Shown: positions 1 through 64,000, counted from the first letter of the stretch. The stretch is 64,000 bases of DNA from Eubacteriales bacterium (GCA_045539995.1 JAZQGJ010000070.1:293-64292); one strand, 5' to 3'. A program made the numbers and translations. Notes: a model not told the origin generated them from the sequence alone.

Positions 1-2
1 TG

Positions 3-74
3 TTGTATGGCATCAAGGAGCAGAAAAGATACACGCTATCGCGTGATGCCATACCAAGTCTGCGACTTGAATAA
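3..74 (+). CDS. 3' end of an upstream CDS cut by the window edge (..LYGIKEQKRYTLSRDAIPSLRLE*)
   Basis: Frame 3 is open from the window edge and stops at TAA 72-74, directly before the hairpin terminator. 23 residues are too few to identify the protein. Confidence 0.3.
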   Translation: MYGIKEQKRYTLSRDAIPSLRLE

Positions 75-107
75 AAAATCGACTTGTTCTAACAAGTCGA
101 TTTTTTT
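73..107. terminator. bidirectional intrinsic terminator
   Basis: aaaaaaTCGACTTGTTctAACAAGTCGAttttttt: a perfect inverted repeat flanked by an A-run and a T-run. It serves the upstream plus-strand gene and tRNA-Arg on the minus strand. Confidence 0.75.
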
Positions 108-183
108 GGCCCGCTTGACAGGATTCGAACCTGCGACCATCGGAATCGGAATCCGGTACTCTATCCGGCTGAGCTACAAGCGG
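107..183 (-). tRNA. tRNA-Arg (anticodon CCG)
   Basis: The reverse complement reads CCGCUUG-UA-GCUC..GAGU-A-CCGGA-UUCCGAU-UCCGA-..GCAGG-UUCGAAU-CCUGU-CAAGCGG-G-CCA. This gives a cloverleaf, a T-loop GGTTCGAATCC, an encoded CCA and the anticodon loop UU-CCG-AU. Confidence 0.88.
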
Positions 184-338
184 AAATATAAGGTTTTTGC
201 TTTGAAAAATTTTACCTTTATAATTATAGCATTTTCTTTCGATTTATAAGCATGTTTTGTAAAAACATTTTGTTTCTATTGACTTATTTTTCATAATATG
301 ATAGAATAATAGCGTTATGAAAAATAAGGAGAAAGAAA

Positions 339-1577
339 ATGGATTTTTTTAATGAATTAGAGAAATATGACAGTGAAGTTTTTGACGCTTGCTCTCTTGA
401 GCTTAAAAGACAGAAGCATAATATCGAGCTTATCGCTTCTGAGAATATAGTTTCTCGCGCAGTATTACTTGCGATGGGAAGTGTTCTTACGAACAAGTAT
501 GCTGAGGGTTATCCCGGAAAGAGATATTACGGTGGCTGCGAGTGCGTCGATATAGTTGAGAATATCGCAAGGGAAAGAGCAAAAAAGCTTTTCGGCGCTG
601 AGCATGCGAACGTTCAGCCTCATAGCGGCGCTTCGGCAAATCTCGCGGTGTTTTTTGCGTTGCTCGAATGCGGCGACACTGTAATGGGCTTGAACCTCGC
701 GCACGGTGGACATCTTTCACACGGCTCGCCTGTAAATATATCGGGTAAGTATTTCAATATCGTTCCTTACGGTGTTAATAAAGAAACGGAAACTCTCGAT
801 TATGAGGAAATGCGTAAGATAGCGCTTGAATGTAAGCCTAAGATGATTATCGCGGGCGCGAGCGCATATTCAAGAACGATTGATTTCGCAAAAATAAGAG
901 AGATAGCAGACGAGGTAGGCGCATATCTTATGGTAGATATGGCTCACATCGCAGGTCTTGTTGCGGCAGGCTTGCATCCTAATCCCGTGCCTTACGCAGA
1001 CGTTGTTACAACTACGACTCATAAAACTCTGCGCGGTCCTCGCGGCGGACTTATTCTGTGCCGTGAAGCTCTTGCTAAGCAGATAGATAAGGCGATATTC
1101 CCGGGTACTCAAGGCGGTCCTCTTATGCACATAATCGCCGCTAAAGCGGTTGCTTTGGGGGAAGCGCTTACCGATGAATTTAAAGAGTATCAGAAACAGG
1201 TAATAAAGAACTCAAACGCATTCAGCAAGGCGCTGATGGAAGAGGGCTTCCGCGTTGTTTCTGGTGGCACGGACAATCACCTGAGTCTTATAGATTTAAG
1301 ACCCTTCAAAATTACAGGCAAGGAATTTGAAAAGAGACTCGATGACGTGCATATTACCGTAAACAAGAACGCTATTCCCGACGATCCCGAAAGTCCCTTC
1401 ATCACAAGCGGTATCCGTGTAGGTACTCCTGCAGTTACCACAAGAGGCTTTAAGGAAGACGAAATGCGTAAGATAGCAAAGTGGATGCGTGATATCGCCA
1501 CGGATTACGAGGGTAATCGCGACAGAATAAGAGAAGAGGTCATCGCCCTCTGCGAGAAATTCCCGATTTACGAATAA
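339..1577 (+). CDS. glyA: serine hydroxymethyltransferase
   Basis: 412 aa. Typical SHMT sequence ([14 protein letters not shown].., [17 protein letters not shown]-lysine motif). RBS AAGGAG upstream. Confidence 0.97.
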
Positions 1578-1603
1578 TCGGAAATATATAAAAGATATAT
1601 AAA

Positions 1604-1646
1604 AGCCGTTGCACAGTTGCTTGTGCAACGGCTCTCACTTTTTTGA
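1604..1646. terminator. bidirectional intrinsic terminator (glyA / ispH-rpsA)
   Basis: AGCCGTTGCACA-gttgct-TGTGCAACGGCT is a 12-bp stem. A T-run lies downstream on plus and a T-rich stretch downstream on minus. Confidence 0.75.
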
Positions 1647-1673
1647 TGGTTTTGCGTGAAAGCTAAAAAGCTT

Positions 1674-3770
1674 TTAGTCGATAACTTTAACTATATAGGG
1701 AGCCATCTCAGCCTCGAGCTGAGCTCTTTCCTCAGCCGCAGCCTTCTGGGCGGCAATTCTTTCAGCTCTTTCAGCCTCTCTCTGAGCCTTTTCAGCTTCT
1801 CTGCGAGCCTTTTCCTCGGCAATTCTCGGATTTTCAACAAGCGCCTTCATAGAAAGGCTGAGCTTGCGATTTTCGTCGTCAATCTCTGTAATCTTAACGT
1901 CAACCTCTTGACCTACGGAAAGAACGTCCTTGGGATTTTCAATTCTGTCGTGAGAGATCTTGGAAATGTGAATGAGACCGTCAACGCCCTCATAAACCTC
2001 AGCAAACGCGCCGAAGGGCATAACGTTTACTATCTTAGCCTTGCATACGTCGCCTACCTGGAACTTCTGGGTAAACTGATACCAGCTATCCATTTCCTGT
2101 GTCTTGTAGCCGAGAGAAATGCGCTTCTTCTCAACGTCAAATTCCTTTACAAATACGTCGATCTGCTGACCGATTTCAAGAATCTGTGAGGGGTGCTTGA
2201 TACGCTTCCAGGAAAGCTCGGTGTTATGAACCATACCGTCAATTCCGCCGAGATCAACAAAAGCGCCGTAGTTTACGAAGTTCTTGACAGTACCCATATA
2301 GTGCTTGCCGACTTCTACCTCAGCCCAAGCAGCAGCTTCCTTTTCCTTGCGCTCTTCGTTAATGATAACCTTTATGGAAGCGATTGCCTTCTTGTGCTTT
2401 TCATCAATGTCGATAAGTCTTACGCGCTGCGTGCTTCCTACGAGGCAAGAGAAGTCAGTCTCCTTTGCAAGACCTGTCTGGGAAGCGGGGATAAATACCT
2501 CAATTCCGTCGAGGGAAATGATTACGCCGCCCTTGATTGCCTTTGTGATTTCGCCTTCAAGAATGGGATTTTCCTTGTATTTTTCACACAATTCAAGCCA
2601 GTTCTTGTCTGCGTCTACTCTCTTTTTCGAAAGAGTAGCAGTTCCTTTTCCGTCCTCAACTCTGATAACGAAGGCGGTTATTTCTTCGCCCGTCTTAAAC
2701 ATCTTACGCAGGTCGGCAGAGTTGTCATCGGTGATATGCTCACGCGGAATGACACCGGTTACCTTGGTACCGAGGTCAACGTAGACTTCATTGTCTGAAA
2801 TCGCTGTTACGATACCGTGCACTGTTTCCCCTGTATGTAAAGTTTTGAGTGAGTCCTCCAACATCTGTTCAAAATTTTCGATGCTCATGTTTTTATAAAC
2901 CTCCATTATTATACCGTTCGGGGTTGATGCCCCGGCGGTTATTGCTATTTTAAAGCTGTGACCTAACTTGCTTCTATCTATTTCCTGTGCCGTTTCTACC
3001 CACTGCGTGTTGGGGCAAAGCGTTCTGCATAGCTCGAAAAGCTTTCGGGTGTTAGAGCTTGCCTTACCCCCGATTACGATTACCGCGTCAGAAACTTTCG
3101 CAAGCTCAACGGCTTCGTTCTGCCTGTTTTCAGTCACACTGCATATTGTATCAAAAAAAATCGCATTTGTATATAGTTTTTTGAAAATTTTTTGTGTTTT
3201 TTCCCACAATTTTAAACTTTGTGTAGTTTGAGCTGCAAAAACCAGTTTTTTTTGTGTAAAATCACCATTGGAAATCAGTTTTTCAAGGTCCTCGTCGGAG
3301 GAAATTATTTTGTACTCGCCCTTAACGTAGCTCAGTATCCCTTGCACCTCGGGGTGATTTTCAGTCCCAAGCAGAACGAGCATAGAATTCTCCGACGTGT
3401 TTTGCTCTGCCGTCTTATGAATTCGTTTTACAAAAGGACAGGTCATATCCACTATTTTAAAATTTGGGTTTTGCGCTTGCGCGCTTCGAAGAAGCTCTTC
3501 GCTTTCCTTAGGAATGCCGTGAGTACGGATAATTATATACACGCTCTTGTCACTTGGAATGCTTTTTGAAAGCGCTATAGCGTCCTGAATGCTTATCCCG
3601 AATACGCCTTGACTTTCGAGTGATTTTATATACGTGTCATTGTGTATGAGGTTTCCCAGAGTATAAATTTCGGTGTTGCCGTCTTTGTTTTTTATAAGCT
3701 CTTCGACGAAATCCGTCGCGCGCTTGACACCAAAGCAGAAGCCTGCATTTTCAGCTACAGTTATTTTCAT
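1674..3770 (-). CDS. ispH: fusion protein: 4-hydroxy-3-methylbut-2-enyl diphosphate reductase (IspH/LytB) + ribosomal protein S1 (four S1 domains)
   Basis: 698 aa. The N-terminal ~280 aa is IspH-like (MKITVAENAGFCFGVKRA..). The C-terminal part has four S1 repeats and a Glu/Ala/Lys/Arg-rich tail. This fusion is known in Clostridia. Confidence 0.92.
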   Translation of the reverse strand: MKITVAENAGFCFGVKRATDFVEELIKNKDGNTEIYTLGNLIHNDTYIKSLESQGVFGISIQDAIALSKSIPSDKSVYIIIRTHGIPKESEELLRSAQAQNPNFKIVDMTCPFVKRIHKTAEQNTSENSMLVLLGTENHPEVQGILSYVKGEYKIISSDEDLEKLISNGDFTQKKLVFAAQTTQSLKLWEKTQKIFKKLYTNAIFFDTICSVTENRQNEAVELAKVSDAVIVIGGKASSNTRKLFELCRTLCPNTQWVETAQEIDRSKLGHSFKIAITAGASTPNGIIMEVYKNMSIENFEQMLEDSLKTLHTGETVHGIVTAISDNEVYVDLGTKVTGVIPREHITDDNSADLRKMFKTGEEITAFVIRVEDGKGTATLSKKRVDADKNWLELCEKYKENPILEGEITKAIKGGVIISLDGIEVFIPASQTGLAKETDFSCLVGSTQRVRLIDIDEKHKKAIASIKVIINEERKEKEAAAWAEVEVGKHYMGTVKNFVNYGAFVDLGGIDGMVHNTELSWKRIKHPSQILEIGQQIDVFVKEFDVEKKRISLGYKTQEMDSWYQFTQKFQVGDVCKAKIVNVMPFGAFAEVYEGVDGLIHISKISHDRIENPKDVLSVGQEVDVKITEIDDENRKLSLSMKALVENPRIAEEKARREAEKAQREAERAERIAAQKAAAEERAQLEAEMAPYIVKVID

Positions 3771-5089
3771 CAGCAGCCTTTATCCTCTGTTTTTGTTTTT
3801 TTAGCTGAAAAATCGCCTAAACGGCATATCTCTTTAAAGACCTTTTCGGTAGCCGCCTGATATTCGTTGTTGCCGCCCTTTTCAAAGCCAAGCTCGCTGT
3901 AGGGAATAGGCTTTCCGATTATAATATCTACGCGACGAAAGAGCGCATATTTTTGCTTCTTCATTTTAACACAAACGGGAAGCATAGGGGCTTTCGCATA
4001 ATAAGCTATCATGCCCGCGCCACTCTTTATAGGAGTCTCTGCGGGATTTTTCCCCTTCTGGCGAGTTCCTTGAGGGAAAACGGCGACAAGCTCGCCGCTT
4101 TTAAGGAGACTCACGGATTTTTTTATTGCGCTTATATCGCTTCCGCCTCGGTCTAATTTACAAGCGCCGAGAGCAATTATCAAACTCTTAAGCAGAGGAA
4201 TTTTGAAAAGCTCTGCCTTCGCAAGATAACGAAGTCTTCTTTCTCTAGGGAAGCAAGCCGAAATCGCCAAAACGTCAAAAAGAGCTACGTGATTTGCGCA
4301 AACTACGCATCCGTTATATTCCGGCACGTTTTCATAGCCCGTCGTTCTTAAATTCATAAAAAACTTAAAAATCCCCGAAAAAAAGCTGTAAAAATTACGG
4401 TAGAAGCGCGTCTGCTGTGTCGTTTTACGCGTATTTTCGTTTATTATTCTCACAGCCTCGTCTATAGTTTCTTCGACACTCAGATTTGAATTGTCGAGAA
4501 TTATAGCGTCCTTTGCGGCAACCGCAGGCGCAACGCTTCGGGTACTGTCGTTTTCGTCTCGCTCTCTCATATCGCTTAAAACGTCTTCAAGCGTCGTCTC
4601 AATGCCCTTTTGCTTTAATTCCTCATATCTGCGCTTCGCTCTTGCTTCAATGGAAGCCGTCAGAAAGATTTTAACGTCGGCATCGGGGAATATAACGGTA
4701 CCTATATCACGTCCGTCCATTATTACGTCGCTCGTTTTCGCAATAGAGCGCTGAGTGTCAAGCAGAAAAGCTCTTACCTCAGGAATAGCGGAAACCTTGG
4801 ATGCGTACATCGAAATTTCAGGGGTTCTGATTTGTCCGTTCACGTCCTCGTCGCAAAGCATAACGTGCTGCTCTCCGTTTTCAAAGCGAAGGTCAAGAGA
4901 GATGTTTGGAAGCTCGTTAATTACCGATACCGAATCATCGGGGCTTATGTCCTTTCGCCTTATATATAGCCCGATAGAGCGATAAAGCGCTCCCGTATCA
5001 ACGTAAACAATATTCATTTTTGCCGCAACTGCTTTGGCTAAGCTGCTCTTGCCTGCGCCACTTGGTCCGTCAACTGCAATTTTTATCAT
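3770..5089 (-). CDS. cmk: fusion protein: cytidylate kinase + 1-acyl-sn-glycerol-3-phosphate acyltransferase-like (LPLAT) domain
   Basis: 439 aa. The N-terminus has the Cmk P-loop GPSGAGKSS and DTGALYR. The C-terminus has the acyltransferase motifs NHVALFD (HX4D) and FPQGTR. Its stop overlaps the ispH start by 1 nt. Confidence 0.88.
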   Translation of the reverse strand: MIKIAVDGPSGAGKSSLAKAVAAKMNIVYVDTGALYRSIGLYIRRKDISPDDSVSVINELPNISLDLRFENGEQHVMLCDEDVNGQIRTPEISMYASKVSAIPEVRAFLLDTQRSIAKTSDVIMDGRDIGTVIFPDADVKIFLTASIEARAKRRYEELKQKGIETTLEDVLSDMRERDENDSTRSVAPAVAAKDAIILDNSNLSVEETIDEAVRIINENTRKTTQQTRFYRNFYSFFSGIFKFFMNLRTTGYENVPEYNGCVVCANHVALFDVLAISACFPRERRLRYLAKAELFKIPLLKSLIIALGACKLDRGGSDISAIKKSVSLLKSGELVAVFPQGTRQKGKNPAETPIKSGAGMIAYYAKAPMLPVCVKMKKQKYALFRRVDIIIGKPIPYSELGFEKGGNNEYQAATEKVFKEICRLGDFSAKKTKTEDKGC

Positions 5090-5103
5090 ATAATATCCTT
5101 TCT

Positions 5104-6342
5104 TTATTGCGTAGATGCGCTTTTTCCCGCAATATATGCGCTTGAAAAGGCAATCTGTAAATTAAACCCGCCTGTATAGGCATCTACGTCAAGAATTTCT
5201 CCTGCAAAGTATAGGTTCTCCGTCAGGCGAGACATCATAGTTTTTGGTGATATCTCCTTTACGTTTACTCCTCCTGAGGTGATTATAGCTTCCTCTATCG
5301 GACGGAAGCCGAGAACTTCAAATTCCCAGCCCTTTAACAGAGCGAGAATTTTCGCTCGCTCGGCTTTCGTTATTGAATTCACCTTTTTTGTCGGCGGTAT
5401 ATTGGTCCTTTCAATAAAGACCTGTATCATTTTAGAGGGAAGCAGGTCGCAAAGCGCATTGGCGAAATCCCTGTTTGCGTATTTTTCAAAGTCGGACAAA
5501 AGACGCAAATCAAGTTGCTTCTCGTCAAGCGCGGGCTTCATGTCAATTCTGAGCCTTAACCGATTTAATGCAACGCCCCTTATATGCGCGGACGCGCTTA
5601 AAATCATAGGTCCGCTTACGCCAAAATGAGTGAAAAGCATCTCTCCGAAATCGGTATATATTACCTTTCCGCTTTCCTTGTCTGTTATTGAAAGACCCAC
5701 GTTTTTAAGAGAAAGTCCCTGCATATTACGGCATTCATCGCCCTTTATTTCTAACGGAACAAGAGAGGGGATTATATCCGTTACAGTATGCCCCGCTTCC
5801 TTTGCGAGCTTGTAGCCAAAGCCGTCAGAGCCTGTCCTCTGATACGACATACCACCTGTGGCTATTATAACCGCATCAAAAAAGTAACTTTTGTTCGTTC
5901 TCAGTCCCGTGATTTTTCCGTCCTCTATAATCAGAGAAGTGACCTTTTCGTGAATGATTTCAGCGCCGCTTATGTATTTTTTTAGCGCGTTTACAATATC
6001 GGACGCACGGTCGGAAACAGGGAAAACTCTGTTTCCTCTTTCGGTTTTTAGAGCGACACCGAGCCCTTCAAAAAGCGACATTGTGGATTCAGTATTGAAT
6101 TCAGAGAGCGAAGCGTACATAAAACGGGGATTTTTCGTAATGTTGTTCATAAATTCCTCGTTTGAGCAATTGTTCGTTACGTTACATCTTCCTTTTCCCG
6201 TAATAAGCAGCTTCTTGCCTAAAATGGCGTTCTTTTCAAATATCGTAACACAAGCGCCGTATTGCAGGGCAGTACCCGCCGCAAGCATTCCCGCAGCCCC
6301 TCCGCCTACTATAGCAATTCTTTTCGCGTTATCTTTTTGCAT
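5104..6342 (-). CDS. NAD(P)/FAD-dependent oxidoreductase, HI0933/BaiN-like flavoprotein
   Basis: 412 aa. The N-terminal dinucleotide fold IAIVGGGAAGMLAA and the ITGKGRCNVTN motif are typical of the HI0933 family. Confidence 0.85.
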   Translation of the reverse strand: MQKDNAKRIAIVGGGAAGMLAAGTALQYGACVTIFEKNAILGKKLLITGKGRCNVTNNCSNEEFMNNITKNPRFMYASLSEFNTESTMSLFEGLGVALKTERGNRVFPVSDRASDIVNALKKYISGAEIIHEKVTSLIIEDGKITGLRTNKSYFFDAVIIATGGMSYQRTGSDGFGYKLAKEAGHTVTDIIPSLVPLEIKGDECRNMQGLSLKNVGLSITDKESGKVIYTDFGEMLFTHFGVSGPMILSASAHIRGVALNRLRLRIDMKPALDEKQLDLRLLSDFEKYANRDFANALCDLLPSKMIQVFIERTNIPPTKKVNSITKAERAKILALLKGWEFEVLGFRPIEEAIITSGGVNVKEISPKTMMSRLTENLYFAGEILDVDAYTGGFNLQIAFSSAYIAGKSASTQ

Positions 6343-7186
6343 ATATTTCGTATTCTTCCCAGATTCTTTCGAGCTTTTCGAAGCGTTCCTTGACCTCGTC
6401 TTGCTTCAGCTTCGTTATTTGAACAAGCATAGCGTTAATTATGCTGAGAGGCGCGACGAGTGAATCAACGTATGACGCCATATCACTCTGCGCTGTGAGT
6501 AGCTGGTTTGCGTATTCGGCAATAGGTGCGCTTTTGCTGTCCGTAAGTGCGATAACGTCGGCGCCCTGCGATCTCGCGTATTTTACCGCGCTGACCGCCA
6601 TTGAGGAATATCTCGGAAAGCTGATGGCTATCATAACGTCATTTTCGCTGATATTAAGCGCTTGCTCGAACACCTCGCTTGTGCCCGACGGCTGAATAAG
6701 CTTCACGTTTTCAAAAATCATGCTTAGATTGAAGTGTAAAAACGACGCAAGATATGATGAAGAACGAACGCCGAAAATATAAATTTGCTTTGCGTTTATG
6801 ATCGAATTTACTGCGGCAGAAAAATAGTCTCTGTCTATATTATCAAGCGTGTATTTTATTTTCTCTATATCTGACGTCATAACCTTTGAGAGCAGGTCTC
6901 CGTCGCCTATTCTCATATTAGTCATTTCAATTCTCTGATTAGGCGTCAAACGTGTGCGTACAAGCTCTTGTACAGCGCGCTGAAATTCGGGATACCCGTC
7001 AAAGCCCAGCTCTGTCGCAAAGCGCACGACGGTTGACTCTGAAACTCCTGCCGCTTCTCCGAGCTTTGCCGCAGTCATATACGCCGCCTTCTCGCAGCTC
7101 TGTGTTATAACGCTTGAAATTCGTTTTTGCCCCTTTGATAATGTCGGCATTTTCGCTTCTATCAGCGCAGAAATGTCGTTCGTCAT
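6329..7186 (-). CDS. MurR/RpiR family transcriptional regulator (HTH + SIS domain)
   Basis: 285 aa. N-terminal HTH_6-like region (AAKLGEAAGVSESTVVRFATELGFDGYPEF) and a C-terminal SIS domain. Confidence 0.88.
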   Translation of the reverse strand: MTNDISALIEAKMPTLSKGQKRISSVITQSCEKAAYMTAAKLGEAAGVSESTVVRFATELGFDGYPEFQRAVQELVRTRLTPNQRIEMTNMRIGDGDLLSKVMTSDIEKIKYTLDNIDRDYFSAAVNSIINAKQIYIFGVRSSSYLASFLHFNLSMIFENVKLIQPSGTSEVFEQALNISENDVMIAISFPRYSSMAVSAVKYARSQGADVIALTDSKSAPIAEYANQLLTAQSDMASYVDSLVAPLSIINAMLVQITKLKQDEVKERFEKLERIWEEYEIYAKR

Positions 7187-7243
7187 AAAAGCATCACCTT
7201 CATTCGATTTGATTTTCTACTAAATATAAATACATATGTAATT

Positions 7244-7272
7244 AGTATATCACTTTCTTGCCGTTTTTTCAA
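7244..7272 (-). promoter_or_regulatory. sigma-A type promoter of the rpiR-like gene (TTGAAA-17-TATACT)
   Basis: Minus-strand reading: cTTGAAAaaacggcaagaaagtgaTATACTaatt, about 55 nt upstream of the start codon. Confidence 0.6.
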
Positions 7273-7345
7273 GTCTTATGGTGAATATTTTTATTTTCTT
7301 ATTTGGAAATTATCAGCGCAAAATGCGCAGATATCACAGGGAAAT

Positions 7346-7417
7346 AAAAAAGAAAACCCCGATTCAGAAACCGCTACCAGCGAGACCCTCACTACGGTTT
7401 CCGAAAAGGAGTTTTCC
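7346..7417 (-). ncRNA. candidate small RNA, unit A (long hairpin + U6)
   Basis: The minus-strand RNA is GGAAAACUCCUUUUCGGAAACCG..CGGUUUCUGAAUCGGGGUUUUCUUUUUU. It has a 9-bp outer stem and an 11-bp inner stem. It starts 7-8 nt after the -10 of promoter 7424-7452 and ends in U6. No ORF or RBS. Confidence 0.45.
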
Positions 7418-7423
7418 AATAGC

Positions 7424-7452
7424 AGTATATCACAAAAAAACCGAAAAGTCAA
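7424..7452 (-). promoter_or_regulatory. sigma-A promoter of unit A (TTGACT-17-TGaTATACT)
   Basis: Minus-strand reading: ccgTTGACTtttcggtttttttgtgaTATACTgc, with a near-consensus -35 and an extended -10. Confidence 0.6.
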
Positions 7453-7506
7453 CGGTTTCTTAAAAAACGACAAATTACGGTGATCGAATGGCTTTCCCCC
7501 ACGCTC

Positions 7507-7535
7507 TTGACAACGACAGCGACGAGGGGTATAAT
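7507..7535 (+). promoter_or_regulatory. sigma-A promoter (TTGACA-17-TATAAT) driving small ORFs P1/P2
   Basis: cTTGACAacgacagcgacgaggggTATAATaaaag has perfect consensus hexamers with a 17-nt spacer. Confidence 0.65.
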
Positions 7536-7557
7536 AAAAGCAAAGGAGATGATAAAA

Positions 7558-7830
7558 ATGGTCAAAACTCCAGATTATTGGAAAGAGGAAAAATATCAAC
7601 CTCTCGTAGATGTGAAAACGATATACGGGAACACAGTAAAAATACCAGAACGCAACAAGGATTTTTGGGACTTTCAGATCAAGGGCTTTGAAGAAATAAT
7701 ATCAAAGCTGGGGAAACAGGCTGGCTTGAAGATTATCAAGGAAATGCTGGATCCGGAGATTATAATGAGAAGCTTAGAGTGCGAAGATTTATACAAAGTA
7801 ATGCTTGAAAATTATCAAAAACAGAATTAA
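7558..7830 (+). CDS. small hypothetical protein P1 (90 aa; MVKTPDYWKEEKYQPLVD..)
   Basis: ATG 7558 lies 9 nt after AAGGAG (7543-7548) and downstream of the consensus promoter. The track ORF 7480-7830 starts upstream of that promoter, so I use the shorter start. No recognisable family. Confidence 0.5.
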   Translation: MVKTPDYWKEEKYQPLVDVKTIYGNTVKIPERNKDFWDFQIKGFEEIISKLGKQAGLKIIKEMLDPEIIMRSLECEDLYKVMLENYQKQN

Positions 7831-7938
7831 AAGAAATCGATACGGACGAAAGAAAATCTTAATTTTACGCTCAAAGTGGAAGCAAATCGGTAAAGGTAAT
7901 AGATGAGGAAAACCAAACAATTGTAAAGGAAAAGGGAA

Positions 7939-8121
7939 ATGAAAAGATATAATTCTATAATGGAAATACTGAAGTCAAAGGACCTGTCATTAATCGAAAT
8001 ACAGGAAAGAATGGAAGAATACATCGCAGAGAAAGGAATGACGCCAGAGGAATTCTGCGAGACGGAGGAAGGACAGGAAATGGTGAAATTCAACGAACAA
8101 AGGTTTTGGAAGCCAATGTAA
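7939..8121 (+). CDS. small hypothetical protein P2 (60 aa, acidic, helical)
   Basis: ORF preceded by aaaggaaaagggaaATG, same strand as P1 and 108 nt downstream. No recognisable family. Confidence 0.35.
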   Translation: MKRYNSIMEILKSKDLSLIEIQERMEEYIAEKGMTPEEFCETEEGQEMVKFNEQRFWKPM

Positions 8122-8231
8122 AAAAGCCAAGAGAAAGCAACAAAATTAGCAATACTGTTAATGGCAAAAATGAACTCTTTTATTGGAATAAAAAAAGAAG
8201 TCATAGCTTTAGCATTCATTTTAGGGATAAT

Positions 8232-8301
8232 AAAAAAGTGACAACATCCCTCTTTCGCCCTGCAACAAGCAAGGCTACTCGTCAGTTGGACGCCGTCACT
8301 G
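8232..8301 (-). ncRNA. candidate small RNA, unit B (long hairpin + U-tract)
   Basis: The minus-strand RNA is cAGUGACGGCGUCCaacugacgaguagCCUUGCuuguuGCAGGGcgaaagagGGAUGUUGUCACUUUUUU. It has a 13-bp closing stem (three G.U pairs) and a 6-bp apical stem. It starts 6 nt after the -10 of promoter 8307-8334. Confidence 0.45.
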
Positions 8302-8306
8302 ATAAT

Positions 8307-8334
8307 AGTATATCACAAAATTCTAAAAAGTCAA
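8307..8334 (-). promoter_or_regulatory. sigma-A promoter of unit B (TTGACT-16-TGaTATACT)
   Basis: Minus-strand reading: tgTTGACTttttagaattttgtgaTATACTatt. Confidence 0.6.
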
Positions 8335-8389
8335 CAAAAGATTCAAAAAACGGCAAATTCCGATGACAGAATGGCTTTGCCCTATACTA

Positions 8390-8418
8390 TTGACAAAGAC
8401 GGTGACGAGGGGGATAAT
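8390..8418 (+). promoter_or_regulatory. sigma-A promoter (TTGACA-17-GATAAT) driving small ORF P3
   Basis: aTTGACAaagacggtgacgagggGGATAATga is the positional homologue of promoter 7507-7535. Confidence 0.6.
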
Positions 8419-8441
8419 GATAACAAAGGAAGTGTGATAAA

Positions 8442-8612
8442 ATGTGCAAGAAAGAAGAGACGCAGAACGCCATAGAAATCATAAAATCAGCAATGAAGAA
8501 TCATCAGCAGATGTTATTAACCGACAAGGATTATCCAAAGAAGGTAAAAGAGGCCGAAGAGATAATCAAAACGAAATTGTTGAGTATGTGCCCAGATTAC
8601 GAAAAGAATTAA
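8442..8612 (+). CDS. small hypothetical protein P3 (56 aa; MCKKEETQNAIEIIKSAMKNHQQMLLTDKDYPKKVKEAEEIIKTKLLSMCPDYEKN)
   Basis: Not in the ORF track because it is under 60 aa. ATG 8442 sits 8 nt after AAAGGAAG and is the positional homologue of the P1 start in the duplicated cassette. The track ORF 8444-8635 uses a GTG in another frame. Confidence 0.4.
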   Translation: MCKKEETQNAIEIIKSAMKNHQQMLLTDKDYPKKVKEAEEIIKTKLLSMCPDYEKN

Positions 8613-8661
8613 GAGAGATTGAAAAGGCAAAATGAACGCAATCCAAATATGTATTGAAAAT

Positions 8662-8737
8662 AAAAAAAGACACATCCTTGGACGGTGTAGGACGCGATAA
8701 AAATCGTATTTCCTACGGTGCCTCATCAGATGCATCT
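8662..8737 (-). ncRNA. candidate small RNA, unit D (long hairpin + U7)
   Basis: The minus-strand RNA is GAUGCAUCugaugaggcaccGUAGGAaauacgauuuuuaucgcgUCCUACaccguccaagGAUGUGUCUUUUUUU. It has an 8-bp closing stem (two G.U pairs) and a 6-bp inner stem. It starts 7 nt after the -10 of promoter 8744-8772. Confidence 0.45.
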
Positions 8738-8743
8738 GATATT

Positions 8744-8772
8744 ATTATACCCAAAAATTCTGAAATTGTCAA
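8744..8772 (-). promoter_or_regulatory. sigma-A promoter of unit D (TTGACA-17-TATAAT)
   Basis: Minus-strand reading: caTTGACAatttcagaatttttgggTATAATaat has perfect consensus hexamers and spacing. Confidence 0.65.
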
Positions 8773-8797
8773 TGAAAATTCAAACAATTTTGAACTG

Positions 8798-8873
8798 AAA
8801 AATAGTTAGAAGGCAATTCGCAAGAAGCGTCACCGGGGAGAAACATCCCAACGCTTCGAGCAAACTGCCCCTT
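8798..8873 (-). ncRNA. candidate small RNA, unit C (long hairpin, U5 7 nt downstream)
   Basis: The minus-strand RNA is GGGGCAGUUUGCucGAAGCGU-(20 nt)-ACGCUUCuuGCGAAUUGCCUUcuaacuaUUUUU. It has 12-bp and 7-bp stems with several G.U pairs. It starts about 8 nt after the -10 of promoter 8880-8907. Confidence 0.4.
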
Positions 8874-8879
8874 GCTAAT

Positions 8880-8907
8880 ATTATACCACGCCCACCCGAA
8901 AAGTCAA
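8880..8907 (-). promoter_or_regulatory. sigma-A promoter of unit C (TTGACT-16-TATAAT)
   Basis: Minus-strand reading: ccgTTGACTtttcgggtgggcgtggTATAATatt. Confidence 0.6.
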
Positions 8908-8916
8908 CGGGAAAAT

Positions 8917-8966
8917 AAAAAAAGCTTGCGCCAAGTATCAATTTGATCCTGGTACAAGCTTTTTTG
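8917..8966. terminator. intrinsic terminator downstream of gltX (bidirectional appearance)
   Basis: aaaaaaAAGCTTG-(26 nt)-CAAGCTTttttt is a 7-bp stem flanked by an A-run and a T-run. The large loop makes it weaker than the other terminators. Confidence 0.5.
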
Positions 8967-8977
8967 ATAATCAAAAA

Positions 8978-10429
8978 TTAAAACTTTGCGATTGCGGTCT
9001 TTACACGGGAGATAGTCTCGTCCTTGCCGATGACCTCCATAATCTCCGTAGCGCCGCCGGGAGTGACAGCCATACCCGAAGCGGCAATGCGTAAGCACCA
9101 CATAAGTGTGCCCGATTTTATTGCGAGCTTTTCGGAGAGGGCGACGAGACTGCTGTAAAGCGCGTCGTTATTCCACTCGCTTTGCACTTCAAGTACAGGA
9201 AGCGCTTCCTTTAAAATTTCGGGCGCGTTTTCAAGAGTTACTTTGTTTTTCTTGTTCACAAAAAGCTCTGCCGAATATTCGGGGAGAGAAATGAAGAACG
9301 AAATTTTTTCTTCAATACTGCTCAGCTTGTCAAGGCGGGAATTGAGAAGCATAAGCATCTTTTCTCTGTTTACGTTAGAGGGGAGCGTAGACTTTATGAA
9401 GGGAGCTACGGCTTCTTTAAAGCTTTCAAAGGGCATTTTGCGAATATATTCGCCATTGAACCATAAGAGCTTGTCAAAATCGAATACGGAGGGGGATTTG
9501 CTGATTCCCTCGATAGAGAACTCGCGCTTTAATTCATCCAACGTAAAGAATTCACTCTCGGAGTTTTTGGGACACCAGCCGAGTAATGCGATATAGTTTA
9601 CGATAGCCTCAGGCAGATATCCGTCGGCAACCAAGTCCTGAAAGCTTACGGCGCCGTGTCGCTTTGAGAGCTTTGAAATGCTTCCGTCCTCGTTTCTTCC
9701 CATAAGCAAGGGCAGATGAACGTAGGTCGGTCTTTCCCAACCAAACGCATCGTAGAGAAGCACGTACTTAGGTGTTGACGTGAGATATTCGCTTCCTCTC
9801 ACTACGTGCGTAACCCCCATAAGATAGTCATCAACGACGTGAGCAAAGTTATACGTGGGGTATCCGTCCGCCTTCATAAGAATCTGATCCTGAAGCTCGG
9901 AATTGTCTGTAGAAATTTCTCCGAAAACTACGTCGTAGTAGCTCGTTCTGCCCTCAAGAGGCATTTTCTGACGTATAACGTAGGGAGTGCCCTTGGCGAG
10001 CTCTGCGTCTATTTCTTCCCGTGAAAGATCGCGACAGTGTCTGTCATAGCCTCCTGTCGCGTCATTTTCGTGAAGCTGAGCCAAACGGTCTTTAGAGCAG
10101 AAGCAGTAATACGCATATCCCTTGTCAACCAATATCTGAGCGTATTTTGCGTAAATATCCTTTCTGTCGCTCTGAATGTACGGCCCGTGATCTCCACCGA
10201 CAAACGGTCCCTCGTCATAGCTTAAGCCTGTGATTTTCAACGTGCTTATAATCACGTCGGTTGCGCCATCAACAAGTCTTTCACGGTCAGTATCCTCAAT
10301 TCGAAGAATAAAATTTCCACCGTCGTGCTTTGAAATAAGAAAGGAATATAATGCGGTCCTTAAATTTCCTATGTGCATATATCCCGTGGGGCTTGGGGCA
10401 AATCTGGTAACAGTCTTATTAGAGTCCAT
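8978..10429 (-). CDS. gltX: glutamate--tRNA ligase
   Basis: 483 aa. Class I motifs HIGNLRTALY (HIGH) and KLSKRHG (KMSKS). Confidence 0.97.
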   Translation of the reverse strand: MDSNKTVTRFAPSPTGYMHIGNLRTALYSFLISKHDGGNFILRIEDTDRERLVDGATDVIISTLKITGLSYDEGPFVGGDHGPYIQSDRKDIYAKYAQILVDKGYAYYCFCSKDRLAQLHENDATGGYDRHCRDLSREEIDAELAKGTPYVIRQKMPLEGRTSYYDVVFGEISTDNSELQDQILMKADGYPTYNFAHVVDDYLMGVTHVVRGSEYLTSTPKYVLLYDAFGWERPTYVHLPLLMGRNEDGSISKLSKRHGAVSFQDLVADGYLPEAIVNYIALLGWCPKNSESEFFTLDELKREFSIEGISKSPSVFDFDKLLWFNGEYIRKMPFESFKEAVAPFIKSTLPSNVNREKMLMLLNSRLDKLSSIEEKISFFISLPEYSAELFVNKKNKVTLENAPEILKEALPVLEVQSEWNNDALYSSLVALSEKLAIKSGTLMWCLRIAASGMAVTPGGATEIMEVIGKDETISRVKTAIAKF

Positions 10430-10486
10430 ATTTAATCCTTTTCTTTTATAATTTTATTTTTATTTACATAAATTTCAAATAGGAAA

Positions 10487-10516
10487 TTGACTTCCTACAC
10501 CTTTATATTGTATAAT
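10487..10516 (+). promoter_or_regulatory. near-consensus promoter (TTGACT-18-TATAAT) pointing toward the histidine kinase gene
   Basis: aaTTGACTtcctacacctttatattgTATAATat. The predicted +1 is near 10523, giving a 5' UTR of about 186 nt. Confidence 0.5.
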
Positions 10517-10663
10517 ATAATATATGTGTCATTAATTTCATTCAAAACGAAATTAATGAGCGCCACCTTACGGCGACACTTCGAAAGCCTGTCGGCTTTC
10601 GCACATTTCTTGAAATATGGTTACTCGTGCTTGCTTGCAAGAAGACAGACACGAGCTTGACAT

Positions 10664-10692
10664 ATTATATCATATAAAGATGAATTTTTCAA
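10664..10692 (-). promoter_or_regulatory. near-consensus promoter (TTGAAA-17-TATAAT) pointing toward gltX
   Basis: Minus-strand reading: acTTGAAAaattcatctttatatgaTATAATatg. The predicted +1 is near 10657, giving a 5' UTR of about 228 nt that is antisense to the plus-strand leader. Confidence 0.55.
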
Positions 10693-10708
10693 GTACGGAG
10701 GGCAAAAA

Positions 10709-12169
10709 ATGTTTAAGAGTATTTTTTTAAAGCAGCTCACAACCTTCGGTCTTATTATTTTGCTTTCGTTTGTTCTCTTGATTTCTATAATAACGTCTAT
10801 TGTAAACAGCTATTCATTGAGTCAGAACACCGAAAGCGTGAAATGGACCGCCGCTGCCGCCAAGGCAACGATTGAAGAGGGCATAAAAATTAATAATAGC
10901 GAGTCATATTCTGATTTTCTTTCAAGCAAGAAAGAGAACATAGAGAAGATTACCTCCGCTTTGTTTTTGAGAAATGACAGAATGATGCTTTTCGTAACTG
11001 ATATGGAGGGAAACGTCGTTCTTGAAATGAAGGAGAACGCGGAGAGCGAAAGCGCGAAAAGCATTACCTCACCGTTGCCTGCGAAAATTTTAGAGGAAAC
11101 CTTTGATGACGGAGAGTATTATTCGGTCTCCGATCTTGACAAAAGCCTGAATACGCGCCACATAGTTTACGGACATCCTATCGTTTACGGAGACGGTCAG
11201 ACTGTAGGCGCAGTCTATGCGGGTATGGAATACACGTCCGATAACTTTCTTATGGGACTTATGATGGAGACCGTTGTCACGGCGTGTCTCTGGATCGCTT
11301 TGGCGGCGTTGATAGCGGCTTATTTTATGAGCGAAAGAATAGTAAGCCCCCTGCGTAATATGGCGACGGTATCAAAAAAATTCGCGAAAGGAAATTTCAG
11401 CGAGCGAGTTGCGGTTGTCGGCAGAGACGAAATTGCCGATTTGTCGGTTGCGTTTAACAACATGGCAGATTCGCTTGAAGAAATGGAGAATATGCGAAAT
11501 TCGTTTATCGCCAACGTCTCTCACGACCTGCGTACCCCTATGACCACTATTTCGGGCTTTATAGAGGGCATTAACAGCGGGGCTATTCCCGAAGAAAAGC
11601 GCAGCTATTATCTTAACATTATCGCGTCAGAGGTGAAGCGCCTTTCACGCCTTGTAAATGAGCTTCTCGACATAACCAAGCTGGAGTCGGGCAAGCGCAA
11701 GTTTGTCTTTGAAAGCTTCGATATTTGCGAAAAGGCAAGACTTATACTGATCTCCTTTGAGCAAAAGATCGAGAACAAAAGGCTTGACGTGGAATTTGAA
11801 TGCTTTGAAGATAACGTAGACGTTTTTGCCGACAAGGATGCCGTTCATCAGGTCCTTTACAACCTATGCGATAACGCTATAAAGTTTTCGCGAGAGGGCG
11901 GCTTGTTAAGAATATCCATTCTTCGCGGCGATCACGGAAAAATAAAGGTCTCCGTTTATAACGAGGGAGAGGGAATTGCAAAGGAGGATATTCCTTACGT
12001 ATTTGACCGATTCTATAAAAGTGACAGAAGCAGAGGACTCGACAAGACAGGCTCAGGACTCGGACTCTATATAGCGAAGACGGTCATTGAAGCGCAGGAT
12101 GAAAGAATTATCGTCAACAGCGTATCGGGCGAATACTGCGAGTTCGTATTCACCTTGACCGAAAAATAA
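10709..12169 (+). CDS. sensor histidine kinase (2 TM, HAMP, HisKA, HATPase_c); no cognate response regulator adjacent
   Basis: 486 aa. H-box SHDLRTPMTTI, N-box DNAIKF, G-boxes GSGLGL. The HAMP-like segment follows the second TM helix. Confidence 0.9.
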   Translation: MFKSIFLKQLTTFGLIILLSFVLLISIITSIVNSYSLSQNTESVKWTAAAAKATIEEGIKINNSESYSDFLSSKKENIEKITSALFLRNDRMMLFVTDMEGNVVLEMKENAESESAKSITSPLPAKILEETFDDGEYYSVSDLDKSLNTRHIVYGHPIVYGDGQTVGAVYAGMEYTSDNFLMGLMMETVVTACLWIALAALIAAYFMSERIVSPLRNMATVSKKFAKGNFSERVAVVGRDEIADLSVAFNNMADSLEEMENMRNSFIANVSHDLRTPMTTISGFIEGINSGAIPEEKRSYYLNIIASEVKRLSRLVNELLDITKLESGKRKFVFESFDICEKARLILISFEQKIENKRLDVEFECFEDNVDVFADKDAVHQVLYNLCDNAIKFSREGGLLRISILRGDHGKIKVSVYNEGEGIAKEDIPYVFDRFYKSDRSRGLDKTGSGLGLYIAKTVIEAQDERIIVNSVSGEYCEFVFTLTEK

Positions 12170-12202
12170 AAATTTAAAAGAATAAAACGAGGGGGTAAAG
12201 CG

Positions 12203-13459
12203 ATGACCGACAGAACCGTTTTGCATTGTGATTGCAATAGCTTTTTTGCGTCTGTTGAGTGTATGCTTGACCCCTCTCTTGCGTCTGTGCCTATGGCGGT
12301 TTGCGGCAGCGAGGAGGACAGGCACGGCATAGTGCTTGCCAAAAACGAAAAGGCGAAGGCGTACGGAATAAAGACTGCCGAAACCGTCTGGAGCGCAAAA
12401 AAGAAATGCAAGGATTTAGTAATTGTGCCTCCGCACCATAATGAATATCTGAGAGTATCGAGAATGGTAAATGAGATATATCGACGCTATACCGATCTGG
12501 TCGAGCCGTTTGGGATAGACGAATGCTGGCTCGACGTTACCGCGAGCCGTCGGCTTTTCGGGGACGGGCTCGAGATAGCCGAAAGAATACGAAACGAGGT
12601 AAAAAACGAAATAGGAATTACCGTTTCTATCGGCGTTTCATTTAATAAAATTTTTGCGAAGCTCGGCTCCGATTATAAAAAGCCCGACGCTATTACTCTT
12701 ATTTCTAAGGACAATTATAAACAGATAGTATATCCGCTTCCCGTTGACAGTCTGCTCTTTGTAGGCGAGAGGACTGCCGACGAGCTTAAAAAGGCGGGTA
12801 TTAAGACTATAGGCGAGCTTGCGTCTGTCGAGCCCTCGTTTTTGGCTTATAAGTTCGGAAAAATGGGAGCCATGCTTTCTACCTACGCAAGAGGTGAGGA
12901 CGAGTCTCCCGTCGCGTCGGTTTATGATAAAAACGACCCCAAAAGCATAGGCAACGGAATGACCTTCAAAAAGGATATATCCTCCGACGATGAAATCCGT
13001 CTCGGCATCGCCTTTCTCTCGGAGGAAATCTGCGAAAGAATGAGAAGAAAGGGCAAAAAATGCTCTACCGTGTGCGTTACCATAAAGGATACGATGCTAT
13101 GTAATATAACGCGTCAAAGGCAGCTTGCGTATCCTACCAATATATCGAGCGAGATATCCGAAGTCGCCTTTTCAATAGTTAAAAAGGAGTGGAAAACAGG
13201 GAAGCCCATAAGAATGCTTACTGTCACTGCCACAAGCCTTACAGATGAAAAAAACGCCTCGTTTCAGACAGACTTTTTTGACGACTGTGAACAAAGACGT
13301 AAAAGATCCGAGTCGCTTGAAAGAACCATAGACAAAATCAGAGGAAAGCACGGAAGAGCGATAATCTCACGCGCAGGGATAATGAGCAACGATATAGGTA
13401 TTTCAATTTCGGAAAACGAAAGGACCGACGCGGAAAACAGTGACAAAAAGAAAAAATGA
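12203..13459 (+). CDS. dinB: DNA polymerase IV (Y-family)
   Basis: 418 aa. VLHCDCNSFFASVE, GIDECWLDVT and SIGVSFNKIFAKLGSD are typical DinB motifs. Confidence 0.93.
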   Translation: MTDRTVLHCDCNSFFASVECMLDPSLASVPMAVCGSEEDRHGIVLAKNEKAKAYGIKTAETVWSAKKKCKDLVIVPPHHNEYLRVSRMVNEIYRRYTDLVEPFGIDECWLDVTASRRLFGDGLEIAERIRNEVKNEIGITVSIGVSFNKIFAKLGSDYKKPDAITLISKDNYKQIVYPLPVDSLLFVGERTADELKKAGIKTIGELASVEPSFLAYKFGKMGAMLSTYARGEDESPVASVYDKNDPKSIGNGMTFKKDISSDDEIRLGIAFLSEEICERMRRKGKKCSTVCVTIKDTMLCNITRQRQLAYPTNISSEISEVAFSIVKKEWKTGKPIRMLTVTATSLTDEKNASFQTDFFDDCEQRRKRSESLERTIDKIRGKHGRAIISRAGIMSNDIGISISENERTDAENSDKKKK

Positions 13460-13503
13460 GGCTGTATCAGATGCAAAAATTGATACAGCCTCTTGAATTT
13501 TTT
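13458..13503 (+). terminator. intrinsic terminator after dinB
   Basis: GAGGCTGTATCA-gatgcaaaaat-TGATACAGCCTC is a 12-bp stem followed by ttgaatttttt. Confidence 0.8.
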
Positions 13504-13531
13504 AAGTTAGGTTTTTTAATATGGAAGCCCT

Positions 13532-14128
13532 TTAATTTTGCTTTTTCAACTCTACAGTGACGCCCGAAAATTCTTTTAGGTCGTCTGTAAGATGAGAAAC
13601 CATAATTACGGTTTTGTCGGCGGAAAGCTCGTTTATTTTTTTGTATAGCGCTTTCCGTAGGCTTTTATCAAGCTCCTTTGTCGGCTCATCAAAAAGCATT
13701 ACAGGCTTGTCAGACGCCAACGCTCTCGCGATTGAAACTCTCTGCTTCATTCCGCCCGACAGCTCGTTCGGCAGCTTATAAAGGTCGCTTTCGTTGAATT
13801 TCAGCTCGAGCAGAAGCTTTTTTGCCCGCTCCGTCTTTTCGCTTTTTTCACCCTTTGCGCTTATAGCGACGTTTTCAAGCGCGCTCAACGTGGGGAAAAG
13901 TCGGTATTCCTGAAAGACAAAGGCGCAGTCCTTGCCGCTGACTCCCGTAATTTCGCCAGTATAGTCTGTGTCTAACCCTGCAATTATTCTGAGCAGAGTG
14001 GTCTTTCCGCTCCCGCTGTCTCCTGTGATGAGACAGACGCTCTTTTCAGCTATTACAAGGGAAAGGTCCTTTAATACGCTTTTTTCGCCGTAGGATTTGC
14101 TTATGTTATTCAGAACGATAGAAGGCAT
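13532..14128 (-). CDS. ABC transporter ATP-binding protein (short, NitT/TauT-like)
   Basis: 198 aa. Walker A GDSGSGKTT, signature LSGGMKQR, Walker B MLFDEP. Confidence 0.9.
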   Translation of the reverse strand: MPSIVLNNISKSYGEKSVLKDLSLVIAEKSVCLITGDSGSGKTTLLRIIAGLDTDYTGEITGVSGKDCAFVFQEYRLFPTLSALENVAISAKGEKSEKTERAKKLLLELKFNESDLYKLPNELSGGMKQRVSIARALASDKPVMLFDEPTKELDKSLRKALYKKINELSADKTVIMVSHLTDDLKEFSGVTVELKKQN

Positions 14129-14900
14129 TTTTTCTCCTCCTTGTAAATAGCTTAAGAATCTGCTTCGCTACATATTCAAGAGCAATACTCAAAAGAATTA
14201 TCCATATTGTCCAAGCGAAAAGGTCGTTTATTTCAAGAGTCGACTTCGCTCTGTATAGCTCTCTGCCTATCGAGCTTGCAGTGTAAGCAAGGACCTCTGC
14301 GGCGATTCCCGCCTTCCACGCAAGACCTAAAGAGGCTGTGAGCGCAGAAGTGAAATACGGCATTATTTCTGGCAGGTACAGGGCGTTTAATTTGTCCTTT
14401 AAAGAGAAATCGTACACCCACGCAACTTCTTTTAGCTCTGCCTTTACTCCGTCAAGGCCTGTCAGCATATTTTCATAAACAAGCGGCAAGACCATGATGG
14501 CCGATATGAATACGGGAAGTCGCTCGCTGCCCGTGAAGCTCCACACGAGAATTATAAAGGAAGCGACGGGAGTGGCGCGAAGAACGCTTATGACGGGAGA
14601 GACAAAAATGCGCAAGGGATAAATCTTGTGCGAAAGCGCAGAGAGAAAGATTCCCAGAAGAACACCCCATATAAATCCCGAAAGAATACGCCAAAGTGAA
14701 ATGAAGCTTATTTGCCAGAAGAAGGGGCTTTTTATAAGAGCGTAAATTCTTGCGAAAACCTCAAGTGGCGAGGGAAGTAAGAGCGGACGGTTTATAGCAA
14801 GTGAAGACGCGTGCCATATCACGCCCCATATAAGAACTGAAACAAAAACAAGCAGTCTTTTGTTTTTTATGGTTTTATTCTGAAATGTAGTAGAAATCAT
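14106..14900 (-). CDS. ABC transporter permease
   Basis: 264 aa, multi-TM, BPD-transport-like. Overlaps both neighbouring genes, so it is in an operon. Confidence 0.85.
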   Translation of the reverse strand: MISTTFQNKTIKNKRLLVFVSVLIWGVIWHASSLAINRPLLLPSPLEVFARIYALIKSPFFWQISFISLWRILSGFIWGVLLGIFLSALSHKIYPLRIFVSPVISVLRATPVASFIILVWSFTGSERLPVFISAIMVLPLVYENMLTGLDGVKAELKEVAWVYDFSLKDKLNALYLPEIMPYFTSALTASLGLAWKAGIAAEVLAYTASSIGRELYRAKSTLEINDLFAWTIWIILLSIALEYVAKQILKLFTRRRKNAFYRSE

Positions 14901-15894
14901 CGGCTGGTAAATTTCCTCCGATTGCAGTTTTGTCCATATCGTAAAGGACTTTAAGGAAGCTTGAAAGCGCCGCTTTCATTTCTTCTCCCGCAATGAACGT
15001 GATGTTGCATTTTGGGAGAGCCTTTTTCGCTATTGCGGCCTTCGGGATAATTCCGCTTGCAGCAATCGCCTCGGCTGCCAAATCCAAATTACTTTCGTCC
15101 GTTATATAATTTATTGAAGCCTCGTAGTCCTTGAGGAATTTTTCAAGGGAGGCGTTATAATTTTCGGCGATATCCTTGCGAACGACAACGCAGCCCTGTG
15201 TAAGAACGGTGTCTTCAACCTTGTTCCATTCTTCTGTAAGGTCGATTGCTACAGCAAGATTTGCAATGCCGTTATTTGCGGCGGTTACCTGCGCTATCGT
15301 GACCTTCGGCTCGGGAAGGAGCGCTATTTCAACAGCCCCTGTAGCTATAGCCGAGGTGAGAGAATCCAAGTCGGTATAGTCGTAGGAGAGGTTGACGTTT
15401 TCAATATTGTTCTCGTTGAGAATGTGTTTTAAAATGTATTCGGGAGTCTGTCCGGGAGTTGCCACGTATACTGTTTTTCCGGAAAGGTCGGAGAGCGATT
15501 TTACCTCCCCCGAGCTGTCAAGTATGTATAATACGCCAAGAGTGTTTATTGCGACTACCTTCGCGTTACCCTTTGATTTGTTGAAAAGCGTCGAGGCTGC
15601 ATTCGTGGGGAGAGCTGCAACGTCCACCTTTTCGCTTATGAAATCGGAAAGAAGGGTTGACGGGTCCGTATAAATATCAATGGACTCGTAGTACTTCGAT
15701 ATTTCCTCGCCGCCCGCCTTTATATCGTTTACGAGCTTTGCGCTTCCCATTCCCGTAGTACCCGAAAGAACGCCTATTTTCAGAGGCTTAACAGATTCCT
15801 CCGAAATAGGATCCTTTACGTCCTTTGGCGCGCAGGACGAAAAAATCGCGAGAATTAACACGAAGACCAATAATAAAGATGTAAGCTTTTTCAT
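14875..15894 (-). CDS. ABC transporter substrate-binding lipoprotein (NMT1/SsuA-like)
   Basis: 339 aa. Signal peptide with lipobox LAIFSSC. Periplasmic-binding-protein-like sequence. Confidence 0.78.
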   Translation of the reverse strand: MKKLTSLLLVFVLILAIFSSCAPKDVKDPISEESVKPLKIGVLSGTTGMGSAKLVNDIKAGGEEISKYYESIDIYTDPSTLLSDFISEKVDVAALPTNAASTLFNKSKGNAKVVAINTLGVLYILDSSGEVKSLSDLSGKTVYVATPGQTPEYILKHILNENNIENVNLSYDYTDLDSLTSAIATGAVEIALLPEPKVTIAQVTAANNGIANLAVAIDLTEEWNKVEDTVLTQGCVVVRKDIAENYNASLEKFLKDYEASINYITDESNLDLAAEAIAASGIIPKAAIAKKALPKCNITFIAGEEMKAALSSFLKVLYDMDKTAIGGNLPADDFYYISE

Positions 15895-16595
15895 TTTGTT
15901 TTTTCCTTTTCTGTATTTATAATTTTTTTGAGACCTTTAAAATTTGTTACTGAAATTTGAGAGCCGTTTTTTGAAATGAGCCCTCTTTTTTCAAAGGAAG
16001 AAAGAGTTCGGTAGAACGACGCGCGTCCGAGCCCCAACGATGAAGAAATCTGCTTCATATTCAAGCTTGACGTAAGAGCTCCGTCGGGGGAATTATCAAG
16101 GAGAAATTTAGCCGTTTTTTCTTCCGCGCTTTTTGAGCTGAACGAGTTTATTTTGTCATTTAAAAACCTTATTTTGTTCGACAAAAATTTTATGTAGTTC
16201 GTAGCTATCTGCGGATAAGCATTGATAAGCGCTTCCATTTGCGCCTGAGAAATGAACATTATATCACATTCCGACCTTGCAAATATTGATGTAGGAAAAG
16301 GCTCGTTATCACCGAAAAGCGCAGATGCGCCGAAGGAATCTCCTGCCTTAAGCGAGGAGAGAAGGGTCCTTTTTGACGTGTCAGCGCGAAAAACCTCAGC
16401 GCATCCGTTAAGGATAAAGGCTATCGATCTTTCGAAGCTTTCCGCATCGAAAATCTTCTCGCCCTTGCCATATCGCGCAAGGGTATATTCGCAGCGAGAA
16501 AGAATGCTCTTTTTTTCTTCGCTTGGAATCCCTTTGAAAATAAACGGCACTTCAAGCAACGCGTTTTTGTCTACCGTATAGCTTTTCATATCCAC
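15891..16595 (-). CDS. Crp/Fnr family transcriptional regulator
   Basis: 234 aa. N-terminal cNMP-binding-like beta-barrel and C-terminal HTH (MKQISSSLGLGRASFYRTLSSFEKRGLI). First gene of the transporter operon. Confidence 0.87.
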   Translation of the reverse strand: MDMKSYTVDKNALLEVPFIFKGIPSEEKKSILSRCEYTLARYGKGEKIFDAESFERSIAFILNGCAEVFRADTSKRTLLSSLKAGDSFGASALFGDNEPFPTSIFARSECDIMFISQAQMEALINAYPQIATNYIKFLSNKIRFLNDKINSFSSKSAEEKTAKFLLDNSPDGALTSSLNMKQISSSLGLGRASFYRTLSSFEKRGLISKNGSQISVTNFKGLKKIINTEKEKTK

Positions 16596-16609
16596 CTCTT
16601 TTTAAAAAG

Positions 16610-16625
16610 TGTCTCATTTGAGACA
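16610..16625. promoter_or_regulatory. Crp/Fnr-type palindrome TGTCT-N6-AGACA over the predicted +1 of the crp-like gene
   Basis: TGTCTCAttTGAGACA has perfect 7-nt arms. It lies just downstream of the minus-strand promoter TTGACT-17-TATAAT (-10 at 16627-16632). Confidence 0.5.
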
Positions 16626-16837
16626 TATTATATCAAATTAAAATGCAAAAGTCAATAGAAAAAAAGCAAAAAAAGTAAAATTTTAAAAAATTGTAAATAT
16701 GTGAATAAAAGTAGTCAGAAACCTTGCAAATTTAAAAGGGGTATGTTATAATTAATATATAATAATTATGAAGACAACAATCGCGCAAAAATGCGTTCGC
16801 TTTTTTGCTTTAATATACATTTTTTGTGAGGTAAGCT

Positions 16838-17746
16838 ATGATTTTACTGAATACGGCATTAAAAAACGATACCTTGATTTCTAACTTCTGGTCGTTTATA
16901 AAAATTCAGCTTGTGAACATATCCCTTGTGGATGTTTTAGATATACTTGTTCTTGCATTTCTTCTTTATTTTGCAGTTAAGTTTTTGCGTGTACGGCGCG
17001 CAGGGAAGCTCATTTTCGGCGTTTCCCTCTGGATCGCTTTTTTAGCGGTGAGCCGCTTGGTCGGACTCTATGCCGTCAGTTACGTATTGAGCTATTTTCT
17101 CCAGGCGGGAATTATCGCCGTAGTGGTTATTTTCCAGCCCGAGCTTCGCGAGCTTCTTGAAAAAATGGGAACGGAGCCGTTAAAGGGCTTTAAGAACATT
17201 TCCGGCAATAAGGGCAATGAGAAGAAAGCGCTTATAGATAATGTTTGCGAGGCTGTCGTCGAAATGGCGAGAACAAAAACAGGAGCGCTTATCGTTATAG
17301 AGCGCAACGTCCCTGTCGGAGACATTATCCGTTCGGGCGTTGAAATGGACGCCAAAATTTCTCCTTATCTTTTACGAAACATATTTTTTGACGGCTCGCC
17401 CCTACACGACGGCGCCGTTGTTATCCGAGATATGAGAATAGCCTCGGCAGGATGCCTTTTACCCCTTACAAGACGTGGAGACGTTGACCTTGATTTAGGA
17501 ACGCGTCATCGCGCCGCTATAGGTATGAGCGAGGTGAGCGACGCAGTCGTAGTTGTCGTTTCTGAGGAAACAGGCACGATATCTGTAGCCGCCGAAAAGG
17601 ATTTTACAAGAAACTTTACGGATCAGACGCTTAATTCCAAGCTTACCCAGCTTCTTTCCAACGTTGTCATTGAATCTTCGGCAAAGTCCTCGAAACGCGC
17701 GGAAAATAGAGACGAGGACTCTGAAAGCAAAGTCGAAAACGAATAA
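16838..17746 (+). CDS. cdaA: diadenylate cyclase CdaA (DacA)
   Basis: 302 aa. Three N-terminal TM helices and a DAC domain (DGAVVIRD.., GTRHRAAIGMSE). Confidence 0.93.
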   Translation: MILLNTALKNDTLISNFWSFIKIQLVNISLVDVLDILVLAFLLYFAVKFLRVRRAGKLIFGVSLWIAFLAVSRLVGLYAVSYVLSYFLQAGIIAVVVIFQPELRELLEKMGTEPLKGFKNISGNKGNEKKALIDNVCEAVVEMARTKTGALIVIERNVPVGDIIRSGVEMDAKISPYLLRNIFFDGSPLHDGAVVIRDMRIASAGCLLPLTRRGDVDLDLGTRHRAAIGMSEVSDAVVVVVSEETGTISVAAEKDFTRNFTDQTLNSKLTQLLSNVVIESSAKSSKRAENRDEDSESKVENE

Positions 17747-17748
17747 TA

Positions 17749-18477
17749 GTGGTGTTATATATGAAAATTAAGTTTGATAAAGAAAAAATAAATAAAATTA
17801 TCCCCTTTCTCGTATGTGTACTGATTGCTTTTCTTGTCTGGACGTTCGTTATGTACATACAAACCCCTAAATACGTGCACAAATTTGAGGACATTCCCGT
17901 ATATATACAGGACGTTCCGTCACGCTTCAGTGATTGCGAAATAGAGCTTGGCACCGATAAAGTATCGGCTGAATTTTACGGCACTAATATCGCTCTTGCA
18001 AAATGTGAAAGCGGATCTTTGTATGGAGTTGCCCGCATAGCCAATTTTTCCGAGCCGGGAAGCTATGAGGCAGACGTTGTCTTCTATTATCCCACGGGCG
18101 CGACGCTCGATTGTCTTGATGCAGTAAAGGTTCCCGTAACTATAGTCTCTCCTACGGTTTATACGAAGTATTTTGTGAATATTCCCGTGCGTCTTGAGCA
18201 CAAGGGAGAGAAAACCGATTTGCTTTTAAGTCGATACGATATATCTGCCGTGCAGAGCTTCGTTGACGTTGTAATTTCTTCCTATCACGAGGAAATTCTT
18301 TCCTTGCCGCAGGATAAAATCGTTGCGTATTTCGACCTCTCGGATTTGAACGTAACAGGAACGGGAATATATAATTCAGTAAAGCTGAGATTTGTTTGCG
18401 AGGAAGTAGAAATTATTGATGACGCGGGAATTTACGTTTCTGTTCAGATTTCAGAAAAAGAATCAATAACCGATTGA
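17749..18477 (+). CDS. cdaR: YbbR-domain protein, CdaA regulator CdaR-like
   Basis: 242 aa. One N-terminal TM helix followed by beta-rich YbbR-like repeats, directly downstream of cdaA. The start may be ATG 17761. Confidence 0.72.
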   Translation: MVLYMKIKFDKEKINKIIPFLVCVLIAFLVWTFVMYIQTPKYVHKFEDIPVYIQDVPSRFSDCEIELGTDKVSAEFYGTNIALAKCESGSLYGVARIANFSEPGSYEADVVFYYPTGATLDCLDAVKVPVTIVSPTVYTKYFVNIPVRLEHKGEKTDLLLSRYDISAVQSFVDVVISSYHEEILSLPQDKIVAYFDLSDLNVTGTGIYNSVKLRFVCEEVEIIDDAGIYVSVQISEKESITD

Positions 18478-18483
18478 TACTAA

Positions 18484-18528
18484 GCAGTCCGGCGGGGTGT
18501 CAACCCCGCGCGGACTTGCTTTTTTTAG
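18484..18528 (+). terminator. intrinsic terminator after cdaR
   Basis: GCAGTCCG-GCGGGGT-gtca-ACCCCGC-gCGGACTTGC followed by T7. Confidence 0.8.
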
Positions 18529-18534
18529 AATGTT

Positions 18535-20184
18535 TTGTCAGAATGTTTTATGGGCGGAAAAGAAAAAATGAGTAGGAAAACGTATATACTTAGAGAAATA
18601 AAGCTTCCGCTTGACAAGAGCAGCGAGGCTGCCATATCCTTCGCGAAGAAAAAGCTGAAAGCTCTTAATCTATATCCTCAAAATGCCGATTTCTTCATTT
18701 ACCGTCGTTCTGTAGACGCGAGAAAAAAGGACGCAATCAAGCTCGTTTATGCTGTCGCGATAAATGGCGCTTGGACAGAAAACGAGGAAATAAAGCTGTC
18801 ACAGAATGGCTTTATGCTTTTATCCGAGCAGAAGCCCTTCGTTGTGTTCGGAAGCGAAGAAATGAAGGGGCGTCCGTTGATAGTCGGAGCAGGCCCTGCG
18901 GGAATGTTTGCCGCGCTGCTTCTGGCTGAAAACGGCTATAAGCCGATACTTATCGAGCGAGGCGCGCCTGTCGGTGAAAGAGCCGAGCAGATAAAAAGAT
19001 TTTCTCGTACGCGAATCCTCGATGAAAATTCGAATATACAGTTTGGCGCGGGTGGCGCGGGTACCTTCTCGGACGGTAAATTGGTCACTCGAATAAATGA
19101 CTCTTATTCAGCATACGTAATTGAGCGCTTTGTCGAATTCGGCGCGCCCGAAAGCATAAGATTTTTAGCAAAGCCGCATATCGGCACAGATTATCTGCAA
19201 GGAATAGTAGATAGAATTTTAAATAAAATAGTTTCTCTCGGCGGCTCTGTTATGTATCACACCTGCTTTGAGAGCGTAAAAAAGCTTTCTGACGGCGCCT
19301 TGTCTGTAAAAACGAGCAAGGGGGAAATTTCCTGCGGAGTTCTGGTCTTGGCGATAGGACATAGCGCGAGAGACACCTATGAAAACCTGATTTCTTCAGG
19401 CTTTTCTCTTGAAGCGAAGCCGTTTTCCGTCGGGGCGAGAATAGAGCATCTGAGGAAAAATATAGATGAGGCGATGTACGGTGACTACGCCTCTCATCCT
19501 GCATTGAAGAGCGCTGAATATTCGCTTTCCGCAAACACCGATAAAAGAGGAGTGTATACCTTCTGTATGTGTCCCGGTGGTCAGGTCGTTGCTGCCGCAA
19601 GTGAAAACGGAGGAGTGGTTGTTAACGGAATGAGCAACCACGCGCGAGACGGTATAAATTCCAATTCCGCCGTAGCAGTCTCGGTTTTTCGTGAGGATTA
19701 CGGAAACACACCTCAAAGGGCGATAGAGTTTCAGCGTAAAATAGAACGCGCGGCATTTGTTTCGGGCGGCAGTAATTATAACGCGCCAATATCCACCGTC
19801 GGCGATTTTTTGAACGGAAAAGCGGGAAGCGAGCCTACGTCGGTTATGCCTACCTATATGGACGGACGGGGCTGTACTTTAGCTAAAACAGACGACTTTT
19901 TACCCGACTTCATCTGCGCTTCGCTGAGAAGCGGACTTCGTGCCTTCGATAAAAAGCTCAGGGGCTTTGCATCCGAAAGCGCAATCATTACGGGCGCGGA
20001 AACAAGAACCTCGTCGCCTGTAAGAATTTTGAGAAGTGACATGCGCGTTGCGCTCGGCGAGGATTTAATATATCCCTGCGGAGAGGGCGCGGGATATGCC
20101 GGGGGAATTACCAGCGCGTCTCTTGACGGAATTCACACGGCAGAAGCGATTATGCGAAGATATAGGCCGCTTGAAAAAATGTGA
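18535..20184 (+). CDS. FAD-dependent oxidoreductase (COG2509-like)
   Basis: 549 aa. Dinucleotide fold LIVGAGPAGMFAALLLAENG. The true start is possibly ATG 18568 (MSRKTYILREIKL..). Confidence 0.82.
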   Translation: MSECFMGGKEKMSRKTYILREIKLPLDKSSEAAISFAKKKLKALNLYPQNADFFIYRRSVDARKKDAIKLVYAVAINGAWTENEEIKLSQNGFMLLSEQKPFVVFGSEEMKGRPLIVGAGPAGMFAALLLAENGYKPILIERGAPVGERAEQIKRFSRTRILDENSNIQFGAGGAGTFSDGKLVTRINDSYSAYVIERFVEFGAPESIRFLAKPHIGTDYLQGIVDRILNKIVSLGGSVMYHTCFESVKKLSDGALSVKTSKGEISCGVLVLAIGHSARDTYENLISSGFSLEAKPFSVGARIEHLRKNIDEAMYGDYASHPALKSAEYSLSANTDKRGVYTFCMCPGGQVVAAASENGGVVVNGMSNHARDGINSNSAVAVSVFREDYGNTPQRAIEFQRKIERAAFVSGGSNYNAPISTVGDFLNGKAGSEPTSVMPTYMDGRGCTLAKTDDFLPDFICASLRSGLRAFDKKLRGFASESAIITGAETRTSSPVRILRSDMRVALGEDLIYPCGEGAGYAGGITSASLDGIHTAEAIMRRYRPLEKM

Positions 20185-20388
20185 AAATAGCGCTGCATAA
20201 GAGAAAAAGGGCTTTTCCTTGAATAAAATAACGTTATCCCTTTCGGGATTTTATCGGTTTTCGCTCGTTCTTTTTGAACGGCAGTTGGGATTTTTAAGAA
20301 AAGTCCAAGCGCGTACCGATACGCGCTCTTTAAGGTAGTAAATAATATGGGGGGCAATGAAGCTTTTTTCATTGCGAAAATTACATAA

Positions 20389-22596
20389 ATGACAAACAAA
20401 TCTGATATGAACAAAGAAAAAAAGTGGATAATCAAAAGCGATGAAAGCAAGGGCTGTATTGACAGCATCAAAAAGCTTTCAGACGAATTGAGCATCGAGC
20501 CTATAATTGCGCGACTTCTCTATAATCGCGGTTATAAAACGGCATATGAGGCCAAGGCGTTTTTGAATAGCGAAAACGAGTTCTTTTTTGATCCTTTTTT
20601 GCTTGACGATATTGAAAAGGCTGTCAGGAGAATAAAAAGGGCGATAGACGAAAAAGAAAAAATTACCGTGTACGGAGATTATGACGTGGACGGTGTAACG
20701 GCTGTATGTACTATGTGCTTGTATTTACGCTCAAAGGGCGGGGACGTGGATTATTACATACCTAACCGAAGCGGAGAGGGCTACGGAGTTTCCTGCTCGG
20801 CTATCGAAAATCTTCATAAAAACGGAACTACCTTGATAGTCACGGTAGATACGGGAATTACCGCAAATGAAGAGGTAGAATACGCGTCCACGCTCGGAGT
20901 CGATATCGTTGTGACGGATCACCACGAATGCAGAGACGTGCTTCCGAGCGCCGTAGCCGTAGTTAACCCTCACCGTCCCGATTCAAAATATCCGTTTTGT
21001 GAGCTCGCGGGAGTGGGAGTCGTATTTAAGGTTATATGCGCGTACGAGATAGCAGTAGAGAATTCAGACCCGCAGAGCGCCGTTATGAAAATTTGCCGAG
21101 ACTATGCGGATCTTATAGCTATCGGTACTATAGCTGACGTTATGCCTATAAAGTATGAAAACCGTTTGATAGTTAAGGGCGGTCTGAACATAATCGAAAA
21201 ACGCCCGCGAATCGGTCTTAAGGCTCTTTTTGACGTAATATCCGAGCGCGCCGACTATAAAGCTAATTCATCGAAAAGGAATAAAAAGCAAACAAAAATT
21301 ACGTCGGGATATATAGGCTATACAATAGCGCCCCGATTGAACGCGGCGGGAAGAATAAGAAGCGCATCTCTTGCGGCAGAGCTGTTTTTGACAGAGGACG
21401 AAAATTATGCTCAGTCGCTCGCTTTTGAGCTTTGCGAGGCGAATCTCGAGCGTCAGAATGAGGAAAACAGTATAATGCAGCAGGCGTATGCCAAGATAGA
21501 AGAGGAGCATGATTTCGTTCGCGATAAGGTTATCGTTCTGGACGCTGACGATTGGCATCACGGAGTAATAGGGATAGTTGCGTCAAGAATTACCGAGAAG
21601 TACGGACTTCCGTGCATACTTCTTTCCTTTGACGGCTGCGATCCCCATGTGCATAGCGATGACGATATAGCGAAGGGCTCGGGCAGAAGCATAAAGGGAA
21701 TGAATTTGGTTGACGCTCTCGTTAATTGCAAGGAGCATCTCGTGAAATACGGTGGGCATGAGCTTGCCGCGGGATTAAGTGTTACGAGAGGGCAGCTTGA
21801 GAGCTTTAAAAGGCAAATAAACGCCTATGCAAACGAGAAGCTCGACGAGGACGCAACAGTCCCCACCCTTGAAGCCGACTGTGAAATTGATTTCTCCGAT
21901 ATCACTCTGGACGTAGCCGAAAAAATTCAACAGCTTGAGCCGTTTGGAGTTGATAACCCCGTGCCTGTTTTCGTATTGCGCTCGGCTGTCGTTGTCGAAT
22001 GCGTGCCTATGAGCGGGGGAAAGCATACCCGTATAACCCTGGCAAAAGGAAAGAACAGAACCTATACCGCCATCTTCTTTTCCCACAGCCCCTCACAGCT
22101 TAATCTGTACGTGGGCGATACGGTTGACGTTATGTTCAATCTCGACGTCAACGTATGGGCAGACAGGAAGAACGTGCAGCTGATACTAAAGGATATAAGG
22201 CTCTCTGAGGAAGCCAAGGCGATAGAAATAAATGATAAGCAGCGATTCGATGAAATATGGAATGGCGCAAGGTTTTCGTCGGAGGAGAACATTGTTCCCA
22301 CGCGAGAAGACTTCGCCCTCGTGTATAATTTAGTTCGCGCTTCTGTGCGTTCTGGAGTTGACAGCTTGAGTCATAAATCTATACTTTCAAGTCTTTCTAA
22401 GCTTTCAGGCTCTGGCAGTATGAATTACGTAAAATTGAAATTTATAATCAGAATACTACAAGAGCTTAATCTTTTAGGAATAGAGGAGATAAGCGACGAG
22501 GTATATCATTTTAAGCTTCAATTCACAAAAACAAAAACCGATTTGGAAAAATCCAATTTGCTTAGACGACTGCGTTTACAGCAAAAACAAGCTTGA
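20389..22596 (+). CDS. recJ: single-stranded-DNA-specific exonuclease RecJ
   Basis: 735 aa. DHH motifs (VYGDYDVDGVT, VTVDTG, VVTDHHE) and a DHHA1 region (GGHELAAG). Confidence 0.93.
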   Translation: MTNKSDMNKEKKWIIKSDESKGCIDSIKKLSDELSIEPIIARLLYNRGYKTAYEAKAFLNSENEFFFDPFLLDDIEKAVRRIKRAIDEKEKITVYGDYDVDGVTAVCTMCLYLRSKGGDVDYYIPNRSGEGYGVSCSAIENLHKNGTTLIVTVDTGITANEEVEYASTLGVDIVVTDHHECRDVLPSAVAVVNPHRPDSKYPFCELAGVGVVFKVICAYEIAVENSDPQSAVMKICRDYADLIAIGTIADVMPIKYENRLIVKGGLNIIEKRPRIGLKALFDVISERADYKANSSKRNKKQTKITSGYIGYTIAPRLNAAGRIRSASLAAELFLTEDENYAQSLAFELCEANLERQNEENSIMQQAYAKIEEEHDFVRDKVIVLDADDWHHGVIGIVASRITEKYGLPCILLSFDGCDPHVHSDDDIAKGSGRSIKGMNLVDALVNCKEHLVKYGGHELAAGLSVTRGQLESFKRQINAYANEKLDEDATVPTLEADCEIDFSDITLDVAEKIQQLEPFGVDNPVPVFVLRSAVVVECVPMSGGKHTRITLAKGKNRTYTAIFFSHSPSQLNLYVGDTVDVMFNLDVNVWADRKNVQLILKDIRLSEEAKAIEINDKQRFDEIWNGARFSSEENIVPTREDFALVYNLVRASVRSGVDSLSHKSILSSLSKLSGSGSMNYVKLKFIIRILQELNLLGIEEISDEVYHFKLQFTKTKTDLEKSNLLRRLRLQQKQA

Positions 22597-22602
22597 GGAA
22601 TT

Positions 22603-24804
22603 ATGAACGGATTTAACGAGCTGCTTGAAGCCTTGAAGGCTAAGGGCAAGAAATACGATATTGAAAAAATAAAAAGCGCGTACGAATATGCGGCTATGCT
22701 TCACGACGGACAGATGAGACAAAGCGGAGAGGCGTATATATCTCATCCTATTGCCGTCGCACAGATCGTAGCTTCGCTTGGCCTTGATACCGATTCCGTA
22801 TGCGCCGCCTTGTTACACGATACGGTAGAGGACTGCGCCGATAAAACCAATCTTCAGGAAATAAGGAAACGCTTTGGCGAAGACGTAGCTCTTATAGTTG
22901 ACGGACTTACGAAAATAGTGTATATGCAGCTTGAGGATAAGGAAGAGGCGCATATAGAAAACATAAGAAAAATGCTTCTCGCGATGTCGAAGGATATTCG
23001 CGTCATCTTCATAAAGCTCTGTGATCGCTTGCATAATATGCGTACGCTTTGCGCCAAAAACGATGAAAAAAGACGAATAATAGCTCTTGAGACTATGTAC
23101 CTCTACGCCCCTCTCGCTCACCGTCTCGGTATGCAGAAGATAAAGCACGAGCTTGAGAATTTAGGCCTTATGTATCTCGATCCCATAGGATACGAGGAGG
23201 TCACGAGGAGTATAGAGAAGAAGTTTGGTCTTACCTCTAATTTTATTGAAAACGCGAAAGAGCAGATTTCCCTGAAGCTGAATGAAAACAGTATAGAGTT
23301 CGAGCTGTCGGGAAGGGTAAAAAGCGTTTACAGTCTTTACAGAAAGATGTACGACCAAAACAAGAATTTCGATGACATTTTCGATTTTTACGCGCTCAGA
23401 ATTATTGTAAATACCGAGCTTGAGTGCTATACGGTTCTCGGCTTGATCCACGAGCTTTTCCACTCCGTGCCCGGCAGATTCAAGGATTACATCTCGACGC
23501 CAAAGCCTAATATGTATCAGTCTCTGCACACCACCGTTATAAGCCGTCACGGCATTCCGTTTGAGGTGCAGATAAGAACTCATAAAATGCACGAGATAGC
23601 CGAATACGGTATCGCCGCGCATTGGAAATATAAGTCGGGTGAAAAGGCGAGCGAGGACCTCGACGAGAAGATCCGTTGGATTTCTCAAATGGTAGAGAAC
23701 GATGAAAATATGCACGACCCCGACGAATTTATGCGCTCGTTCAAAACCGACATCTTCCGTGATGAAACCTTTGTCTTTACCCCCAAGGGAGACGTGGTGT
23801 CGCTTCCTCTCGGGGCGACGGTAATTGACTTTGCCTATTCTATTCACACTCAGGTGGGAAACAAGATGACGGGCGCAAGGATAAACGGAACGATAGTCCC
23901 GATAGACAGAGTTCCTCAGATGGGCGACGTTGTTGAAATTATCACCTCGTCATCTTCAAAGGGACCGAGCCGAGACTGGATGAATATAGTAAAGACCTCG
24001 GAAGCGAGAAATAAAATACGCCAATGGTATAAAAAAGAAAAGCGAGCTGAAAATATCGCTGTCGGACGTCAGGAAATTGAGCGTGAGATAAAGCATTACG
24101 GAAAGAGCTATACAGAGGAAGATTTCAAGCAGATAGTCACTAACGTCGCCGCGCGTGTCGGCATAAGTGACGTTGACGACTTTTATAACACTATAGGCTA
24201 CGGCGGAATGAGCGTCAGCCGTCTCTCTGTCAGACTTCGCGATGAGTTTGACAGAATTGTAAAGGAGCCTATCGTTGACAGTGTTGATGCGATAAAGGTT
24301 ACACAAAGGCCCGCAAACCTTAAAAACAGCAACGGAATCGTAGTAGACGGAGACGTTGACTGTCAGGTGAAATTCGCGCGCTGCTGCAATCCTTTGCCTG
24401 GAGATGACGTAATAGGCTTTATTACCAGAGGCTACGGAATTTCAATACATCAGAAGAAGTGTCCCAACGCAATTGCGGGAATGTCGAAGCCCGAGCAGAA
24501 GGACAGGTGGATAAAGGCGAACTGGGAAGACGAGTTCGTTACACGTTCGGGCAAAGACGTATATGAAGCGAATTTACAGCTCAACGTGGAAAACCGAATC
24601 GGTATCCTCGCGGATATTTCCACCACTCTTGCGGAAATGAAGGTATCTATATTGGGAATTTCTACGCAGATGAAGGAAGGCGCGACAAGCGCCCTGATTT
24701 TGCTCACCGTAGGATGTAAGAACGTGAGCCATTATAAGTCTATCGTCTCTAAGCTTAAGGCTATACCTGCGGTTTACGACGTGACAAGAGGCTTTACAAA
24801 CTAA
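22603..24804 (+). CDS. relA: bifunctional (p)ppGpp synthetase/hydrolase Rel
   Basis: 733 aa. HD domain (HPIAVAQI..LHDTVED), RelA/SpoT synthetase core, TGS and ACT domains. Confidence 0.95.
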   Translation: MNGFNELLEALKAKGKKYDIEKIKSAYEYAAMLHDGQMRQSGEAYISHPIAVAQIVASLGLDTDSVCAALLHDTVEDCADKTNLQEIRKRFGEDVALIVDGLTKIVYMQLEDKEEAHIENIRKMLLAMSKDIRVIFIKLCDRLHNMRTLCAKNDEKRRIIALETMYLYAPLAHRLGMQKIKHELENLGLMYLDPIGYEEVTRSIEKKFGLTSNFIENAKEQISLKLNENSIEFELSGRVKSVYSLYRKMYDQNKNFDDIFDFYALRIIVNTELECYTVLGLIHELFHSVPGRFKDYISTPKPNMYQSLHTTVISRHGIPFEVQIRTHKMHEIAEYGIAAHWKYKSGEKASEDLDEKIRWISQMVENDENMHDPDEFMRSFKTDIFRDETFVFTPKGDVVSLPLGATVIDFAYSIHTQVGNKMTGARINGTIVPIDRVPQMGDVVEIITSSSSKGPSRDWMNIVKTSEARNKIRQWYKKEKRAENIAVGRQEIEREIKHYGKSYTEEDFKQIVTNVAARVGISDVDDFYNTIGYGGMSVSRLSVRLRDEFDRIVKEPIVDSVDAIKVTQRPANLKNSNGIVVDGDVDCQVKFARCCNPLPGDDVIGFITRGYGISIHQKKCPNAIAGMSKPEQKDRWIKANWEDEFVTRSGKDVYEANLQLNVENRIGILADISTTLAEMKVSILGISTQMKEGATSALILLTVGCKNVSHYKSIVSKLKAIPAVYDVTRGFTN

Positions 24805-24823
24805 TTAAATTTCAGGAGTTTTT

Positions 24824-25288
24824 ATGATAGCAGTTATACAAAGGGTATCTAAAGCCACAGTTTACGCCGACGGCGAGGAGAGCGGAAATGCTGAAAAAGG
24901 GCTTTTTATCCTTTTGGGAGTTGAAAAGGGAGATGACGAATGCGATGCCCTTTTGCTCGCAGAAAAAATTTCAAAGCTACGAATTTTTTCCGACGAGAAT
25001 GATAAAATGAATTTGTCTCTTAAAGATATCGACGGGGAAGTGTTAGTCGTGTCCAATTTTACCTTAAGCGCAAATTATTCTCACGGCAACCGTCCCGATT
25101 TTCTGAATGCCGCGCCCCCCGATGAAGCAGACAGACTATACTGCCATTTCGTCTCGCTTATGAAAGAGAGAGTAAGACACGTTGGAACGGGCAAATTCGG
25201 CGCTTATATGCAGATAGATATGTCGGCAGATGGCCCTATTACTATCGTTATGAATTCAGAAAAGCTCAAAAAGAGGAAAACGCAATGA
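24824..25288 (+). CDS. dtd: D-aminoacyl-tRNA deacylase
   Basis: 154 aa. MIAVIQRVSKA.. and SNFTL are typical of Dtd. Confidence 0.92.
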   Translation: MIAVIQRVSKATVYADGEESGNAEKGLFILLGVEKGDDECDALLLAEKISKLRIFSDENDKMNLSLKDIDGEVLVVSNFTLSANYSHGNRPDFLNAAPPDEADRLYCHFVSLMKERVRHVGTGKFGAYMQIDMSADGPITIVMNSEKLKKRKTQ

Positions 25289-26805
25289 TTTTGAGAATTG
25301 AGGGCGATATAAACCGATATTATGTGCAGACTCTGTGCCTTTTGTTTTTCAAGGGCGCAAAGTTCGCGCAAGACGAGCTTCCCGGCCCAAACGTAGTAGA
25401 GGCAGACGTTTCGGTATATACAGGCGAGGATAATTGCGTTTATTCACACGCAAGGTTTCATCTTGGCGATAAAATTGCGGAGGGGGACGGCGCCGCCGAC
25501 CCCTCGCTTGTAGTAAACTGCACGCCTATGCGCTTAAATAAGCTTGCGGTAGGAAGAGCTGTATTTGAGGCGGGAAAGAAGCTTTCGTCCTGCATTGCTC
25601 CATGGGGAATACTTACGGGCGTCAGACCGTCCAAGGTGGCAAGAGAGTTTCTCTTAAGTGGAAACGGAGTACGCAGTACAAGACAGATTTTGCGCGATGA
25701 ATATTTTGTCAATCCCAAAAAGGCGGCGCTTGCCGTTTCTGTCGCCGCAACAGAGCTTAAGCTGACGAGAAAATTGCCACAAAACTTGTGCAGCGTCTAT
25801 ATTTCTATTCCTTTTTGCCCCACAAGATGCGCTTATTGCTCGTTCGTTTCCTATACATCGAGCCGACTTCTTTCACTCGTAGACGATTATTTAAATATGC
25901 TGTATCTTGATATAGATAATATTTTTTCAATAATACGTCAGCTCGGTCTTGAGGTTGCAACGGTCTATATAGGTGGTGGAACGCCTACCGTGCTTTCACC
26001 CGTCCAGCTTGAGAGCTTAATGAAAAAAATAAGCGAAAACGTGGATACAAGCGCGCTTATGGAATATACAGTGGAGGCAGGACGCCCCGACACCATAACC
26101 GAAGAAAAATTGAAAATAATCAAAAATTACGGCGCGAGCAGAATAAGTGTAAACACACAGACCTTGAATGACGATATTTTAAAAGCGATAGGCAGAAGAC
26201 ATACGGTGTCCGACTTTTATTCTGCGTATGAGTTGGCAAGAAAGGTGGATATAGGAGATATAAACGTCGATTTGATTGCAGGCTTACCGAGCGATAATTT
26301 CACGAGCTTTTCAAATTCGATAGACAGTATAATATCTCTTGCCCCCGAAAATTTGACGGTGCATACATTTTCCGTAAAAAATTCGGCAGAATTAAAAAAG
26401 AACGAAGAAATATACGATATTTCAGAGGACACAGCTTCAAAGTGCGTTGAATATTCACAGATAAAGACAAAGCTTTCAGGATATAAGCCCTATTATATGT
26501 ATAGGCAGAAAAATACCGTAGGCAACCTTGAGAACGTGGGATACTGCCTTGACGGAAAAGCGGGAATGTATAACATCTTTATGATGGAAGAGCTGCACAG
26601 CGTTTTTTCAGTCGGCGCGGGCGCGGTAACAAAGCTGGTCGATTTTAAGCTGCCCACAGAGGGCAACTCGAAAATCAGAAGAATATTTACCCCTAAATAT
26701 CCATATGAATATTTAAGGGATGCCGAAAAAATCCGTTTGGGAGACAAGAAGGGCGGCATTCCGTCGCTTTTTGAAAGAATTGCGGAATTTTATTTGAAAG
26801 GATAA
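25285..26805 (+). CDS. hemZ: radical SAM coproporphyrinogen-dehydrogenase-like protein (HemZ type)
   Basis: 506 aa. CPTRCAYCSF radical-SAM cluster motif, HemN-like core and a long N-terminal extension. ATGA overlap with dtd. Confidence 0.78.
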   Translation: MILRIEGDINRYYVQTLCLLFFKGAKFAQDELPGPNVVEADVSVYTGEDNCVYSHARFHLGDKIAEGDGAADPSLVVNCTPMRLNKLAVGRAVFEAGKKLSSCIAPWGILTGVRPSKVAREFLLSGNGVRSTRQILRDEYFVNPKKAALAVSVAATELKLTRKLPQNLCSVYISIPFCPTRCAYCSFVSYTSSRLLSLVDDYLNMLYLDIDNIFSIIRQLGLEVATVYIGGGTPTVLSPVQLESLMKKISENVDTSALMEYTVEAGRPDTITEEKLKIIKNYGASRISVNTQTLNDDILKAIGRRHTVSDFYSAYELARKVDIGDINVDLIAGLPSDNFTSFSNSIDSIISLAPENLTVHTFSVKNSAELKKNEEIYDISEDTASKCVEYSQIKTKLSGYKPYYMYRQKNTVGNLENVGYCLDGKAGMYNIFMMEELHSVFSVGAGAVTKLVDFKLPTEGNSKIRRIFTPKYPYEYLRDAEKIRLGDKKGGIPSLFERIAEFYLKG

Positions 26806-26810
26806 TTTTT

Positions 26811-27719
26811 ATGCTTAATGCAAGAACTTCTTTCTGCGGAGAAGAGGACAAAAAATCCTACGTTACGGAATGTGAAAAGAGATTTGAGCATTCGCTCGAT
26901 ATTACTGTGGAGAAAATCATATCCTCCGAGAACAACCGTATTATTACACTCTCTGGTCCGTCCTGCTCAGGAAAAACTACCACGGCGAATAAGATTGTAT
27001 CCGAATTTGAAGAAAGAGGAAAAAGAGTTCACGTAATTTCAATAGACGATTTTTATTATGACAGAGCGTATCTGGTAAAGCAGGCTGAAAAGGAAGGTAA
27101 GAGTCTGGATTTTGATTCGGCGGCTACCATTGACCTATCAGAGCTTGAGAGGACTATCGAGTCTATTTTTTGCAGTGATACGGTTAAAATCCCCGTATTT
27201 GATTTCAAAGAGGGAAAAAGAACAAGCGAGAGGGAATTTATTCTTGACGACAAGGATATTTTCGTTTTCGAGGGTATACAGGCTGTCTATCCTGAGGTTA
27301 CTCGTCTTTTTAAGGCGCATCCCTATATAAGCGTCTTTGCTTACGTCTGCGAGGATCTTAAGGTCGGAGAGCATATATTCGAGAAAAACACCGTAAGGTT
27401 TTTCAGGCGTCTTGTAAGAGACTATAATTTCAGAAACGCAGCGCCCGAATTCACCTTCAAAATATGGGAAAGCGTAAGGAAAAACGAAGAACACTGTATT
27501 CTTCCGTATAAGGATGATTGCGAGTTCCTTTTAGATTCCCTTATGCCGTATGAAATAAATATGCTAAAGCCCTATCTTGTACCGCTTCTTTCGGAGATAA
27601 GGGAAGACTCCGTTCATTTTGGTTATGCGTCTGAAATGCTGATGCTTCTTCGAGACGTTGAGGAAATTTCAAAGGAATACATTCCGTCAAACTCGGTATA
27701 CAGAGAATTTCTCGGATAA
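26811..27719 (+). CDS. P-loop nucleoside/uridine-kinase family protein
   Basis: 302 aa. P-loop SGPSCSGKTTTANK and a PRK/uridine-kinase-like fold. The specific substrate cannot be assigned. Confidence 0.65.
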   Translation: MLNARTSFCGEEDKKSYVTECEKRFEHSLDITVEKIISSENNRIITLSGPSCSGKTTTANKIVSEFEERGKRVHVISIDDFYYDRAYLVKQAEKEGKSLDFDSAATIDLSELERTIESIFCSDTVKIPVFDFKEGKRTSEREFILDDKDIFVFEGIQAVYPEVTRLFKAHPYISVFAYVCEDLKVGEHIFEKNTVRFFRRLVRDYNFRNAAPEFTFKIWESVRKNEEHCILPYKDDCEFLLDSLMPYEINMLKPYLVPLLSEIREDSVHFGYASEMLMLLRDVEEISKEYIPSNSVYREFLG

Positions 27720-27766
27720 TACTTAAATACGGAAAAGAAAAATCTAATTTATCCGAAAGGGGTATT

Positions 27767-29416
27767 ATGAAGCAAAACGGTTTCCCGTCTATAAAGGAAA
27801 AAACAGAAAGAAAGCTATTGCTTTCGGGAGTGTTGGTGCTCGCGCTTGCGAACATTCTGGGAAAAATATTTGGATTTTTATATAAAGTACCTCTCAATTC
27901 TATTTTAGGAGACGAGATGGCGAACGTCAATTCGGCATACGCCGTATATACCACGTTATATATGATTTCTACTGCCGGTATTCCCGTTGCCGTTTCCGTT
28001 CTTATTTCCGAGAGCCGCGCGCGCGGGGGCAAGACGAGGGTTATGGGAATATATAACGTTTCAATGACCGCCTTGTCTATAATAGGGCTGATAGGCACTC
28101 TGATAATGATATTTACGGCAGGTCCTGTTTCACGCAGTAATTCTGACGGAGATTCCTTTCTTTGTCTTTGCGCGATAGCGCCTGCCTTGCTTTTTATCGC
28201 TATATCAAGCGTTTACAGAGGATATTTTCAGGGCTTCGGTATAATGACGCCTACGGCTGTCTCTCAAATAATTGAATCCTTTGGAAAGATGATTTTCGGC
28301 TTCGGCGCGGCATACGTGTCAATGACCGTGTACGGTAAGGACGCTTCCACGGCGGCGGTTTTTTCTATAGTCGGCGTAACTGTCGGTATAGCTATAGGAA
28401 GCCTTTATCTTTTCTCTGCCAAAATATATTATGATAAAAAAGGTCTGCTTTCCTTTTCGCCTGTTCGTGATACGGAGGGCGAGGAGGACTTATCCTCGAA
28501 AGCGCTTCTTTATAAAATTATCGCAATCGCCTTGCCCATTGCCTTGACGTCGGCGGTTTTGAGCCTCGCCTCTCTTATTGATGCTCAGCTTATGCGACCA
28601 CTGCTTACCGATTTTTACGGCGATGCGGAATATGCAAAGGCGTTATATTCCGACTATTCTACGGGCGCTGTAACAATGTTCAATATGCCGATAATTTTGA
28701 TTTCACCTATCGCTTGTACGATAGTTCCTTTTATTTCCTCCGCAATGGCGAAGGGTAAAAGGGAGGAGGCAAATAAGCTTATGAGCTCTGCCTTGCGAAT
28801 GACGTCAATAATCGCTGCCCCGTGCGCGCTTGGGCTTTCAGCGCTTGCGTCACCTATTTTGGCGCTTGTCTTCAAGGGGGACTCGGATATGGCGCTTCAC
28901 TCAGGCAAGCTGCTTTCCTTACTTGCCTTGTCGGTGTTTTTCGTCGGTATGCTTTCATTTACGAATGCCGTTCTGCAAGCGAATCATTTAGAGAAAAAGC
29001 CTATAATTTCAATGCTCTTCGGGATTGCTGTCAAGCTCTCTTCGTCTTATTTCTTTATCGGCAAATTCGGAGAGATAGGCGCTCCCATCAGCACCTTTAT
29101 GTTCTATTTGACCGTAGTTATATTCAATTTTATATTTGTCGTAAAGGATATAGGCATAAGACCTGATATTACTAACGCCTTTTTAAGACCCTTTATCGCG
29201 TCACTGCTTTGCGCCGCTTCAGCGCTTGGAGTTTATAAGCTGCTTTTTGAGAGAGCAGGACTCGCTTTGTCTGTTGTGGCAGCAATTATTTTTGCTATCA
29301 TCGTCTATTTTGTGGCAGTATTCGTCCTTAAATGTATAAAAGAGGATGACGTAATACTGCTTCCACACGGTGATACCGTAGTAAAAATTTTGAAAAAAGC
29401 AAGACTTATAAGATGA
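27767..29416 (+). CDS. MOP-superfamily flippase (YabM/SpoVB/MurJ-like polysaccharide biosynthesis protein)
   Basis: 549 aa with about 14 TM helices. Its position upstream of mazG-hup-yabO-yabP-yabQ-divIC matches Bacillus yabM. Confidence 0.8.
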   Translation: MKQNGFPSIKEKTERKLLLSGVLVLALANILGKIFGFLYKVPLNSILGDEMANVNSAYAVYTTLYMISTAGIPVAVSVLISESRARGGKTRVMGIYNVSMTALSIIGLIGTLIMIFTAGPVSRSNSDGDSFLCLCAIAPALLFIAISSVYRGYFQGFGIMTPTAVSQIIESFGKMIFGFGAAYVSMTVYGKDASTAAVFSIVGVTVGIAIGSLYLFSAKIYYDKKGLLSFSPVRDTEGEEDLSSKALLYKIIAIALPIALTSAVLSLASLIDAQLMRPLLTDFYGDAEYAKALYSDYSTGAVTMFNMPIILISPIACTIVPFISSAMAKGKREEANKLMSSALRMTSIIAAPCALGLSALASPILALVFKGDSDMALHSGKLLSLLALSVFFVGMLSFTNAVLQANHLEKKPIISMLFGIAVKLSSSYFFIGKFGEIGAPISTFMFYLTVVIFNFIFVVKDIGIRPDITNAFLRPFIASLLCAASALGVYKLLFERAGLALSVVAAIIFAIIVYFVAVFVLKCIKEDDVILLPHGDTVVKILKKARLIR

Positions 29417-29435
29417 TTTTTTTGAGGAAGTTAAA

Positions 29436-30143
29436 ATGAATGAGCGCATAGAAAGAATAAAAAAGCTTGAAAAATATACGCTTTCCGACCTTTGTGAGAT
29501 TGTGGCAATTCTGCGCGATGAAAGGGACGGATGCCCTTGGGACAAAAAGCAGACTCACCAGACCTTAAAAGGCAATTTCATAGAAGAAACCTATGAGGTC
29601 GTAGAGGCCATTAACAAGAATGACGCCCCTCTTTTATGCGAGGAGCTTGGCGACGTGCTTTTACAGGTAGCCTTTCATTGCCGTATGGAGGAGGAGAAAA
29701 ATTCCTTCTCGATAGACGACGTTCTGAATTTCGTATGTAAAAAAATGATATATCGCCATCCTCACATTTTCTCGGATTTTGACGGAGATATAGGCGAGAA
29801 CTGGGAAAAATTGAAAAACGCCGAAAAAAACAGAAAAAGCAAGGCCGATATTCTTTCATCGGTACCAAGGGAATTACCCGCCCTGATGCGCGCTCAAAAA
29901 ATCTGGCGCAAGTCAGAAGCCGAGCTCTCATATTTTTTCGGCTCGGAAAATCACTTTTTGCCGTCTCTTTTTGAAGACGAAAGCGAGTTGAGCGTTGAGG
30001 AAAAGGAAAGGATAGCAGGCGAATATATTTTCAAAATGTGCGCCATTTTTGCCGAAAACGGTGTAAACGCAGAACAAGCGCTCACATACGCGACGGATGC
30101 TTTTGCACAAAAGTGTATAAAAAAAGATGTAAAAGATTGTTAA
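29436..30143 (+). CDS. mazG: MazG-family nucleoside triphosphate pyrophosphohydrolase
   Basis: 235 aa. EETYEVVEAI and ELGDVLLQV are MazG motifs. Confidence 0.85.
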   Translation: MNERIERIKKLEKYTLSDLCEIVAILRDERDGCPWDKKQTHQTLKGNFIEETYEVVEAINKNDAPLLCEELGDVLLQVAFHCRMEEEKNSFSIDDVLNFVCKKMIYRHPHIFSDFDGDIGENWEKLKNAEKNRKSKADILSSVPRELPALMRAQKIWRKSEAELSYFFGSENHFLPSLFEDESELSVEEKERIAGEYIFKMCAIFAENGVNAEQALTYATDAFAQKCIKKDVKDC

Positions 30144-30308
30144 AGCGCAGACAAAAAACCATTTTTTACCTATAAAAATGCAAATTTATGGGTAAATTAG
30201 CCAAAAAAACAAAAAAAAGTTAATATATTTCATAAAAACTATTGAAAAAGTATAAAAACAGTGTTATAATTAATATGTAAAATTTTTAAAAAGGAAAGGT
30301 GTAAAAAA

Positions 30309-30584
30309 ATGAACAAAACACAATTGATCGACGTAGTTGCAAAAGAGGCAAATTTGAAGAAGAAGGAAGCAGAGGCTGCTGTTAACGCAACACTCGCAGC
30401 AGTTGCTAACGCGCTTGCAGACGGTGATAAGGTTCAGCTTATCGGTTTCGGTACATTTGAAGTAAAGCAGAGAGCAGCAAGAGAAGGACACAACCCCTTC
30501 ACAGGCGAGAAGATCAAAATCGCTGCTTCCAAGCACGTTTCGTTCTCAGCAAGCAAGGCGCTTAAGGACAATCTCAACAAATAA
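30309..30584 (+). CDS. hup: DNA-binding protein HU
   Basis: 91 aa. MNKTQLID.., [22 protein letters not shown]. Preceded by TTGAAA-17-TGtTATAAT. Confidence 0.96.
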
Positions 30585-30826
30585 TGCGTTTAGACAAATA
30601 TCTCAAGGTATCCCGAATTATTAAACGGCGTACGGTGGCGAATGATGCGTGCGACGCATCCCACGTCACAGTTAACGGAAAGCCAGCCAAGGCGTCATAC
30701 GATGTCAAGGAAAATGATATTATCGAGGTTAGCTTTGGCTCGCGTTCCATTAAAGTTCGTGTGCTGACTATTAAAGAAAGCACGAAAAAAGCGGATGCCG
30801 GGGAGATGTATGAGGTCATCTCTTGA
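30584..30826 (+). CDS. S4-domain RNA-binding protein (YabO-like)
   Basis: 80 aa. [17 protein letters not shown] is an S4 motif. TAATG overlap with hup. Confidence 0.85.
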
Positions 30827-30907
30827 CAGTTTAATATCCAAAGTAATATATGCAGAGCAATCTGCATATATTTTTTTTACGGCAAGAAATAATGCTTGGA
30901 GGGTATT

Positions 30908-31192
30908 ATGGATAACAATTTGCAAAACGAGAGCAAAAAGCACAACGTTATTTTGAATAACGGACGAGAGCTTTTCATCGAAGGTGTTAACGAGGTGTTG
31001 AATTTCGACGAGACGCTTATTTCGCTTATTACTCCGCTTGGGGAATTAAGCATTGAGGGAAATGAATTGCGTATTACAAAATATATTATGCAAAGCGGGG
31101 AAATGTGCGTTCTGGGCAAAATAAGTGCGCTCATATATTCAGAAATGAAAACCGAAAGCAAAAAGAGGCTTTTCGGTAAGTTTTCGAGGTAA
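30908..31192 (+). CDS. yabP: sporulation protein YabP
   Basis: HNVILNNGRELFIEGVNEVLNFDE..GELSIEGNELRI is the YabP pattern. ATG 30908 follows GGAGGG. The track start at 30896 is a TTG that overlaps the RBS. Confidence 0.8.
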   Translation: MDNNLQNESKKHNVILNNGRELFIEGVNEVLNFDETLISLITPLGELSIEGNELRITKYIMQSGEMCVLGKISALIYSEMKTESKKRLFGKFSR

Positions 31193-31197
31193 TATTT

Positions 31198-31836
31198 ATG
31201 TACGTTTCAATGTCCGAGCATTCTTTAATGCTTTTGTACTCCGTACTGCTCGGCTTCTTTCTTGGCGCTTCGTATGATATTATAAGGCTGAGTCGCATAG
31301 CAGTCGGTATGAAATACGGGGCAGCGAATGCAGGGAAATACGATTATAGCCAATATGCGCTGATAGGACGCTTTTTTTATTCCAAAGCAAAAAAGAAAGA
31401 GAGAAAAAAGGGCTTATTTATTTCCCTGTTTGTATTTTTCGGCGACGTTTTATTTTGTCTGTTTTGCTCCGTTTCGGTAGCCATATTTATATATTACTTC
31501 AATAGCGGAGAATTCAGAGCCTTTGTTCTCGTCGGCGCATTCGTCGGTTTTCTTATATATTATTTCACTTTAGGAAAAATAGTTATATATTTGTCCGAAA
31601 AGATCATTTTCACTATAAAGCTGCTCTTGCTCTACGTCGCTTTCTTTATTTTGTATCCCATTTACTATCTTTTTTCAAAAATAAAGCGTATATTTTGGAT
31701 AATTATTCAAAAAAACGTCTTGATTATCAGAAAAACATATGATATAATGTATGTAAAGCGTTATACGAAAAGATGTAAAAGAGATGCTCTGTATCAGGCG
31801 TCCTTTGGATTTCTTAAGGATTACGTGAAAAAGTAA
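31198..31836 (+). CDS. yabQ: spore cortex biosynthesis protein YabQ-like membrane protein
   Basis: 212 aa. TM helices, GFFLGASYDIIRL motif, conserved position after yabP. Confidence 0.7.
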   Translation: MYVSMSEHSLMLLYSVLLGFFLGASYDIIRLSRIAVGMKYGAANAGKYDYSQYALIGRFFYSKAKKKERKKGLFISLFVFFGDVLFCLFCSVSVAIFIYYFNSGEFRAFVLVGAFVGFLIYYFTLGKIVIYLSEKIIFTIKLLLLYVAFFILYPIYYLFSKIKRIFWIIIQKNVLIIRKTYDIMYVKRYTKRCKRDALYQASFGFLKDYVKK

Positions 31837-31848
31837 AGGGAGGTATAT

Positions 31849-32130
31849 ATGAAAAACAGAAGGTACGGAAATTTGTCACTTAAAATTGCCGTCGCCGCTT
31901 TCGTGGTTTTTGCCTTCCTTGCAGTCGCAGCTATGCAGATGAAGTTTAACGATGTCAAGGATAAGCACGATGAGCTGAAGCAGGAAATAGCGCTCTTGGA
32001 GGAATCGGTAAACGATTTGAAAAATCAGCTCGCTTTGCCATTCGATGATGAATACGTCGAGCAGGTGGCGAGAGAAAAGCTCGGGCTCTGTTATCCCGAC
32101 GAGGTTATAATAGAAAGTAATTTGAATTAA
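31849..32130 (+). CDS. divIC: septum formation initiator (FtsB/DivIC family)
   Basis: 93 aa. One TM helix plus a coiled coil (ELKQEIALLEESVNDLKNQL), conserved position. Confidence 0.8.
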   Translation: MKNRRYGNLSLKIAVAAFVVFAFLAVAAMQMKFNDVKDKHDELKQEIALLEESVNDLKNQLALPFDDEYVEQVAREKLGLCYPDEVIIESNLN

Positions 32131-32260
32131 ACACCGCATTTTGTGGAGGGATACCGCATATGCGGTTTTTTTTATTCATTTTTTCCATTTGAAGCTTTTT
32201 TGGGTATGAAAAAACCTTTTAGAGATTATAATAAAACATAAAGCAAATATAGGAGAAATT

Positions 32261-34147
32261 ATGAAAAACGAAAAAACCGATCTCGCCCAATACCTTTTTC
32301 ACGAGGGCACAAATTGCAGAAGCTACGAATATCTCGGCTGCCATTTAGAAGAGCAGACCGATAAAGGATATAAATACGTTTTTCGCACGTGGGCGCCCAA
32401 TGCGCGTCACGTCGCACTGGTGGGAGATTATTTCGGCTGGGAGGACGGACTTTCCCTTGAAAGGACTTCAGAAAAGGGCGTGTGGGAATTATACGTAAAT
32501 GCAGAAGCCTCGCTTCATAATACACGCTATAAATTTAAAATATGGACAGATTTTACTTACACCTATAAGGGAGACCCGTACGCCTTTTATTCAGAGGGGG
32601 GAGAGCGTGGCGCGTCAATTGTCTGGGACGACACCAATTTCGACTGGAAGGACGGGGCGTGGCTCAGATCGCGCAGAGAAAATATAAACAGAGACGGACA
32701 TTATCTATCTGCGCCCATAAATATCTACGAGCTTCATTTCGGCTCTTTTGCGAGGCGTATGGACGGTGGATACTATTCCTACACCGAGATGGCTGAAATC
32801 CTTATTCCGTACGTAAAATATATGGGATATACGCACGTCGAGCTTATGCCTATCGCAGAGCATCCCTTTGACGGCTCTTGGGGGTATCAGATATGCTCAT
32901 ATTACGCGCCCAGCTCGCGCTTCGGAAATCCCGATGATTTCCGTTCCTTCGTCTCGCTTATGCACAGGGCGGGAATAGGAGTTATACTCGATTGGGTTCC
33001 CGCGCATTTCCCGAAGGACGAGTGGGGACTCTACGAATTTGATGGCAGACCACTCTATGAATATCAGGGCTTTGACCGAATGGAATCTAAATCCTGGGGA
33101 ACACGCTTTTTTGACTTGGGCAGAGAAGAGGTGCAGAGCTTCCTTATATCAAACGCTGTATATTGGTTTTCTGAATTTCATATAGACGGCTTACGCGTAG
33201 ACGCCGTCGCTTCAATGCTATACCTCGACTATGACAGAATGCCGTGGGAGTGGATACCCAACGTTTACGGCGGAAAGGAAAACCTTGAAGCCGTCGCCTT
33301 CCTTCAAAAATTAAACAGTAAGGTTTTTGAGATTTTTCCCGACGTTCTTATGATAGCCGAGGAATCTACGGCGTGGCGCGCCGTTACCCGTCCCGTCTCT
33401 GACGGCGGGCTTGGATTTAATCTCAAGTGGAATATGGGATGGGCTAATGATTTTTTTCATTACATTTCGCTTGATCCCATATACAGAAAATATCATCATA
33501 GCGCGCTTAACTTCCCGATAATGTACGCCTTCTCCGAAAATTACGTTCTGCCTGTTTCTCACGACGAGGTGGTTTACGGCAAGGGCTCTTTCATAGGAAA
33601 ATTTTTCGGCAGCTATGAAGAAAAATTCAAGCAATTCAGAGCAGCGCTCGTTTTTATGATGACCTTCCCCGGCAAAAAAATGACCTTTATGGGTACTGAA
33701 TTCGCTCAGTTTTCAGAATGGAATTACAGACAAAGCCTTGAGTGGTTTATGCTCGATTTTGACGCGCATTACAGCGCGAGAGAATTTGTGGCGTCTCTTA
33801 ATCGTTTTTACCTGTATTCGCGCGCATTGTGGGAGCTTGATTTTGAAAGCGAGGGCTTTGAGTGGATATTCCCCGATGAAAACGAGGGCAATTTTTTAGC
33901 CTACAGGCGCTATTCCGCGTCGGGAGAGGAGCTTATATGTCTTATAAGCTTTTCAGGGTCAGACAACAAAAATATAAGAATAAGGGCAAACGAGGAATAC
34001 GTCTATCGGTATGCCTTTGAGACGGAAAACGTCCCTCGCGAAGAAATGGGCTTTTTAAAGGTTGTGTCGGATGAATACGGCGCGTATATAGAAACCGACC
34101 TGCCCTCAATGTCGGCTATAGTTATAAGACGGGAAGAAAAAATATAA
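32261..34147 (+). CDS. glgB: 1,4-alpha-glucan branching enzyme
   Basis: 628 aa. GH13 catalytic motifs (DWVPAHF, GLRVDAVASM, IAEESTAW) and an N-terminal CBM48-like region. Confidence 0.95.
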   Translation: MKNEKTDLAQYLFHEGTNCRSYEYLGCHLEEQTDKGYKYVFRTWAPNARHVALVGDYFGWEDGLSLERTSEKGVWELYVNAEASLHNTRYKFKIWTDFTYTYKGDPYAFYSEGGERGASIVWDDTNFDWKDGAWLRSRRENINRDGHYLSAPINIYELHFGSFARRMDGGYYSYTEMAEILIPYVKYMGYTHVELMPIAEHPFDGSWGYQICSYYAPSSRFGNPDDFRSFVSLMHRAGIGVILDWVPAHFPKDEWGLYEFDGRPLYEYQGFDRMESKSWGTRFFDLGREEVQSFLISNAVYWFSEFHIDGLRVDAVASMLYLDYDRMPWEWIPNVYGGKENLEAVAFLQKLNSKVFEIFPDVLMIAEESTAWRAVTRPVSDGGLGFNLKWNMGWANDFFHYISLDPIYRKYHHSALNFPIMYAFSENYVLPVSHDEVVYGKGSFIGKFFGSYEEKFKQFRAALVFMMTFPGKKMTFMGTEFAQFSEWNYRQSLEWFMLDFDAHYSAREFVASLNRFYLYSRALWELDFESEGFEWIFPDENEGNFLAYRRYSASGEELICLISFSGSDNKNIRIRANEEYVYRYAFETENVPREEMGFLKVVSDEYGAYIETDLPSMSAIVIRREEKI

Positions 34148-34215
34148 AAGGATGAAAGGCATTATTCTTTCGTTTTTTTCATATATTTGTTTAGAATATA
34201 TATGATGGAGGAAAT

Positions 34216-35361
34216 ATGCTTTACTATAAAAAAGAAATAATAGCAATGCTGCTTGCAGGCGGACAGGGAAGCCGTTTATATGACCTTACTAAGCAGACAG
34301 CCAAGCCTGCGGTGAGCTTCGGCGGCAAATACAAAATAATCGACTTTCCTCTTTCCAACTGCATAAATTCGGGCATCGACACAGTCGGTGTGCTGACACA
34401 GTATCAGCCGCTTGCCTTGAATGAGTACGTGGGAAACGGCGCCCCTTGGGATCTTGACCGTTCGCGCGGCGGCTTGACCGTTCTTCCGCCATATCAGGGA
34501 AACGCTCATTCCGACTGGTATAAGGGAACGGCAAACGCCATATATCAGAATACAAATTTTATAAAGAAATACAATCCCGAATACGTTTTGATCCTTTCGG
34601 GCGACCATATTTATAAAATGAATTATGCGGATATGCTGTCTTCTCATAAGAGAAATGAGGCAGTCTGCACCGTCGCCACCGTGACAGTGCCTATAGAGGA
34701 GGCGAGCCGCTTCGGTATTTGTAACACCAATCCCGACGGAAGCATATATGAATTTGAGGAGAAACCGAAAAAACCGAAAAGTAATCAGGCTTCTATGGGA
34801 ATTTACATATTCAATACAAAAACCTTGATTGAATATTTGGAAAGGGATGAGGAGGACGTAAGCTCGGCAAACGATTTCGGTAAAAACATTATTCCTGCTC
34901 TGCTTAAAAATAAAGAGAGCATTTTTGCATATAGGTTTAAAGGATACTGGAAGGACGTCGGGACAATAAGGAGCTTGTGGGAGGCAAATATGGATCTGCT
35001 CAATGAGAGCAATCTTTTGAATTTTTCCGACAAGGATTTCAGAATTTATTCGAGAAATATGGCTCGCCCTCCGCTTTTTATCGGAAATAACGCCAAAATA
35101 GTAAATTCACTTATATCGGACGGCACACGGATAAACGGAAGCGTTTATAATTCCGTGCTTTCGGGGGGAGTGATGGTAGAGGATGGCGCAGAGGTATATA
35201 ATTCGGTAATTATGTCGGACGTCACGATAAAAAAAGGCGCGCGCGTCTATTACGCGGTTATAGACAGCGATTCTTATATCGGAGACAATTGCGTTATAGG
35301 TGAAAAAAACGCCGACAAAAATAATATAGTCGTTGTCGCAAGGGACAGTAATATAAAATAA
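34216..35361 (+). CDS. glgC: glucose-1-phosphate adenylyltransferase
   Basis: 381 aa. LAGGQGSRL.., [10 protein letters not shown]-terminal left-handed beta-helix repeats. Confidence 0.94.
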
Positions 35362-35465
35362 AATGTTATGTGAATATTTCGGCGATATTAATATCGCCTT
35401 ATATTCATAGAAAAAACTCAGGACAAGCCAAGATAATATTTTAGTTTAATTTTAGGAGAGCATTT

Positions 35466-36893
35466 ATGAAAATTATGTATGTTACGAGCGAGGCAAGTCC
35501 GTTTGTGGCAAGCGGCGGGCTCGGCGACGTTATGGGCGCTTTACCTGCCGCAGTGAAAAAGATAGACAAAGAAAGCGAAATATCGGTAATTCTTCCTCTC
35601 TATAGCTGTATAGAGGAAAAGTACAGAAAAGATATGAAAAAGACGCTTGATTTCAGCTTTTATCTTTCCTGGAGGCGCGTATATTGCGGAATATATGAAT
35701 TGAAATACAATAACGTAAGATATTTTTTCGTTGATAATGAATATTATTTCAAGCGTAAATTTATTTACGGAGACTTTGATGACGGAGAGCGCTTTGCCTA
35801 TTTTTCTTCCGCGGTTGTGGAATTTATGAACCATTACTCTTACGTCCCCGATATATTGCACGCAAACGACTGGCAGAGCGCCTTGACGGTAATCTATTTA
35901 AAAACAAAATACGCGCAAAACGACACTTTTAAAAATATAAAGACGGTATTCACCATTCACAATATTGAATATCAAGGAAAGTATGATATGAATATATTAG
36001 AAGATGTATTTGCTCTTGATACTCAATATAAAAGCACAGTCGAATTTAACGGGGCGATAAATTTACTAAAGGGCGCTCTCGTGTGCGCAGATAAGCTGAC
36101 AACGGTAAGCCCCACCTATGCAAATGAGCTTTCTGACAGCTATTTCGCCTTCGGTCTTGAAAGGATAATAGATATGTGCCGAGATAAGCTTGTCGGAATT
36201 ATTAACGGAATAGATGAAAAGTATTTTTCACCATCCGATTCGGACGCCCTTTCAATGCCGTATAATTCACACACTCATAAAAAAGGCAAGGCGGAGAACA
36301 AGAGAGCGCTACAGGAATATATGGGGTTAGAAATAAACGAAAAAATCCCGCTTATAGCGATGATAACACGCTTGACAGGCGCAAAGGGCATAGAGTTAGT
36401 TATTTCCTCGCTTGACGAGCTTTTAAACGAGGATGTTCAGTTCGTTATTCTGGGGACGGGAGAGAGAAAATACGAGGAGATAATTTCTAATATTTGCGCC
36501 CGATATGAGAAAAAGGCAAGGGCGATAATAAAATTTGACAGAGCGCTTTCAAAGAAGCTATACGCGGCATCAGATATATTTTTAATGCCCTCAAGGAGTG
36601 AGCCCTGCGGACTTGCGCAAATGGTCGCGTGCAGATACGGCGCAGTCCCCATAGTGCGAGGAGTAGGCGGCTTATACGATACCATAATTGCCTACGGAAG
36701 AGAAAATTCAAACGGCTTTGTGTTTGAAAATTTCAACGCGCAGGAAATGCTTATGAAAATAAAGGAAGCAATAGAGGTATATAACGACGAAAAGGAGTGG
36801 AATGACCTGCAAAAAAGAGCGATGAAAAGCGACTTCTCTTGGAAAAGCTCTGCCGAAAAATATGTCGGTATTTACCGTAATGAAATTTATTGA
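35466..36893 (+). CDS. glgA: glycogen synthase
   Basis: 475 aa. KIMYVTSEASPFVASGGLGDV and a GT5 fold. Confidence 0.95.
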   Translation: MKIMYVTSEASPFVASGGLGDVMGALPAAVKKIDKESEISVILPLYSCIEEKYRKDMKKTLDFSFYLSWRRVYCGIYELKYNNVRYFFVDNEYYFKRKFIYGDFDDGERFAYFSSAVVEFMNHYSYVPDILHANDWQSALTVIYLKTKYAQNDTFKNIKTVFTIHNIEYQGKYDMNILEDVFALDTQYKSTVEFNGAINLLKGALVCADKLTTVSPTYANELSDSYFAFGLERIIDMCRDKLVGIINGIDEKYFSPSDSDALSMPYNSHTHKKGKAENKRALQEYMGLEINEKIPLIAMITRLTGAKGIELVISSLDELLNEDVQFVILGTGERKYEEIISNICARYEKKARAIIKFDRALSKKLYAASDIFLMPSRSEPCGLAQMVACRYGAVPIVRGVGGLYDTIIAYGRENSNGFVFENFNAQEMLMKIKEAIEVYNDEKEWNDLQKRAMKSDFSWKSSAEKYVGIYRNEIY

Positions 36894-36910
36894 TAGGAAA
36901 AAAGGAAGCT

Positions 36911-39385
36911 ATGAGTAATAAAGTAAATAAAAGCGATATGCAGAAAAAAACAAAGAAAGCAGCGCCCGGCGCTGCGGAATTACGCAAAAAAATTGAGAGT
37001 AAGCTCTTTTCGAGAGGCGCTACCACTCCCGAAAAAGCCACCCCCGAGCAATTGTATCACGCCATAGTTTACGCGATGAAGGATATAATAAGCAAGAACA
37101 GAACGGCATTTAAAAAAAGGATAGCCGCTTCCGAAGGGAAAAAGGTATGCTATCTTTGTATGGAATTTTTAATAGGCCGTTCGCTTAAGAATAATGCGAT
37201 AAATCTTGGTATCTATGAAAATCTCTGCGCCATTTTAAAGGAATACGGACATTCCTTTGAGGAGGTTTTTGCCTGCGAGGTTGATCCCGGCTTGGGTAAC
37301 GGCGGGCTCGGACGTCTGGCGGCCTGCTTTATGGACTCACTTTCAAGCCTCGACTATGCGTCAGACGGATATTCTCTCTGCTATGAAAACGGTCTTTTTC
37401 GTCAGCGGCTTGTTGACGGAGAGCAGGTGGAAATTCCCGATACCTGGCAAAAGGACGGAGGCGCGTGGCTCTATCCTCGCCCAGAAAAGAGCGTGAGCGT
37501 GCGCTTTGGCGGCAGAATAGAGGAGGTTTGGGAAAACGGCTCGATGAAGATAATACACACCGAGTATGACGAGGTAAGAGCCGTGCCCTGTGATTATATG
37601 GTCGTCGGCGCGAATACCGATGCGACGAATATAATACGCCTATGGCGCGCGAAGGAGAGCAATAGTGGCGCAATGGGGTATTCTTCACAGTCGAACTATA
37701 TAAAAGCAATGCAAAAAAAAATGAGCGCGGAGGAGATTACAAGACAGCTCTATCCACCCGACAACTATGATGAGGGAAAGCTTTTGCGCCTGACGCAGCA
37801 GTATTTTTTGGTTTCCGCGTCGTTGCAAAGCATAATAAAAGACTATTTTAACGCAAATGGCTCGCTTTCAAATTTCGAGAACAAAATAGCTATTCATATA
37901 AACGATACTCATCCCGCGCTTTGCATTCCCGAGCTTATGAGAATTCTTATGGATATATATTCATATAGCTGGGAGGATGCGTGGAGTGTTGTTACAAGGA
38001 CGGTATCATATACAAATCATACAGTTATGCCCGAAGCCCTTGAGTGCTGGAGAATGGACCTGTTCAAAATGAAGCTGCCGAGAATTTTCTCGATAGTTTC
38101 GGAAATAAACGAAAGATTTTGCGCTGATTTGTGGAAGCTGTATCCTGGCGATTGGGACAGAATTTCAAGAATGGCTATTGTCGCGGGCGGTCAGATAAGA
38201 ATGGCTAACTTAAGCATAGTGGGCTCGCACACCGTAAACGGAGTTTCCAAATTGCATAGCGAAATTCTTAAGAAGAACGTGTTCCACGATTTTTATAAGA
38301 ACAGTCCTTGGAAGTTTACCAACGTAACCAACGGCGTTTTTCACAGACGGTGGCTTCAGTCGGCAAATCCTCTGCTGTGCGAATTTTTGAATGAATATAT
38401 AGGTGACGGATATATAAATAATCCCACCGAGCTTGGAAGACTTGAAGCGTTTGTTAACGATACGGGCGTTTTAGACGCTCTTTCGGTAGTAAAGCATAAA
38501 AATAAGGAAATTTTTGCGAAATATGCCGAGAAAAAGACAGGCAGAATTATAAACCCCGATTCCCTTTATGACGTGCAGATAAAAAGAATGCACGAATACA
38601 AGCGACAGCTTTTAAATGCTTTAAAGATTATTTCCTTGTATAATGACATTTGCGAAAATCCCAATTTGGAAATCACGCCCCAGACGTTTATTTTCGGCGC
38701 TAAGGCGGCGGCGGGATATTATATGGCGAAGCAGCTTATAAAGCTTCTGTATTTTATAGGAAAAGAGCTTGACAGCAATCCCGTATCAAAGGATAAAATA
38801 CAGCTTATCTTTATGGAGGATTATAACGTAAGTATGGCTGAGGTCTTGATTCCCGCCGCCGATATAAGCGAGCAGATCTCACTTGCGGGAAAAGAGGCAA
38901 GCGGAACGGGAAATATGAAGCTGATGATGAACGGCGCGCTCACCATAGGTACGTTAGACGGCGCAAACGTGGAAATTCTTGACGCGGTATCAGAGGAAAA
39001 CATTTATATTTTCGGCTTGAATACTATGGAGGTCGATGAGCTTTGGAGAAACGGCTACGACGCGCGCGAGTATTACAGGGCGTCGGAAAAGCTTCGCTTG
39101 GCAGTTGACCGACTCTATTATAATATAGGTGGAGAGAGCTTCTCGCACATAGCCGATTATCTGATAAACAGCTCGAATAACGTGTCGGACCCCTATATGT
39201 GTCTGGCTGATTTCGACTCGTATAGGTATAAATACAGAGAAGCCCTGTCGGATTATTCGGATAAAACAGTCTGGCAAAAAAAATCGCTTATAAATATAGC
39301 GCGTTCGGGAATTTTCGCGTCTGATATGAGTATAAAAGCCTATGCAGACAGAATCTGGCATATAAAGCCTATAGGAAAAGAGTAA
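36911..39385 (+). CDS. glgP: glycogen/maltodextrin phosphorylase
   Basis: EASGTGNMKLMMNG PLP site. ATG 36911 follows AAAAGGAAG. The track start at 36890 is a TTG overlapping the glgA stop. Confidence 0.94.
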   Translation: MSNKVNKSDMQKKTKKAAPGAAELRKKIESKLFSRGATTPEKATPEQLYHAIVYAMKDIISKNRTAFKKRIAASEGKKVCYLCMEFLIGRSLKNNAINLGIYENLCAILKEYGHSFEEVFACEVDPGLGNGGLGRLAACFMDSLSSLDYASDGYSLCYENGLFRQRLVDGEQVEIPDTWQKDGGAWLYPRPEKSVSVRFGGRIEEVWENGSMKIIHTEYDEVRAVPCDYMVVGANTDATNIIRLWRAKESNSGAMGYSSQSNYIKAMQKKMSAEEITRQLYPPDNYDEGKLLRLTQQYFLVSASLQSIIKDYFNANGSLSNFENKIAIHINDTHPALCIPELMRILMDIYSYSWEDAWSVVTRTVSYTNHTVMPEALECWRMDLFKMKLPRIFSIVSEINERFCADLWKLYPGDWDRISRMAIVAGGQIRMANLSIVGSHTVNGVSKLHSEILKKNVFHDFYKNSPWKFTNVTNGVFHRRWLQSANPLLCEFLNEYIGDGYINNPTELGRLEAFVNDTGVLDALSVVKHKNKEIFAKYAEKKTGRIINPDSLYDVQIKRMHEYKRQLLNALKIISLYNDICENPNLEITPQTFIFGAKAAAGYYMAKQLIKLLYFIGKELDSNPVSKDKIQLIFMEDYNVSMAEVLIPAADISEQISLAGKEASGTGNMKLMMNGALTIGTLDGANVEILDAVSEENIYIFGLNTMEVDELWRNGYDAREYYRASEKLRLAVDRLYYNIGGESFSHIADYLINSSNNVSDPYMCLADFDSYRYKYREALSDYSDKTVWQKKSLINIARSGIFASDMSIKAYADRIWHIKPIGKE

Positions 39386-39390
39386 AAGAA

Positions 39391-41313
39391 ATGGATTTCA
39401 GAATAAAAAAAGAAGCTTGTCTTTCTTGCGTTGGCAGGTGCTCATTTTCTCTCTACGGAAAAAAGAGAGCGTTTACTACTGCTTTTGAGGTGGGAGATAG
39501 GCTGATATTCAAGGCTTATATACCGAGACAGCTTGGGGCTATCTCGGTTAAGCTATCGCTTATAAATGATGAAAGCAAGTCGAAAAGGGAAATCCCTCTT
39601 GAGTGGGACGGATTAGATTCTGTTTACGACGTTTATGAGTCCGAGCTTTCGCTAAAGGAGAAAGGTCTCTTTTTTTACCGAGTCGAGCTTCGCTCTGCTT
39701 TAGGTGATATTTGCGCCCGAAAAAAAGGCTATTACGGGGAAATGTATTTTGAAGTCTTGAATGAAAATTCACCCTTCGATTTTCAGTTGACGGTTTCGGA
39801 CTTTAAATATCCCGCGCCCTCTTGGCTGAACGGTGGAATAATATACCACGTTTTCGTTGACAGATTTTGCCGTAAAGGGGAGTTGCCTGTAAAGAAAAAC
39901 GCCGTTTTGAATGAAAACTGGGATGAAGGAACACCCGAATATCCCGAATATTTCGGCGCTCATCTTGAAAACAATACCTTTTTTGGAGGAAATCTGTACG
40001 GGGTAACCGAGAAGCTCGATTATATCGCCTCATTAGGCGTAAATTGCATATATTTGAGCCCCGTCTTTGAAGCGTATTCAAACCATAAATACGATACGGG
40101 CGATTATATGAAAATAGACGAAATGTTTGGCGGAGAAGAAGCCTTTTCCGAGCTTCTTACAAAAGCGAGAGAAAAAAATATAGGCATTATCCTTGACGGC
40201 GTTTTTAACCACACGGGAGATGATAGCCTGTATTTCAATAAGTATGGAAATTATAATTCCGTCGGCGCGTATCAATCAAAAAAATCCCCCTATTATTCGT
40301 GGTACACGTTTGAGAGCTTTCCCGACGAATATAAATCGTGGTGGGGAATAAAGGTGCTACCGAAGCTGAATCTTGAAAACGAGAAATGCCGTGATTATTT
40401 CCTTGCAGAAAACGGAGTCATAGACCGTTATTCAAAAATGGGGATTTCGGGAATGAGACTCGACGTCGCAGACGAATTAGAGGACGATTTTATAAAAGGA
40501 ATCAAAGAAGCCTTTGAAAAAAACAAAAAAGACGCAGTCCTTTACGGAGAGGTCTGGGAGGACGCGTCTAATAAGATAGCGTACGGGAAAAGAAAAAAGT
40601 ACTTTCTCGGAGACGAGCTTGACGGTGTTATGAACTATCCTGTAAGACGGGGAATAATAGAGTATATAAGATACGGAAGCACAGAGCCATTGCGATACGC
40701 TCTATGTGAGGTTATACCGAATTGCCCGAAAAGAGTTCTCGACGTACAAATGAATCTGTTAGGCACGCACGATACGGAAAGGATTCTTACCGCGCTTGCA
40801 TCGCCTTCATCTGACGGAAAAACACCCAAAGAGCTATCGAGCTACAGATTGCCGAGAGAGGAATACGAAAGGGCAGTAAGGCTTCTTAAAAGCGCCTATA
40901 TGATACTCGCCACCCTGCCGGGAATCCCCGTTATATTTTACGGCGACGAGGCAGGAATGGAGGGCTATGGCGATCCTTTTAACAGAATGCCCTTTCCTTG
41001 GAAGAATATAAACGAGGATTTACTTTCCTTTTACAGAAAGGTCGGAAAAATAAGAAGAAACGAAGCTCTCTATAAAAGCTCGGATTTCGAATTGCTTTGC
41101 CTTGATGAAAACCGTCTGATTTTCAGAAGAATAGGCAGAAAATATTCGGCAGTAACAATAATAAACCGTGCGCAGAGTGAGCTTAAAATCGACTTTGACT
41201 GTGAAGTGAAATTACTATTAGGCGGCGCTTTCAATAATAATACGGTAGAGCTTGCAAGCGAAAGCTGCTGTATAGTAAAGATGCCTAATACGGCAAAATT
41301 GAAGATCAGATAA
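39391..41313 (+). CDS. GH13 alpha-glucosidase/neopullulanase-like glycoside hydrolase
   Basis: 640 aa. GH13 regions DGVFNHTG, GMRLDVADEL, YGEVWED, LLGTHDTER. N-terminal beta-domain. Confidence 0.85.
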   Translation: MDFRIKKEACLSCVGRCSFSLYGKKRAFTTAFEVGDRLIFKAYIPRQLGAISVKLSLINDESKSKREIPLEWDGLDSVYDVYESELSLKEKGLFFYRVELRSALGDICARKKGYYGEMYFEVLNENSPFDFQLTVSDFKYPAPSWLNGGIIYHVFVDRFCRKGELPVKKNAVLNENWDEGTPEYPEYFGAHLENNTFFGGNLYGVTEKLDYIASLGVNCIYLSPVFEAYSNHKYDTGDYMKIDEMFGGEEAFSELLTKAREKNIGIILDGVFNHTGDDSLYFNKYGNYNSVGAYQSKKSPYYSWYTFESFPDEYKSWWGIKVLPKLNLENEKCRDYFLAENGVIDRYSKMGISGMRLDVADELEDDFIKGIKEAFEKNKKDAVLYGEVWEDASNKIAYGKRKKYFLGDELDGVMNYPVRRGIIEYIRYGSTEPLRYALCEVIPNCPKRVLDVQMNLLGTHDTERILTALASPSSDGKTPKELSSYRLPREEYERAVRLLKSAYMILATLPGIPVIFYGDEAGMEGYGDPFNRMPFPWKNINEDLLSFYRKVGKIRRNEALYKSSDFELLCLDENRLIFRRIGRKYSAVTIINRAQSELKIDFDCEVKLLLGGAFNNNTVELASESCCIVKMPNTAKLKIR

Positions 41314-41319
41314 AAAAAT

Positions 41320-41366
41320 GCTTCACACGGAAATAAATTTTATGTTCCGTTAGTGAAGCTTTTTTT
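41320..41366. terminator. bidirectional intrinsic terminator (GH13 / pflA)
   Basis: aaaaaaatGCTTCACACGGAA..TTCCGTtaGTGAAGCttttttt is a long stem flanked by A7 and T7. Confidence 0.8.
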
Positions 41367-42066
41367 ATATAAGAAGTGAGTTGAGCTGTTCCATTTTTGT
41401 TCGTGAAGGCTCGTCTATATCGGCAAAGGGAAAGACGATGCCCATATTGTCATACTTGCTTTGACAGATTTTCTTAAAGGGCAAAAGCTCGGCTTTTACA
41501 ACGCATTTGTGAGAAGCGGCTATTTCCTTTAGCTTCAAGACGTTTTCTTCCGTGTCGTTGACTGTAGGAATTATCACCTGCCGTATAGTTGTTTTAATCC
41601 CGTTTTCGTCAAGAAGCGCAAGAAATTTCAAGGCAGAAGAAAGAGAACAGCCTGCGTTTTCCTTATACAGAGCGTCGCTCGTATATTTTATATCGAGTAG
41701 GGCGTAGTCAAGGACTGACGTAAGCCTTTTAACAGAAGCGTTGATTATAGAGCCTGAGGTGTCTATGCAGGTATTTATATTTTCTTTTTTGCAAAGAGAG
41801 AATAGCTCATACGCAAACTCACTCTGTAAAAGCGGCTCGCCTCCCGAAAGCGTAATGCCTCCGTTTTTCCCGAAATACTCGCGAAAGCGCAAAGCCTTTT
41901 CGAGAACCTGATCGGGCGTATATTCCTTCCCGCCCTTCATTTCCCAGGTGTCAGGGTTATGGCAGCATTTACAGCGCAGATTACAGCCCTGTAAAAATAC
42001 AACGAAGCGAACTCCTGGCCCGTCTACAGTTCCCAGACTTTGAAAAGAATGAATACGCCCTATCAT
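41365..42066 (-). CDS. pflA: pyruvate formate-lyase activating enzyme (radical SAM)
   Basis: 233 aa. [15 protein letters not shown] cluster motif. Overlaps the pflB stop. Confidence 0.94.
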
Positions 42067-44294
42067 AGCGATTCGTGGAAGGTACGGCTTATAACCTCTC
42101 TTTGCTGCTCGCGCGAAAGCTTGTTGAAGTTAACGGCGTAGCCTGAAACTCGGATAGTAAGATTGGGATATTCTTCGGGATTTTCATAAGCCTTCATAAG
42201 AGTTTCTCTGTTTAGTACGTTTACGTTTATATGGTGCGCCTTTTTAGCAAAATATCCGTCGAGAATGCTCACAAGATTGTCAACTTGCTCTTCGTCGCTC
42301 TTACCGAGCGCGTCGGGAGTTATCGAGAAGGTGTTGGAAATTCCGTCTCGGCAGTCCTCATAGCTGAGCTTGGCTACCGAGTTAAGAGACGCGAGCGCCC
42401 CGTTTTCCTCACGGTTGTGCATCGGGTTCGCACCGGGGGCGAACGGCTCGGACGCCTTTCTTCCGTCGGGAGTAGAGCCCGTATTCTTTCCATACATAAC
42501 GTTAGAAGTAATCGTTAAAACGGAAAGCGTATGCCTTGCGTTACGGTATGTAGGAGTTTTGCGAAGCTCGGTTATAAAGAGATGTGTCAATTCTTTTGCC
42601 ATAAGATCAACTCTGTCGTCGTCATTTCCGAATTTAGGGAAGTCACCCACAGTATCGAAGTCTGTAATAAATCCGTTATCGTCCTTTATAGGAGATACAC
42701 TTGCGTATTTTATCGCGCTGAGCGAGTCGGCGGCGACGGAAAGTCCCGCGATTCCAAACGCCATAAGACGCTCGAGTTCGCTGTCGTGAAGAGCCATCTG
42801 TATTTTTTCATACGCGTATTTATCGTGCATGTAGTGAATTACGTTCATCGTGTTTACGTACAGATGACAGAGCCAGGAAATATATATTTTATATCTTTCC
42901 ATTACGGTATCGAAGTCTAATTTCTTCGCGTCAAGGACGGGAAGCTGCGGCCCGATGTGTATATCCGTCGTAGAGTCATATCCTCCGTTTATCGCTATAA
43001 GCAAGAGCTTCGCTAAATTACAGCGCGCGCCGAAGAATTGCATCTGCTTGCCTATAGTCATAGCAGAAACGCAGCAGGCTATAGCGTAGTCATCGCCGTG
43101 ATGAGGACGCATAATATCGTCGTTTTCATATTGGATAGAGTCTGTATCCTTAGAAACCCTCGCGCAGAATCTCTTGAAGCCCTCGGGAAGCGCCGACGAC
43201 CAGAGAATCGTAAGATTCGGCTCGGGAGATGAACCTAACGTATAGAGCGTGTTAAGAATTCGGAAGCTGCTCTTTGTTACGAGAGTTCTTCCGTCATTTC
43301 CCATTCCGCCTACGGCTTCGGTTATCCACATAGGATCTCCGCCGAACAGCTCGTTGTATTCGGGAGTACGAAGATGACGGGCGAGGCGAAGCTTGATAAC
43401 AAAATCGTCGAGAATTTCCTGTGCCGTCTCTTCTGTAAGTATTCCTTTCTCGAGGTCGCGCTCTATGTAAATATCGAAGAATGTAGCGACACGTCCGAGA
43501 GACATTGCCGCGCCGTTTTGCTCCTTTATAGCGGCGAGGTAGGCGAAATAGGTCCATTGAATAGCCTCGCGCGCGTTTTTAGCAGGCTCGCTTATGTCAA
43601 AGCCGTACATAGAAGCCATATCCTTTAAATATCCGAGGAATAAAATCTGTCGGAAGATTTCTTCGCTCAATTTTATATTATCGGCTGTGAAATCCCCATT
43701 TTGGAGCGACTCCTTGTCCTTCTTTTTTTCCTCTATGAGCCTGTCCACGCCGTAAAGCGCAACCCTTCGGTAGTCGCCTATAATTCTTCCGCGTCCGTAT
43801 GCGTCGGGCAGACCTGTAATTACGTGGCATCTGCGTGCAAGACGCATTTCCTCGCTGTAGGTACGGAAAACACCGTCGTTGTGCGTGGTGCGATAACGGA
43901 ATTCTTCCTCTATCTTGTCGCCGAGCTTATATCCGTACGCGGCGCACGCCTGACGCGCCATTCTTATTCCGCCAAAGGGATTGACGCCTCTTTTTAAGGG
44001 ACTGTCTGTCTGTAATCCGACAATTATTTCATTTTCCTTATCTACGTAACCGGGAGCATAACTCGTGAGGGAAGTAACGGTATCCGTGTCAATGTCAAGA
44101 ACACCGCCGTTTTTGCGTTCCGCTTTAAAAAGCGCGTTTACCTTTTCCATCATATCTTCGGTACGCTTTGTAGCGGAGGCGAGAAAAGAGCTGTCGCCCT
44201 TGTATTCCTTGTAGTTTGTCTGAATAAAATCTCTTACGTTGATTTCATTCTGCCAAACTCCTGCTTTAAAACCATTCCAGCCTTCGTATATCAT
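42063..44294 (-). CDS. pflB: formate C-acetyltransferase (pyruvate formate-lyase)
   Basis: Glycyl-radical motif RVSGYAVNF and active-site CCVS. ATG 44294 (MIYEGWNGF..) lies 6 nt after AGGAGG. The track start at 44324 is a GTG upstream of that RBS. Confidence 0.95.
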
Positions 44295-44331
44295 AGTATT
44301 CCTCCTGAATTTACGTTTTGCCACTTATAAT

Positions 44332-44372
44332 CAAAAAGGGCAAAACAGATTCTTTACAAAACTGTTTTGCCC
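44332..44372 (-). terminator. intrinsic terminator inside the pflB leader (expression platform of the ZTP riboswitch)
   Basis: Minus strand: GGGCAAAACAG-uuuuguaaagaau-CUGUUUUGCCC-UUUUU is an 11-bp stem. Its 5' arm overlaps the conserved CUGGGCA of the aptamer. Confidence 0.8.
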
Positions 44373-44436
44373 AGACGGTCGGCATATAACTTTGCATTCC
44401 CTCGCGGTTACCCGCATATCCGTCAGTTATGCAAAG
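44368..44436 (-). promoter_or_regulatory. ZTP riboswitch (pfl motif) aptamer
   Basis: Minus strand: CUUUGCAU-AACUGACGG-AUAUGCGGGUAACCGCG-AGGGA-AUGCAAAG-uuauau-GCCGACCGUCUGGGCA. This matches the pfl-motif layout: P1, a J1/2 resembling UGACUGGCG, a P2 hairpin, GGGA, the P1 3' strand, a linker, then CCG-NCC-GNCUGGGC. The pseudoknot covaries (GACGG/CCGUC). Confidence 0.85.
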
Positions 44437-44458
44437 ACAAATAACTTATTACACCTAT

Positions 44459-44487
44459 ATTATATAAAATCTTTTTTAATTTGTCAA
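44459..44487 (-). promoter_or_regulatory. sigma-A promoter of pflBA (TTGACA-17-TATAAT)
   Basis: Minus strand: ctaTTGACAaattaaaaaagattttaTATAATata has perfect hexamers and spacing. Confidence 0.65.
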
Positions 44488-44514
44488 TAGCGAAATCGTC
44501 GTTTTAAAATTTTT

Positions 44515-45297
44515 TTAATCTTCCGAGACGTCCTGTACCTTATTTATAACCTTTGCTTTCAAGCGCTTCAGTCTTTCGCGCTCTCTTTTCCACAGGTGCT
44601 TTAGCTGGCTTTTGTGGCTGCATAGCTTTTCGGGGCAGTTTTTACAGGAAAGACGCTCGTTCGTAGATGCGAAAAATCGCTCCGGATAAAGCCTGTAGGT
44701 AATTTCCCAGCGCACGAGCAGAATAATTGACATAAGAAGAAGCGAGTACGTGAAAAATGACCTTATAAACAGAAACGGCGTAAACATCATAGCGTAATCC
44801 CAATTGTATATTCTGCATGCGGCGCAGCATTTGTTTTTAAGCATCCAGCTTTGGAATGGGCAGAAAAACAAAATACATATCATATCGCAGACCGAATAGA
44901 AAAGAGCTACAAGTATTAAAATTTCCTTTTCAATTATGCCCGTATAATATAAAACAGCTATAATTCCGTTAAGGATAACCCAAAAAGCGATAACGGCTAA
45001 CGTGCGCCACCATTGATGCTCTTCAGAGACGCTATAACAGCCTGTGCTTTCATAGTTTCTCTTAAACTGCTTTTGACATCCCATGCTTTCAAATTTAGAA
45101 GGAAAAAAGCGGAGAATCATTTCGAGAGTGAAATCTATCCAGATTATTCCCATAATAAGGGGCGCCCATTTTTCCAAATGATGAAGCTTGATGAATATAA
45201 AATTTATAATAGCCGTAATAAACAGTATCGAGCGAAATACGAGCTTGAAATAGTGTATGGCGGAAATCCTTGATATACTGATTTTTTTATTGCGCAT
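44515..45297 (-). CDS. hypothetical polytopic membrane protein with Cys-rich segments
   Basis: 260 aa, about 6 TM helices. Cys clusters CDMICILFFCPF, KNKCCAACRIYNWD, CKNCPEKLC and a basic C-terminal tail. It lies 27 nt downstream of htpG on the same strand. Confidence 0.55.
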   Translation of the reverse strand: MRNKKISISRISAIHYFKLVFRSILFITAIINFIFIKLHHLEKWAPLIMGIIWIDFTLEMILRFFPSKFESMGCQKQFKRNYESTGCYSVSEEHQWWRTLAVIAFWVILNGIIAVLYYTGIIEKEILILVALFYSVCDMICILFFCPFQSWMLKNKCCAACRIYNWDYAMMFTPFLFIRSFFTYSLLLMSIILLVRWEITYRLYPERFFASTNERLSCKNCPEKLCSHKSQLKHLWKRERERLKRLKAKVINKVQDVSED

Positions 45298-45324
45298 AAT
45301 GAGCCTTTACATAATTTATTTTGA

Positions 45325-47220
45325 TTATTCAACTATCAGATCGCATACGAGAGAGGCAAGCTCTGATGGATCTTCTAAAGACAGACCGCTTACAAGTCGC
45401 GCGTTATAATATACGATTTTGCTGTATTTTGCCAGCTTTTCCTTGTCAGAGGCATAAAGTGACTTGAATTTTTCGGAAACGGGATGATTGAGGTTTATCT
45501 CAAGAACAAGCTCTGCCTTTATCATATTTTCGTTTGCGCCGGGCATTTTGTTTAGCGCCTTTTCCATAGTTACCGAAATCTCCCCTTCGCTTGAAAGGGT
45601 AGCAGGATGGTTTCCGAGAGTAGAGGAGAATCTTACGCTGTGAATATTTTCGCCTATGCTTTCCTTTATGAAGTCAAGCATTTCCTTCGAGGATTCGTTT
45701 TCTTTTTTCAGGGCTTCCTTTTCTTCGTCCGTTGAAATATCGAGACCTTCTTTACATACGTTTAAGAATTCCTTGTCCTCGTAGGTGTGAAGAATCTGCA
45801 ACGCGAATTCGTCCACGTCCTCTGTAAGATATAGAACCTCGTACCCACGTGAAATTACAGACTCTACCTGAGGCAACAGAGAAATTTTCTCTATGCTATC
45901 CCCCGTCGCGAAGTATATCTTCTTCTGATCCTCGCTCATACGGGATACATATTCATGCAAGGTAACCAGCTTTTTCTCATTTGAGGACTTAAACATGATA
46001 AGGTCCTGCAAGAGAGTCTTATGCATACCGTAATCGCTGTAAACGCCCCAAGTTAACTGCGCGCCGAAGGCAGTATAAAACTTTTCATATCCCTCGCGGT
46101 CAGAGTCAAGCATACGCTTAAGCTCTGATGCAATTTTCTTTTCTACCGATTTTGCGATAGCCTTAAGCTGCCTGTCCTGCTGAAGCATTTCACGGGAAAT
46201 ATTCAAGGAGAGGTCCGAAGAGTCAACGAGCCCCTGAACAAAGGCGAAATAATCAGGAAGCAGGTCCTTGCATTTTTCCATAATCATAACGCCGCTTGAA
46301 TATAACTGCAAGCCCTTTTCGTAATTTTTGCTGTAATAGTCAAATGGAGCGTGAGAGGGAATAAACATTAGGGCTTCAAAGCTTACGCCGCCCTCTGCTT
46401 TTTGACGGATAGTTTTTAACGGCGCTTCAAAGTCATAATACTTTTCCTTGTAGAATTCAGCGTATTCTTCGGCAGAAACTTCGGATTCCTGCTTCTTCCA
46501 GAGAGGAATCATACTGTTGAGAGTTTCGTCCTCCGTTACTTTTTCATATTCGTCAGAAGAGCCTTCCTTCAGCCTTTCGCTTTCGGTGAGCATACGGATA
46601 GGATATCTTATATAGTCGCTGTATTTCTTTATGAGCATACGGAGCTTATAGTCCTCAAGAAAATCACTGTACTTTTCGTCGTCGGTGTCTGCCTTGATAT
46701 AAAGGGTTATAACAGTGCCTTCCTCTGCCTTTTCGCAAGGGGAGATCGTGTAGCCGTCAGCGCCCTCGGACTGCCAGATATACGCCTCGTCTGCGCCGTG
46801 CGCGCGGCTTTCAACGGTAATTTTATTAGCAACCATAAAAGCAGAGTAGAAGCCGACGCCAAACTGTCCTATTATATCAATTTCTTCCTTTCCCTTGTTT
46901 TCAGGCGTGTTTTTGAAGTCAAAGGAGCCACTTTTTGCAATAACTCCGAGATTATTGTCAAGCTCGTCCTTTGTCATTCCGCAGCCGTTATCGCTTATTT
47001 TCAGTGTCCTTTTTTCCTTGTCGGGAGTAATGCGTATCTCGTAATCACTCCTCGACCTTTTAGAGGAAGCGTCGGTGAGAGACGCAAAATAGCTCTTGTC
47101 TATCGCGTCACTTGCGTTGGAGATAAGCTCGCGCAGAAAAATCTCTTTGTTCGTGTAGATGGAGTTGACCATCATATCGAGAAGCTTCTTTGATTCGGTT
47201 TTAAACTGTTTCTTTGCCAT
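45325..47220 (-). CDS. htpG: molecular chaperone HtpG (Hsp90)
   Basis: 631 aa. LRELISNASDAIDK and GQFGVGFYS are GHKL/Hsp90 motifs. Confidence 0.96.
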   Translation of the reverse strand: MAKKQFKTESKKLLDMMVNSIYTNKEIFLRELISNASDAIDKSYFASLTDASSKRSRSDYEIRITPDKEKRTLKISDNGCGMTKDELDNNLGVIAKSGSFDFKNTPENKGKEEIDIIGQFGVGFYSAFMVANKITVESRAHGADEAYIWQSEGADGYTISPCEKAEEGTVITLYIKADTDDEKYSDFLEDYKLRMLIKKYSDYIRYPIRMLTESERLKEGSSDEYEKVTEDETLNSMIPLWKKQESEVSAEEYAEFYKEKYYDFEAPLKTIRQKAEGGVSFEALMFIPSHAPFDYYSKNYEKGLQLYSSGVMIMEKCKDLLPDYFAFVQGLVDSSDLSLNISREMLQQDRQLKAIAKSVEKKIASELKRMLDSDREGYEKFYTAFGAQLTWGVYSDYGMHKTLLQDLIMFKSSNEKKLVTLHEYVSRMSEDQKKIYFATGDSIEKISLLPQVESVISRGYEVLYLTEDVDEFALQILHTYEDKEFLNVCKEGLDISTDEEKEALKKENESSKEMLDFIKESIGENIHSVRFSSTLGNHPATLSSEGEISVTMEKALNKMPGANENMIKAELVLEINLNHPVSEKFKSLYASDKEKLAKYSKIVYYNARLVSGLSLEDPSELASLVCDLIVE

Positions 47221-47262
47221 TTTTCATACCTCATAAAATGCTGTCATTGAATTTATATGTAT

Positions 47263-47291
47263 ATTATAGCACCGATGATTAGCACTGTCAA
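47263..47291 (-). promoter_or_regulatory. sigma-A promoter of htpG (TTGACA-17-TATAAT)
   Basis: Minus strand: acTTGACAgtgctaatcatcggtgcTATAATat. Confidence 0.65.
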
Positions 47292-47305
47292 GTACAGAGT
47301 GCTAA
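47279..47305. promoter_or_regulatory. CIRCE operator (HrcA binding site)
   Basis: TTAGCACTG-tcaagtaca-GAGTGCTAA compared with the consensus TTAGCACTC-N9-GAGTGCTAA. It overlaps the -35 of the htpG promoter. Confidence 0.85.
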
Positions 47306-47401
47306 TTTTTTGTGTATATTGTATTAAAGCTTTTGGCTGTGCAAAGCTTGATACCGAAATAAAAAAAGAGAACTTTTGATAAACAAAAATCCTCTTTTGG
47401 T

Positions 47402-47489
47402 TGGTGCCGGTGATCGGGGTCGAACCGATACGGTATCGCTACCACTGGATTTTGAGTCCAGCACGTCTGCCAATTCCATCACACCGGCA
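47402..47489 (-). tRNA. tRNA-Leu (anticodon CAA)
   Basis: The reverse complement reads GCCGGUG..GCUGGA-CUCAAAA-UCCAG-(long variable arm)-AUCGG-UUCGACC-CCGAU-CACCGGC-A-CCA. Preceded by the minus-strand promoter TTGATT-17-TATAAT (47508-47536). Confidence 0.9.
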
Positions 47490-47729
47490 TATATTTTTTA
47501 ACGTTGAGATTATATCACATTAAAAAACAAAAATCAAGCCCTTTTTCAAAAAAAGATTGGAAATCATAAAAAAATTTTTAAGACAGATTGCTTTTTGCCC
47601 TTATTTCAGAAAAGAACGTAAAAAAATAAAACATTTAATAAAATTAAGGAAAAAATATTGATATGGTCAAAAAAATATTGTATAATATATTATTATAATT
47701 ATAATATTGTGATATTCGGAGTTTTTATT

Positions 47730-48704
47730 GTGAAAGAGAGAGCTGATAAGGGCTATAAAACAGATAGCGAAAATATACCGAAGCAAAAAGCTGAAAAAAC
47801 AGCCGATATTCTTTCTTCGCAGGCTTTTATTTTGTCTTCGGAGTTTGAAAAGAGACTGACTCACTTGTCCGAGCTTTCGAGTTATATTTCCAACACAGTA
47901 AATATTACTTGCGAGACAGATGATCCGAATAAATATCTTGATACGCTTTTTCTCGAGCTGAATTCCTATGCGAGCACCTTTAATTTTCATTCAGAGCTAT
48001 TGCCTGAAAACAAAAAGACGGTATTGAGCGCATTAAATTCGCTTTATGATTTTGATCGCGCCGTTTTGGCTAAAAGCATTGCGAGAAGATGGGAAGAAAA
48101 GCACGGCGAGAGTATGAATATTTTACAGCTCTTAAACGGCTCGGAATTTTTGTCGGGGCGTATATCCTATGTGAAAAGCCGTTATTCCGATAAGGCGTTT
48201 GATGTTTTTGAGTCTTTAGTTGACGAGAGCAAGGTTTTATATGCTAAAAACTTCCAATCGGTCTGCGAGGATATAATACATGGCTTTGCGCAGTACGGAA
48301 TACTGCCTCTTTCGGATATGCAGGGAGCAATAGAAACGGTAAACAGACTCCTTTCCGCTTATGAGCTTAAGATTTGCGCCGTATGCGATATTACTACACA
48401 GGAGGACAGCGCAGCTCGCTTTGCTCTTGTTTCGGATAAGATCTGCGTAAATTTAGAAGAGGAAAATCGCTATTTTTCCTTTTCCTTCAATTCCTCGGAG
48501 CCGTATAAAATGCAGTCAGCGCTTTACACGTCAGAGCTTTACGGACTCTCACTTTACGATATGAAGGTGACGCCCTCTTATTCGGGCAGCGCAAATTACA
48601 GATTGACGTTTCGGGAAAACAGTGGTGATTTGATAGCGCTTTTAGTGTATTTAAAGCTCTTTTTGCCACAGTTTGTAATTAACGGGATTTATTTTGAAAT
48701 TTAA
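47730..48704 (+). CDS. hypothetical protein; C-terminal two thirds weakly resemble a truncated prephenate dehydratase (PDT) + ACT-like module
   Basis: The start is moved to GTG 47730 (GGAG 8 nt upstream) because the track start at 47658 lies inside the promoter TTGATA-17-TATAAT. Strings GRISYVKSRYSDKAF, YGILPLSD..G and ARFALVS recall PDT motifs, but about 90 aa of the PDT domain and the catalytic signatures are missing. Confidence 0.5.
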   Translation: MKERADKGYKTDSENIPKQKAEKTADILSSQAFILSSEFEKRLTHLSELSSYISNTVNITCETDDPNKYLDTLFLELNSYASTFNFHSELLPENKKTVLSALNSLYDFDRAVLAKSIARRWEEKHGESMNILQLLNGSEFLSGRISYVKSRYSDKAFDVFESLVDESKVLYAKNFQSVCEDIIHGFAQYGILPLSDMQGAIETVNRLLSAYELKICAVCDITTQEDSAARFALVSDKICVNLEEENRYFSFSFNSSEPYKMQSALYTSELYGLSLYDMKVTPSYSGSANYRLTFRENSGDLIALLVYLKLFLPQFVINGIYFEI

Positions 48705-48720
48705 GAAAGGTAATATTTGT

Positions 48721-48981
48721 ATGCTAAAGGAATTAAAATATAAAACAAGGGGCACCTGCTCGCGCGAAATAGATATAACTCTTGACGGAGACGTAATAGT
48801 GGACGTCAAGTTCATTTCAGGATGCTCGGGGAATACCTCAGGGCTTTCGGCGCTCGTTAAGGGGATGAAGGTCGAGGACGTTATAAGCAGACTTAAAGGA
48901 ATTAAATGCGGATTTAAAAGCACCTCTTGCCCCGACCAGCTCGCTATTGCGTTACAAGAGTGCCTTGACTCAAATTCTTGA
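48721..48981 (+). CDS. TSCPD-domain mini-protein (TIGR03905-like, 4-Cys)
   Basis: 86 aa. TRGTCSREIDI.., GCSGNTSGLS, KSTSCPDQLA is the pattern of the small TSCPD family. ATG 48721 is preferred over the TTG at 48694. Confidence 0.75.
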   Translation: MLKELKYKTRGTCSREIDITLDGDVIVDVKFISGCSGNTSGLSALVKGMKVEDVISRLKGIKCGFKSTSCPDQLAIALQECLDSNS

Positions 48982-48993
48982 CAGGAGATTTAT

Positions 48994-50715
48994 ATGAATT
49001 ACACAAGAGAATATGAAAGATGGTTGAGCTCCCCCGTTTTATCGGAATCTGAAAAAGAGGAGCTCTTAAGCATTAAAGACGAGGAAAAGAAGGAGCTTTG
49101 CTTCGGATCTGTTATGAAATTCGGAACGGCAGGGCTTCGTTCCACTATGAATTTAGGCCCTGCGTGTATGAATATTTATACCGTTGCCCAGACGACACAG
49201 GGAATAGCCGAGCTTATAAAAGGGGAAAACGGAGCCGAGCGAGGAGTCGCCATAGCGTATGACAGCCGTAACAACTCCGAGCTTTTCGCGCGTACCTGCG
49301 CTCAGGTGCTTGCTGCAAACGGAATTAAGGTATATATTTTCGACGGTATCCGTCCGACCCCCGAGCTTTCATTTGCCGTTCGTGAGCTTTCTTGTATTGC
49401 GGGAATAAATATTACAGCCTCTCATAATCCGAAGGAATATAACGGATATAAGGCGTATTGGGAGGACGGAGCGCAGATTTCGCCCGAGCAGGCGAGCATT
49501 GTCAGCTCGTCGTCGGAGAAAATAGACGTCTTAGACGGCGCCTTGAAGATTGATTTTGACGCAGGCATAAAAAGCGGAAAAATTCAGATTCTGGGAAAAG
49601 AATTTGACGAAAAATATATTTCTGCCGTTATGGCTACCTCGATAAATAAAGAGCTTTTTTGCGAGGTAAGCGAAAGCCTTAAAATAGTTTATACCCCTCT
49701 TCACGGCGCAGGTCGCGAGCTTGTGCCTGAGGTTTTACGTCGCGCAGGGCTGAAATGCGTCTATACGGTAGACGCGCAGATGAACGCGGACGGCAATTTC
49801 CCGACGGTAAAAAAGCCGAATCCCGAATATGCCGACGTCTTTGCGCTCGGAATTGAAATAGCTGAAAAAGAGGGAAGCGACCTCGTTATAGCGACAGACC
49901 CCGACGCTGACAGAGTGGGCGTTATGAGCAGAACGAAGCGCGGAGACTTCGAGACAATCAGCGGAAATCAGATGGGCGCGCTTTTGCTTGATTACGTAAT
50001 AGAAGCAAGACGGGCAAAGGGCACACTAAAAAAAGGAGCCTACGCTGTAAAGTCTATAGTTTCTACCGATATGGCTTCAAAAATAGCCGAAGAAAACGGG
50101 ATAAAGCTTCACGACGTGCTTACTGGCTTTAAGTATATAGGCGAGGTTATAAAGAATTATGAAGCCGATAAAAAAGAGGGAGAATTTATTTTCGGCTTTG
50201 AGGAAAGCTACGGCTACCTGTTCGGAAGCTACGCGAGAGATAAGGACGCTGTCGGAGCGACAATGATGATCTGCGAAATGACTGCGTATTATAAAACTAA
50301 AAACATGACGCTCTCGGACGCGCTTGAAGCGCTCTACTTAAAATACGGCTTGTATCGGGAAGCGATGACCGACATTTATATGGAGGGACTCGACGGAATA
50401 GAACGCAGGAAGAAAACTATGCAGGCGTTAAGAAAAGAACCGCCTGTGTCTATAGGCAGCGTAAAGGTCGCCTCTGTCGGAGATTACGACGAGGGATACG
50501 TTCATTTTCTCGCCGATGGAAGAAAAGAGCCGACAGGCTTGATAAAAAGCGACGTTTTGTATTACACTCTTGAAAACGGAGATAAGGTGATTATCCGTCC
50601 GTCAGGCACAGAGCCCAAGATTAAAATATACTTCCTCGCTCACGGAGATGACAAGAAATCCCTTGAAGAAAAGATCGAAGCGTATAAGCGGGACGCAGAG
50701 GACTTTGCAAAATAA
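48994..50715 (+). CDS. phospho-sugar mutase (phosphoglucomutase/phosphomannomutase family)
   Basis: 573 aa. Active-site TASHNPKEYNGYK and Mg site ATDPDADR. Confidence 0.92.
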   Translation: MNYTREYERWLSSPVLSESEKEELLSIKDEEKKELCFGSVMKFGTAGLRSTMNLGPACMNIYTVAQTTQGIAELIKGENGAERGVAIAYDSRNNSELFARTCAQVLAANGIKVYIFDGIRPTPELSFAVRELSCIAGINITASHNPKEYNGYKAYWEDGAQISPEQASIVSSSSEKIDVLDGALKIDFDAGIKSGKIQILGKEFDEKYISAVMATSINKELFCEVSESLKIVYTPLHGAGRELVPEVLRRAGLKCVYTVDAQMNADGNFPTVKKPNPEYADVFALGIEIAEKEGSDLVIATDPDADRVGVMSRTKRGDFETISGNQMGALLLDYVIEARRAKGTLKKGAYAVKSIVSTDMASKIAEENGIKLHDVLTGFKYIGEVIKNYEADKKEGEFIFGFEESYGYLFGSYARDKDAVGATMMICEMTAYYKTKNMTLSDALEALYLKYGLYREAMTDIYMEGLDGIERRKKTMQALRKEPPVSIGSVKVASVGDYDEGYVHFLADGRKEPTGLIKSDVLYYTLENGDKVIIRPSGTEPKIKIYFLAHGDDKKSLEEKIEAYKRDAEDFAK

Positions 50716-50755
50716 TAAGTCCATATGAAAAGAAAGGATATTAAAGGATAAGAAC

Positions 50756-52570
50756 GTGACCGAAAGACAGAAGCATACCAGAAATTTCTGCATCATTGCG
50801 CATATAGACCACGGAAAATCCACCCTCGCGGACAGAATTCTGGAAAAGACGAGCGCAGTGGAAAAAAGAGATATGGAGGACCAGCTTTTAGACGATATGG
50901 ACCTCGAGCGTGAAAGAGGAATCACCATAAAAGCAAGGGCGGTAACACTTTCATACGTGGACGAAAACGGGGAAAAGTATTATTTCAATTTAATTGATAC
51001 CCCCGGACACGTGGATTTCGGGTACGAGGTTTCGAGATCGCTCAAGGCTTGTGAGGGGGCTATTCTCGTGGTAGACGCGACACAGGGCGTAGAGGCGCAG
51101 ACTCTTGCTAACGCATATCTCGCGATAGAAAACGACCTGGAGATTTTGCCCGTAATAAATAAAATAGATCTGCCGTCTGCCGACCCCGACAGAGTGACAT
51201 CTGAAATCGAGGACATTATAGGAATACCCGCTGAGGGCTGTCCGAGAATTTCCGCGAAGGTAGGACTCAATATCGAAGACGTGTTAAAGAAAATAGTTAC
51301 CGACATTCCCGAGCCTAAGGGAGACGAAAACGCGCCACTCAAGTGTCTTATTTTTGATTCGCGCTATGACAGCTACCTCGGCGTAGTTGTGTACGTGCGC
51401 GTTTTTGACGGCGAGCTTAAGACGGGAGACCGCATTAAGCTTATGAGCACGGGCGCTTGCTTTGACGTTGTCGAGGTAGGCACTATGGGCGCTTTTGGAA
51501 TGAAAAAGACCGACAAGCTTTCTGCGGGCGACGTAGGATATATTACCGCGAGCATTAAGACTGTCGGAGACACACGGGTAGGCGACACGATAACCTCGGC
51601 AGAGAACGGGGCAGAAGAAGCCCTGTCGGGATACCGAGAGGTACGTCCTATGGTTTATGCGGGAATATATCCCGCCGATGGCGCAAGATACGGAGATTTG
51701 CGCGAGGCTCTTGAAAAATTACAGTTAAACGACGCCTCTCTCGTATTTGAGCCCGAGACCTCTATTGCTCTCGGCTTTGGCTTCAGATGTGGCTTTTTGG
51801 GACTATTGCATATGGAGATTATCGAGGAACGCCTCGAAAGGGAATTTAACCTTGACTTGATAACTACCGCGCCGAGTGTTATTTACAAAATAGTAAAGCG
51901 TGGAGGCGTGGAGGAATATATCGACAACCCTTCTAATTATCCCTCGCCCGACGAAATAGATCGCTCGTATGAGCCTATAGTAAAAGCGAACATAATAACT
52001 CCTACCGAGTTTATAGGCGGACTTATGGATCTGTGTCAGGAGAGACGCGGAGATTTCATAGATATGAAATATATAGACACGGCGAGAGTTGAGCTTCATT
52101 ATTATCTTCCCTTAAACGAGATAATATATGATTTCTTCGACGCGCTTAAGAGTCGCAGCAGAGGATATGCGTCGCTCGATTATGAGTTCCACGAATACAG
52201 AGAAAGTAAGCTTGTCAAGCTTGATTTCCTACTTAATGGAGAAATGGTGGACGCTCTTTCCTTTATTCTCCATGAGGAGAAGGCGTACGGCAGAGCGAGA
52301 AAAATAGCCGAGCGCCTTAAGGAAAATATACCGAGACAGCTCTTTGAAATACCGATACAGGCGGCAATCGGCTCGAAAATTATTGCGCGAGAGACCGTAA
52401 AAGCAATGCGCAAGGACGTGCTTGCGAAATGCTACGGCGGTGATATTACCCGAAAGAAAAAGCTTCTTGAAAAACAGAAGGAGGGTAAGAAAAAGATGCG
52501 CCGACTTGGCAGCGTTGAGGTTTCTCCCGAAGCATTTATGGCTGTACTTAAGCTCGACGATGATGAATAA
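50756..52570 (+). CDS. lepA: translation elongation factor 4
   Basis: 604 aa. [26 protein letters not shown] and a LepA C-terminal domain. GTG start. Confidence 0.96.
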
Positions 52571-53699
52571 GGATAAAATAGGTCTTTATATACACGTTCC
52601 TTTTTGTGTAAAAAAGTGTAATTATTGCGACTTCTGCTCATTTGACACTTTAAAGTCAGACGAGAGGGATCTATACGTGTCCGCGCTCTGTCGGGAGCTT
52701 ATACACGAGTCGGAAAAATTAAACGGCAGAAAGGTCGATACCGTGTTTTTCGGAGGCGGAACTCCGTCGCTTTTGAATGAAAAGCAATTTGAGAATATTT
52801 TTTCTGTAATAGGGAAGTACTATACCCGTACGGACCAAGCGGAAATTTCCGCCGAAATCAATCCTGCCACGGCGTCTTACGATAAATTGCGCTTTATGCG
52901 AGGCTTGGGGATAAACCGATTGAGCATAGGCATGCAGTCTTTGATTGACGGCGAGCTTTCCTTACTTGGCAGAGCGCATACCGCGAGTGATTTTTACACT
53001 TGCTTTGAGAGCGCAAGGGCTGTCGGATTTGATAATATAAACGTTGATTTAATGTACGGAATTCCCGCGCAGACCTTGTCCACGTTTGAAAAAACGCTTG
53101 ACTCGACGCTTTCGCTCGGCTGTGAGCATATATCTGCTTATGCTCTGAAAATAGAAGAGGGGACTCCGTTTTTTAAAAACAAAGCGTCGCTCTTGCTTCC
53201 CGACGAGGAAAGCGAATACGGCATGTATATGCTCTGCGCGGAAAAAATGAGAGACGCGGGATATTTCCATTATGAAATATCAAATTATGCGAAGGCGAAT
53301 TTCGAATGCCGTCATAATCTTAAGTATTGGCGTTCTCTTGAATATATTGGCGTAGGCGTTTGTGCATACTCTTATTTTGAAAATGAGAGGTACGGAAACA
53401 TAAGCAGTATTGACGACTATATTTCAAATTCGGGCGTATGCCAGAAGACAGACGTCGAATATATAGGAGAGCGCGAGCGCGAGAATGAATATATTATGCT
53501 CGCGTTGAGACTCGGTGGGGGCATCGACGACGTTGAGTTTAAAAAGCTCTTCGGTGTTTCCTTCTTCGATAAATACAGTAGCGCGGTGAATTTATTCAAG
53601 GACAGCGAATATGCAGAAAAAAAGGGAACAAAATTTTCTCTTACAGATAAAGGAATGTACGTGAGCAATTCCATTATATGTGAATTTCTTGAAAATTAA
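52560..53699 (+). CDS. hemW: radical SAM heme chaperone HemW (HemN-like)
   Basis: [27 protein letters not shown]. The start is taken at 52560/52563, overlapping the lepA stop. The track extension back to 52422 runs inside lepA. Confidence 0.88.
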
Positions 53700-53795
53700 T
53701 AAAAACCAAAAAATATGCTATTGACAATTCGGTTTATATTTGATACAATATTACCGTAATAATTAAAGGAAATGCTGTAAAGCAAAGGTGAAAAT

Positions 53796-54074
53796 ATGGA
53801 CGAAATTTTAGTTGGCGATATATATACTCTGACAGACGATGAGTCGGGAGAGGAACGAGACTACGAGGTAATAGGAGTTACCGAGCTTGATGGCAGCTCT
53901 TACGTAGCCTTGGTGTTGACCGACGAGGACTCTGAGGAATATATGATACTTAAAATCGAAATGGACGGCGATGAGCGCATTCTCGTTACGGTTGATGACG
54001 ATGATGAATGGGAAAAGGTCGCTGAATATTTCGATAACGAGCTCTTTTCCGACATCGACTACGATGAGGACTGA
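53796..54074 (+). CDS. DUF1292-family small acidic protein
   Basis: 92 aa. The pattern ..DDESGEERDYEVIGVTELDGSSYVAL.. and an acidic tail. Preceded by TTGACA-17-TACAAT. Confidence 0.75.
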   Translation: MDEILVGDIYTLTDDESGEERDYEVIGVTELDGSSYVALVLTDEDSEEYMILKIEMDGDERILVTVDDDDEWEKVAEYFDNELFSDIDYDED

Positions 54075-54099
54075 GAATAATTTTTGAATTTTTCCTGCT

Positions 54100-54290
54100 T
54101 AGTGCGTGATAGGGTGAGTTTTGGGCCTACAATTATGATAATGGAGCCCGAGCTTCCGTTGCGGGTATGCAGGCCTCCCGAATAGGTCCGACTGAGTCCG
54201 ACCTATATCGGACGTTGGAAGCACAAAACAATGGAGAGGGCACCACCCTGCAGTCGCAGGGCTAAAAGTCTTGCTCTACACGGCTCGGCG
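54100..54290 (+). ncRNA. candidate structured non-coding RNA, class unassigned (a rod-like fold is possible; 6S-like is only one hypothesis)
   Basis: The segment has no ORF in any frame and is clearly G+C-richer than the AT-rich flanks. Helices seen by eye: CCGAAUAGGUC/GACCUAU(A)UCGG (11 bp), CCCUGC/GCAGGG, GCCCG/CGGGU, and long-range GAGUUUUGGGCC/GGGCUAAAAGUC (10 of 12). It is followed by the terminator at 54323-54355. Confidence 0.4.
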
Positions 54291-54322
54291 GGTTTTACAT
54301 TTAAAATTGAATAACAATTTTG

Positions 54323-54355
54323 AAAAAGAGGTATATTATATCTCTTTTTTATTTT
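54323..54355. terminator. intrinsic terminator (bidirectional appearance)
   Basis: aaaaAGAGGTAT-att-ATATCTCTtttttatttt is an 8-bp stem with an A-run upstream and a T-run downstream. Confidence 0.7.
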
Positions 54356-54473
54356 ACAAGGGCTTCAAATAATATATATAAAAGCATTGTCAAATATAAA
54401 AAAATGTGGTAGAATATAAAAGGCGAATGTAAAAATTCTATCAGAATCAGCTATTTAAAAGCAGGAGAAATTT

Positions 54474-54773
54474 ATGACAATCTGGCAAGAGCTCGGTATA
54501 ATATATTTTTTGATTGTATCACTACTTTCAGTTATATTTACAATTTACGATAAAAGAGCAGCAGTAAAAAGACCTGACCGCAGAGTTCCTGAGGCTAAAC
54601 TCTTTTTGCTTTCGTTACTTGGAGGCTCTCTTTCTATGTATATAACAATGCAGAGCATAAGACATAAAACCAAACATAGGAAATTTATGATAGGGCTTCC
54701 CCTTATAATGATTTTTCAGATAGCGGCAGTTTACTTTATATTTTGTCTTGCAAATCAAATTACTTTTACATAA
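54474..54773 (+). CDS. DUF1294-family membrane protein
   Basis: 99 aa. YDKRAAVKRPDRRVPEAKL.. is the typical DUF1294 N-terminus, with 3 TM helices. Own promoter TTGTCA-17-TGgTAGAAT at about 54399-54427. Confidence 0.78.
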   Translation: MTIWQELGIIYFLIVSLLSVIFTIYDKRAAVKRPDRRVPEAKLFLLSLLGGSLSMYITMQSIRHKTKHRKFMIGLPLIMIFQIAAVYFIFCLANQITFT

Positions 54774-54804
54774 AGACGAAAAGCGCCGCTTTCATTTGAA
54801 AAAT

Positions 54805-54829
54805 AAAAAAACGCACAAAAGTGCGTTTC
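54805..54829 (-). terminator. intrinsic terminator after tRNA-Thr
   Basis: Minus strand: gAAACGCAC-uuuu-GUGCGUUUUUUU. Confidence 0.75.
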
Positions 54830-54905
54830 TGGAGCTGGTGATGTGACTTGAACACACGACCTGCTGATTACGAATCAGCTGCACTACCGACTGTGCTACA
54901 CCAGC
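54830..54905 (-). tRNA. tRNA-Thr (anticodon CGU)
   Basis: The reverse complement reads GCUGGUG-UA-GCAC..GUGC-A-GCUGA-UUCGUAA-UCAGC-AGGUC-GUGUG-UUCAAGU-CACAU-CACCAGC-U-CCA. Confidence 0.9.
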
Positions 54906-54947
54906 AATATTAAGGAACCTTTACTATTATACATTTAAAAAACGAAT

Positions 54948-55835
54948 TTGTCAAGGGGAAAAACGCAAAAAATGGATTTATGTAATATAAATATTATTCG
55001 TTCGGTTATGGAGAGCGAGGGAATTAAATTCAGAAAGGAATTCGGACAGAATTTTTTGATAAACAGGCATATTCCCGAGAATATAGCGGACAACTGCTCG
55101 GACAGAGAGGACTGCATGATTTTGGAAATAGGTCCGGGAATAGGCTGCCTTACGGCAGAGCTTGCAAAAAGATATGAAAAGGTGGTAGCTGTCGAAATAG
55201 ACCGAGGGCTGATTCCCGTTCTTAAAAAAACTCTCGCTGAATATGATAACGTTACGCTGATAAATGAAGATATAATGAAGCTCGACCTCGCTACCCTTAT
55301 TCCGACTCTTGCAGAGGGCAGAGAGGTTTACGTCTGCGCCAATCTTCCTTATTATATTACAACGCCCATACTTATGAGATTGCTTGAATGCAAAGTGAAA
55401 TTTAATTCTATCACCGTTATGGTACAGGCAGAGGTGGCTACGCGCTTGACGTCAAAGGCGGGCGACGGGGATTATGGCGCGATTACTGCGGTATTAGGCT
55501 ATTATGGCGAAACGAGAAAGCTCTTTACGGTTTCAGCTAATTGCTTTATGCCTGCGCCCAAGGTCAATTCTGCAGTAATAAAAATAGATTTGTATAAAGA
55601 ACCGAAATATAAGCCCAAAAATGAAAAGCTTTTCTTCGGTATAATAAAAGCGGCATTCGAGCAGAGAAGAAAAACACTCGTAAACGCTATCTTCGCCAAG
55701 TATCCCGATTTCAAGAAGGAACAAATACAAACTCTGCTTGTAGATATGGGCTACATGCCGACGGTAAGAGGAGAGACCTTGTCGGTAGAAGAATTCTGCG
55801 CTCTTTCCGACCGTATCTGCGAATTGAAGGATTAA
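54948..55835 (+). CDS. rsmA: 16S rRNA (adenine1518/1519-N6)-dimethyltransferase
   Basis: FGQNFL and EIGPGIGCLT SAM motifs. The real start is probably ATG 54972 (MDLCNINIIR..). Confidence 0.92.
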   Translation: MSRGKTQKMDLCNINIIRSVMESEGIKFRKEFGQNFLINRHIPENIADNCSDREDCMILEIGPGIGCLTAELAKRYEKVVAVEIDRGLIPVLKKTLAEYDNVTLINEDIMKLDLATLIPTLAEGREVYVCANLPYYITTPILMRLLECKVKFNSITVMVQAEVATRLTSKAGDGDYGAITAVLGYYGETRKLFTVSANCFMPAPKVNSAVIKIDLYKEPKYKPKNEKLFFGIIKAAFEQRRKTLVNAIFAKYPDFKKEQIQTLLVDMGYMPTVRGETLSVEEFCALSDRICELKD

Positions 55836-55888
55836 AGCTCATTTAATTAAAGGAATACTATGTTAAAATTCAATATGTAAAAACAAAA

Positions 55889-55925
55889 CCGAGAGCCTGT
55901 CTTTTTGTAGCTCTCGGATTTTTAT
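55889..55925. terminator. bidirectional intrinsic terminator (rsmA / Gfo-family gene)
   Basis: aaaaCCGAGAGC-(13 nt)-GCTCTCGGattttt is an 8-bp stem. Confidence 0.75.
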
Positions 55926-56907
55926 TATAGCTTGTCTGACGGAAATACGATATTGTTTTGCTTGCGTACGGTGTCCATTATTTTCGTAGTTATCTCCGTA
56001 TTTTTGTTATATTTTTCGGGGCTTTCACGTCCGCAAATCATATTGTAAAAGGAAAGGAATTCGTATTTCATATTGCTCGTCTTGCTTTGCTTTAACAAAA
56101 TAGGCGCTTCTTTTCTCGGCAGAAGCCATATTTCGCTCGGATTGCTCAGCTTGTCTATAGTGATAGCTCCGTTTTCGCCTAAAATGAAGCTCGGTACTAC
56201 AGAGCTTGTAATTTTGGAATATGAAATTTCAGCGAGCATTGATTGATACTTGAGTACAAGAGAGCCCCCGCCTTCCATTCCGTTGTGGAGAAATACCGAG
56301 CTTGACAGAACATCTTCAGGCTCGCCAAAAAGCATAACGCAGCAGTGAATTGGGTATACTCCTATATCCATAATAGCCGCGTTTGAAAGGAGGGGATTAA
56401 AGGCGTTTTTTATCTCACCCTCCTTAAAGCTGTCATATCTCGAGGAGTATTGGCAAAACTCAAAGGATACGCGCCGTAGTTTTCCTAAAAGCGGAAGAGA
56501 TTCCTTTATTGCTAAAAACGCTTCGTCATACGACGGACGCATAGCCTCGATTACTATACGCTTGTTTTTTCTCGCCGCATCAAAGAGTTGCATTAATTGC
56601 TTTGAGTTGGGGGCGAGAGGCTTTTCACAAATAACATGAAGTCCGTGATTAAGCGCGGCAATAGCCTGCTCTACGTGGCAGGAATTAGGACTCGCTATAT
56701 AAACGGCATCTAACTGGGGCAGGAAAAAAAGTCTTCGAGATTGGTGTATTTGAGAGGAAAGCCGTATTCTTCAGCAAACGACACGGCCCTTTCTTCGGTT
56801 CGTGAATACACCGCCTTCATCGTATAATAGGGAATAGAGCGCAGAGTACAAACCATTTGCTCGCTTATAAAATTAGTTCCTATGAAGCCTATACGTACCG
56901 TTCTCAT
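55925..56907 (-). pseudogene. Gfo/Idh/MocA-family oxidoreductase interrupted by a frameshift in a homopolymer (A7 on plus, 56723-56729)
   Basis: ORF 56710-56907 encodes the Rossmann N-terminus (MRTVRIGFIGTNFISEQ..) and stops right after the T7 run. The adjacent frame continues with ..QLDAVYIASPNSCHVEQAIAALNHGLHVICEKPLAPN.. into ORF 55925-56593. Adding one T restores ..EDFFFLPQLDAVYIA... Confidence 0.8.
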
Positions 56908-57012
56908 ATTCTTCTCCTTTAGCGCTTTATATACCTATTCTATCATAAAATATTACTTATTTCAATAGAAAATTAAATGTGTAAGACAAGAATTTTCGCA
57001 TAATAATTATTA

Positions 57013-57029
57013 AAATTGTAAATCAATTT
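57013..57029. promoter_or_regulatory. inverted repeat AAATTG-N5-CAATTT upstream of the RHH-clpB promoter (candidate operator)
   Basis: Perfect 6-nt arms, 12 nt upstream of the -35 hexamer. No known consensus is assigned. Confidence 0.25.
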
Positions 57030-57040
57030 ATATAAAACAC

Positions 57041-57069
57041 TTGACAAATTATATAAGAGGTGATATAAT
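57041..57069 (+). promoter_or_regulatory. sigma-A promoter (TTGACA-17-TATAAT) of the RHH gene-clpB operon
   Basis: cTTGACAaattatataagaggtgaTATAATtg has perfect hexamers and spacing. Confidence 0.7.
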
Positions 57070-57102
57070 TGTATTACTAAATTAAAATAAAAAGAGGTTA
57101 AA

Positions 57103-57765
57103 ATGGGAAAAAGCGTATATTCATTAGTATTAAATGACGATATTGTTGAGTATGTAGACAGATTAGCGTACGAAAAGAATACAAATCGCTCTAATATGAT
57201 AAATCAGATTCTTGCGGAGTATTTTTCTCTTGTAACACCTGAGCAGCATACGAGGGCTGTATTTGAAAGAATCGAAGAGCTGCTGAACGGTCACAGTACC
57301 TTGCGTCTTATGATGAGCCCCTCTGATACTATGATGTCCTTGCGCTCGGCATTGATGTATAAATACAATCCTACGGTGAAATACAACGTAGAGCTTTACA
57401 GAAACGAATTTCCCGTGATTGGCGAGCTTCGTGTTTCTATGAGGACTCAGAATAACACTCTGATTTTATATATGATGCAGTTCTTTAAATTGTGGATGCA
57501 GATAGAGAGCAAATATATCGGAGTGACTGATTATTCTATGGAGGGCGGTAAGCTCTGCCGAAAAATAAAACTGAGAATTAACGGAAATTCTGCTAATTCA
57601 AATCTGAACAGCTCGACGCTTGGAGAGCTTATAGCCGAATATATCGGCGCTTTTGATAAGGCTATGAAGATATATTTTTCAAATATAGATAATCCTAAAA
57701 TTGCCGCAACCGAGATATGTCGCATTTTTGAAGAATATCTGCGAAATTCGCCCGAGATAATTTAA
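57103..57765 (+). CDS. hypothetical protein with N-terminal ribbon-helix-helix (CopG/Arc-like) DNA-binding motif
   Basis: 220 aa. The N-terminus [41 protein letters not shown] fits a beta-strand/helix/helix RHH pattern. The remaining ~170 aa are unrecognised. 25 nt upstream of clpB with no terminator between them. Confidence 0.55.
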
Positions 57766-57790
57766 CTTTTTTCAGAGAAGGAGGCTTTAT

Positions 57791-60385
57791 ATGAATATTC
57801 AAAACTTTACTCAAAAAAGCATAGAGGCCATAGGAAACGCAAGAGCTCTTATGGCGCAAAACGAAAATCAGCAGTTAGAGCAGGAGCATCTTTTATACGC
57901 CTTGCTCGATAAGCAGGACGGGCTTGCGACAGAGCTTATGACAAATATAGGCGTTTCACTTCCGTCTCTCAAGGAGGAGATAAAGGACGCGATTTCAAAA
58001 TTGCCAAAGGTGAAGGTAAGCTCTGAAGCCGATAAAATCTACGTTTCTCACGATATGGACGGCGCGCTCGCCGAAGCAGAGGCGCAGGCTAAAAAAATGC
58101 AGGATGAATTTGTCTCGGTAGAGCATATCATTCTGGGCATTATTATAAAGCCCTCGCGCGTTATAAAGGAAATTTTCAGAAAGCACGAAATTACAAAGGA
58201 TAAGATTCTTTCGGCACTTAAAAGCATAAGAGGAAATCGCAAGGTGACCTCTGATAATCCCGAAGACACCTACGACGTGCTGAAAAAATACGGACAGGAT
58301 TTAGTTGAGCTTGCCAAAAATCACAAATTAGACCCTGTTATCGGCAGAGATGACGAAATAAGAAACGTTATCAGAATTCTTTCCAGAAAGACGAAGAACA
58401 ATCCCTGTCTTATAGGCGAGCCTGGCGTCGGAAAAACCGCGATAGCCGAGGGACTTGCGCTTCGTATCGTAAGAGGCGACGTGCCCGAAAATCTTAAAAA
58501 CCGCTCAATTTTCTCGCTCGATATGGGCGCGCTTGTAGCGGGCGCAAAATTCCGAGGCGAATTTGAAGAGAGATTGAAGGCCGTCTTAAACGAGGTCAAA
58601 GCGAGTGATGGAAAAATTATACTGTTTATAGACGAGCTGCATACCATCGTCGGCGCGGGAAAAACCGACGGCGCAATGGATGCGGGAAACCTCTTAAAGC
58701 CTATGCTTGCGAGGGGAGAGCTCCACTGTATAGGAGCGACAACCTTAAACGAATACAGGCAATATATAGAGAAGGACGCGGCGCTTGAAAGACGCTTCCA
58801 GCCCGTGCTTGTAGATGAGCCTACAGTCGAGGATACAATATCAATTCTGAGAGGCTTGAAGGAACGCTATGAGGTCTATCACGGAGTGAAAATTCACGAT
58901 AACGCTCTTATTGCCGCCGCAACTCTTTCAAACAGATATATATCCGACAGATTTTTGCCCGACAAGGCGATAGATTTGGTTGACGAGGCCTGCGCCTTGA
59001 TAAAAACCGAAATGAATTCAATGCCCACCGAGCTTGATGAAATTTCAAGAAAGATAATGCAGCACGAAATAGAGGAGGCTGCCCTCAAAAAAGAGACCGA
59101 CAAGCTTTCTTGTGAGCATTTAAGTCAGATAAGAAAAGAGCTTTCCGAGCTTCGAGACGAATTTTCAAGTATGAAAATAAAGTGGGAAAACGAGAAGCAG
59201 TCGATAGAAAAGCTTCAAAAAATCCGAGAAGAAATCGAAAGGACAAACGCAGAAATAGAACAGGCGCAAAACAATTATGACCTGACACGCGCGGCAGAGC
59301 TGAAATACGGAAAGCTGCCTCAGCTTCAGAAGAGCTTGGAGGAGGCAGAGGCTCTTGCCGACAAGGCAGAGGAAAATAACGTTCTTCTGCGCGACAAGGT
59401 CAGCGAGGAGGAAATAGCTAAAATAGTCGCGCGCTGGACAGGAATTCCTGTCGCCAAGCTTATGGAGGGCGAGCGAGAAAAGCTATTGCACCTTGATGAA
59501 ATTCTTCATAAAAGAGTAATAGGACAGAACGAAGCCGTAGAAAAGGTCTGCGACGCAATTCTGCGCTCACGCGCGGGAATACAGGACCCGAAGCGTCCGA
59601 TAGGCTCATTTCTGTTTTTAGGACCTACAGGCGTCGGCAAGACCGAGCTTGCAAAGGCGTTGGCAGAGGCGCTTTTCGATGACGAGCATAATACAGTGCG
59701 TATCGATATGAGCGAATATATGGAGAAATATTCGGTATCACGCCTTATCGGCGCCCCTCCCGGATACGTAGGATACGATGAGGGAGGTCAGCTTACCGAG
59801 GCGGTAAGGAGAAAGCCCTATGCCGTTGTGCTTTTCGACGAGGTGGAAAAGGCGCACCCCGACGTGTTTAACGTTATGCTTCAGGTCTTGGATGACGGCA
59901 GAATTACGGACAGTCAGGGAAGAACCGTCGATTTTAAGAACACCATAATAATAATGACCTCCAATTTAGGCTCCGACATTATTCTTGATGGGATTAAAGA
60001 GGACGGTGAAATAAGCGAAGCGGCAAGAGAAAGCGTCTCTATGCTTTTAAAGCGCAGCTTCCGTCCAGAATTTCTTAACAGACTTGACGAAACCGTATTC
60101 TATAAGCCTCTGACAAAAGAGAATATAAAAAATATCGTCGAGCTTCTCATATCCGATTTGCAAAAGCGGCTTGAGGATAAGCGACTCTTTATAAGCGTTA
60201 CCGAAAAAGCCAAAAACTATATCATTGAAAGCGGCTACGACGTTAACTACGGCGCGCGTCCGTTAAAGAGATTTTTGCAGAGCAATTTGGAAACGCTGCT
60301 TGCGAGAAAAATAATCGCAGATGATTTAGCCCCCGACAGCACGGTAACTATTGACTATGAAAACGGCATTTTAAGTGCTAAATAA
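57791..60385 (+). CDS. clpB: ATP-dependent chaperone ClpB
   Basis: 864 aa. Two AAA+ modules ([18 protein letters not shown]) and a long coiled-coil middle domain. Confidence 0.97.
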
Positions 60386-60433
60386 AATATTTAAAATTTG
60401 ACTCTATCACTTAATATAGACGCCAAGGCATAG

Positions 60434-60462
60434 AAAAAACGCCGTAAAAAACGGCGTTTTTT
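60434..60462. terminator. bidirectional intrinsic terminator (clpB / Gfo-family gene)
   Basis: aaaaAACGCCGT-aaaaa-ACGGCGTTtttt. Confidence 0.85.
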
Positions 60463-60475
60463 CAATCTTTTATTT

Positions 60476-61528
60476 TTATTCAACAAAGGCAACGGGCAGT
60501 CCTGTCCTGTCGCTTTCAAATGCGGCTTCCATAACCTTTAAAACACGCATAAGCTCACTATGCTTGACGAGCTGTTCTTCCTTGCCGTCAATAGCGGCGC
60601 AAACGTTACGGTAGAAATCGTGGACGTCCGACTTCGGCTTTTCTACTTCGTATTCGTCAACGGTAATGCTGTCACGGGGCGCCATAGTCTTTGTAAGTCC
60701 TGCGGCGGTTTCTACGGGGATAACCTCGCTTTCGTGCCAGTACTTACAATGAACGACCTTTGCTTTCTCTCTCCAGTCTGTTATTATTGCAGAGCCCTTT
60801 TCGGCTTTCATATAGAAGCGGGGAAGGGCGATAAAGTTGTATGTACCTACTTCTACGAACGCTACCGCACCGCTTTCAAATGTGATTGTAAGATAGAAGC
60901 CGTCATCTACCTCTTTGTTTGTAATGTAAGTACAGCTACATTCGATTTTTACAATTTTTTCGGTATAGATTTGAAGAAGCTGGTCGATAAGATGTACGCC
61001 CCAGTCGAGAATCATACCGCCGCCGTGCTCTTTTTTACCTCTCCAGTCGCTCGGAATACCTCTTGAGCCGTGAATTCTCGACTCGATTCGCAGCGGCTTT
61101 CCTATTTTACCGCTTTTAACGATTTCCTTTATCGCAAGGAAGTCAACGTCCCAGCGTCTGTTCTGATGTACGGTGAAAATTTTTCCGCTTTCTTTTGCCG
61201 CGGCAATCATTTCGTTTAAGTCCTGTGTAGAAAGCGCGACAGGCTTTTCGCAGATTACGTTCTTACCTGCCATAAGCGACCTGATAACAATTTCCTTGTG
61301 AGAATCGTTAGGCACTGCTACTGTAATGAGGTCAACCGACGGGTCGGCTAAAACGTCTTCAAATGATTTATACGCCTTAATGCCATTAGACTCGGCAAGA
61401 AGATTTCTTTCCTCTTTTATATCATAGATTCCCAAAAGATTTACAACGTCGCTGTCCTGTGAATGAAGCGCGTGCCAGCCCCCCATTCCACCGTATCCAA
61501 TTATAACAAGATTTTTTTTGTTTGCCAT
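60476..61528 (-). CDS. Gfo/Idh/MocA family oxidoreductase
   Basis: 350 aa. N-terminal Rossmann fold IIGYGGMGGWH and the EKP motif ICEKPVA. Confidence 0.88.
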   Translation of the reverse strand: MANKKNLVIIGYGGMGGWHALHSQDSDVVNLLGIYDIKEERNLLAESNGIKAYKSFEDVLADPSVDLITVAVPNDSHKEIVIRSLMAGKNVICEKPVALSTQDLNEMIAAAKESGKIFTVHQNRRWDVDFLAIKEIVKSGKIGKPLRIESRIHGSRGIPSDWRGKKEHGGGMILDWGVHLIDQLLQIYTEKIVKIECSCTYITNKEVDDGFYLTITFESGAVAFVEVGTYNFIALPRFYMKAEKGSAIITDWREKAKVVHCKYWHESEVIPVETAAGLTKTMAPRDSITVDEYEVEKPKSDVHDFYRNVCAAIDGKEEQLVKHSELMRVLKVMEAAFESDRTGLPVAFVE

Positions 61529-61793
61529 AATACTACTCTAAAAAGAGCCTCCTTTAGTAACGGAATAAAAATTCCTTTCTCTCATCAATGAGTATAGAAT
61601 AGCACTTTTATGCCGAAAAGTCAACACAAAAAGCTAAAAATGAAATAAAATTAAATAATTCGCGTAAAACTATTGCTTTTTGTTCTATAGTGTGTTATAA
61701 TACTATCAATTTAGCAAGCTAAAGTTTAGTTGAGTAAAGTACGCTCTGCTATTCAGGCTTACGAAAAATATTTTTTAAAAAGAGGAAACAAAG

Positions 61794-62603
61794 ATGAAAA
61801 AAATTATTTCACTCGCACTCGCGCTTCTCATGGTAGCAACCTTGTTCATTTTCACAGGCTGCGATAAGAAGGAAGAAACACTCGTTTGTGGTGTTACCAT
61901 TTTCGAGAATATGAATGAAAAGGACGAAAACGGCAATTGGACAGGTTTTGAGTCCGAGTTCGCTATGGAAGTCGGCAAGCTTATAGGTATGAACGTTGAA
62001 TTCCAGGAAATCGACTGGAACCAGAAGTATATGGAGCTTGCTGCAGGCACTATCGACTGTATCTGGAACGGATTTACAGCTAACTCCTCCGATAAGATTG
62101 ACGGCGTTGATAAAAAGCGTTCCGACCTCGTTGACTTCTCCTACGGCTATATGCTCAATCAGCAGTGTATCGTAATTAAGGCTGACAATGCCGAGACAAT
62201 TAAGGCAGAGGCAGACCTTGCAGGAAAGAAGGCAGGCGTTGAGGGCGGAAGCGCAGGCGAAAGCTACGCATCAGAGGCAGTTGGCGAAAACGGAAGCCTT
62301 GAGAAGTATCCTGCTCAGAACAACGCATTCCTTGAGGTTAAGTCGGGCGCTGTTGATTTCGCTGTTGTGGACATCGTTCTCGCGAAAAACATTTGCGGTA
62401 AGGGCGACTACACCGATCTTATGATAGTTGAAGAAATAGAGCTCGGACGTGAGGTTTACGCTATCGGCTTTGAAAAGGGCAGCGAGCTTACCGCTAAGGT
62501 TAACGAGGCTATCAAGACTCTCTTCGAAAACGGCAAAATTGCAGAGCTTGCAGAGAAGTACGGATTTGAAAACGTAGTTCAGCTTGTTGAAACTATCGAC
62601 TGA
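61794..62603 (+). CDS. amino acid ABC transporter substrate-binding lipoprotein (family 3 SBP)
   Basis: 269 aa. Lipobox FTGC and PBPb-like sequence (IDCIWNGFTA.., VDFAVVD). Confidence 0.87.
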   Translation: MKKIISLALALLMVATLFIFTGCDKKEETLVCGVTIFENMNEKDENGNWTGFESEFAMEVGKLIGMNVEFQEIDWNQKYMELAAGTIDCIWNGFTANSSDKIDGVDKKRSDLVDFSYGYMLNQQCIVIKADNAETIKAEADLAGKKAGVEGGSAGESYASEAVGENGSLEKYPAQNNAFLEVKSGAVDFAVVDIVLAKNICGKGDYTDLMIVEEIELGREVYAIGFEKGSELTAKVNEAIKTLFENGKIAELAEKYGFENVVQLVETID

Positions 62604-62626
62604 TTAGCTTAATAAAGGAATCAAAC

Positions 62627-63286
62627 ATGGCAATTACATGGTCATCATTTTTAAATGTAACCTTGAGCCTGCTTGAAGGATTTGAAAAAACGTGTCTTAT
62701 CTTTGCGCTAACACTCGTGTTAGCGCTTCCTTTAGGTTTGGTCATTTCTTTTGGCTCTATGTCAAAATTCAAGCCTCTCGCGTATCTTACTAAGGTCTTT
62801 GTATGGATAATACGCGGAGTTCCGCTTATGCTGCAGATCTTCGTTGTTTTCTACGTTCCAAGACTTTTGTGGGACCTTTCATTCTTTACCCGCTTTAATG
62901 CTGTAATTGTCGCCTTTGCCATTAACTATGCGTGTTACTTCTCCGAGATTTATCGCGGTGGTATCGAGAGCATTCCGCGAGGTCAGTACGAGGCGGGCAA
63001 GGTGCTTGGAATGACCAAGTCGCAGATATTTTTCAAAGTAGTTCTTATGCAGGTAGTAAAGCGCATTCTTGCGCCTATGTCAAACGAGGTTATAACTCTT
63101 GTAAAGGATACAGCTCTTGCAAGAGTAATCATGGTTGTGGAAATTATCAAGGCGGCTGAGGAATACGCCGCTTACGGTCTTATCTGGCCCCTTTTCTATA
63201 CGGCGCTGTTCTATTTGATCTTCGTCGGCGTACTTACGCTTCTCTTTGGATATTTCGAGAAGAAGCTCGATTATTATAAGGTCTGA
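62627..63286 (+). CDS. amino acid ABC transporter permease (HisMQ family)
   Basis: 219 aa, 5 TM helices, EAA-like loop (GIESIPRGQYEAGKVLGM). Confidence 0.88.
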   Translation: MAITWSSFLNVTLSLLEGFEKTCLIFALTLVLALPLGLVISFGSMSKFKPLAYLTKVFVWIIRGVPLMLQIFVVFYVPRLLWDLSFFTRFNAVIVAFAINYACYFSEIYRGGIESIPRGQYEAGKVLGMTKSQIFFKVVLMQVVKRILAPMSNEVITLVKDTALARVIMVVEIIKAAEEYAAYGLIWPLFYTALFYLIFVGVLTLLFGYFEKKLDYYKV

Positions 63287-63300
63287 GGAGGAATATCGAT

Positions 63301-64000
63301 ATGGCTTTTTATGAAGTAAAAAATATGAAAAAACACTTCGACAAGCTCGAAGTTCTCAAAGGTGTTGATATTTCACTCGAAAAAGGCGAGGTTCTTGCCA
63401 TAATAGGCGCTTCGGGAAGTGGGAAGACCACGTTTTTGCGTTGCCTCAATTTTCTCGAAAAGCCCGATGAGGGAGAAATTATAATTGATGGCGAAAAAAT
63501 ATTTGACTGGTCTGATAAAAAGGCTTTGAGCGAAGAACAAATTCGTCAGAAGCGTCTGCATTTAGGTCTTGTTTTTCAGTCCTTCAACCTTTTCCCGCAA
63601 TACACCGTAAAGCGCAACATAACGCTTGCGTCTGAATTACTTGAGATGGAAAAGGCGAAAAAAGAGAAAAAGAAGCTTTCAAGAAGTGAAAAGCTCAGAA
63701 TTTCCGAAGAGGTCGCGCAAAGAGCAGACCTATTGCTTGCACAGGTAGGACTTTCCGATAAGGCAGAAGCATATCCTTGTCAGCTTTCGGGAGGACAGCA
63801 GCAGAGAGTCGCTATTGCGAGAGCATTGGCGTTGAGCCCCGACGTTCTTTGCTTTGACGAGCCGACGTCAGCCCTTGACCCCGAGCTTACGGGCGAGGTT
63901 TTGCGTGTTATCAAGGATTTAAAGGGCGCAGACAGAACAATGATAATAGTAACTCACGAAATGGAGTTTGCGCGTAACGTAGCAGACAAGGTTATGTTTA
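63301..64000 (+). CDS. amino acid ABC transporter ATP-binding protein (GlnQ-like), 3' end beyond the window
   Basis: Not in the ORF track because there is no stop codon in the window. ATG 63301, then MAFYEVKNMKKHFDKLEVLKGVDISLEKGEVLAIIGASGSGKTT.., LSGGQQQRVAIARAL, LCFDEPTSALD. Confidence 0.9.
   Translation, partial: MAFYEVKNMKKHFDKLEVLKGVDISLEKGEVLAIIGASGSGKTTFLRCLNFLEKPDEGEIIIDGEKIFDWSDKKALSEEQIRQKRLHLGLVFQSFNLFPQYTVKRNITLASELLEMEKAKKEKKKLSRSEKLRISEEVAQRADLLLAQVGLSDKAEAYPCQLSGGQQQRVAIARALALSPDVLCFDEPTSALDPELTGEVLRVIKDLKGADRTMIIVTHEMEFARNVADKVMF

Follow-up and report, generated by a model that had tools for sequence, protein, structure and literature searches.

Predicted tiny antisense RNA genes within giant polyvalent toxin genes and in an orphan chromosomal island of an Eubacteriales bacterium

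We analyzed a 64,000-nt stretch of DNA from an Eubacteriales bacterium (hereafter the window), which contains an island of 1.6 kb between gltX and rpiR. The island has a GC content of 0.36-0.39, a foreign composition, and a purine-rich plus strand as expected of a coding sense strand. Its minus strand (7341-8907) carries four units, each of which consists, in this order, of a near-consensus sigma-A promoter, a leader of 6-9 nt, an imperfect hairpin of 60-70 nt and a U-tract. The plus strand carries small ORFs and two modules divergent from units A and B. The features are listed below, with promoters and terminators of the units as predicted from sequence.

7341..7452, minus strand: unit A (promoter, hairpin and U-tract); -35 TTGACT 7452-7447, spacer of 17 nt with TG, -10 TATACT 7429-7424, leader 7423-7418 (6 nt), hairpin 7417-7351 (67 nt), U6 7350-7345; dG -36.7 kcal/mol on the minus strand and -21.7 on the plus strand, z -6.9, 5 G.U pairs
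7462..7558, plus strand: divergent module next to unit A, with the promoter, 5' UTR and SD of ORF93
7507-7535, plus strand: predicted promoter of ORF93, TTGACA-17-TATAAT, 12/12
7558..7830, plus strand: ORF93, 90 aa from ATG 7558 or 93 aa from ATG 7549
7939..8121, plus strand: ORF60, a small hydrophilic ORF whose transcript would enter unit B
8228..8334, minus strand: unit B (promoter, hairpin and U-tract); -35 TTGACT 8334-8329, spacer of 16 nt with TG, -10 TATACT 8312-8307, hairpin 8300-8237 (64 nt), U6 8236-8232; dG -32.5 kcal/mol on the minus strand and -17.1 on the plus strand, z -5.7, 4 internal G.U pairs
8345..8441, plus strand: second divergent module, next to unit B, 97 nt, 77% identical to 7462-7558
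8390-8418, plus strand: predicted promoter driving ORF56, TTGACA-17-GATAAT, 11/12
8442..8612, plus strand: ORF56, small and hydrophilic, downstream of the second plus-strand promoter
8658..8772, minus strand: unit D (promoter, hairpin and U-tract); -35 TTGACA 8772-8767, spacer of 17 nt without TG, -10 TATAAT 8749-8744, 12/12 overall, hairpin 8737-8668 (70 nt), U7 8667-8662; dG -25.7 kcal/mol, z -3.6
8797..8907, minus strand: unit C (promoter and hairpin, displaced U-run); -35 TTGACT 8907-8902, spacer of 16 nt with TG, -10 TATAAT 8885-8880, leader 9 nt, hairpin 8870-8811 (60 nt); dG -33.4 kcal/mol, z -4.65
8915..8975, no strand assigned: bidirectional intrinsic terminator of gltX, which bounds the island on the right

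An earlier note on this DNA had described the same four minus-strand units, and the presence of all four is confirmed here. The units look autonomous, as was also proposed there, and the predicted RNAs are about 65-75 nt long (about 70-76 nt in the note). Several details have to be revised. The hairpin bases read AG(A/G)... and ...CU, and the predicted transcription start lies at the hairpin base (A/G) rather than 6-8 nt before it, because about 6 nt separate the end of the -10 element from the first paired base. The TG extension, formerly assigned only to units A and B, is present in unit C as well. Units A, B and D have U5-U7 directly after the hairpin; unit C has no adjacent T-run and reaches U5 only after 9 further nt. 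This should make a weak terminator, and read-through from unit C into unit D is likely since the U5 run comes only that far past the hairpin.

Both strands of the window were scanned, without regard to promoters, for long hairpins with a T-run behind them. Seven hairpins were obtained; a correctly spaced promoter was present only at A, B and D and the other four were promoterless, while unit C escaped the scan because its U-run is displaced. Over all sequence examined, a promoter of at least 9/12 lay within 12 nt of 10 of the 27 scan hairpins, with a chance of 0.033 for each (P = 7e-9). Every unit of the window contains 4-5 G.U pairs and no A.C 1x1 mismatch, and its minus-strand fold is more stable than the plus-strand fold by 4-15 kcal/mol, which bears out the minus-strand specificity suggested previously.

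The four hairpins have no common sequence, loop motif or alignable stretch; the units are not similar to one another and each hairpin is unique within the 64 kb. Short strings such as CCGUAG, once taken as traces of common descent, are not enriched above shuffles. Repeats of the REP, REPIN or MITE type form many near-identical dispersed copies in a genome, and this class was rejected for these unique, dissimilar hairpins. A search of the window against Rfam 15 at the gathering threshold returned zero matches in 7000-9100. At E<=10 the units of the window gave only chance-level matches (the best, RUF4, with 32 bits versus a gathering score of 55), and at E<=0.1 nothing was found on the units of eight related loci.

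One option raised in the earlier note was a multicopy family of sibling sRNAs, which would act in trans on unlinked host or phage mRNAs through short seeds. Four autonomous units with strong promoters in a single intergenic island, and their stable, terminator-ended structures, would suit such a role. However, copies of sibling sRNAs of the Qrr, LhrC or csRNA type share sequence, especially a seed or loop motif. No seed or motif was common to the four RNAs and the 23 others described below, and shared k-mers did not exceed shuffle expectation; assignment to this class was therefore rejected. Moreover, no trans target with more than 12 nt of complementarity was found within the window (matches had chance E-values), the RNAs offer almost no single-stranded sequence besides small U-rich loops, their 5' end being fully paired, and the units of relatives are embedded in coding sequence. 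Control in trans thus appears quite improbable.

On the plus strand, the similarity noticed earlier around units A and B proved real over 97 nt (77%, 7462-7558 versus 8345-8441) but does not include the hairpins. The conserved stretch corresponds to a divergent plus-strand promoter and 5' UTR, and the copy at 7462..7558 has no significant fold. The gltX terminator folds on both strands (z -5.1 and -6.5) and is flanked by U-runs, and a plus-strand terminator scan of the island found no other terminator for sense transcripts. Because two plus-strand promoters are predicted and no terminator precedes that of gltX, sense transcripts would have to cross the units. The predicted transcripts of ORF93 and ORF60 would be convergent with unit B, and that of ORF56 would cross units D and C before the gltX terminator. 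No sense transcript was identified opposite unit A in the window, an observation that weighs against an antisense role of this unit.

ORF93 is the sole part of the island with relatives elsewhere. These are nested in the +1 frame of a giant gene, just upstream of an ART-PolyVal toxin domain, and their substitutions by codon position are 308/207/763. ORF60 has only relatives of 97-100% identity and belongs to no family, and no relatives of ORF56 were found in the related loci. Across unit A, the plus strand read in phase with the -10 element gives SSISQKNRKVN, a linker-peptide footprint known from polyvalent genes, and the promoter and spacer of unit D are 84% identical over 38 nt to a unit promoter inside the polyvalent gene of locus L006. 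We read the island as an orphan remnant of a polyvalent toxin gene, in which four predicted RNA genes and the nested ORF93 were kept. Another locus, L022, is identical to the window over the part that it covers.

We identified about 23 further units at 14 loci of uncultured Oscillospiraceae, Acutalibacteraceae and Eubacteriales, so that the family-wide set comprises 27 units from the window and these loci. In this set, whose counts carry an ascertainment bias as some units were found by folding the antisense strand, the -35 element is TTGACA or TTGACT in 23/27 units, the spacer is 17 nt in 25/27, the leader is 6 nt in 20/27, and the first paired base is a purine in 24/27. The hairpins are 58-78 nt long with two or three helical segments. 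In relatives, the units lie antisense within giant polyvalent-protein genes or fragments of these; the host open frames have 1058-2363 codons and carry ART-PolyVal, MuF_C, PBECR3, LPD3 or LPD38. The position is a linker directly after a MuF_C, PBECR3 or LPD3 domain, with the sense frame open throughout, and the -10 element is in codon phase (AGT ATA or ATT ATA) in all of the six cases. At L011 the promoter hexamers are kept although spacer and peptide differ, an indication that the promoter itself is under selection. The units constitute an undescribed family of putative tiny antisense RNA genes in giant polyvalent toxin genes, known to date only from uncultured gut Clostridia. The module is not universal in such genes: the giant gene of L007, which has LPD38 only, lacks a unit.

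Several observations indicate that an RNA structure on the antisense strand is under selection. Seven orthologues of one unit, from related loci and distinct from the four units of the window, were aligned. In this alignment 95.8% of the cells are paired, compared with 40-57% when the partners are slid, and compensatory changes on both sides occur at six pairs, an outcome that the earlier note had named as a test of its proposal. The covariation score is 0.300 versus 0.120 in shuffles and was reached by 0/500 shuffles. U.G pairs are invariant or nearly so at three positions, covariation extends to inner helix pairs far from the U-tract, and the loops are conserved within orthologues. Over the 27 units, and with the same ascertainment bias, antisense folds contain 41 internal G.U pairs versus 6 A.C mismatches and sense folds 12 versus 23, and the antisense fold is the more stable one in 21. 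The hairpin is also the best-conserved stretch of its region (identity of 0.80 versus 0.63 for adjacent domain-coding DNA) and is kept despite a shifted or broken sense frame at L018, L020 and the L024 pseudogene.

Based on the architecture, recurrence, antisense placement, structural covariation and strand specificity established by these comparisons, we infer transcription of the units, pairing with sense RNA and a silencing outcome. The units may well be constitutive cis-antisense RNAs that, like lambda OOP or type I antitoxins, silence or insulate sense transcripts from toxin cassettes; this was the second option of the earlier note, and the evidence favors it. Each unit would be a complete gene in itself, with a short antisense RNA of about 65-75 nt as its product. 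Transcription would start from the strong sigma-A-type promoter at the first paired base of the long bulged hairpin, and as the hairpin base and U-tract together would form an intrinsic terminator, the product would be a closed hairpin that ends in a U tail. The host RNA polymerase would synthesize the RNAs constitutively, and they would pair perfectly with any plus-strand transcript that crosses the units, namely the ORF93-ORF60 and ORF56 mRNAs in the window and the giant toxin mRNA in intact elements. The resulting duplex of about 65 bp could be cleaved by a double-strand RNase and convergent transcription would add interference, so that toxin cassettes would be kept silent or insulated in the resident cell.

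Lambda OOP RNA is a 77-nt phage antisense RNA with its own promoter pO and an intrinsic terminator; it is complementary to the 3' end of cII and acts in an RNase III-dependent manner. The units resemble it in their phage or prophage context, the predicted constitutive promoter of their own, a length of about 70-77 nt, a product that is essentially a terminator-ended stem-loop, an antisense location within a protein-coding gene or at its end, and the lack of any need for conserved sequence. In contrast to OOP, there are many units per gene or island, each of a different sequence; they lie in linkers of one giant multidomain toxin gene whose reading frame is kept open, their RNA is fully paired at its 5' end, and they also persist in orphan chromosomal islands. 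A cis-encoded antisense RNA of the OOP kind has its own promoter and terminator opposite a transcribed gene and is fully complementary to the transcript of that gene. The units qualify by sequence, although no sense partner was identified for unit A.

The type I toxin-antitoxin pairs txpA/RatA, bsrG/SR4 and bsrE/SR5 of Firmicutes prophage regions have RNAs that overlap at their 3' ends. Likewise, the units would give small convergent antisense RNAs that have their own promoter and terminator and overlap the 3' part of a putative toxin transcript; they occur in prophage-derived islands and are proposed to act through RNase III decay; by position, they overlap the sense coding sequence or 3' UTR of the candidate toxin partner. 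Toxins of type I systems, however, are small hydrophobic membrane peptides of less than about 60 aa. ORF56, ORF60 and ORF93 are hydrophilic, and the sense partners in relatives are MuF_C, PBECR3 or LPD3 domains of giant proteins; type I toxins in this strict sense were thus rejected. The unit RNAs are also shorter and fully folded. As in the Sib/Ibs systems (SIB or QUAD repeats), several tandem or dispersed copies exist, each antisense RNA being locus-specific. Sib copies are homologous in sequence and overlap a toxin ORF of 18-19 aa, whereas the four RNAs of the window are unalignable, and inspection by eye of unit D revealed no tiny ORF with a ribosome-binding site opposite it.

Some properties of the RNAs weigh against the antisense reading. 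Their fully paired 5' end and small U-rich loops mean that fast pairing would need loop-loop contacts, and a bulged hairpin of 60-75 nt that is more conserved than the neighboring domain exceeds what cis-pairing needs. Two further points that weigh against the favored explanation are the missing module of the L007 giant gene and the size of the orthologue alignment (n=7).

It may also be considered that the RNA itself is irrelevant, and that a strong antisense promoter with an immediate terminator serves as a roadblock or collision site, which would limit sense read-through across cassette borders and keep antisense transcription below 80 nt. Promoter, terminator and very short transcript fit such a design, as do the location of the units at cassette or domain borders and the absence of conserved sequence. 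An intrinsic terminator has a G+C-rich stem of about 5-14 bp, a loop of 3-8 nt and an adjacent U-tract, and ends the transcript of an upstream gene. The G+C-containing stem base and U5-U7 of A, B and D should indeed terminate. However, the hairpins are multi-segment structures of 58-78 nt with conserved loops and covarying inner helices, far more than termination needs, and the hairpin of unit C is well kept despite its poor terminator. They also end nothing except their own transcript, no upstream gene feeding them because their dedicated promoter sits 6 nt upstream, and a terminator scan of the window did not pick them up. We regard this explanation as unlikely.

The placement directly after MuF_C, PBECR3 or LPD3 domains suggests a different role, in which the hairpin RNA would bind and neutralize the adjacent predicted RNase domain (MuF_C/PBECR, BECR fold) as an immunity factor or decoy, somewhat like type III systems. 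This would parallel the nested ORF93 protein beside ART, and chromosomal islands would represent orphan RNA immunity against phage-injected RNases. MuF-C has been classed as a PBECR predicted RNase (PMC5512222). In the same genes ART is accompanied by ORF93, a neutralizer-like gene with a predicted constitutive promoter, the hairpin sequence is more conserved than domain-coding DNA, and units persist beside pseudogene sense genes. On the other hand, the units after related domains share no sequence or loop motif, hairpins that follow different copies cannot be aligned, the RNA runs antisense to the toxin domain instead of being co-transcribed with it, RNase activity and toxicity of the domains are predictions, and no PBECR or MuF_C remnant was found beside any of the four units of the window. 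In ToxIN-like type III systems, short tandem RNA repeats lie upstream of, and on the same strand as, the endoRNase toxin that processes them. Type III was rejected for the units, which run antisense to the domain, do not form tandem sequence repeats and have no motif in common. Overall, neutralization by RNA seems rather unlikely.

L016 and L017 differ in a single swapped segment that is flanked by unit T-runs and are otherwise identical. Together with the location of structure-conserved, sequence-variable hairpins at cassette borders, and with the known mosaicism of polyvalent genes (PMC5512222), this could mean that the hairpins are attC-like or cruciform recombination sites of exchangeable cassettes and that the promoters are secondary. 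Yet homologous recombination between repeated flanks explains the swap, a near-consensus promoter at fixed distance would be left unexplained, and the asymmetry of G.U over A.C and the invariant U.G pairs point to RNA and not to DNA. Integron attC sites carry RYYYAAC...GTTRRRY cores at the base of the hairpin as well as extrahelical bases, and an IntI integrase with attI lies nearby. Such sites were rejected: the bases of the units read otherwise, without these cores, G.U asymmetry favors RNA, and an integrase was not apparent in the island from a list of the ORFs at 5000-11500, four of which were compared with protein families. A DNA-level element is very improbable.

The sense strand has an A-rich run directly before the inverted repeat; in the mRNA, run and hairpin together might cause -1 frameshifting or ribosome pausing at domain borders. 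A programmed -1 signal has an in-frame X XXY YYZ heptamer, a spacer of 5-9 nt and a downstream structure in the sense RNA. Such a heptamer, A AAA AAG or A AAA AAA, lies in frame at L002 and at unit 2 of L001, but the count is just 2 of 6 cases. The spacer measures 0-1 nt, the sense fold is the weaker one and bears the A.C mismatches, and the promoter would have no explanation. This class was rejected and such a role is barely conceivable.

Polymorphic and MuF toxin systems have immunity genes and orphan cassettes (PMC3482391, PMC5576092). The polyvalent genes are similar in that toxin cassettes would have a protective gene of their own and orphan fragments are scattered in chromosomes; recombination between cassettes is a further likeness. 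The known immunity determinants of such systems are proteins encoded downstream, whereas here the candidates are the linker antisense RNA and the +1-nested ORF93. A bolder and decidedly speculative reading, which we hold to be improbable, is that giant polyvalent toxin genes carry built-in self-protection read by the host housekeeping polymerase. Behind each domain of the RNase type (MuF_C/PBECR/LPD3), a structured hairpin RNA in antisense orientation would serve as an RNA immunity factor, ORF93 would be overprinted in the +1 frame before ART, and bacteria would keep orphan copies of both, as in the gltX-rpiR island, as a defense against toxins injected by related phages.

If transcribed as predicted, the units would form an uncatalogued RNA family, antisense in linker codons of multi-thousand-residue phage toxin proteins, and three layers would share one DNA stretch: the giant ORF, the nested +1-frame gene and the antisense RNA genes. 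They would then suggest how temperate phages and fragment-keeping bacteria hold toxic cargo genes silent, and may show how immunity to the toxins of related phages is gained. At all loci examined, the units are either missing from the annotation or overlaid by spurious ORF calls, and their architecture provides a concrete signature for gene finders and RNA annotators.

The four units on the minus strand of the window (A, B, D and C) appear to belong to a group of putative cis-antisense RNA genes that occupy linker codons in giant genes for polyvalent toxins (phage-type multidomain proteins) and survive in orphan islands. Such RNA genes are of a known kind, and what would be new is their location in polyvalent linker codons and in orphan islands. 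Reading of the minus strand and a scan of 6800-9500 bore out the four promoter-hairpin units of the earlier note, with a long imperfect hairpin after every one of the four promoters. The units lie in an island between an rpiR-like gene and gltX, together with three small open reading frames:

7417->7351, minus strand: unit A hairpin (dG -36.7 kcal/mol, z -6.9); promoter -35 TTGACT, spacer 17, -10 TATACT, TG extension, score 10/12
7507-7535, plus strand: predicted promoter (12/12) driving ORF93
7558-7830, plus strand: ORF93
7939-8121, plus strand: ORF60, downstream of ORF93
8300->8237, minus strand: unit B hairpin (dG -32.5 kcal/mol, z -5.7); promoter -35 TTGACT, spacer 16, -10 TATACT, TG extension, score 10/12
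8390-8418, plus strand: predicted promoter (11/12) driving ORF56
8442-8612, plus strand: ORF56
8737->8668, minus strand: unit D hairpin (dG -25.7 kcal/mol, z -3.6); promoter -35 TTGACA, spacer 17, -10 TATAAT, no TG extension, score 12/12
8870->8811, minus strand: unit C hairpin (dG -33.4 kcal/mol, z -4.65); promoter -35 TTGACT, spacer 16, -10 TATAAT, TG extension, score 11/12
8915-8975, both strands: bidirectional gltX terminator (A-run, hairpin, T-run; good folds on both strands)

Several details of the earlier description had to be revised. The TG extension, thought to be limited to A and B, is present in C too, and transcription is predicted to start at the hairpin base instead of 6-8 nt before it. 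Hairpins A, B and D are directly followed by U6, U6 and U7, respectively; U5-U7 had been claimed after every hairpin, but unit C has no adjacent U-tract, and the sequence 3' of its hairpin is UCUAACUAUUUUUC, so that this unit is probably a poor terminator and reads into unit D. The conservation between A and B amounts to 97 nt at 77% identity and does not include the hairpin; it comprises a plus-strand promoter in divergent orientation with its 5' UTR and ribosome-binding site, and the stretch had no significant fold compared with shuffles. The sequence between the divergent promoters of units A and B was also considered as a conserved terminator of the minus strand, and this was rejected because it folds no better than shuffles. 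On the other hand, the strand specificity of the fold held: plus-strand versions of units A-D fold 4-15 kcal/mol weaker, and each unit contains 4-5 G.U pairs and no A.C 1x1 mismatches.

The number of promoter-like sites in the scanned region (20) exceeds that in shuffles (5.1 +/- 2.3), and four of the window's 16 strongest sites (>= 11/12) fall within the 1.6-kb island. A promoter-blind search covering both strands of the window (64 kb) returned seven hairpins of 50-95 nt with a T-run behind them; a promoter is present at A, B and D only, where 6-7 nt separate the end of the -10 from the first paired base. When the window and all related loci retrieved from other genomes were taken together, a promoter was present at 10 of 27 such hairpins (chance 0.033 each; P = 7e-9).

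The island (7300-8900) has a GC content of 0.36-0.39, compared with 0.43-0.49 for the flanking DNA, and purines are strongly enriched on its plus strand (AT skew +0.33 to +0.39), although the two neighbours are minus-strand genes; it resembles foreign DNA that has the plus strand as its sense strand. Terminator scanning and folding revealed no plus-strand terminator in the island upstream of the gltX terminator that forms its right edge, and sense transcripts must therefore cross unit B, then D and C. No family was found for ORF56, ORF60 or ORF93 in Pfam or PHROGs scans. ORF60 had only relatives that are 97-100% identical and ORF56 had none in the related loci retrieved; the two may be either genes or frame remnants of a former giant gene. 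Apart from the near-identical ORF60 relatives, ORF93 was the only part of the island with homologs, and their loci all belong to uncultured Oscillospiraceae, Acutalibacteraceae, Eubacteriales or Clostridia MAGs.

Among the related loci, L006, L007, L008 and L011 contain plus-strand open frames of 1058-2363 codons with the Pfam domains ART-PolyVal, MuF_C, PBECR3 and LPD38, L001 contains LPD3 and ART-PolyVal within a 683-codon open frame, and L002 encodes an 837-residue MuF_C protein whose translation, inspected by eye, shows an HExxH motif. The products are polyvalent proteins as defined by Iyer et al. 2017 (PMC5512222), a paper that classes MuF-C as a PBECR predicted RNase. In L007 and L011 the gene upstream of the giant gene matches the virion structural protein phrog_3287, which suggests that these giant genes lie in prophage head modules.

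Units of promoter, hairpin and U-tract recur in the related loci, antisense to the giant frame. Further units were present in L013-L021, obtained when the MuF_C segment of L002 with its linker served as protein query, and in L024, obtained from a metagenome scan. Among the 27 units tabulated from the window and related loci, the -35 reads TTGACA 17 times and TTGACT 6 times, and the -10 reads TATACT 11 times and TATAAT 6 times; 25 units have a spacer of 17 nt, 13 a TG extension, 20 a leader of 6 nt and 24 a purine (A or G) as first paired base, and the hairpins are 58-78 nt long. So far, the family has been seen only in uncultured gut Clostridia. Searches of IMG/VR viral contigs, GenBank phages and PLSDB plasmids for relatives of ORF93 and MuF_C returned no match, and JGI metagenomes yielded the single locus L024.

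Where a giant frame exists, the unit lies directly 3' of a domain end (LPD3 in L001, PBECR3 in L011, MuF_C in L008 and L002) and the frame is open through it. The sense peptide runs from a domain end (...Y..KK) through approximately 22-25 variable residues, which correspond to the hairpin, to (D/T)(S/I)I.(K/Q)N...V(N/K), in which the -10 appears, reverse-complemented, as 'SI' or 'II', and 'V(N/K)' or 'ST' spans the -35. The codon phase of the -10 is identical in 6/6 cases. In L011 the spacer and the peptide are entirely different and both hexamers are still consensus, implying that the promoter and not the peptide is conserved. The same in-phase footprints were read at the window units (SSISQKNRKVN at A, DNSISQNSKKST at B, DIIIPKNSEIVN at D and NIIPRPPEKST at C), and the promoter and spacer of unit D are 84% identical to those of the L006 unit. 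These two observations point to the island being a remnant of a polyvalent gene whose giant frame is broken. Similar unit-bearing remnants are found between housekeeping genes in other genomes, such as between rpsO and ftsK (L001) and between a purN-like formyltransferase gene and the gene for a Na/Ala symporter (L016, L017); that of L024 adjoins a tRNA.

Compensatory changes at homologous loci, the check proposed in the earlier note, were found among seven orthologs of the unit after one MuF_C subfamily (L002, L013, L015, L016, L018, L020 and L024), a data set of that subfamily and not of units A-D; L022 is identical to the window's own units over the shared part. With pairs counted from the MFE structure on this alignment, 95.8% of cells are paired compared with 40-57% after shifting the partners by 1-3 columns, both sides have changed at six pairs (13 cells), and the covariation score is 0.300 compared with 0.120 +/- 0.024 in shuffles (reached by 0/500). 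The hairpin is the most conserved segment (0.80 identity, compared with 0.63 for 390 nt of neighbouring domain-coding sequence, 0.64 for the promoter, in which only the hexamers are conserved, and 0.52 for the linker beyond). One alternative is that the units are pure insulators whose RNA product is irrelevant; covariation of the inner helix and the sheer size of the hairpin weaken this reading, and we consider it rather unlikely.

The structure under selection appears to be that of the antisense strand. U.G pairs are invariant or nearly so at three positions of the orthologs, and their sense-strand equivalents would be A.C mismatches. Family-wide, internal G.U pairs and A.C 1x1 mismatches number 41 versus 6 in the antisense fold and 12 versus 23 in the sense fold, and the antisense fold is the stabler one in 21/27 units, counts that carry some ascertainment bias because the units were found by folding the antisense strand. 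The sense frame is shifted across the hairpin in L018 (1206-1321) and L020 (1292-1407), and L024 131-775 is a MuF_C pseudogene with an internal stop; all three retain an intact antisense promoter and hairpin. A sense-strand -1 frameshift signal is an extremely unlikely explanation, as most cases have the wrong frame and spacer for it.

Loops are small and U-rich across units, and no k-mer or loop motif common to non-orthologous units rose above shuffle maxima; this includes CCGUAG, UGAGG and YUNR loops, and with them the shared strings once taken as a sign of common descent. Units D and B contain CUGAUGAG/CGAAA, for which a hammerhead-like reading had no support from covariance models. As to the proposed Rfam scan, no family matched the units of the window or of the related loci at gathering or permissive thresholds. 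Elsewhere in the window, gathering-level matches unrelated to the units are a 6S RNA (54089-54298, plus strand), a ZMP/ZTP riboswitch (44362-44440, minus strand) and three tRNAs (110-183, 47405-47488 and 54833-54905 (-)). The possibility that the units are trans-acting sRNAs seems very unlikely: no alignment among the four RNAs was possible, and the window contains neither a second copy of any A-D hairpin nor complementarity of more than 12 nt to these RNAs.

The units are thus a recurrent, strand-specific and structurally constrained element. By sequence, they have the attributes of a complete transcription unit, and they lie antisense within toxin-type genes or the remnants of such genes. 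We give about an even chance to cis-antisense silencing or insulation of toxin cassettes by the predicted hairpin RNAs. Constitutive transcription by the host polymerase would yield closed hairpin RNAs of about 65-75 nt, perfectly complementary to any crossing sense transcript, which may promote its cleavage alongside interference with convergent transcription, and in the resident cell the toxin cassettes would stay silenced or insulated. Helices measure 10-14 bp and are broken by 2x2 loops and bulges, a design that shields free antisense RNAs from double-strand RNases. Among known systems, lambda OOP RNA and, from prophage regions of Firmicutes, the 3'-overlapping type I antitoxin RNAs are the closest working analogs, although the units differ from type I toxin-antitoxin systems with regard to the toxin, and from type III systems, sibling sRNAs, attC, REP/MITE and -1 frameshift signals in the features tested. 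A full-text literature search found no description of such units; the words "antisense" and "promoter" were absent from Iyer et al. 2017, and a 2025 RelE/ParE paper names antisense RNAs only in a general account of toxin-antitoxin types.

The islands of L016 (1450-2500) and L017 (1570-2560) are identical except for one exchanged segment, which has T-runs of neighbouring units as its borders. L017 has an extra unit whose hairpin base matches a neighbouring unit and whose apical stem-loop is different. From this comparison, unit arrays recombine, and apical hairpin parts can be replaced. That the units themselves are DNA-level recombination sites is highly improbable, as homologous recombination between the repeated flanks better explains the cassette swap.

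The relatives of ORF93 lie within the giant polyvalent ORF, nested in its +1 frame, always just upstream of the ART-PolyVal domain and with their own near-consensus sigma-A promoter:

L001 3171-3455: ORF93 relative
L006 5983-6255: ORF93 relative
L007 5968-6249: ORF93 relative
L008 340-654: ORF93 relative
L011 5998-6246: ORF93 relative

Substitutions by ORF93 codon position (308/207/763) argue for a real protein-coding gene. The giant frame is open across it in 9/10 relatives compared (the exception being L005) and broken in the window. ORF93 is a candidate for an overprinted gene that confers immunity to the ART domain. This analogous role beside ART makes it attractive to view the units as RNA immunity or decoy factors for the adjacent RNase-type domain, which is nevertheless unlikely, since the units have no motif in common and those of the window adjoin no such domain. 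The AlphaFold model of ORF93 (pLDDT 83) had no fold match in PDB. In a 50% representative library, ORF93 matched 53 clusters. One library protein of 4819 residues (P0021) contains 14 separate stretches that match the ORF93 profile (positions 19-69), which suggests that an in-frame repeated version of the domain exists elsewhere.
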